Position numbers and translations under genes: made by a program. From NCBI GenBank assembly GCA_031316235.1, contig JALDRA010000001.1:3060001-3092000 (forward strand): a stretch of 32,000 bases of DNA. The letters run 5' to 3'. This DNA comes from Candidatus Scalindua sp. (lineage in GTDB: Bacteria > Planctomycetota > Brocadiia > Brocadiales > Scalinduaceae). Every line of letters starts with the position of its first letter. The stretch's first letter is position 1. The notes beneath the pieces are model-generated. The model did no database searches and was not told where the DNA came from. It saw nothing but the letters and a program-made list of their open reading frames with translations. This document shows, piece by piece, positions 1 through 32,000 of the stretch.

Positions 1-762
1 TAATATTTCATCTCTTTTCGCTTTTTTCCCTATCTCAACAAGCGTTTTTACCCCTTTCAGAGGAAACCATTGATACGAAAAAATTTTCCCTTTTGCCTCA
101 GTTCTATTTACCTTGATATTGCCTGTTCCTTTGTGTATCCAGCGGAGAACAGGATTGAGTAGGGAAATCCATGTTTCAACCGGTAAAACATAATATTTTT
201 TATACCTAATTCCAAAGAATGGTGCACCAAATACAAGTTTATCTACCGACACATCCTTTACAGCAACAGCACTCAGTGCACAACCCATCGAGTGCCCTAC
301 GATCACAACCTCTTTATACTGTTTTTTCAAGTGTATCAATTCGTTACGAACGGCACGAATAAGTTCATCAGCACTCTTTTTTTCAAAATCGAAAGGGCTT
401 GTTCCGTGGCCGGGTAACCGCATGACCCGTACTCGCCACCCCAGTTTTGCTAATCGATCTGGCAAGTCACTGAAATTGTTACTTCCACCGGCAAATCCAT
501 GAACAAACAATACTGCTCCTGTTGAATCATAATTCCCCAGATCTCTGACTTCCGCACCAAGTAAAATGCCTGTAGAGGAATCACGAGGTGCACGTAAGTC
601 TGATTGTCTTACGAGGTAATTGGTAATAATCCATGAGGCTGCAAATAGAAAAGTCAAAGGAAATGTTCCGTATATCATCCCTCTTTTCACTCTTGAAATG
701 CGAGCAAAGTTCTCTCTTCTCCATCGTCTGCTTCTGTTATGTTTGTTCAGCGGATCGCTCAT
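1..762 (-). CDS. alpha/beta-fold hydrolase (esterase/lysophospholipase-like), N-terminally membrane-anchored; 3' end runs off the window
   Basis: Absent from the supplied ORF track because no stop lies inside the window. My translation of the minus strand from the ATG at 762-760 stays open to position 1 (254 codons, MSDPLNKHNRSRRW...). It shows a hydrophobic N-terminal segment, an HGFAGG oxyanion-hole motif and a GHSMG nucleophile elbow. Confidence 0.7.
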   Translation of the reverse strand, partial: MSDPLNKHNRSRRWRRENFARISRVKRGMIYGTFPLTFLFAASWIITNYLVRQSDLRAPRDSSTGILLGAEVRDLGNYDSTGAVLFVHGFAGGSNNFSDLPDRLAKLGWRVRVMRLPGHGTSPFDFEKKSADELIRAVRNELIHLKKQYKEVVIVGHSMGCALSAVAVKDVSVDKLVFGAPFFGIRYKKYYVLPVETWISLLNPVLRWIHKGTGNIKVNRTEAKGKIFSYQWFPLKGVKTLVEIGKKAKRDEIL

Positions 763-976
763 TTTTCTCTTCTCTCTTCCGAATTAGAACTGGTTCTACG
801 GTTTAAAAACGGCTGGCAAGGTGCTGATGTTGGTGGTGGTTTGATATCATCAACACTGTTTACTCTCGTTGAGGTGTTTACCTGTTACGGCTGGTTTGAA
901 AGACGGGAGATCGTGAAAAGCCGGGTATCAAATATCTCAATTCCCCCTTCAGTGAATAACAATTAATAACATATTT

Positions 977-1537
977 TTACCAGAGCTTGATCTCTTCTCG
1001 AAGTGTTATCAGGTCTTCATCTTTAATGGCTATAGTTCGGAAGTTTGTATCTAATGATATGGCACGCTTCAGATATATCTTTGCTTTTTCAATGTTTCCA
1101 AGCTGGCATTCGTAACATGCCAGATTGTAAGGGATGATAGCATCTTCACTAAAACGTTCGATTGCCTGGAGCAGGATACGGCGTGCATCTGTAATTTTCT
1201 CATGCCGCCTTACTGCATACGCATAAGCCACCCAGGTATCTACCAGGTCTGGTTGCGTTTCCCAGAGAGTACGGGAAATTGTGACCGCCATTTCCCAATC
1301 TTCAGTATCAACAGATAACCGGTTCATTAACCATAAGTATACAGAGTTGTTGCGATATCCCTTTGGTACTTGCTGAAGTTCTTTTCTAGCCTCAGCATAC
1401 ATTTTCAAGTCCAGGTAGCCATCAGCCGCCATGAGCATTTTCTCTATTTGAACCGGAAATTCTTCTACCACAGACAACCTCCTCCCGAGTACGCTCATTC
1501 TGGTATAATAATACAATGCCAGAACAATAGATAACAT
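977..1537 (-). CDS. tetratricopeptide (TPR)-like repeat protein
   Basis: 186-aa ORF with TPR-like helical repeats, for example YNLACYECQLGNIEKAKIYLKRAISLD and a MYAEARKELQQ segment. I see no further functional signature. Confidence 0.5.
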   Translation of the reverse strand: MLSIVLALYYYTRMSVLGRRLSVVEEFPVQIEKMLMAADGYLDLKMYAEARKELQQVPKGYRNNSVYLWLMNRLSVDTEDWEMAVTISRTLWETQPDLVDTWVAYAYAVRRHEKITDARRILLQAIERFSEDAIIPYNLACYECQLGNIEKAKIYLKRAISLDTNFRTIAIKDEDLITLREEIKLW

Positions 1538-1928
1538 GTAGTTTGTTTTTTCTCTGTTTGTTTAAATAATTGACTTTAAAGTGTCAGATTTATAATATAC
1601 ACTATCCCTACGGTAAAAGGTATCCCTATGAATATCCCTTGATTAGTTTACCTGTTTTTGGTTATTAATCGAGAGAAAAAATGTTGACTATTTCAAGTTG
1701 AGAGAAGGTCTTGACAAACGATATGTGGTTAAATCTCTGATAATATAAGACTTGCCGCATCTGTTTTTTTATGGGAGATTGAAATTTTATTAGTAAACTG
1801 CTTGCTGTTTGGGGGATGTATATAGAAAGCGGTAAGAATAATGAAGGAATAAGGCTCTATTACCTGCTGCTCACAGAGAAGCTGAAATTATATTACATTT
1901 TTATTAACGAGAAGGGAGTAAATGGTTT

Positions 1929-2696
1929 ATGAAATCAAGAAATAACATGGTTCATTTTTTACTGGCAGCTGTATTTTTATGCATGATCTTACCGGTCGGG
2001 TGTTCTACCGCGGTGAAAAAACCGGTTCTTTCATCAATTGAACCGGGAATTGGTCTGTCAGAAATTTCCGATCCAAATCAACTGCCTGAGTTTAAAGATG
2101 ATTATGGCAAAATAATGCTGCTCTATGCGATAGACAACAGCAGGTTATATTTTAATGGCGTTCAGTCTTACCACACAAGCTATGATTCAATAGGATTTAC
2201 ACCAGCAAAACAGAAAGAAACCTTATCTTTTTTTCGTGACGGATACCTTCAGTGTAAGAATTCTCAGGAACTGAACGAATTTATCACCAGGAATTTCAGA
2301 ATTTTTCAAGCTGTTGGTAAAGATTCGAGAGGAGAAGTTCATTTTTCCGGTTATGGAACACACCTGAATGATGCAAGTGTTACTGAAAAATGGACATACG
2401 CAATCTCCAACGGTTCATTAGGGGTACCGCTTTCCTCAATGAGAAGCATAGCTACCGGCAAAGGGATCTTTCCGCCAGGCGGACTTGCTTTTGCGGTTAT
2501 AGAAAATGGGAGTGCGGGAGGTGGCAACCAGAAAGGGCAGGTTGGAAAATCATTTTTTGTTCTGGATCAGGACACAAGGAGTTCCATCAATACGGCTGAT
2601 AGGGCAGACATATTCTTTGGGGTAGGTAATGATGCAATAAAAAAAGCAGGAGGTTTAAATGCCAATGGCAAACTCTATTATCTTCTCAAGCGTTAA
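1929..2696 (+). CDS. MltA-like (MltA/3D-domain) lytic murein transglycosylase lipoprotein, divergent
   Basis: Signal peptide with a lipobox (LPVGCS). The central HFSGYG segment resembles the MltA TGYYEP region. The C-terminus RSIATGKGIFPPGG...LDQDTRSSINTADRADIFFGVGNDAIKKAGG...GKLYYLLK aligns by eye with the MltA/3D-domain consensus SIAVDp..iPlG...aqDTGgAIkG..R.D.F.G.G..A...AG...G..y.LLpk. Confidence 0.55.
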   Translation: MKSRNNMVHFLLAAVFLCMILPVGCSTAVKKPVLSSIEPGIGLSEISDPNQLPEFKDDYGKIMLLYAIDNSRLYFNGVQSYHTSYDSIGFTPAKQKETLSFFRDGYLQCKNSQELNEFITRNFRIFQAVGKDSRGEVHFSGYGTHLNDASVTEKWTYAISNGSLGVPLSSMRSIATGKGIFPPGGLAFAVIENGSAGGGNQKGQVGKSFFVLDQDTRSSINTADRADIFFGVGNDAIKKAGGLNANGKLYYLLKR

Positions 2697-2741
2697 TGCT
2701 GTTAATTTCCCCGTAAATTGCTACTGATAATAGTGAAACAA

Positions 2742-2781
2742 CCCGTCCCCGCCCGTCCCCGATTGGAACGGATGGGGATGG
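2742..2781. repeat. tandem 10-mer (cccgtccccg x2) plus hairpin between convergent genes
   Basis: cccgtccccg occurs at 2742-2751 and again at 2752-2761. ccgtcccc (2753-2760) can pair with ggggatgg (2774-2781) with one G-U pair. The element sits between the stops of the MltA-like gene (+) and the sugar dehydrogenase gene (-). No clear U-tract follows, so a terminator role is uncertain. Confidence 0.3.
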
Positions 2782-2819
2782 AGGTTTGCCGGGTAGGAAA
2801 GGAATTCTTAGAGATCACC

Positions 2820-4064
2820 TTATGTTCGAAGTGATTCCTTAACATCATAGAAAATGCCATTTTCGACTGTGAAGGAGGACATTTTCTGCTCGCCCATCTG
2901 AACAAATTCACGATGTTTCACTGCCAGGACTACCGCTTGATAACTACCGCTTACAGGTGTTTCAATCAAGGCAATTCCGTATTCTTCCTGCACATCTTCT
3001 GGAGAAGCTTGTGGATCGTGGACATCTGCCTGTACACCAAAAATCTTCAGCTCCTGGATTATGTCGATGACTCGTGAATTTCGAATATCAGGAACATCCT
3101 CCTTGAAGGTGATTCCCAAGATCAGTACCTTTGAATCCTTAATTTCCAGCCTGTTGTTAATCATTTTTTTGATCAGTTCCCGTGCAAAATATCTGCCCAT
3201 GGCATCATTGATTCGTCTTCCGGCCATGATAATTTGGGGATGGTGACCGAGCTCTTCCGCTTTAAAGGCAAGGTAGTATGGGTCAACTCCAATACAATGG
3301 CCACCAACAAGCCCTGGTGAAAATGGAAGAAAATTCCATTTCGTACCAGCTGCTTTCAGAACATCATGGGTAGAAATTCCCATCTTATCAAATATTATTT
3401 TAAGTTCATTCATGAGACCGATGTTAATATCACGCTGGGTATTTTCAATAACCTTTGCGGCTTCAGCAACCTTAATCGAGGCTGCCTCATGAATGCCCGC
3501 TTCAACTGCGGTACCGTATACTTCGGCAACATTCTTTAACGTCTCCTCGGTATCTCCGGAAACGACCTTCGTAATTTTGGAAAAAGTGTGGACTTTATCC
3601 CCGGGGTTAATCCGTTCAGGTGAATAGCCAACAAAAAAATCCTTTTTCCATTTGAGTCCCGAGGCTTTCTCTAATTCAGGAATACAGACATCCTCGGTTG
3701 CCCCGGGATAAACGGTTGATTCATAAACAATCGTAGTACCCGGTTTCATATTCTCGCCAATTGTTCTGGATGCGCCAATGAGTGGTTTCAGGTCAGGATT
3801 TCTGTGTGAATCGATTGGAGTCGGAACGGTCACAATCAGAAAGTCAGATTCTGCAATAATGTCTGGATTGGTATAGAAAGACATTTTAGAAGCCTGAAGT
3901 ACTGATGATTCGACTTCACCATTTGGATCTTCACCACCCTTTAATGTTTTGATACGCCTTTCACTGATGTCATAACCGAAGACTTTATAATAATTTGACA
4001 ACTCTACAGCCAGAGGTAATCCAACGTACCCTAACCCAATGACAGTTATTGCTCTCGGAGCCAT
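2820..4064 (-). CDS. nucleotide-sugar 6-dehydrogenase, TviB/WbpO-like (UDP-GlcNAc/GalNAc dehydrogenase family)
   Basis: 414 aa. N-terminal Rossmann motif VIGLGYVGLPLAVE, then ITVPTPI, YESTVYPGATE, VGYSPERINPGDK, SIKVAEAAKVIENTQRDINI, KWNFLPFSPGLVGGHCIGVDPYYL and ILGITFKEDVPDIRNSR. These closely follow the TviB/WbpO branch of the UDP-glucose/GDP-mannose dehydrogenase family. Confidence 0.85.
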   Translation of the reverse strand: MAPRAITVIGLGYVGLPLAVELSNYYKVFGYDISERRIKTLKGGEDPNGEVESSVLQASKMSFYTNPDIIAESDFLIVTVPTPIDSHRNPDLKPLIGASRTIGENMKPGTTIVYESTVYPGATEDVCIPELEKASGLKWKKDFFVGYSPERINPGDKVHTFSKITKVVSGDTEETLKNVAEVYGTAVEAGIHEAASIKVAEAAKVIENTQRDINIGLMNELKIIFDKMGISTHDVLKAAGTKWNFLPFSPGLVGGHCIGVDPYYLAFKAEELGHHPQIIMAGRRINDAMGRYFARELIKKMINNRLEIKDSKVLILGITFKEDVPDIRNSRVIDIIQELKIFGVQADVHDPQASPEDVQEEYGIALIETPVSGSYQAVVLAVKHREFVQMGEQKMSSFTVENGIFYDVKESLRT

Positions 4065-4521
4065 TCCTTTAGTCCTTTCTGATTTAATGAGTAGGTGAAC
4101 GGAAGCTACTCATCTCCCGGGTTGCGGTAATAATTTCGCAATCATCAAGTGTTTGAACACTTAAGTACTTTCCAGTTAAGGAATTATTGCGCACCTTGTA
4201 TCTGTGCCGTTTTCGTTCACCCACAGGTTTTTCGGTTCTTTTCGATTCATTCTTCAATTCGTGATTGTTATGCTGTTCTTCAAAACGTGAAGAATAGAGT
4301 AACCATCGGTAAAATTCAAGATTTATTTAAGAAGCTACTGAGATATGAACGGGTATTTTCAGGAAATCTGGCTATGTGTACGGAGAGAACAGCGATGTGC
4401 ATACGGCCAGTCCGGAACCAGCAACATGTTCTGTCTCTGCCGGGTTGTCAAACTTTCCCTTTAAAAGAATAGCCAGACATTCGTCGTTAACACACCGAAG
4501 AGGTGAGTGGATGGAAAGTCT

Positions 4522-5808
4522 CTAGATCACCGTTCCTTCAGCGATGACGGCTCCTTTTTCTACGACAACGATGCCGTCCCTGATCCAATATCCATGGCCG
4601 ATCAAATTATTTTTTTTCTTCTGGTTGATAATGTGCACATTGTTTCCAATACGTGCATTCTTATCTATGATTGCTCGTTCAATGATACAGTTACTTCCTA
4701 TTCCCATTGGTGTCCGGTCTCTTTTTTCAGACAAATTTTTTTCATAAAAATCAGCACCCATAATAATAGACTTATTGATGGAGCTGTCCTGATTAATGAT
4801 GCTCCGAACTCCGATTACAGATTCTTTAATAGAGACTTTATGTGCAATACACCCTTCGGAAATCAGTGAATTGCTGATGTTACATTCCTCCAGCCGAGAA
4901 GGTGGTAAAAAAAGCGGTTGCGCATAAATAGGGTGTTCGATGTCAAAGAGAGAGAACTTCGGGGAAGGAGAAGCAAGGTCGAGATTGGCCTCATAGAATG
5001 CCCTGATGGTTCCAATGTCTTCCCAGTAGGCATTGTGGAAGAAGCCCGTTAATTTTTTTTTCCCAAGAAGGCTCGGAATAATATGTTTTCCAAAGTCGTG
5101 TTCGTCACTGTTTTCCATCAGTGAACAGAGGTACTGTTTCGAAAAAACATAGATACCCATGTTGGCGAGGACATAATCTTTATTTGCATCCAGCTCTTCG
5201 GATTCTTTCACTGATGGCGGGATGTAATATGTTTCAATAAGGGAAGGATCTTCCGGCTTTTCGATAAAGGCTTGTATGTTTCCTGCATCATCGACTCTGG
5301 CAAGTCCAAATTCAGGTGCCTTTTCTTTATCCACAACAGTGAGTGCTATTGTAACATCAGTATGGCTTTCCTGGTGCCTGATAATAATCTGATCATAGTC
5401 CATCCTGTACAGCTGATCACCGGAAAGGATAAGGAAATATTCAACATTCATGTCTGCAGCAACGTGTTTAATATTTTTTCTGATCGCATCTGCCGTTCCC
5501 TGTAACCACTCCTTACTTTCCATGCTCTGCTCAGCAGCGAGGATACGGATATATCCATTTGAGAAATGGTCAAATTTATAGGTCTCGTAAACACTTCGAT
5601 TAAGAGATTCAGAATTAAACTGGGTGATAACAAAGATTTTTTTTATTCCGGAATTAATGCAGTTGCTTACGGGAATATCGACCAGACGATATTTCCCTCC
5701 AAGTGGGACTGCAGGTTTTGATCTCGTTTTTGTCAAAGGGAAGAGACGCGTTCCTTTTCCACCACCCAGGATAATTCCTGCAACATGGTTCATACTCAGT
5801 TTGTTCAC
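4522..5808 (-). CDS. glgC: glucose-1-phosphate adenylyltransferase
   Basis: 428 aa. Carries the N-terminal nucleotidyltransferase signature GIILGGGKGTRLFPLTKTRSKPAVPLGGKYRLVDIPVSNCINSG and a C-terminal left-handed beta-helix region typical of GlgC. Confidence 0.85.
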   Translation of the reverse strand: MNKLSMNHVAGIILGGGKGTRLFPLTKTRSKPAVPLGGKYRLVDIPVSNCINSGIKKIFVITQFNSESLNRSVYETYKFDHFSNGYIRILAAEQSMESKEWLQGTADAIRKNIKHVAADMNVEYFLILSGDQLYRMDYDQIIIRHQESHTDVTIALTVVDKEKAPEFGLARVDDAGNIQAFIEKPEDPSLIETYYIPPSVKESEELDANKDYVLANMGIYVFSKQYLCSLMENSDEHDFGKHIIPSLLGKKKLTGFFHNAYWEDIGTIRAFYEANLDLASPSPKFSLFDIEHPIYAQPLFLPPSRLEECNISNSLISEGCIAHKVSIKESVIGVRSIINQDSSINKSIIMGADFYEKNLSEKRDRTPMGIGSNCIIERAIIDKNARIGNNVHIINQKKKNNLIGHGYWIRDGIVVVEKGAVIAEGTVI

Positions 5809-5832
5809 AGTTCGATTCCTTTATGTAAAAAG

Positions 5833-7968
5833 TTATGCCAGCATAAAATCTACTTCTCTTTTCAGCAAGTCTATCTTGGTGATTTTGACCGTTACGATAT
5901 CTCCAAATCGAAATATTCTGCCTCTCCTGGTGCCTATCAAAGAAACCCTTTTTTTATCGAGTTTGTAAAAATCATCAGTGAGTGTCCTGATGTGGATAAG
6001 TCCGTCTAGCAGGAGATCATCTAATTGTACAAAAAGACCGTATTCCTGAATACCGGTTATGACACCCTGCATTACTTTGTCCATGTGTTCTTCCAGATAT
6101 CTGAGGAGCTTTAGTTTTATTATCTCACGTTCAGCTTCCTCTGACCTTTTTTCGGTGAACGAGCAGTGATCTGCCCAGCCGGAAATGATCTCTTCCCACT
6201 GGCCTTTGACCTTGCTTGATTTCAGCTCTCCTGAAAGATACATGTCCAGGAGCCGGTGTATGATCAAGTCAGGGTAACGACGAATTGGCGAGGTGAAGTG
6301 TGTATAGTGATCCACCGCAAGTGCATAATGGGGCGCCTGGGCAGCAGAGTAGACGGCCTTATTCAAGGACTTCAGCAGCATCATGTTTATTGTATAACTT
6401 TCAGGATGGGTGCTGATTTCATTCAGAAAGGTTTGTAATACTCTATTATCAAAAGGATTTACCCTCTTACCCAAACAAAGAAATATAAATTCAGCAAAGT
6501 CATCCATTTTGTCTTCGTCCGGTTCTGCATGAATTCGGTATAGTGATGGAAGGTTGTTTGCATGCATAAATTTTGCTACGATTTGATTTGCCGCAATCAT
6601 AAACTCTTCAATGATGATGTGTGAGATATCTCTCGTTACCTTTTCAATAGAATCAATAATACCTGATTTGCCAGTTTTGATAGTTATTTCAGGCAGGTTG
6701 AGTTCAAGAGCTCCGCCCCTTAACCGTTTTTCATAGAGGATCTTTGCAAACGTACACATGATTGACAGCGAATGTGTTAAATGATCGGATTTTATGGTTT
6801 TCAGATTCCCTCCGCTTTTTTCCAGTATTATTTTTGTTGCATTATCATAGGTCAGCCTTTTTTTCACATTTATGATTGAGTGTTTTATCTCAGAACGGAG
6901 CAAAATACCATCGGGAGAGTAGGTACACAAAACACTCTTGGTCAATCTATCCTCTCCCTCTTTCAGACTGCAGATACCGTTGGATAGTATTTCTGGAAGC
7001 ATGGGTATAACGGTACCTGGAAAATAGACACTCGTACCACGCTTTCGTGCTTCTCTATCAAGCTCGGTGTCATAGCGGACGTAGTAAGAAACATCCGTTA
7101 TATGAACGCCGAGCAACCAATTTCCGCTGTCGTCTCTGTTGAGTGAAATTGCGTCATCAAAATCTTTTGCATCATCGGGATCAATGGTTATGATGAATTC
7201 GTTTCGAAGGTCAATTCGGTTGCTGAGGTCATCTTGCCCTATCGAGAGAGGAAGAGATTTTGTTTCAGCATGAACCTCTTTGCTGAATATAAAAGGAAGC
7301 TGAAACTGATAAATGATTGAACGGGTATCAACGGCTGGATCATCACTCTGCCCCAGAACTTCGATAATGGATCCTTCAGCATTGAGATGCCTGTTTGGCC
7401 ATTGGTTGATCTTAACAACAACTTTGTCATTATTCTTTATATCCTTTGCTTGCTCATGAGAGACGTAAATGTCTCTACAGATTGCATGATTGTCTGGTGC
7501 AACGTAGCTGAGATAATCACTTCTCTTGAAAGTACCAATGACAGTTTCGTTTGCGTGATGCAAAATGTTAACGATCTTCCCTGATTCCTTATTTCTTTTT
7601 TTTCTCCCTTTCATTGTTGGAGAAGGCAATCTTACTACGACTATATCTCCGTGCATGGCGTTACTCATGTCCGCTTCATTTACATAGATATCAGAAGATG
7701 TTTCTTTCTGTAGAGGAACAACAAATCCGAAACCTTTTCGGTTGCATTCCAGTTTTCCCACCATCAGGTTGGCTCTTTTTGGGTTTGCGTAGAGCTTTTT
7801 CTTCACCTGAACGATTATGCCTTTTAATTCAAGATCGTGTAATTGTGTACAAAACTGCCGGTATTCTGAATCTTCTATGTTGCACTGTTCTGCTAATTCG
7901 GATGCACTCATAGGTTTATATTTTCTACTATTGATCAGTTTTGTTACTTTTTTTTCTACATCAGTCAT
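5833..7968 (-). CDS. rnr: ribonuclease R (RNB-family 3'-5' exoribonuclease)
   Basis: 711 aa. N-terminal HTH/cold-shock-like region, an RNB catalytic core (ITIDPDDAKDFDDAISL, SVYFPGTVIPMLPE, HYALA...YTHFTSPIRRYPDLIIHR) and a C-terminal S1 domain (GVITGIQEYGLFVQL). Confidence 0.9.
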   Translation of the reverse strand: MTDVEKKVTKLINSRKYKPMSASELAEQCNIEDSEYRQFCTQLHDLELKGIIVQVKKKLYANPKRANLMVGKLECNRKGFGFVVPLQKETSSDIYVNEADMSNAMHGDIVVVRLPSPTMKGRKKRNKESGKIVNILHHANETVIGTFKRSDYLSYVAPDNHAICRDIYVSHEQAKDIKNNDKVVVKINQWPNRHLNAEGSIIEVLGQSDDPAVDTRSIIYQFQLPFIFSKEVHAETKSLPLSIGQDDLSNRIDLRNEFIITIDPDDAKDFDDAISLNRDDSGNWLLGVHITDVSYYVRYDTELDREARKRGTSVYFPGTVIPMLPEILSNGICSLKEGEDRLTKSVLCTYSPDGILLRSEIKHSIINVKKRLTYDNATKIILEKSGGNLKTIKSDHLTHSLSIMCTFAKILYEKRLRGGALELNLPEITIKTGKSGIIDSIEKVTRDISHIIIEEFMIAANQIVAKFMHANNLPSLYRIHAEPDEDKMDDFAEFIFLCLGKRVNPFDNRVLQTFLNEISTHPESYTINMMLLKSLNKAVYSAAQAPHYALAVDHYTHFTSPIRRYPDLIIHRLLDMYLSGELKSSKVKGQWEEIISGWADHCSFTEKRSEEAEREIIKLKLLRYLEEHMDKVMQGVITGIQEYGLFVQLDDLLLDGLIHIRTLTDDFYKLDKKRVSLIGTRRGRIFRFGDIVTVKITKIDLLKREVDFMLA

Positions 7969-8310
7969 TCTTGAGTCAATCCTTGGTTCGCAGAGAATGA
8001 AATCCGTTTCTTCAATGAAGAAAGAGAAGTGTTTCTCGTAAGTGAAAAAATTACCGGGCTAAATTTGCAGATATTGATCAGGTACCATGGATAGGGCTGA
8101 TTAGGCGTACTATACCAGAAATAAATCAAATAATCACACAAATAACAGGGATGAATATTCTTGTGGGATGAGAGGAAAGTTGTAAACATTACTATGGTTC
8201 AAAATGAAATGTCTCACATACCTTTGTTTAAACATGGAATGACGCAATAGAGATCCTTCGCGGAAGTTGGAACAGCGCCTTTGATTCAGTGACACTCCAA
8301 TTACTCCTTG

Positions 8311-9273
8311 CTAATCGAAATAATCGCCACTCTTTTTAAACAATTTTCTTTCAAACATCTTATTAAAGCCGGTCCAGTTGTCTTGAGAATCTTTATCATT
8401 TGCAATAGCCTTGTTAAATGCGTGCATCTTTGCGTCAAGATTGTCGAGATAATGAAGTGCAAGGGCTTCTACCGTCATCGGAAGTTTTGGTGACCCCCAC
8501 TCATATTCTCCATGGTGGCTTAGAATCATGTGCTTTAAAAGATCCAACAACGTTTTAGGAAAACCTTCAACCTGTTTTGCTTTTTCCTCAACTATTTGTA
8601 TTCCTGATATCAAGTGTCCCAGGAGCTGACCTTCGTCTGAATAGTGGAGGTTTCTTTCATAACAGAGTTCGGTTATTTTCCCTATGTCGTGGAATAGTAT
8701 CCCACATATCAATAAATCCCTGTTAAGGGCTGGATAGAGATGTGCTATCTTTACTCCTGCCTGTGCAACGGACAATGTGTGCTCTAATAATCCTCCCAGA
8801 AATGCATGATGATACTGAACTGCAGCAGGTGCAGAACAGAAACTTCTGCACAATTCTTTGTCATCAAAAAAGACAGTTACCAGTTTTTTTAAATATGGCT
8901 GTTTAATCGAATTGACAATGGTCCTGAGTTCGGAATACATGTCATTAATATTTCTTTCTGTGCTGGGGAGGAAATCGGCAAGTTTTATCTCTGACTGATC
9001 TGTTTTTGAAATGCTGAGAATGATTAATTGCATCCGGTTCTGATAAATCTCCGCTTTTCCCTTAATCCTTAAGAATGCGTCATCCTCAAGAGATTCAAAA
9101 AAACGGGGACTGGCATCCCACATTCTCGCATCAATTACACCTGTGCGGTCGGCTAGCTGCGTCTGGATGTATAATGAACCGTTCTTGGTCGTTCGCAGTT
9201 CTTTCCTTTGTACCAGAAATACAGTGTCAATTACGTCGCCGCTGCTGAATTGAGATATATATTTTTTTATCAT
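8311..9273 (-). CDS. OB-fold + HD-domain phosphohydrolase (YhaM-like 3'-5' exoribonuclease family)
   Basis: 320 aa. N-terminal OB-fold-like segment (VFLVQRKELRTTKNGSLYIQTQLADRTGVIDARMWD) followed by HD-domain motifs (HHAFLGGLLEHTL, LFHDIGK, SHHG). Confidence 0.7.
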   Translation of the reverse strand: MIKKYISQFSSGDVIDTVFLVQRKELRTTKNGSLYIQTQLADRTGVIDARMWDASPRFFESLEDDAFLRIKGKAEIYQNRMQLIILSISKTDQSEIKLADFLPSTERNINDMYSELRTIVNSIKQPYLKKLVTVFFDDKELCRSFCSAPAAVQYHHAFLGGLLEHTLSVAQAGVKIAHLYPALNRDLLICGILFHDIGKITELCYERNLHYSDEGQLLGHLISGIQIVEEKAKQVEGFPKTLLDLLKHMILSHHGEYEWGSPKLPMTVEALALHYLDNLDAKMHAFNKAIANDKDSQDNWTGFNKMFERKLFKKSGDYFD

Positions 9274-9388
9274 TGATTCATAATCCTTAACCGGAAGATT
9301 TTGGAAGATTGTTTGCTTCAGCGTGGATTTTACGTATCTGATTTCCCAAAGTCAAGCGAATCTAAAAGAACTTTAAATATGTTTGTAT

Positions 9389-9462
9389 CAAATCATGGTT
9401 GCAGGTATACTCGCTCAAATTTATCTCGGATTTTATCCGAAATCCAGTATGAGATCCGTATA
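9389..9462 (+). repeat. copy A of the two-hairpin palindromic repeat family (hairpin-2 complete, hairpin-1 only as its right half)
   Basis: caaatcatggttgcagg-tatactcgctcaaatttatctcggattttatccgaaatccagtatgagatccgtata. It shares aggtatactcgctcaa.tttatctcggattttatccgaaa...tatgag...gtata with copies at 16066-16122 (inverted) and 19457-19515. Confidence 0.6.
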
Positions 9463-9672
9463 TTCCAGGCATGAATTATAAGAGCGTCACCTGGTGACCT
9501 CAAAATCCTGCAAACGGTTTTCTTGCTAAGATAGATTGTTTTCCAGTCTCCATCGGTTAGAGTCACTTTCACTGGGAAGTGATGGTGAGAAAGAGTCAAA
9601 GCTTGTCGTCGATACCGGAAATGCGTTGAAAACTTTAATAGGAAAAATATCTGTCGTTTGTAATGGAGGGAC

Positions 9673-10107
9673 ATGAAGGCAGGCATCTATCATCTCATCA
9701 TAAAATTTCCCGGGAAAAAAGTGATTAAAGTTGGTCGACTTGGAGCATTTCTCTTCCCGAAAGGGTTTTATGTCTACACGGGCAGTGCTCAGGTGGGTCT
9801 TGGGAAGAGGGTTGCGAGACATCTTTCACAAGAGAAGAAACTGCACTGGCATATAGACTATTTACTACAATTTGGAGAAATTGTGGATGTCTTGACCATT
9901 CATGGAGCAAAAAACAGGGAGTGTGTCCTGAGTAATCAGATAGCACTTAGTCTGGGTGGAAGAGTCATTGCAGAGAAATTTGGTTCTTCAGATTGTAAAT
10001 GTAGAACACACCTCTATTTTTTTGAGCATACACCAGAAATAAAGAATCTGCTCCGGGGAGCAAAAAAATACAGAACAGTAAAAAAAGAGGATTTTACCGG
10101 GTGTTAG
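9673..10107 (+). CDS. DUF123 family protein (GIY-YIG/Uri-like nuclease superfamily)
   Basis: 144 aa. GIYHLII...GFYVYTGSA...L..RVARHL......HWHIDYL...FGSSDCKCRTHLYFF matches my memory of the DUF123 signature. A GGAGG RBS ends 4 nt before the ATG. Confidence 0.6.
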   Translation: MKAGIYHLIIKFPGKKVIKVGRLGAFLFPKGFYVYTGSAQVGLGKRVARHLSQEKKLHWHIDYLLQFGEIVDVLTIHGAKNRECVLSNQIALSLGGRVIAEKFGSSDCKCRTHLYFFEHTPEIKNLLRGAKKYRTVKKEDFTGC

Positions 10108-10127
10108 GAGTGTTGCCATAGATATGA

Positions 10128-10162
10128 CAGGCTGTCTCGGAATAGGGTTCCCTGACAGCCTG
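10128..10162. terminator. hairpin between convergent genes (possible bidirectional terminator)
   Basis: caggctgtc (10128-10136) pairs perfectly with gacagcctg (10154-10162) around a 17-nt loop. It lies between the DUF123 stop and the FKBP stop. No strong U-tract on either side. Confidence 0.3.
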
Positions 10163-10203
10163 CTGATGCTATCTATTGCCTGAAAACAGAGTGTATTGTA
10201 TCC

Positions 10204-10986
10204 CTATTCCGATGAGCTGTCTGCCTTGGCTCTCTCTTCCATCTCTTTGATATCAACTACCTTAACATCAAAGTAAAGAGTTTGACCAGCCAGACGATGA
10301 TTGAAGTTGAGGATAACCGTATCTTCCTTAATCTCTGCTACCCAGGCCTGAACAACTTTTCCACTGGCATTCTGCCCCTGAAGTGGAGTACCAACTACCA
10401 GAGCGTCCGGTGGCAGTTTATCCTTACTGATCTCACGATACTTTTCATGATCGATTGGTCCATAACCATGTTCAGGTTCAACAACAACGTGTTTGCTCTC
10501 CCCGACCTTCATGCCATCCAACGCTAACTCCAGTCCCGGAATAATATCATTGGAACCATAGACGAAATTTAACGGATCTTTACCTACGTTTGAATCCTGT
10601 ACTGACTTGTCTTCCAGCATGAGGGTATATTCAATCGAGACTATTTTGTCAGATGATACCGTTAATCCAATATCTGTGGGTGTTTCTGATGTTTCCGTTT
10701 CATGATCTTTCTTATGAGATTCCGATTCTTTTGAGGCAGCTGTTTTTTCTCTCTCTTTCTCTGTTGTATCGGCAGCAGCTTCTTTATGGGCATCGGCTGA
10801 TGTGTGAACGGTTTCTCCTGCGTGTTCTTCCTCTGCGGTGTGAGCAGCCTCTTCAGTATGACTCTCTGCTGCTTTGGTTGACTCCTGCTCATGATGAGAC
10901 TCAGCATAAACGACCGTCGAACGCAATAGGGCACAAACTATTGAACAAGCAACTATCCACTTATTTACAGCACATAATTTCATCAA
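10204..10986 (-). CDS. exported FKBP-type peptidyl-prolyl isomerase, SlyD-like, with N-terminal His/Glu-rich low-complexity region
   Basis: 260 aa. Signal peptide MMKLCAVNKWIVACSIVCALLRSTVVYA, then a 77-aa E/H/T/A-rich segment. The following FKBP + IF-domain core (IVSIEYTLMLEDKSV...NFVYGSNDIIPGLELALDGMKVGE...NFNHRLAGQTLYFDVKVVDI) aligns by eye with SlyD. Confidence 0.75.
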   Translation of the reverse strand: MMKLCAVNKWIVACSIVCALLRSTVVYAESHHEQESTKAAESHTEEAAHTAEEEHAGETVHTSADAHKEAAADTTEKEREKTAASKESESHKKDHETETSETPTDIGLTVSSDKIVSIEYTLMLEDKSVQDSNVGKDPLNFVYGSNDIIPGLELALDGMKVGESKHVVVEPEHGYGPIDHEKYREISKDKLPPDALVVGTPLQGQNASGKVVQAWVAEIKEDTVILNFNHRLAGQTLYFDVKVVDIKEMEERAKADSSSE

Positions 10987-11564
10987 GTCTTCCTTCCTTA
11001 AAAAATAGTGATTACAATCTGGCAGGAAAAGATCGATGAGTGGTATTAAACAACCCCATGTATAATTTCCAGCGCTTAATTCTACATACTATGACATAAA
11101 ATGGTATCTCTCTTTATGATAAATTGCAAGAAAAAAGTACGATGCGGCATTTTACCAGGAGGTTAAAATTTAAGGATTGAGGAAAAAACAACCGGCTGTT
11201 TTATTGTTATTGGTTTCGGGTCAGTTTTGGTCAGGCTGATCAAGCTAAACCCTGGGCTTAACATAGCTGCACCGAGGATTTAGCGAGTGAAGAGAGGACG
11301 AATATGGCCTGAAACTGAGATGCCGGTCCAGATGATGCGGTTCGCCATCCCGCCGACCCGTCCGACTGTATCCGGGTGGACCGGTATTCTGAATGGTACA
11401 GACGGGAATGGCAAGCGGTAGTGACCTCAATCCCGGGAAGTATTTTCTGCATTTTCTCTTGATCTTGGCAGTATTTTTGTATAATGATTCTGTCTGCCCT
11501 TTTTAAAGGAATTCTCGTAAAATGGGGTGCTACCGGCTGGTAATAAAAAAAATAGAGAACCATT

Positions 11565-12854
11565 ATGGAATTTTTAATAGATGGCATATATATAGGATTG
11601 TCCATTGTTCTCTCACCATGGATTACGTACCTTTTTATTTCCAGAAAGAAATTTCGACAGGGGATATGGGACCGTTTTGGATTTTGTTCACTTACAGGGC
11701 TTCAAAAAGAGACGATATGGATCCATGGATCTTCGGTTGGTGAGATCATGCTGCTCAAACCCCTGATAAGTCATCTTGAGAGAGAATTACCGGAAACACC
11801 CTTCATCATCACTGCCTTTACCCCTACAGGCAAACTCGCTGCGCAGAAGTATTTTCCCCACCACAAGGTGTTATATTTTCCGCTTGATCTCTCGTTTATT
11901 GTAAAAAGGTTCTTTCGGTTATTAAGACCAAGAGTTATCATTATTTTTGAATCGGAATTTTGGCCAAATTTTATTTATTCTGCCCATAAGCAAAAGATCC
12001 CGATTGTTCTCCTGAATGGGAAAATTTCCGGGAGATCTCTTTGTATATATAGAAAAATGTTATTTTTCAGGCGAGTGCTATCTACTATTTCTGCTCTGGC
12101 GGTACAAAACGAAGAATATGCATGCCGTTTCCGTTTACTGGGAATTCCGCAGGGGAAAATAACAACTACGGGTAATATGAAATACGATTTAGTAAGTGAG
12201 CCCGATAATAAGACGAAGTCTTTTTTCCGGGAAAAATTTGGTTACCCGGATAATAAGATAATACTCATCGGAGGGAGTACTCACCCTGGTGAGGATGAAG
12301 CACTGCTGTATGCCTTCAGCAGATTAAGAAATGAGGGTTATCATCTGGAATTACTCATAGTACCCCGTTACCCTGAAAATGTTACAAATATTGAAACTAT
12401 TGTCAGGGGCTATCACTATGCACCGATCAGAAAGACATTGCTTGATAAACAGAAGATCAGGAATACGGATGATTTTTCAGATAGCGTGCTCATAGTAGAC
12501 ACCATTGGAGAATTAAATACGATGTATCGTATTGCAGACATAGCCTATGTTGGAGGAAGTTTATTTTACCGGGGAAGCAATAAAGGAGGTCATAACATGA
12601 TGGAACCGGCAATTCTCGGTCTGGCCATTTTGTTTGGGCCTTATAATTACGCATTTCAGGATACCGTTAACGACTTAATGAGGGCAGAAGCTGCAGTAAT
12701 GGTACGTGACAGGGAAGAACTTTATGGTGAATTAAAGGAGTTTTTACGGAATCCTGAAAAAATATCACGTTTAGGGGAATCTGCCCGTGATGTGATTGTA
12801 AAGAACCGGGGTGCAACCAGGCGCAATTTTGAATTATTACGCCCATATCTGTGA
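11565..12854 (+). CDS. waaA: 3-deoxy-D-manno-octulosonic acid (Kdo) transferase
   Basis: 429 aa. Has an N-terminal membrane anchor, WIHGSSVGE (the KdtA W.HA.SVGE motif), a PRYPE segment, and a C-terminal GGSL....GGHNMMEPA motif typical of WaaA/KdtA. Confidence 0.85.
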   Translation: MEFLIDGIYIGLSIVLSPWITYLFISRKKFRQGIWDRFGFCSLTGLQKETIWIHGSSVGEIMLLKPLISHLERELPETPFIITAFTPTGKLAAQKYFPHHKVLYFPLDLSFIVKRFFRLLRPRVIIIFESEFWPNFIYSAHKQKIPIVLLNGKISGRSLCIYRKMLFFRRVLSTISALAVQNEEYACRFRLLGIPQGKITTTGNMKYDLVSEPDNKTKSFFREKFGYPDNKIILIGGSTHPGEDEALLYAFSRLRNEGYHLELLIVPRYPENVTNIETIVRGYHYAPIRKTLLDKQKIRNTDDFSDSVLIVDTIGELNTMYRIADIAYVGGSLFYRGSNKGGHNMMEPAILGLAILFGPYNYAFQDTVNDLMRAEAAVMVRDREELYGELKEFLRNPEKISRLGESARDVIVKNRGATRRNFELLRPYL

Positions 12855-12855
12855 G

Positions 12856-13698
12856 TTAAAAAGAGTTGTTTTTCAGGCTTTTTACCAGTGTGTGTATCTC
12901 TATGAGAGGCTGCACAAATCCTTTTAGCTCTTTAACAGGTATTTGACTTGCTGCATCACATCTGGCATTTGGGGGATCGGGATGGGTCTCAATAAACAGT
13001 CCATCAATACCGGCTGCCACACCGGATCGGGCGATAACGGGTAAAAATTCTCTGGTCCCGCCTTTAGGGTCCGAACTTGGTATACCATATCGCCTTATAC
13101 AATGAGTAATATCAAAGATAACCGGATATCCAATCTTGTTTAAATAATAGAAACTCCTGGGATCTACAACGAGATCATTATAGCCGAATGTGTAGCCCCG
13201 TTCGGTCAACATGATTTCCCTTGAACCGGTTTCTTCAACCTTTTTTACGGGTTTGATCATGTTTTCCGGAGCGAGAAATTGACCATGCTTTATGTTAACG
13301 GGTTTGTTTGTCTTTGCCGCGATAAGGAGGAGCTCAGTCTGCATACACAAATATGCGGGAATTTGAATAACATCAAGAACATCACTTGCTTCATCAATCT
13401 GATGGGGGTAATGCACGTCTGATATAACGGGGATTTTAAATTCCTGCTTAATCTTTTCTAAAATACGCAGTCCCTTCTCAATACCCGGACCGGTATAATA
13501 ACTTGCCGAACTTCTATTATCTTTCTGGAAAGAAGACTTGAAGATAAGGGGAATAGATAACTCAGCAGTTATGGTCTTCAATGTCTCAGCAGTCTTCAAC
13601 ATTAAAGATTCTTCCTCGATGACACACGGGCCTGAAATAAGAAACAGTTTATCTGCGCCGCAATCTATGTTTCCAACCTTTACCGTCCTTTTTGACAT
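12856..13698 (-). CDS. kdsA: 3-deoxy-8-phosphooctulonate (Kdo-8-P) synthase
   Basis: 280 aa. LISGPCVIE, FKSSFQKDNRSS (compare KSSFDKANRSS), IQIPAYLCMQTELL, NIKHGQFLAP, LTERGYTFGYNDLVVD and FDITHC are all typical KdsA blocks. Confidence 0.9.
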   Translation of the reverse strand: MSKRTVKVGNIDCGADKLFLISGPCVIEEESLMLKTAETLKTITAELSIPLIFKSSFQKDNRSSASYYTGPGIEKGLRILEKIKQEFKIPVISDVHYPHQIDEASDVLDVIQIPAYLCMQTELLLIAAKTNKPVNIKHGQFLAPENMIKPVKKVEETGSREIMLTERGYTFGYNDLVVDPRSFYYLNKIGYPVIFDITHCIRRYGIPSSDPKGGTREFLPVIARSGVAAGIDGLFIETHPDPPNARCDAASQIPVKELKGFVQPLIEIHTLVKSLKNNSF

Positions 13699-13743
13699 AT
13701 ATTGATACCTGACAGAAACAGCAAACCGTGAGATTTGCGAACG

Positions 13744-14766
13744 TTATCCGATAAGCCCCATTTTTACAAAATCCTGGATGTCCAACATTCCCAATGGCTG
13801 TGCATTTTCAACAACAATTATGTTGTCAATTTGGTTCTCTTTAAAAAGGTTTACGGCTTCATAAAGGAGTGCATCTACATTGATCAAAACACACTTTTTG
13901 TATTGGAAGTCTGACATCTTCTTGTTTGTTATACTTTTACCTTCTGTTTTCAAGTGTCTGCGAAGGTCTCCATCAGTAAAAATTCCTAAAAGGGTGTTGC
14001 CATCATCGACCACAGATACTGCGCCAAGCTTCGATTCTGTCATTTTTACTATTGCATCCATGATGGAATCAGAAGATCTGCAGACAGGGTTTTCTGACCT
14101 GATGACGTCTCTTACCTTCAAGGTCATGAGCTTGGTGTGTTCGTAAAACTGTTCTATACCAAGCGTAGTCAGTGTGTTTTCCGTCAGCCTTTTGAAGACG
14201 TTCCAGGGGACAGTACATGCGTGAGCACCCAGTAAAACAGCCTGTCTCACGTGTTCCGGGTGCCGAACAGAAGAAACCATGACCTTTGTAGGATAGTTAT
14301 ACCGTTCAACCATAGTAATGGACTGTGCAATCAGGGCCATAGCGTCATGCCCCTGATCGTGTAACCGTCCTACCAGCGGGCAGATATAAGTTGCACCGGC
14401 ATTCGCTGCCATATATGCCTGGTTGAGAGTGTAAATGAGATGTACGTTAACTTGATGTCCCGTATTGACAAGTGTCCGGCAGGCCTTGATTCCCTGGTCA
14501 AAGACGGGGATCTTGAATACCGGTCTGTTTTTTAACGGAAGATTAAGAATCCTGTTTGCCTCGCTGATGGTCTCTTCATAGCTCTCACCCAGGGCTTCTA
14601 CGTGCAGCATTGGGACCATACCTGATAGTTTGGCTATAGCCCCGTCAACATCAGCGATGCCATGTCTGTGCATGAATGTTGGTGTTGTTGTCAGCCCGGC
14701 AAAAACTCCTGTACTGAATGCCTCTTCTATCTCTGAAAAATCAACAGAATCCAAAAATAGTTCCAT
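13744..14766 (-). CDS. fructose-6-phosphate aldolase/transaldolase (TalC/FSA subfamily) domain fused to a KdsD/KpsF-type CBS pair
   Basis: Residues 1 to about 215 align along their full length with E. coli FSA as I recall it: MELFLDS, GLTTTPT vs GVTTNPS, the Schiff-base lysine context VFKIPV vs VVKVPV, AGATYICPLVGRL vs AGAEYVAPYVNRI, and VMVSSVRHP vs VLAASFKTP. Residues from about 220 to 340 form two CBS motifs, including GIFTDGDLRR, the hallmark of the KdsD/GutQ/KpsF C-terminus. Confidence 0.75.
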   Translation of the reverse strand: MELFLDSVDFSEIEEAFSTGVFAGLTTTPTFMHRHGIADVDGAIAKLSGMVPMLHVEALGESYEETISEANRILNLPLKNRPVFKIPVFDQGIKACRTLVNTGHQVNVHLIYTLNQAYMAANAGATYICPLVGRLHDQGHDAMALIAQSITMVERYNYPTKVMVSSVRHPEHVRQAVLLGAHACTVPWNVFKRLTENTLTTLGIEQFYEHTKLMTLKVRDVIRSENPVCRSSDSIMDAIVKMTESKLGAVSVVDDGNTLLGIFTDGDLRRHLKTEGKSITNKKMSDFQYKKCVLINVDALLYEAVNLFKENQIDNIIVVENAQPLGMLDIQDFVKMGLIG

Positions 14767-15105
14767 GTTTCTTCTTATCCTTTGCTCTTATCGTTTTACT
14801 GGTATGCCTTGAAATTTGAAGGTAGCTAAATATTTTGATAATACGGTAAAAAGATCTGTACCGCAATCCTCTCATGCAGTATCCGTGACAATGGAGATAA
14901 TCTTAAAGTCTTCCTTCTTATTTGGCAAGATATTTTTCAAATATATATTGTTGTAATCAAGATTAATACCTATAATTACAGCTACAAAAGGAATGCGGGG
15001 AAGAGTACAAATTACCCATATACCTTATGCATGGTAAAAGACAGTCGGTAGTTTCAACGGGTGAAAGTTCATCAAGGTTCTGATAATGAAAGGGTGGAGA
15101 CGTGT

Positions 15106-16035
15106 ATGACCGGCAGTGGCGCTGAAGAAAGTATGAAAGGTTCGATACTAGAGGAGTTTGTTGAGAGGATAACAGAAGGGAAACAGGATCGCGCCTCCCG
15201 TTTTTTTGAAATATTCTCATCACGGGGATTCCGGCTCGATCATGATACTGTTTCCGGGAAAGTACGCTTAAGTGCCGATTCCCATATTGATGATGGTGGT
15301 TTTCTTGAAATACTCCAGAATGTAAATTATAAAAAACTTTGTACGAAACCGCATCAGGACTCTATTGACAAGGATAACTCAAAGGCGGTCAGAGAGAGGA
15401 GGGGGCTCCATGCATTCTTTGATACGATTAACACCGAACAGTTTGATATTGATAATAGCGGATATGTGACTGAACTCTTTATGAATCAAATCCCCGTTGA
15501 CCTGTTTCGTTTGAATTGGGAAAGGGACTGGTATGGCAGGTTTACACAATTTAAAAATGTAGAGCATCTGCCCAAAATACGTGTATATGATCTGGAACCG
15601 TTTATCGCTCGCCTGGTGAAATCAGTTTCTGCTGTTGGTATATCCTCATGGTCTTCGTGTGAAGGCCATTGGGGTGAACCGGCATTTATAAATTTTGATC
15701 GAAAATACCACCGTATCTGGTTTCAGACAATACTGAATAAGTTTATCAGTAAGAAACTTCACCTGGTATGCAAATGGGAGTGGTGGGAAAATCGCTGCAC
15801 AATCTGCAGCCCGACTAAGGACAGTTTAGCGTTGTACTTGGAAATCCAGGAAGTAGCCCGTCTTATTTATAACCATGAGGACTTTTTAAGAAGCATAAAA
15901 AAAGAGTGCTGCGCTCTTCTGACGGACAAACATAAGAGTATGAATAAAAAAGATTTGCTCTGCACATTTGAGAGTTTATTTGAAAAGTCAATGGATAAAA
16001 AACAATCAGCATGCAGGAACTCGTTACGTTTGTAA
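15106..16035 (+). CDS. hypothetical protein (no recognisable domain)
   Basis: The ORF track gives 15061-16035 starting at a GTG. An in-frame ATG at 15106 follows a GGAG-containing stretch (ggtggagacgtgt) and is my preferred start. No signal peptide. Trp/Cys-rich C-terminal half (SSCEGHWG, CKWEWWENRCTICSP). Confidence 0.45.
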   Translation: MTGSGAEESMKGSILEEFVERITEGKQDRASRFFEIFSSRGFRLDHDTVSGKVRLSADSHIDDGGFLEILQNVNYKKLCTKPHQDSIDKDNSKAVRERRGLHAFFDTINTEQFDIDNSGYVTELFMNQIPVDLFRLNWERDWYGRFTQFKNVEHLPKIRVYDLEPFIARLVKSVSAVGISSWSSCEGHWGEPAFINFDRKYHRIWFQTILNKFISKKLHLVCKWEWWENRCTICSPTKDSLALYLEIQEVARLIYNHEDFLRSIKKECCALLTDKHKSMNKKDLLCTFESLFEKSMDKKQSACRNSLRL

Positions 16036-16065
16036 TTGCAGGTAAATAAATGGAGATATGAGTAC

Positions 16066-16180
16066 TATACTCATCTCATAATGGTTTTCGGATAAAATCC
16101 GAGATAAAATTGAGTGAGTATAACAGCAACCAAGATTTGGTTTCCGGTAAAACCGAAAACCAAATCGGTTTTAGTATATA
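16066..16180 (-). repeat. copy B of the two-hairpin palindromic repeat (full length, inverted relative to copy D)
   Basis: Over about 112 nt, 16066-16180 is nearly the reverse complement of 19402-19515, with a few substitutions. Hairpin-2 is tatactcatctca...tcggataaaatccga...tgagtgagtata (16066-16122). Hairpin-1 is gatttggtttccggt/accgaaaaccaaatc (16134-16166), 15 bp with one mismatch and an aaa loop. Confidence 0.75.
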
Positions 16181-16291
16181 ATTCACGCAAAAAAGATCCT
16201 TACAAGATTCAGGCAGGAAGATTGTTATTTATCACGAATCAGATCATGCATTGAACATTGCATACAATTTCCTTTGTGAGAATGTGCGTGT

Positions 16292-16996
16292 ATGACATTG
16301 TTAAAACTTCATTTTAAATACACCAAGATGAAATATGGATTAATAACCCTGGGAGTTCTTTTCTGTCTGCATTCATTCACACAATCGATCTATGGTAAGG
16401 TAACGGATAAAAATTTTCGTGAGTATCCTGAATTTAACGAAGTTATCAATCCAAAAAACTTTAAGTCGGAGATTTTAAATGCAGCCATTTTTTTTGCTAC
16501 CAACGAAATTCGGGCTAAAAATAGATTGTCCATATTAGATTACCACCCCTTACTTGAAGCTGCCGCAACGCTTCATTCAGAAGAAATGGTCAACAAGAAT
16601 TTCTTCGGTCACACGAATAAAAAAAATAAACGCTTGAAAGAACCGGAAGATCGCGCCAAAGTTGCCGGAATTGTAAATGCCAGCATTGCCGAAAATGTAG
16701 CAGAAGAGTTTATTCTTAATTACAAATCCGGAGATAAAGTGGTAGCCCGGGGTCCCGGCGAATTTTCAAAACAAAATTCAAACCAGCTGTTACCGGCTCA
16801 CACCTATTTAACACTAGCTGATCAATTACTTGCAAATTGGATGAATTCTAAAGATCATCGAGCCAACATACTGTCAAACAAAGCGGTTCAGCTTGGTTGT
16901 GGTACAGCTTTCTACAAAATGCAGAATTTTAATGATATGCCAGCAGTCAAAGCAACTCAAAACTTCCAATGGTTCCATAAGGTAAAGTCCAGGTAA
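16292..16996 (+). CDS. secreted CAP/SCP/PR-1-like domain protein (YkwD-like)
   Basis: 234 aa. The signal peptide starts at the internal Met (MKYGLITLGVLFCLHSFT), so the true start may be 16328. The CAP-domain pattern is present: NEIRAKNRLSILDYHPLLEAAATLHSEEMVNKNFFGH...NWMNSKDHRANIL...LGCG. Confidence 0.7.
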   Translation: MTLLKLHFKYTKMKYGLITLGVLFCLHSFTQSIYGKVTDKNFREYPEFNEVINPKNFKSEILNAAIFFATNEIRAKNRLSILDYHPLLEAAATLHSEEMVNKNFFGHTNKKNKRLKEPEDRAKVAGIVNASIAENVAEEFILNYKSGDKVVARGPGEFSKQNSNQLLPAHTYLTLADQLLANWMNSKDHRANILSNKAVQLGCGTAFYKMQNFNDMPAVKATQNFQWFHKVKSR

Positions 16997-17361
16997 TACT
17001 CTTTCAACGGCAATGAGAATATTCAGAGATCATGCAGATGCATTCAGCACGGGTTGTTCTTTTTTTATTTGAAATGCCCCTTTTATTGGATTCTCACAAT
17101 AACACACTATTCTCTTATCGCAAAACGGTTGGGCGGTAATCAAGCTATTATCGGTTTTTCAGGAAAAAATCCTCACAATCACCCCGGGTCGGGGTCTCAG
17201 CTAACGCTCAAATAACCGGCAAAAATTGCAGCAGCCTTCTTTGCCTGAGTTGATTTGCCTGTATACTCCGGTCATGTATGTGAACGAACGGGGCGGAAGA
17301 GCTTTAGTTGCCGAGTCACCGCAGGTATACCTGTTTATACGGAAACCCCGTGGTTCAACCA

Positions 17362-18987
17362 CTAAATAATTATATTCTCATGCATCTCTTCACGAAGCCT
17401 TTTAACATCAGGATTTACCAGATATTCATCAAAACTCATCTTTTTATCGATAACCCCATATGGCGTTATCTCAATTATCCTGTTTGCTACTGTCTGCATA
17501 AACTGATGGTCGTGAGAGACAAACAGAATAACACCCTTAAATTGGATCAGCCCGTTGTTTAATGAAGTGATTGCTTCAAGGTCCAGGTGATTTGTAGGTT
17601 CATCTAAAAGCAGCACATTGGCTCCACTTAGCATCATCTTTGCCTGCATACAGCGCACTTTTTCACCACCTGACAGTACATTAGCCTTTTTTAATCCCTC
17701 TTCACCACTGAAAAGCATTCTTCCCAGGAAACCTCTTATGAAATTGTCGTCCTTCTCTTTGGAGTATTGGCGAAGCCAGTCAATCAAATTAACATCTTCA
17801 TTAAAGTATGCTGAATTGTCTTTCGGCAGGTATGACCGGATTACTGTTGGACCCCAGGTGAAATCACCACTATCAGCGTTAATCTCATCCATTAATATTT
17901 CAAAGAGAGCGGTTTTTGCTAAATCATGTGTTCCGACAAAAGCTACTTTGTCATCATTGTGAATGGTTAAAGTTATATCATTAAGGGCCTCTTCCCCATT
18001 CACTATTTTTGAAATGTTTTTTATTGAGAGTACATTGTTTCCGATCTCTCTTTCGGGTACAAAACGGATAAAAGGCAATTTTCTTGATGAAGGCCGAATC
18101 TCCTCAATGACCATCTTTTCAAGCATCTTTTTTCTTGAAGTAGCCTGTTTTGCTTTGGAGGCATTTGCACCGAACCGGGCGACAAATGTCTCAAGCTCTT
18201 TTCGTTTAGCTGCTGTCTTTTTGTTCGTGTCTTTTGTCTGCTGTAAAGCAAGCTGACTAGACTCAAGCCAGAAATCATAGTTACCGGTGAAGATGGCAAC
18301 TTTCCCGTAATCTATATCTGCTATATGCGTACATACGTTATTAAGAAAATGCCTGTCATGTGAAACAACAATTACGGTATTTTTGAAATTGATCAGAAAC
18401 TCTTCAAGCCAGCTAATGGATTGGATATCCAGATGGTTTGTCGGTTCATCAAGCAATAAAATGTCTGGGTTGCCGAAAAGTGCCTGAGCCAGTAGAACTT
18501 TTACCTTTTCATTGCCTGAAAGTTCAGCCATTATTTTTTCATGCAGCTCGTTTGCTATACCGAGTCCGCTCAAAAGAGTAGAGGCCTCGCTTTCAGCCTC
18601 CCATCCATTCAGTTCCGAAAACTCATCTTCAAGGTCGGAAACTTTCATTCCATCTTCATTGCTGAAATCACTCTTTGCGTAAATGGCATCCTTCTCAACC
18701 ATAATATCAAAAAGCCTTTTATGTCCCCTTAACACAGTTTCCCGGACATTGAATTCATCAAACTCAAACTGGTTCTGTTTTAAAACTGCAATTCTTTTGC
18801 CTGGTAATATACTGATGGTTCCTGAAGACGGCTCAATATCGCCTGACATAATTTTAAGGAGCGTTGATTTACCCGCGCCATTGGCTCCGATAACTCCATA
18901 GCAGTTGCCCGGACTGAATTTTGTATTGACATCTTCAAATAGTACCCGTTTTCCGTACCGTAAACTTATATTATTGGTCTGTAACAT
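17362..18987 (-). CDS. ABC-F family ATPase (YbiT-like; two ABC domains, no transmembrane domain)
   Basis: 541 aa. Two Walker A motifs (GANGAGKST, and a degenerate one in the second half), two ABC signatures (LSGNEKVKV, LSGGEKVRC), two Walker B motifs (LLLDEPTNHLD x2) and an inter-domain linker. The N-terminal half is collinear with E. coli YbiT as I remember it. Confidence 0.85.
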   Translation of the reverse strand: MLQTNNISLRYGKRVLFEDVNTKFSPGNCYGVIGANGAGKSTLLKIMSGDIEPSSGTISILPGKRIAVLKQNQFEFDEFNVRETVLRGHKRLFDIMVEKDAIYAKSDFSNEDGMKVSDLEDEFSELNGWEAESEASTLLSGLGIANELHEKIMAELSGNEKVKVLLAQALFGNPDILLLDEPTNHLDIQSISWLEEFLINFKNTVIVVSHDRHFLNNVCTHIADIDYGKVAIFTGNYDFWLESSQLALQQTKDTNKKTAAKRKELETFVARFGANASKAKQATSRKKMLEKMVIEEIRPSSRKLPFIRFVPEREIGNNVLSIKNISKIVNGEEALNDITLTIHNDDKVAFVGTHDLAKTALFEILMDEINADSGDFTWGPTVIRSYLPKDNSAYFNEDVNLIDWLRQYSKEKDDNFIRGFLGRMLFSGEEGLKKANVLSGGEKVRCMQAKMMLSGANVLLLDEPTNHLDLEAITSLNNGLIQFKGVILFVSHDHQFMQTVANRIIEITPYGVIDKKMSFDEYLVNPDVKRLREEMHENIII

Positions 18988-19044
18988 AATATTCTCTTTT
19001 CCTTAAATAAGTACTCTGTTTAAAAATTAATATCTGCATATAGG

Positions 19045-19190
19045 AGCAACCAGGCTTTGATTTTAGATTTTTCTAAAACCAAAGCCTGGTTGCTGGTATC
19101 CCCGGACAAAAAACGCCGAGGACTCTCCCCGCTCCGGTTTTTCTCGGATTGTATCCGAAAACCATTGTAAGATGAGTATATATTATGATT
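19045..19190 (+). repeat. copy C of the repeat family (diverged; long hairpin-1 plus interrupted hairpin-2)
   Basis: agcaaccaggctttgattttag (19045-19066) pairs with ctaaaaccaaagcctggttgct (19073-19094): 22 bp, one mismatch, 6-nt loop. Then comes ggtat..., an extra segment of about 38 nt, and tttttctcggattgtatccgaaaaccattgtaagatgagtata, which matches the hairpin-2 consensus. Confidence 0.6.
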
Positions 19191-19401
19191 TTGTGGAGTG
19201 TAACGTGGCGAGTTTAAAACAAAAGATAGAAAATAGTAAACAATTTTATCGCCTGTAAGGCTGTATTTTTAGACAAATGTTATCTCCTTAATGTTTCTTC
19301 CCGCCGAGAAACATTCCGTGCACTTTTTTTCAATTCAACAAAGAATAACAGGAACTTCCGGGATGTGGAGCGCTCTGTTTTGCGACTGCTTTATCCGCTT
19401 G

Positions 19402-19515
19402 TATACTAAAACCGATTTGGTTTTCGGTTTTACCGGAAACCAAATCTTGGTGAAGGTATACTCGCTCAATTTTATCTCGGATTTTATCCGAAAACTATTA
19501 TGAGCTTAGTATATA
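19402..19515 (+). repeat. copy D of the two-hairpin palindromic repeat (full length)
   Basis: tatactaaaaccgatttggttttcggttttaccggaaaccaaatcttggtgaaggtatactcgctcaattttatctcggattttatccgaaaactattatgagcttagtatata. This is the reverse complement of copy B apart from a few substitutions. Confidence 0.75.
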
Positions 19516-19827
19516 AGCCCGGCAGGTATGTGTGAACCGTAAGGGTGCATGCCACTTGTGAATGCCTCACCATATTCACGTATGATACGATAGTAACCAG
19601 CCAAAGGCAAGAGTGAAGTTGTTAAACAACCTCTGAAGAACGCCTGGTGAGTAAGTCTGCGGATCTTCCCGTCTGCGTGCGGTCACGCAGGCAGATCAAG
19701 TGTAAGCCTGCAGGCACAAAGTTTGTCTCCTGCACCGATTCATCTTGAAAAGGGGGACTTTACAATTTGCATCGTGTACAATCTGAATTCCGGAATCCGG
19801 GCGGTAAAGGGAGGTACTCCACACTCT

Positions 19828-20847
19828 TTACCGTTTCTGTGAGAGCTTGACTAATTGATCTAATGATGCTTTTGCTCTACCTGAATCTACTGAATCTGCA
19901 GCCAGCCGTATGCCATACCTTAAATCGGGTGCGCCTCCTCCCGCAACAATAGCAGCAGATGCATTAAGAAGGACGATATCTCGCATCGGACCTTTAGCAC
20001 CGCTTAATACTTTGTTGATTGCGGCGGCACTCTCTTCCGGAGAGTGAACAACAAAATCTCTCAGTTCAGCCTTTTCTATGCCAAAACTTTCATGGGTAAT
20101 ATAATAACTCTTGATCTTACCGTTTTTTAACTCACAAATCTTTGTTTTGTCGGTAGTTGTGATTTCATCAAGGCCATCATAACCATACACGACGAACGCA
20201 TGTTCAGTGCCCAGGTTTTTAAGAACCTTTGCTACAATGTCTGTTAATTTTGCGTCATAGACACCAATTACCTGCCTCTTAGTCCTGGCGGGATTAGTCA
20301 AGGGACCGAGGATATTAAAGATAGTCTTTATACCGATTTCACGCCTTGGTATCACCGCATGTTTCATGGAACTGTGTAAAAGGGGAGCCAGGAGGAAACC
20401 GATGTTTACTTCACGGATACATCGTTCAACAGTTTCCGGGTCCGCTTCTACACGAACGCCGAGGAGTTTGAGTACGTCAGCACTGCCACAGTGGCTGGAA
20501 GAGGCCGTACTGCCATGTTTCGCAACCTTCAGTCCGGCACCTGCAACGACAAATGCTGCTGCCGTGGATATATTGAATGTGAATTTTGAATCGCCGCCGG
20601 TACCGCAGGTATCTACAACGGTTTCATTGCCGGTATCGATGTGTGTGGCCTTTTCTCTCATAACCATGGCACATCCCGTAATCTCGTCAACTGTCTCACC
20701 CTTCATTCGTAAAGCCGTAATGAAGGCACCGATCTGGACATCCGTTACTTTACCCTCCATTATCTCACTGATGATGGACTTGCTTTCATCAATAGAAAGG
20801 TCTTTCCCTTCCACTATTTTTTCAATGATATCTTTTATCAGAATCAA
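19828..20847 (-). CDS. trpD: anthranilate phosphoribosyltransferase
   Basis: 339 aa. Has the TrpD N-terminal helix bundle (VQIGAFITALRMKGET), DTCGTGGDSKFTFNISTAAAFVVAGAG, VAKHG and NILGPLTNPA. The start codon appears to be TTG, with GGAAGGAG ending only 1 nt before it, so the exact start is uncertain. Confidence 0.9.
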   Translation of the reverse strand: MILIKDIIEKIVEGKDLSIDESKSIISEIMEGKVTDVQIGAFITALRMKGETVDEITGCAMVMREKATHIDTGNETVVDTCGTGGDSKFTFNISTAAAFVVAGAGLKVAKHGSTASSSHCGSADVLKLLGVRVEADPETVERCIREVNIGFLLAPLLHSSMKHAVIPRREIGIKTIFNILGPLTNPARTKRQVIGVYDAKLTDIVAKVLKNLGTEHAFVVYGYDGLDEITTTDKTKICELKNGKIKSYYITHESFGIEKAELRDFVVHSPEESAAAINKVLSGAKGPMRDIVLLNASAAIVAGGGAPDLRYGIRLAADSVDSGRAKASLDQLVKLSQKR

Positions 20848-21447
20848 GCTCCTTCCTGCCCCTCATCGCCGACCCACCCTTACCGAACGGCAGATTCGGG
20901 CTGGAACATTTATCGCCTGCCGACGACAGCACAGATGGTCGTATTTACTCCTGAACCCTGATCATTCTCTCAACTTCCTGCTCTCTATCCAGGATTGTTT
21001 ATTTCACGACTGCGGCCAATGTCCACTTAAAAATTGAAGGTATGGAATATACAATAGGGCAGGTAATGTTTCAAGTAATTTCTAGAGGGAGTTTTCCTGA
21101 ACCCTGAGCTTCATATTCGGTATGATTCTTTTGTAATCTTGAAGTACACTCCGCAACTTTCGGATATTTTTGTCCTGGCAGAAAAATCAATAACATGCTT
21201 TCAGGGTAGCGTGTCGGAATTTCCTGGTTATTTCCTTATGTTTACGGGTTTTTCATCTCTCGGTGTAAAAATGAAGAATTTGACAGAAGAGGTCTGCTAT
21301 TGTTAGAATAGACGAAAAAGGTTCATGCATGATTTCAGCGCAGGGTATTTTTATCGGGTCAGACTATTGAGACGGCGTGGCGGTCGATCAGGTTCTCTAA
21401 CCGACTGATCGGATAGCAATAAGGGGGGAGCAGGACTTTACAGAAAA

Positions 21448-21476
21448 TTGACAAAATATGATTATTATAGTTTAAT
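21448..21476 (+). promoter_or_regulatory. candidate sigma70-type promoter upstream of the pentahaem cytochrome gene
   Basis: TTGACA (21448-21453), a 17-nt spacer, then TTTAAT (21471-21476), about 75 nt upstream of the ORF start. A second candidate is TTGACA (21280-21285)-N18-TAGAAT (21304-21309). This is pattern matching only. Confidence 0.3.
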
Positions 21477-21549
21477 GGGAGTTGTTGAGCGGTGAAGTTT
21501 ACGTTCATTTCAAATCATAAATCAACGGTTTATAACGTTTTAGGGTGTT

Positions 21550-23016
21550 ATGAAGAAAAAATTTTTTAATGAAAGGGGACCTTCAATGAGTACCAGCGCC
21601 AGAATCATACTATGTATAGCTTTTTGCCTGTTTTTTGCCTCGTTACCGGTTTCCATGGCAAGCGATCCGAACGAGTGGTCGCCTACATGGAAACTGTCGC
21701 CAGATAAGAGGCCTGAAAATATTGTCGATGAAGCCGTTACGGTTCCCGGTGACACAAAGAAAAGCCAATTCTTTAGCCCAAATACCTGTGGAGCCTGCCA
21801 TCCCGAAATTTTTAAGATGTGGAGCGGCTCTACCCATGCAAATGCATGGAAGAATCCATTGTTCCAGGCCTTATATAACTATGGGAAAAGAACCGCTACA
21901 GGAGAATCACAAAAAAGAAGTATAGAATCCTGTGTCCGCTGCCATCATCCCATAGGCCATAGTTCCGGTGAAAAGGATATACCGGCAGATGATGAAAAGG
22001 GCGGTGTTATTTGCGATTTCTGCCATTCTGTCAGGGCAACGACCGGTGTCGGTAATGCTCCTTATATCCTCAATCCAGGTAATGCTGCCGCTATGGAGGG
22101 AGGTACGAAATATGGACCTTTTGCAGATTCTCCGGAAACAATACATCAGAATCAGTTTTCTGAGCTGCACACACGCTCCGAGTTTTGCGGAGGATGCCAT
22201 GATGTTTCACATGCAGGGAATGATCTGCCGATTGAGCAAACCTATACCGAATGGCGTCAGGGGCCTTATAATACAGGAGATCCAGAGACATCGGTACACT
22301 GTCAAGACTGTCACATGAGACAACGTCCCGGATTCCCCTGTACCGGAAGTACCGAACGGCCGGACAATCCCGGCTTTGCAACTCCTCAGATAATGGGAGG
22401 CGTAAACAGGCCGCATATCTGGACCCATTATTTTGTAGGGGGGAGTACCGTTCCTATCTCACTTCCTCCGGATTCAGAATTACAGCCACAGATGGCTATC
22501 GATAGACTGAAGAATGCAGCAACCCTTGAAATAGAAGAAGATCTGAATGTGAAAGAAGATGGCTTGTTGCAGTTTAAGGTAAGCATAAAGAATACGGGTG
22601 CGGGGCACTATCTTCCAACAGGTCTCACAGAATTGAGGCAGATGTGGCTGGAAGTGTCTGTTACCGATTCTACAGGAAAGACACTCTTTCAGCGTGGACA
22701 TGTCAACGAAGAGGGGGCAATTGATCCTCAGGCAATTGTATATCACACGGTATTCGGTGATGAAAAGGGAGAAAAGACCTTATATGTCTGGGAGGCTACT
22801 CACATCATCTCAGACAATCGTATTCCTCCAAAAGGGAAAAAGGAAGAACAGTTTGCCTTTGTTATTCAGAGTGATATCAAGGCTCCGGTAACGATTAAGG
22901 CCGTATTGAATTATCGAAGTGCGCCACAGTATGTAGTGAATGCTCTTTTACAGGAAAAGGCAATAAAACTTCCCATAATCAACATGACGGAACTGGTAAA
23001 GGAGATAGATCTTTGA
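21550..23016 (+). CDS. pentahaem c-type cytochrome with haem-free C-terminal domain, exported
   Basis: 488 aa. Signal peptide (ARIILCIAFCLFFASLPVSMA). All five CXXCH motifs (CGACH, CVRCH, CDFCH, CGGCH, CQDCH) lie in the first 255 aa or so. The last 230 aa or so have no haem motif and contain NTGAGHYLPTG. The true start may be the internal Met at MSTSARI. Confidence 0.8.
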   Translation: MKKKFFNERGPSMSTSARIILCIAFCLFFASLPVSMASDPNEWSPTWKLSPDKRPENIVDEAVTVPGDTKKSQFFSPNTCGACHPEIFKMWSGSTHANAWKNPLFQALYNYGKRTATGESQKRSIESCVRCHHPIGHSSGEKDIPADDEKGGVICDFCHSVRATTGVGNAPYILNPGNAAAMEGGTKYGPFADSPETIHQNQFSELHTRSEFCGGCHDVSHAGNDLPIEQTYTEWRQGPYNTGDPETSVHCQDCHMRQRPGFPCTGSTERPDNPGFATPQIMGGVNRPHIWTHYFVGGSTVPISLPPDSELQPQMAIDRLKNAATLEIEEDLNVKEDGLLQFKVSIKNTGAGHYLPTGLTELRQMWLEVSVTDSTGKTLFQRGHVNEEGAIDPQAIVYHTVFGDEKGEKTLYVWEATHIISDNRIPPKGKKEEQFAFVIQSDIKAPVTIKAVLNYRSAPQYVVNALLQEKAIKLPIINMTELVKEIDL

Positions 23017-23094
23017 AAAGAGGAGAACTTTGAGAACGGGTAATTGTGGTTTTTTAACGTGCGTAGTGCTTGAACCAAAGTCCTGATTCTTTTC

Positions 23095-24336
23095 ATGGGA
23101 AACTTGAAGACGCCAGGGTCCTGTTGTGCGATTTTCTTTAACTGGTATAAGGGTAAATATGTACGTTTTATGAAAAATAGAGAGTCTCTGTTTGGGTGGG
23201 CCCTTCTTGCATATTTCTTATTTGTTGCGTGCCTTATTACGTTGTTTCCTTTTCGGTTTCACTGGCCGGTGAGGGTTGAGGTTTTGGTTTGGGCTGAGTG
23301 GTTGGACGTTGTCTTGAATATTATTTTTTTTCTGCCACTTGGCTTTCTGTTTCGATTAACCCAGCAAAAAGAGATCGGTAAGGAGAGAGTTCGGGTTCTG
23401 ATTTACGGACTTCTCGCCAGTTTGTTCATTGAAAGTGTCCAGGTATTTCAAATTGAGCGTTATAGCAGCCCCTCCGATATCATGGCTAACGGCCTTGGTG
23501 CATGGGTGGGAGCTTTCCTGTTTGATCGGGTAAAAAATCACCTCAATAAGCAGATGGCAGGACGTTTAGCCCTGGAATTACCATTGATGAGTCTTTTTTA
23601 TCTTCTTGGTCCTATGTTATGGTTGAACGGCCTTGCAACCGGGAAAGAAACCTCTCATCTGTTTCTGGCACCCATTATCGGTTTATATGGAGCATGTATC
23701 CTTGCTTCAGTATGGTTTTATGCACTGAAACCTCAGGGTGTAATTTCAGCTGATCAATTGGCCGTTATCACAGGGGTTTGGTTTCTCGGTGCATCATTAC
23801 CAGGAGTTATCAAAAACCCGTTATTCATTTTCTCCAGTGGGATCGGGCTTGCAGTTTTTGTGCGGATATTAATCTTTGCACTGCAAAAAATTGAACACAA
23901 AGAACGTCGATTTGAAATCACAACTCTCAGGCGGATTTGGCCAATATATGCCGTTTATCTCTCTCTTCTGACATTTTGGCCCTGGAGATGGCCGGATCGC
24001 CTCTGGAAGGGAGCCATTGGATTTGCTGGTGTCCATGGCTCAACTATTCTGATATTGCGCCTGCTGGAATATGTGTTGGTTTTTACTTTTCTCGGATATA
24101 TGGTAGCAGAGGTACGAGGAAGGAAAAAAGAGACCTTTTTCATCACAATGATGTGGGTGTTCCTTGCCTGTTTTGCAAGCGGTTGTCTCCTTGAGCTTAT
24201 ACGGGGTTTTCATCCGAAACATACAGCAAGTCTTGCTCAGTTGATTATTTCCACCGGGGTCGGTATGTATGGCGGATTACTGTATCGGCTGCAGCTGACT
24301 GCTGTCCGCAGATTAATAAAGAGAGATGGACTGTAA
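23095..24336 (+). CDS. polytopic membrane protein with N-terminal VanZ-like domain
   Basis: 413 aa with multiple hydrophobic helices. The N-terminal part resembles the VanZ family (LFPFRF, NIIFFLPLGFLF, ESVQVFQ...SSPSDIMANGLGAWVG). An alternative start lies at the MKNRESL Met (23170). Confidence 0.5.
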   Translation: MGNLKTPGSCCAIFFNWYKGKYVRFMKNRESLFGWALLAYFLFVACLITLFPFRFHWPVRVEVLVWAEWLDVVLNIIFFLPLGFLFRLTQQKEIGKERVRVLIYGLLASLFIESVQVFQIERYSSPSDIMANGLGAWVGAFLFDRVKNHLNKQMAGRLALELPLMSLFYLLGPMLWLNGLATGKETSHLFLAPIIGLYGACILASVWFYALKPQGVISADQLAVITGVWFLGASLPGVIKNPLFIFSSGIGLAVFVRILIFALQKIEHKERRFEITTLRRIWPIYAVYLSLLTFWPWRWPDRLWKGAIGFAGVHGSTILILRLLEYVLVFTFLGYMVAEVRGRKKETFFITMMWVFLACFASGCLLELIRGFHPKHTASLAQLIISTGVGMYGGLLYRLQLTAVRRLIKRDGL

Positions 24337-24496
24337 TGTCTCCAGTGGTCCGGCCATAACTGTTCACAACCTGATCATCTGTTCAGGTGGAAGGTTTTAA
24401 TACCGGAAACAAAGCGGTACAGGAAGGGGAGCAGCTCCGATACGGCTGTTGAAAAAACTAGGGCGTTTACCAGTTAGGTAATAAAAAAGAGCATAC

Positions 24497-25492
24497 ATGT
24501 CAAAAACAATAAAGATACTGTTGTGTTCAGATGACGACGGTTTTATGCTTCGCACTATACAGGAAGTCCTTTCGAGAAAGGGTTTCGATGAAAAGAGTGT
24601 TCTTATCTGCCAGAGCAGCGATGCGGATACCATTGGGGAAGAGATAGTTGACGCAGATGTCGTATATCCCGACAAGGTGGTCATAACGGGAGAGATGATC
24701 AGGAGTGCAAAGAGTGTCAAACTGTTTCAGTATGGAACGGGATACGACACGATAGATATTGAAGTTGCAAAAGAGCTGGGAATTCCCGTATGTAATATGC
24801 CGGGAGTGACGGCACAGTCTGTTGCGGAGCATGCAATATATCTCGTATTGGCATTGGCGAAAAATGATAAAGATTATGGGACTGAAATGAGGGAAGGCTG
24901 TTGGAACAGGGGAGTAGGTTGTGAGCTTGCCGGTAAGACTTTGGGCTTAATAGGGTTTGGTAATATTGGAAGGATAAAGGCAAAGATGGCTCATGGATTG
25001 GGAATGATCAGTATCGCATATCGAAGAGATGAGGCAAAGGGAAATGAGGGTCTTGGTTATGTTGATATTGTAGATCTCGATTCCTTACTGGAAAGAGCTG
25101 ACATCATATCCCTCCATCTTCCCTTGATAAAACAGGGTAACTGCAGGACGGCGGGGTTTATTGGTAAAAGGGAATTGGAACGGTTTGGGGAGACAGGGCT
25201 TGGATGGCTCATAAATACTTCCAGGGGAGCGCTGATCAATGAGAGAGACCTGATAGACTCCCTCAAAAATAAGGTAATAAGGAAAGCGGCTTTAGATGTC
25301 TTTGAAACTGAACCTCTTCCACGAGATAGCGAGCTGAGAAATCTGCCAAATGTTATACTGACTCCTCATATTGCCGGTGATACGAAAGAGGCATTGATCA
25401 GGAGATATACCCTGATTGCGGAAAATATAATAAAAATTCTGCGTAATCAAAAACCGCAGTTTATTGTTAAAGAGCTGCATCCTGTTTTTTGA
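24497..25492 (+). CDS. D-isomer-specific 2-hydroxyacid dehydrogenase family, NAD-binding
   Basis: 331 aa. GKTLGLIGFGNIGR (NAD-binding fold), NTSRGALI, LDVFETEP and TPHIAG (catalytic His) are canonical blocks of the family. The substrate cannot be inferred. Confidence 0.8.
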   Translation: MSKTIKILLCSDDDGFMLRTIQEVLSRKGFDEKSVLICQSSDADTIGEEIVDADVVYPDKVVITGEMIRSAKSVKLFQYGTGYDTIDIEVAKELGIPVCNMPGVTAQSVAEHAIYLVLALAKNDKDYGTEMREGCWNRGVGCELAGKTLGLIGFGNIGRIKAKMAHGLGMISIAYRRDEAKGNEGLGYVDIVDLDSLLERADIISLHLPLIKQGNCRTAGFIGKRELERFGETGLGWLINTSRGALINERDLIDSLKNKVIRKAALDVFETEPLPRDSELRNLPNVILTPHIAGDTKEALIRRYTLIAENIIKILRNQKPQFIVKELHPVF

Positions 25493-25958
25493 GGGTACAA
25501 TATTCAGCAGTCATGCGGGTTGTCATGTTCAGGAGCTTCCTTGCAGAGGCCTTTTTTTCCTTGACAAATTCCGGCAAATGTAATAAAAGTTTTCCCTTAA
25601 TGTATTACTATCTCTCTGGCTGCCTGTATACGCATAAAGCCTCAGTTTGAATCTCTTTTATTACAGCATATTCCCTTGCAAAAATCATTGTGCAACGGGG
25701 ATCTGCCGGGTATCGGCCTGAGGATTGTAAACAAGTGTTATCCGGTACCTCTCGTTTGAGAGAGATGAAGGATGGGGTTGCGGGTAATACAACGGTATGA
25801 GAGATTTTAAACCAGATACCGGTTTGGCAGGTATGTAGGTGGTCCTTTTTTTTGCAGTGTTTGAAAACCTTTCAAGTCTACGTCATTCAGGCGTGCTGAT
25901 GTACCTTTATTTTGAGTACTGATACGCAAAATTTTGATCCGGGGGGGGAGAATTGTTT

Positions 25959-27301
25959 ATGAAACGAATTATAAAAAAAATATTCCTGTTCTTTTTTGTA
26001 TGTACGACAGTGTCCAGCCTCTTTTTTCTGTCTGTTTCTGTTTCAGCGGAGGGGCCGGTCGGGAAGCTGGCAAAAGGTGAGGGGAAATGGGGTGAACACT
26101 GGAAACCGATTGAGATGTTCCGATGGTGGGATCCGGGGCACTATTTTGAGCCTGACAACAAGGTACAAGGTGTCTTTGAAGGGGATAAATGTGTGACCTG
26201 TCATACAATAATTACACCGAGGATTGCGATTGACTGGAAAGAGAGTGCCCATAGCGGATCAGGTGTTACCTGTGATAAATGCCATGGCTCTGATCATCAG
26301 AAGATCCAGATGCCAACCCCGGACATCTGCGCGAAATGCCACCCTGAGCAAGTTGAAGATTTTAAATCTGAGAGGGAAACGGGTCATCCTTCACATGCCA
26401 GGGCATTTCATCCGGACGTAGTTGAATCGGAGTGGCAGATCAGCAAGCCTCAACCAGAGGTCGCCGGCTGTGCACAGTGCCATTCGATTGAAAACAAATG
26501 TGATTCCTGCCATTTCAGACACCGCTTCAAGGCAGCCGAAGCGAGGCGTCCAGAGGCCTGTTCCTACTGCCATAATGGCCCTGACCATCGTGATACCGAG
26601 TGTTATAACACATCGGCACACGGAGTTATTACGGCGATTGACGGAGACAGGTGGGATTGGGACAAACCGCTGAAGGTGGGTAACTACCGTGCGCCGACGT
26701 GCGCTTACTGCCACATGTATAATGGGACACATAATGCCGTTGAAAATGCGGTGTACTCCCATATGGGGGTTGAGGAAGTTGATCGTGGGGCCGAAGATTT
26801 TGCAGAGAAAAGGAAAGCGTGGACGAATATCTGTAATGACTGTCATTCAGCCCGGTTTGCGGCCGCATATTTACGAGGCGCTGACGAGACGGTAAAAGTG
26901 AGCCATACAAAAGTAAGAGAGGCGAGGGCTGTTATTGAAGATCTGCATGAAGAGGGTCTTCTTGACGCGATGCCCAAGGATCTTGCGCCGCACCTTGATC
27001 AGGGGCACAAGTGGAACCTGGGGGGCGTATGTACAATGTTACCGCGATAGAGCGGGAATTCTTTGACATGCTCGTCTACCATGGAACGACAGTCTACAAA
27101 GCAGCCTTTCATATGTCTCCAAACTTCCAGACATACGAGCTGGGGGCCTTCAAGCAGGATCAATCGCTGGCACGGATAAAATCCGAAGCCAGTAAGCTGA
27201 GACGTTTAAAGACGCTGGAAGATAAGGCGGGGATCAAGTACGAGTCGTACGATTTCTGGAAAGTAGGCGAGTATACCAATTCGCTGAAGGTGATTAAATA
27301 G
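25959..27301 (+). CDS. HAO-like octahaem cytochrome c (short form, about 447 aa), interrupted by one frame break at a G6 run
   Basis: ATG at 25959 follows a G8AG stretch (25941-25950). Signal peptide present. Eight CXXCH motifs (CVTCH, CDKCH, CAKCH, CAQCH, CDSCH, CSYCH, CAYCH, CNDCH), collinear with the second HAO at 29965-31708. The frame switches at 27020-27025: ...HKWNLGG in one frame continues as RMYNVTAIEREFFDMLVYHG... (ORF 27011-27301), aligning with FRMSNCSDIERVCFESVGY of the paralogue. Confidence 0.8.
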
Positions 27302-27400
27302 CGGTTAAACGGAAATCGTGAGTTTGAACGGTATATTTCCAATTGACAAGAGTGCAGTTATTTTTCCGGGGGAAGCACTGACTTGCAGGGGGTTTGAAGT

Positions 27401-27922
27401 ATGAAAGAGGAATCTGGCAGGAAGGAAGAGTCAAACGGGAGTGGAAGCGGCCGGCGGGCCTTTCTCAAGGTCTGTTCTGTCTTTCTTGCGTCGCTGATCG
27501 GTATTGCGTACAGCATACCGCTCATACGGGCTTTTATAAGTCCCGCACTGAAGAAGACGGTGATTAGTTCATCGGGTCTGGTGGAGGTTGGAGACATACG
27601 GGGGTGCCAGATCAACGTGCCCAGGAAAGTGGCGGTCAGGGATTCGCGCAGGGATGCATGGACCAAATACCCGGAAACGGTAATTGGGGCAGTCTGGCTG
27701 GTTCGAGGAGAGGATGAAACAGTTACGGCCTTTTCGGTAATATGTCCTCACCTCGGTTGCGGGATAGACTGGGATAAGGATTCGGGGAGATTTGTCTGTC
27801 CCTGCCACGATAGTTATTTTGATATCAAGGGCGAGATTATCTCGGGGCCATCTCCGCGCAGAATGGATACCCTTGAAACAGATATTAAGCAGGGAAACTG
27901 TTTGTCCGTTATCAGAAGATGA
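27401..27922 (+). CDS. Rieske [2Fe-2S] subunit with twin-arginine signal anchor
   Basis: 173 aa. Tat motif GRRAFLK followed by a TM helix. Rieske cluster boxes CPHLGC and CPCHDSYFD (C-x-H...C-x-x-H). Confidence 0.85.
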   Translation: MKEESGRKEESNGSGSGRRAFLKVCSVFLASLIGIAYSIPLIRAFISPALKKTVISSSGLVEVGDIRGCQINVPRKVAVRDSRRDAWTKYPETVIGAVWLVRGEDETVTAFSVICPHLGCGIDWDKDSGRFVCPCHDSYFDIKGEIISGPSPRRMDTLETDIKQGNCLSVIRR

Positions 27923-28005
27923 AACTGGGTATTGCAAAAAAAATACCTGCTTGAAAATATCTGCATCTGCAGAACATATCACCTTATTGCGGGATCCATT
28001 ATATT

Positions 28006-28961
28006 ATGAAGTGGTTGGAAGAGAGAACAGGCCTGAAAGATCTTGTGAAGAAGTTTCTGGATGAGCCCGTAGAAGGGGGTGCGAAGTGGTCGTATGTTTT
28101 CGGCAGTGCCCTGGTAATCGTCTTCATGATGCAGATTGTCTCAGGCGTAATCCTGTCGACAGGATACTCCGCATCAGCGACGGATGCGTGGGGGAGCGTC
28201 CATTATATCCAGGAACAAACCCTGTCCGGGTGGTTTGTGCGGGGGATGCATAACGTAGGTTCCAGCGCGATGATGGTGCTTGCGATACTCCATATCACGC
28301 AAACGGTCATCTTCGGGGCCTACAAGAAGCCTCGTGAGTTAAATTGGATATCCGGGGTCTTTATGCTCTTTATCATCCTTGCCTTCGGACTTACCGGTTA
28401 CCTGCTTCCGTGGGACCAGAAGGGGTACTGGGCTACGCAGGTGGCGACGAGCATCCTCGGGCTGATCCCCGAGCTTGGAGACTTTGTAAAGGGAGTGGTC
28501 CAGGGGGGAATGATTATGGCAACCTGACGCTGACACGGTTTTATAGTTTTCACGTTTTCTTTCTTCCTGCCGGCCTGATGACGTTTATGGCCATCCACCT
28601 CTATTTATTCAGAAGACACGGGGTGACTCCGCACTGGAAGCCGGATGAGTCAGAGCTCAAGAGGAAGACACAGCCCTTTTGGCCGGACCAGATATTCAAG
28701 GATGTGGTGGCAGCCGTGGTTGTATTTGCCATCATGGCGGCAGTCGTCTGGTACCGGCACGGAGCAGAGTTACAGTCTCCGGCGGATCCGAGTTCGCAGT
28801 ATATGGCGCGCCCCGAGTGGTATTTCCTCTTCCTGTTTCAACTGTTAAAATATTTTGAAGCCGATATGGAGGTTGTCGGCGCCATTATCCTTCCGACCAT
28901 TGCAGCGCTGTTAATGCTTGCAATACCATTTCTTGACAGGGGGAGAGCCGCTCACCGGTAA
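28006..28961 (+). CDS. cytochrome b (b6 + subunit IV type, contiguous), interrupted by a frame break at a G6 run
   Basis: ORF 28006-28527 (WSYVFGS, RGMHNVGSSAMMVLAILH = H-x13-H, LTGYLLPWDQKGYWA) continues after 28503-28508 in ORF 28344-28961. That ORF carries NLTLTRFYSFHVFFLPAGLMTFMAIH (H-x14-H, b6/Bacillus-type spacing) and the PEWY Qo motif. Confidence 0.8.
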
Positions 28962-28987
28962 AACGGTTACCCTTTATCGGGGGGTTC

Positions 28988-29704
28988 GTGGCGGCGATGG
29001 CGGGTGTGGTCTGCCTGACGCTCATGTCAATGGTGAGTGATTCGCGGGATGAGCGGTTATTAGCGCAGAAGGAGGAGTCTGAAGTGATGGCGGACAGGGC
29101 GATCGAGTTGGCGGTACTTGGAATTCCCCCAGGGCGGAGCATCGGTGTTTACGAACGACCCGTTGTATGTGGGCGAGGGGGTGTTCCGTGAGCACTGTAT
29201 AACGTGTCACGGTTACCGGGAGGAGGGGGTAATTCAGCCCCTGATATGACGGGGTATAATTCGCGATCATGGTTGAGGGGTTTCTTCCGGAACCCGAATG
29301 CGGTCAGATATTATGGAAATACCCATTTCCGGGAGATGCCGGAAAGCGTCATGGGGGAAGAAGATTTGTCCTATCTGATAGACTTTCTGCTGGCGCAGTC
29401 AGAGCCCGAAACGGCGGTGGATCCGATATTGAGGGAGATAGGAGAGACGATTCTGGAGCAGGAGGGGTGTTACAACTGCCATACGTATAAGGGGAAAGGG
29501 GGAAAATTTGCGCCTACCCTGGACGGCTTTGCGTCAGATGAATGGTTAAGGGGTATGATAGAAGATGCCGGGCAGGAGAAGTATTTCGGCAGGTACAACA
29601 CGATGCCGTCATTCAAGGAGGAGATAGGAAGGGATGAGATGGATAAACTGATCTTGTTTATCCAGAGTTTACGAAGTGAATCCGACCTGGTATTGCCGGA
29701 GTGA
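28988..29704 (+). CDS. membrane-anchored dihaem c-type cytochrome domain, split over three frames; probably the C-terminal part of the cytochrome b polypeptide
   Basis: TM helix LPFIGGFVAAMAGVVCLTLMSMV (frame of ORF 28988). In a second frame: ...GGASVFTNDPLYVGEGVFREHCITCHGYREEG. ORF 29204-29704 holds NSAPDMTGYNSRSWL...REMPE plus the second haem CYNCH...YNTMPSF. Frame breaks lie at or near 29126-29130 (C5) and 29225-29229 (G5). Confidence 0.65.
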
Positions 29705-29859
29705 ATTGCTGAAAAAAATAATATTTTGTAGAAGAAAAATGACGACAATAGAGAAAAAGTAAAGAGAGTCAGGCTGTAGAGCTGAAGGTTTTGGCATCAT
29801 TGAAAAGCTGATGATTTCACAAAGTTATGTTGATTTGAGGCTTCTTTTTGATACATAAG

Positions 29860-29901
29860 GTGCGTTTCGCTGAGAAATTGCTCTGCAAAACGCACTTTTT
29901 T
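29860..29901 (+). terminator. candidate intrinsic terminator after the Rieske/cyt b/cyt c array
   Basis: gtgcgttt (29860-29867) pairs with aaacgcac (29888-29895) and is followed by T6 (29896-29901). The 20-nt loop is larger than ideal. Confidence 0.4.
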
Positions 29902-29964
29902 CCTGTTTTAAATTTCCCAAGACAGGAGATCCGGATTACGATGGGAGAAAGGAGAAGTGCATAT

Positions 29965-31708
29965 ATGATGAAAAAAAAAGAATCTGTTTGTTCGGTTTTA
30001 TGTATTCGTATTGACATTATGTGTCAGCACTGATTTTTCAACCAAAGAGGCAGAGGCGGTTGAAATCATCACGCACTGGGTGCCGCACGAAGTATACGGT
30101 ATGCCTGGCGATCCTGACAACTCTGGTAAGGTGTTCTTTTCAGGTCTGTATGCCAAATACATGGGGTATCCGGAAGGAGCGCCACCATATCCTGGTAAAT
30201 ACAGCCGATTCTGGAGAACACTTCCAGCATATCGTTATTACCTCCCGGATTTCATGTATAACAGGGACGAGATCAGGCCGTCTAACCCAATCAAGGGGCA
30301 GTTCAGACTTCAAGAATGTCTTGGCTGCCACTCAGTGGTTACCCCTGGTATCGTAAGGGATTATGAGAAGAGTGCACATGCCAAGGCTGAACCCAGCCCG
30401 ACTGGATGTGACACTTGTCATGGTAATAACCATCAGAAGCTTTTGATGCCGAGCTCAAAATCTTGTGGTGTAAGCGATTGCCACGAAGAGCAGTATGTAC
30501 AAAATATGCAAGGAGGAATCGGATCACACGGATCGTGTGCAAGCTTCGCTCAGATAGAATGTGCATGGTCAATTGAGAGACCTCCGGGAGATACAGCCGG
30601 ATGTACTTTCTGCCATACAAGCTCAGAAGAGCGTTGCAGCACATGTCACCAGAGACATCAGTTCGATCCTGCAATAGCAAGACGATCAGAACAGTGCAAG
30701 ACCTGTCACTGGGGTAAAGACCACAGGGATTGGGAAGCATATGATATCTCAATACATGGAGTTGTGTATCAGGTCAACAAGAACGATCCAAGCAACTTCG
30801 ATTTCTCGAAGAAGCTTTCTGATGCTGATTACGTAGGACCTACCTGTCAGTATTGTCATATGAGAGGCGGCCATCACAATGTGCAGAGACTGTCAACCGT
30901 ATACACCAGCATGGGTATGTCGAATGCGGACAGAGGTGCACCTCTTTGGAAAGAGAAGAGAGACACCTGGGTATCGGTATGCGACGATTGTCACTCACCA
31001 AGGTTTGCAAGAGAGAACCTGCAGGCGATGGACGAGGCATGTAAAGATGCCGGTCTTAAGTATACGGAGACGTTCAAGATTGCAGAGAACCTGCAGCTCG
31101 ATGGTATGGGCGAGCCTATGCCGAAGGATCTGGCACCTGACTGGAGTGGTCAGCACATATGGAGTTTGAAGATTGGTGCGTACCATGATGGCCCCGAATA
31201 CGGCGGAAAATCAGGTGAGTCTGGTGAGTTCAGAATGTCGAACTGCTCAGACATTGAAAGGGTCTGTTTTGAGAGTGTTGGATACTGGATGACTTACATA
31301 TTCAAAGGCATGGCACACGGTTCATGGAACGATGCAACCTACTGTGACGGTTCCTTTGGTATGGACAGATGGCTTGTGAAGGCAAAGGCAGCTGCTGAGC
31401 AGGCGAGAAGGTTTACGGCAATAGAGAAGAAGGTTGGAATCAACTGGGTGCCACAGGATTTCTGGAGGCATGGCGATTGGTTAGAACAGTTGTCTGGATG
31501 GAAGATAGTGAAGGAGTATCCTGGAAAGACAATATTCGATCTTTGTCCTGAGCCAGGCTGGCTTGATACACATCATGCACCAGCTGAGGAAGTGGAATAC
31601 ATAAACAGAAAGCTTAAAGAGCTGGGTATGACTGCCGGTTCACACAGTGCGCATGAGCAGCATTCCGGTGACCATGATCCTAATGCAAGATCCATGAAAG
31701 CACATTAA
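29965..31708 (+). CDS. HAO-family octahaem cytochrome c, long form (hydroxylamine oxidase / hydrazine dehydrogenase-like); N-terminal signal peptide separated from the body by a frame break in an A9 run
   Basis: The ORF track starts at a TTG (30011) with no signal peptide. AAGGAG (29949-29954) lies 10 nt before ATGATG (29965). Removing one A from A9 (29971-29979) gives MMKKKNLFVRFYVFVLTLCVSTDFSTKEAEAV..., a typical signal peptide in frame with the body. Haem motifs: CLGCH, CDTCH, C-GVSD-CH, CTFCH, CSTCH, CKTCH, CQYCH, CDDCH. The C-terminal GMAHGSWNDATYCDG aligns with the Tyr cross-link region of N. europaea HAO (GLAHVNPGGWTYTEG, from memory). Confidence 0.85.
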
Positions 31709-31771
31709 TATTTTTCATGGTTTCTTGAGATGTTTAGGTAATGAGCAGTTCTGTTAGCAGTTTATAAGTAG

Positions 31772-31807
31772 ACAGGGAGCTGGGTATATACCCGGTTCCC
31801 CTGTTTT
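31772..31807 (+). terminator. candidate intrinsic terminator downstream of the second HAO gene
   Basis: acagggagctgggtatatacccggttcccctgtttt forms an imperfect GC-rich stem of about 13 bp (with G-U pairs and one bulge) around the gggtatataccc palindrome, followed by TTTT. Confidence 0.5.
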
Positions 31808-31808
31808 G

Positions 31809-31868
31809 TATAATGTTATCATGAAAAAGCATCCATTTTTCTGTGGACTTTTTCATGATAACATTATA
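31809..31868. repeat. perfect 21-bp inverted repeat with 18-nt spacer
   Basis: tataatgttatcatgaaaaag (31809-31829) and ctttttcatgataacattata (31848-31868) are exact reverse complements. The spacer is catccatttttctgtgga. Confidence 0.85.
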
Positions 31869-32000
31869 GGCTATTGTCTGCGGTTTTCGGCTTTTGATTA
31901 CTTTATCATAATTTTGTGCACAGGGGTAAGTGTATTTCTAATTTTGAGTGATAAAAACTTATGAAAATTAGGTTGATATGCAGAAATATCGGGTGAGGAG

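Follow-up and report, generated by a model that had tools for sequence, protein, structure and literature searches.

The question raised by this locus is whether a small octahaem gene of the HAO family and a quinol-oxidising membrane complex, encoded side by side in Candidatus Scalindua sp., act together. The window, i.e. the whole stretch of 32,000 nucleotides of contig JALDRA010000001.1 that was analysed, carries both, followed by a second HAO gene. A sequence-only reading had proposed that such a direct genetic link represents a dedicated electron-routing module.

Gene content of the locus

Pfam and NCBIfam assignments confirmed the identities proposed earlier for the four genes, all located on the + strand (Table 1).

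Table 1 Features of the locus in window coordinates
Feature	Position	Strand	Size	Evidence and remarks
Short octahaem HAO-family gene (sHAO), HOX-like	25959..27301	+	447 aa	Pfam/NCBIfam, PDB match, alignments; one frameshift
Rieske 2Fe-2S protein	27401..27954	+	~183 aa	Pfam/NCBIfam, motifs, orthologue alignment; one frameshift
Cytochrome b fused to C-terminal dihaem cytochrome c	28006..29704	+	~565 aa corrected	Pfam/NCBIfam, motifs; four frameshifts
Terminator-like hairpin followed by U6, between cytochrome b/c and HDH	29857..29904	+		fold -21.3 kcal/mol, z = -4.06
Hydrazine dehydrogenase (HDH)	29965..31708	+	580 aa if A9 at 29971-29979 is read as A8	NF052343, 6HIF
Terminator-like hairpin downstream of HDH	31770..31808	+		-24.8 kcal/mol, z = -4.34

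The short HAO has a Sec-type signal peptide, eight CxxCH motifs and the distal Asp-His pair (NGPDHRD). Its best PDB match is the hydroxylamine-to-NO oxidase KsHOX of Kuenenia stuttgartiensis (kustc1061; PDB 4N4J; E = 1.1e-110), with which it aligns at all eight haem motifs, at the Asp-His pair and at the cross-link Tyr. The Tyr in QTYELG falls in the same column as Tyr467 of NeHAO (WTYTEG) and the Tyr residues of KsHOX (QTYGNG) and KsHDH (ATYSDG); the ATYCDG of the second HAO aligns with the last of these, so that the earlier by-eye placement of a Tyr at the P460 cross-link position held for both proteins. The short HAO is a Sec-exported octahaem paralogue within the HOX/HDH subclade and shows every sequence hallmark expected for an oxidising P460 enzyme. 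It differs from the Scalindua HOX proteins, with which it shares only ~46-47 % identity, and its 447 aa (roughly 500-526 aa in HOX) do not include the C-terminal Hao_C domain. Homologue comparison indicated that the short HAO and its orthologues form a separate clade, confined to Scalinduaceae and Anammoxibacter. This clade may be the 'hao10' group of Okubo 2021, which is reportedly specific to Scalindua.

The presence of the Tyr has been tied to oxidative catalysis in the HAO family (Ferousi 2021, PMC8042395), in line with the earlier use of this residue as an oxidising mark. However, it is not universal among orthologues linked to Rieske/cytochrome b (R/b) genes. In two Scalindua species the linked short HAO has Asn in its place and has lost the catalytic haem motif and the Asp, while remaining a full-length heptahaem ORF. 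Retention of a linked protein after loss of its catalytic site hints at a role as an electron wire in these species. The Anammoxibacter orthologue is not linked to R/b genes and has Val at this position.

The Rieske protein, Tat-exported, carries the cluster boxes CPHLGC and CPCHDS and, as proposed, an N-terminal twin-arginine (Tat) motif (GRRAFLKV). Its true stop codon, reached after a frameshift near 27890, lies at 27952-27954. The gap to the cytochrome b gene is therefore 51 nt and not 84 nt as read before, while the HAO-Rieske spacer indeed measures 99 nt (27301-27401 junction). The corrected cytochrome b shows the expected b6-like H-x13-H and H-x14-H spacing, PEWY and a subunit-IV-like part, and its frame runs into the c-haem motifs CITCH and CYNCH. 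It is predicted to have seven helices, with the fused dihaem c domain on the P-side. This domain is of a generic class-I, CcoP/QcrC-like type that matches Kustc0457 only marginally (E = 0.0065). FAD/NAD(P) and additional multihaem subunits are lacking from the module in the window.

The second HAO, previously called HOX/HDH-like, is HDH itself. Its score against NF052343, the hydrazine_HDH equivalog of NCBIfam, was 1216.9 bits (cutoff 900 bits), and it matched KsHDH (kustc0694; PDB 6HIF) from end to end with 1127 bits. Besides the Tyr, the two share the CX4CH third haem motif, accompanied by seven CxxCH motifs in the window protein, which has the signal peptide MMKKKNLFVRFYVFVLTLCVSTDFSTKEAEA. 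The window gene differs from KsHDH in genomic position only, directly downstream of the R/b genes, and its 5' end holds a homopolymer shift. The ribosome binding site claimed for this gene was found as AGGAG upstream of its ATGATG start. The hairpin expected in front of HDH was also found, and none of 200 shuffled sequences folded equally well. A simple hairpin scan had overlooked it because its loop exceeds 8 nt, the limit of that scan; the same scan called no terminator in the HAO-Rieske spacer of the window.

Frameshifts in the window sequence

In the window sequence, the reading frames of the first three genes are all broken. Seven indels of 1-2 nt were found, one each in the short HAO, the Rieske gene and the HDH signal peptide, and four in the cytochrome b/c gene. 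The sequence-only reading passed over all seven, the six in the first three genes as well as the one at the HDH start, and mentioned none of them. Frameshift-aware alignment with orthologues placed the shift in the short HAO at ~27020-27027, at a G6 run (27020-27026), that in the Rieske gene at ~27890, with only a GGG beside it, and those in the cytochrome b/c gene at ~28501, 28938, 29132 and 29217. At each of these sites the window shows gaps of 1-2 nt in nucleotide alignments with the intact loci L013 and L005. The ATG and signal peptide of HDH are in frame only when the A9 run at 29971-29979 is taken as A8. Homologue searches yielded no identical sequence against which the frameshift sites could be checked.

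The most likely origin of all seven frameshifts is consensus error in an assembly prone to faults at homopolymers, in which case the real genes would be intact. This explanation is favoured over decay in view of the intact orthologues, the dN/dS values of 0.08-0.12 and the error-free neighbouring genes; Pfam matches to the housekeeping ORFs upstream are full-length. It is unlikely that the indels are real mutations and that the short HAO, Rieske and cytochrome b/c genes are pseudogenes of a decaying cluster, although the indels all lie within 4 kb, next to ~19 kb of intact ORFs upstream. Six of the seven occur at or beside runs of G, C or A, and G/C runs of at least 5 bases number 17 in 3.7 kb here versus 10 in the 25.9 kb upstream, a ~12-fold higher density, so that clustering is expected from error alone. 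Decay would fit the indel at 27890, with merely a G3 run, the rearranged region immediately upstream compared to L013, and the somewhat raised dN on the window branch for cytochrome b/c (0.035 versus 0.013) and also for the Rieske gene. However, the corrected frames hold no in-frame stops, and dN/dS against L013 is 0.106, 0.120 and 0.075 for the three broken genes, the same as in the adjacent HDH (0.081), an essential gene which likewise has a homopolymer shift. Moreover, every other assembly has intact orthologues.

Comparison with known anammox R/b complexes

The Rieske and cytochrome b/c pair matches, by its domain make-up, the published architecture of R/b-1 of K. stuttgartiensis (Kuste3096-3097) and not that of the HAO-containing R/b-3. 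R/b-1 consists of a small Rieske protein and a cytochrome b-dihaem c fusion, without further subunits (PMC12954380), like the pair in the window, and the window fusion protein shares 49-51 % identity with its similarly built counterparts in Kuenenia and Brocadia. In these genera a YceI gene precedes the pair and no gene of the HAO family adjoins it, whereas in Scalinduaceae R/b-1 is preceded by the short HAO, HOX or both, and followed by HDH or a different HAO.

R/b-3 (Kuste4569-4574) resembles the window triad in linking Rieske/cytochrome b genes to an octahaem HAO-family gene, Kuste4574. R/b-3 further contains multihaem c-type cytochromes and a subunit proposed to be an NAD(P) reductase, and has been termed more peculiar than R/b-1 (PMC12954380); these extra subunits are missing from the module in the window, where cytochrome b is fused. 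The locus was thus rightly described as lacking the extra subunits of the Kuenenia cluster, but it is of the R/b-1 type and not a stripped-down R/b-3. The earlier statement that such clusters lack biochemical proof is dated for R/b-3, all subunits of which, including Kuste4574, co-migrate according to a complexome study as cited in PMC12954380. Kuste4574 belongs to the Tyr-less reductive clade, whereas the window HAO is HOX-like with Tyr. A geometric precedent for docking of an HAO onto a dihaem c domain is provided by Kustc0458/Kustc0457 (PDB 6H5L), in which an HAO-family trimer binds a dihaem c protein at exit haem 1 (PMC8042395); unlike the short HAO, this HAOr (Kustc0458) has no Tyr.

Distribution of the gene triad

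Synteny partly upheld the proposed linkage. The order short HAO-Rieske-cytochrome b/c was found in 13 of the ~33 Scalinduaceae loci examined (the window, L013, L005/6, L007, L001, L002/3, L022, L023, L025, L049, L063, L067 and L068). These loci differ in their flanks, and the upstream context of the window is unlike that of L013, while order and orientation of the triad are constant across at least four divergent sub-lineages. In the other ~20 loci the short HAO orthologue stands alone among unrelated or variable neighbours. Conversely, three loci (L076-L078) have trpA-Rieske-cytochrome b/c without a short HAO, and the best matches in non-Scalindua anammox bacteria are the Kuenenia and Brocadia pairs, which have no adjoining HAO. 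The gene 3' of cytochrome b/c can be HDH, HAO544 or one resembling HOX, or there is none. HDH comes after R/b-1 in four lineages (window, L013, L076 and L078), often within a backbone hzsA-HOX-trpBA-(short HAO)-R/b-1-HDH/HAO. HAO-Rieske spacers in relatives range from 120 to ~430 nt, and co-transcription is therefore not assured. Linkage in part of the loci, with spacers of such length, does not establish a dedicated electron-routing module.

Proposed function

HAO enzymes form trimers whereas bc complexes form dimers, which counts against the scheme proposed below. An oxidising HAO yields electrons, whereas Kuste4574, to our knowledge the sole HAO documented as partner to an R/b complex, is of the Tyr-less, reductive type, and the analogy with R/b-3 is therefore imperfect. 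In the proposed scheme R/b-1 would act as a menaquinol:cytochrome c oxidoreductase that builds proton-motive force through a Q-cycle, its dihaem c domain being oriented to the anammoxosome lumen. The short HAO would work in that compartment as well, oxidising hydroxylamine or a related N-compound, and deliver the electrons to the same c-haem pool, possibly via an exit haem docked on the dihaem c domain. HDH would form a separate, neighbouring transcription unit. Gene adjacency would then reflect co-regulation or co-localisation of the electron chain for hydrazine and hydroxylamine rather than a proven, fixed supercomplex.

It is also possible, if somewhat doubtful, that adjacency carries no functional coupling, the genes being independent units in a rearrangement-prone cytochrome gene cluster and the short HAO, like HOX, a soluble enzyme free in the lumen. 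The stand-alone short HAO genes, the R/b-1 pairs without one, the inconstant downstream gene, the long spacers in relatives and the differing upstream contexts of the window and L013 all agree with this. However, the triad has been held together despite different flanks, and the window spacer is short, with no terminator called there by the simple scan. Furthermore, its persistence in the two species in which the HAO has lost its catalytic site is hard to fit to a free enzyme. Quite improbable is a minimal quinol:nitrite oxidoreductase, in which the short HAO would be a stably bound subunit reducing nitrite or NO with electrons from R/b-1, the role proposed for Kuste4574 within R/b-3. The co-migrating R/b-3, as cited in PMC12954380, offers a precedent, a reductase would be a natural recipient of the electrons leaving a bc complex, and nitrite reduction by oxidative HAOs is known in vitro (PMC8042395). 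Against it, the short HAO has the Tyr, linked in the literature to the oxidative direction (PMC8042395), and is nearest to HOX and not to the Tyr-less HAOr/Kuste4574 clade, and the FAD/NAD(P) partner required by the bifurcation model is absent.

On balance it seems somewhat more probable than not that the locus represents an arrangement of catabolic and respiratory anammox genes specific to the Scalinduaceae, coupled by co-regulation or co-localisation, with the frameshifts as consensus errors. The layout of the array is a variation, specific to the Scalinduaceae lineage, on anammox gene clusters already known. Its host is a marine-type anammox bacterium with a simple quinol-oxidising membrane complex encoded between a small HAO-like gene and HDH.

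The Rieske/cytochrome b module and the hydrazine dehydrogenase

The Rieske protein encoded by gene 2 carries the cluster boxes CPHLGC and CPCHDS and the Tat motif GRRAFLKV (PF00355, 2.3e-11). The corrected cytochrome b of gene 3 shows the H-x13-H and H-x14-H spacing and a PEWY motif, followed by a dihaem c domain (CITCH and CYNCH), and gives Pfam matches to Cytochrome_B, Cytochrom_B_C and Cytochrom_C; its orthologues are single ORFs of 562-576 amino acids. Seven helices are predicted in the corrected cytochrome b, a topology that would place the C-terminal dihaem c domain on the P side. The same architecture is found in R/b-1 of Kuenenia (Kuste3096-3097), which belongs to the Rieske/cytochrome b (R/b) complexes of this organism (PMC12954380). 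The best non-Scalindua anammox matches to the cytochrome b/c protein (49-51 %) are fusion proteins of 595-630 amino acids from Kuenenia and Brocadia. Their genes adjoin a gene for a 162-amino-acid Rieske protein, with YceI on the 5' side, and have no HAO gene nearby.

The sequence-only reading had regarded the array as a minimal version of an HAO-containing cluster of Kuenenia, which does not hold. The Kuenenia complex with an HAO partner (kuste4574), R/b-3 (kuste4569-74), has a reductive-type HAO lacking the cross-link Tyr, further multihaem c-type cytochromes and a subunit proposed as an NAD(P) reductase. In the window, in contrast, the HAO carries the Tyr and has HOX as its closest match, cytochrome b is fused, and none of the extra subunits occurs. 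Given its R/b-1 architecture, and since its best non-Scalindua anammox matches are the HAO-free pairs of Kuenenia and Brocadia, the module is not a reduced R/b-3. The accompanying remark that FAD/NAD(P) and extra multihaem subunits are missing was borne out, since no ORFs for them were found in 25959-29704 or in the orthologous loci. The annotation tables of S. profunda show only R/b-2 and R/b-3-like clusters. In another family, c-type cytochrome genes were reported often to flank R/b-1 copies (Suarez et al., PMC9325076).

Gene 4, previously described as HOX/HDH-like, indeed belongs to the HAO family (PF13447 multihaem match, shared with gene 1), and its identity can be sharpened to hydrazine dehydrogenase (HDH): it scores 1216.9 bits against the NCBIfam equivalog hydrazine_HDH (NF052343, cutoff 900) and aligns end to end (1127 bits, residues 8-565) with KsHDH of Kuenenia (PDB 6HIF). 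Its Tyr in ATYCDG aligns with ATYSDG of KsHDH, seven of its haem motifs are CxxCH and the third is CX4CH. It shares 93 % identity with the HDH of L013, the orthologous locus of Ca. Scalindua sp. RBC_AMX3. The terminator-like hairpin and separate ribosome binding site noticed earlier in front of this gene were both recovered. A simple terminator scan between cytochrome b/c and HDH returned nothing; folding showed a hairpin with a long loop and a U6 tail (z = -4.06), and HDH is preceded by its own AGGAG. A second hairpin lies 3' of HDH.

The short HAO

The corrected product of gene 1 is 447 amino acids long and carries a signal peptide of the Sec type as well as eight CxxCH motifs. Alignment with orthologues and PDB sequences showed these in the conserved order CVTCH, CDKCH, CAKCH, CAQCH, CDSCH, CSYCH, CAYCH and CNDCH. 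Among PDB sequences, KsHOX (4n4j, 1.1e-110) and 6t5e are closest, followed by KsHDH (4.3e-91) and NeHAO (3.6e-57). The Tyr of QTYELG, placed by eye at the haem P460 cross-link in the sequence-only reading, does fall in the column of the inter-subunit haem-4 cross-link, together with Tyr467 of NeHAO (WTYTEG), QTYGNG of KsHOX and ATYSDG of KsHDH. This Tyr has been tied to oxidative catalysis (PMC8042395; PMC12758564). It is kept in most Scalindua orthologues and replaced by Asn in L001 and L002, two orthologous loci, and by Val in Anammoxibacter. The distal Asp-His pair is also present, with NGPDHRD aligned to SGVDHNN of NeHAO. The role of this pair at the catalytic haem is established for NeHAO. 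The short HAO thus carries the residues that characterise an oxidising HAO. Unlike HOX, it has no Hao_C domain.

The closest relatives of the short HAO are found in Scalinduaceae (68-88 %), followed by Anammoxibacter (~60 %), HOX-type enzymes (46-48 %) and gammaproteobacterial HAOs of ~450 amino acids (40-44 %). The protein may correspond to the hao10 group, described by Okubo et al. as 'specific to Ca. Scalindua' (PMC7814187). An AlphaFold2 monomer model of the closest intact orthologue (P0001), built on a 10-sequence alignment, was unusable (pLDDT 36.7, pTM 0.27). Most marine Scalindua orthologues (L015-L028 and others) have a CX4CH third haem motif (CGTKGCH), an unusual spacing shared with the third motif of HDH (CGVSDCH); the sub-clade of the window has the ordinary CAKCH. 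Homologues in Gammaproteobacteria and Nitrospinota (L034, L035, L036, L039, L069, L070; 36-40 % identity) each have, ~150-200 nt 3', another HAO-like match that is weaker (24-31 % identity, approximately query residues 180-420), which suggests a tandem multihaem partner gene.

Reading frames

In the ORF list of the window the four genes do not appear as clean frames, and comparison with intact orthologues located a single shift each in the short HAO and Rieske genes and four in cytochrome b/c (table below). When aligned at the nucleotide level with L013 and L005, the window has a gap of 1-2 nt at every one of these six sites; five of the six adjoin a G or C run of at least 5, and the Rieske site adjoins GGG. 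The HDH frame reads MMKKKNLFVRFYVFVLTLCVSTDFSTKEAEA and on into VEIITHW only when the A9 run is taken as A8.

Features in the window and, for the last row, in orthologous loci
Feature	Position	Strand	Basis or remark
Short HAO (gene 1)	25959-27301	+	
Short HAO, split ORFs	25953-27050 and 27011-27301	+	ORF list
Short HAO, frameshift	~27020-27027	+	tblastn and frameshift-aware protein-to-DNA alignment with intact orthologues
Rieske (gene 2)	27401-27954	+	
Rieske ORF, premature end	stops 27922	+	ORF list
Rieske, frameshift	~27890, true stop 27952-27954	+	tblastn and frameshift-aware alignment, intact orthologues
Cytochrome b/c (gene 3)	28006-29704	+	three to four ORFs, overlapping and in different frames (ORF list)
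Cytochrome b/c, four frameshifts	~28501, 28938, 29132, 29217	+	tblastn and frameshift-aware alignment, intact orthologues
HDH (gene 4)	29965-31708	+	
HDH, A9 run	29971-29979		
HDH ORF start	TTG at 30011	+	ORF list; signal peptide would be incomplete from there
Multihaem cytochrome	21550-23016	+	488 amino acids, secreted
ORF without Pfam match	15061-16035	+	324 amino acids
Second Rieske/cytochrome b pair	L023:1619-4985, L063:1535-1765, L068:282-3676	-	opposite strand to short HAO

These indels are probably consensus errors of a homopolymer-prone assembly. This is favoured because G or C runs of at least 5 are dense in the cluster (17 in 3.7 kb, against 10 in the upstream 25.9 kb), domain coverage is full-length in all ten housekeeping ORFs scanned upstream, no stop codon interrupts the corrected frames, and dN/dS relative to L013 is low (short HAO 0.106, Rieske 0.120, cytochrome b/c 0.075), in the same range as for HDH (0.081). 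Real indels reflecting recent pseudogenisation, treated here as a separate question, are rather improbable. Programmed frameshifting was rejected, because the seven sites in four genes are independent, none is conserved and every orthologue is in frame. With the sequence beside the first frameshift, an exact-DNA scan of metagenome_contigs gave no match, a protein-guided scan of the same collection gave no relatives above 84 % identity, the best match in the protein database was 85 %, and no sequence identical to the cluster was present in the searched collections; the same strain was therefore not located for a direct check of the indels. Because seven indels break four genes, the locus defeats automatic annotation.

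The G+C content of 25959-29704 is 0.51 versus 0.417 in 1-25900, with a strong positive GC skew, and this accounts for the concentration of G-runs and frameshifts in the cluster. The contrast at the same genes is smaller elsewhere (L013, 0.466 versus ~0.41; L002, 0.451 versus ~0.40).

Gene neighbourhood in Scalinduaceae

Look-ups of gene neighbourhoods, together with a scan of species-representative genomes, yielded ~25 short-HAO loci in MAGs, and a metagenome scan ~20 more. The triad of short HAO, Rieske and cytochrome b/c was found in the window and in L013, L005/6, L007, L001, L002/3, L022, L023, L025, L049, L063, L067 and L068. At ~20 loci the short HAO stands alone with unrelated neighbours, and in Anammoxibacter it is unlinked. 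L013 has the same four-gene array as the window, at 84.8 % nucleotide identity.

Three marine Scalindua loci found from cytochrome b/c (L076, L077, L078) carry hzsA-HOX-trpB-trpA-Rieske-cytochrome b/c-HDH without the short HAO. The same backbone from HOX on was found in L001-L003 and L013, with the short HAO inserted 5' of the Rieske gene, and hzsA was also seen upstream of HOX in L001-L003. The order R/b-1, then HDH is common to the window, L013, L076 and L078. Since loci exist with R/b-1 but without the short HAO, the robust Scalinduaceae-specific feature is the embedding of R/b-1 among hydrazine and hydroxylamine genes, and the junction of short HAO and R/b-1 is one frequent, not universal, state of that neighbourhood.

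The conserved Scalindua backbone can be written as hzsA-HOX-trpB-trpA-(short HAO)-Rieske-cytochrome b/c-HDH. In the window, genes for trpD (minus strand), a multihaem cytochrome, a VanZ protein and a 2-hydroxyacid dehydrogenase stand in place of the upstream part of this backbone. This cytochrome, which has five CxxCH motifs and resembles cytochrome c554 in its N-terminal part and, weakly, ExtKL in its C-terminal part, lies 3 kb upstream of the cluster, with the VanZ-like and dehydrogenase genes between. Further upstream, an ORF amid ordinary housekeeping genes has no Pfam match at E <= 1e-4, and scanning the whole window for Rfam families and tRNAs gave no match. One marine clade has, immediately upstream of the short HAO, a second and divergent Rieske/cytochrome b pair (25-41 % identity), so that the short HAO sits between two different R/b complexes.

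A heptahaem variant

A variant of the R/b-linked short HAO occurs in two Scalindua species and four assemblies (L001, 10001-11347, and L002/L003/L030). In place of the catalytic haem-4 motif CAQCH it has FALRH or FALRN, with Asn where the cross-link Tyr was and Gly where the distal Asp was. It is still of full length, still carries the seven remaining haem motifs and is still linked to R/b. From these substitutions it looks like a catalytically dead heptahaem derivative. Decay would be the expected fate of a free enzyme deprived of its active site. The retention of a heptahaem protein beside R/b-1 fits an electron-transfer or structural role, and is the best, although indirect, argument for physical association with R/b-1.

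Possible role and significance

R/b-1 would oxidise menaquinol and pass the electrons via its dihaem c domain to lumenal c-type acceptors, and the short HAO would oxidise NH2OH (or N2H4) and feed the same c-haem pool. The short HAO may dock on the dihaem c domain of R/b-1, for which the HAOr-dihaem cytochrome c complex Kustc0458/0457 of Kuenenia offers a structural precedent (PMC8042395). A more speculative reading, of low probability, is that in Scalinduaceae a HOX-derived HAO was recruited as a peripheral, haem-wired R/b-1 subunit docking on the dihaem c domain, allowing direct electron exchange between N-oxide or hydroxylamine chemistry and the quinol-oxidising machinery, and that it became a pure heptahaem conduit in two Scalindua species. 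A main rival, of fairly low probability, is adjacency of the genes without functional coupling. A reductive short HAO, as proposed for kuste4574, is less likely, as the cross-link Tyr is present. Reversal of R/b-1 as a hydroxylamine:quinone reductase was judged unlikely on energetic grounds, since the electrons would have to pass a high-potential Rieske centre.

The components are already known: HDH is fully characterised, and both the R/b-1 type of complex and HOX-type HAOs are on record. Only for R/b-3 has a partner from the HAO family been published, and in the literature searched no paper was found on an HAO linked to R/b-1 or on the hzsA-...-R/b-1-HDH backbone. The linkage data are already present, unannotated, in public MAGs. 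Scalindua is the dominant marine anammox lineage, and R/b-1 is to our knowledge the least studied of the three R/b complexes. The roles of these complexes and the routing of electrons from hydrazine and hydroxylamine are open questions in anammox bioenergetics (PMC12954380). Here R/b-1 has a HOX-like enzyme on one side and HDH on the other, and in many relatives it lies inside hzsA-HOX-trpBA-...-HDH, which provides concrete, testable partners. As a natural experiment, the apparently dead orthologue linked to R/b-1 could show whether it is catalysis or electron conduction that makes the HAO partner matter. If the proposed recruitment is true, HAO-family proteins would have become R/b subunits at least twice independently, as kuste4574 in R/b-3 and as the short HAO in R/b-1.
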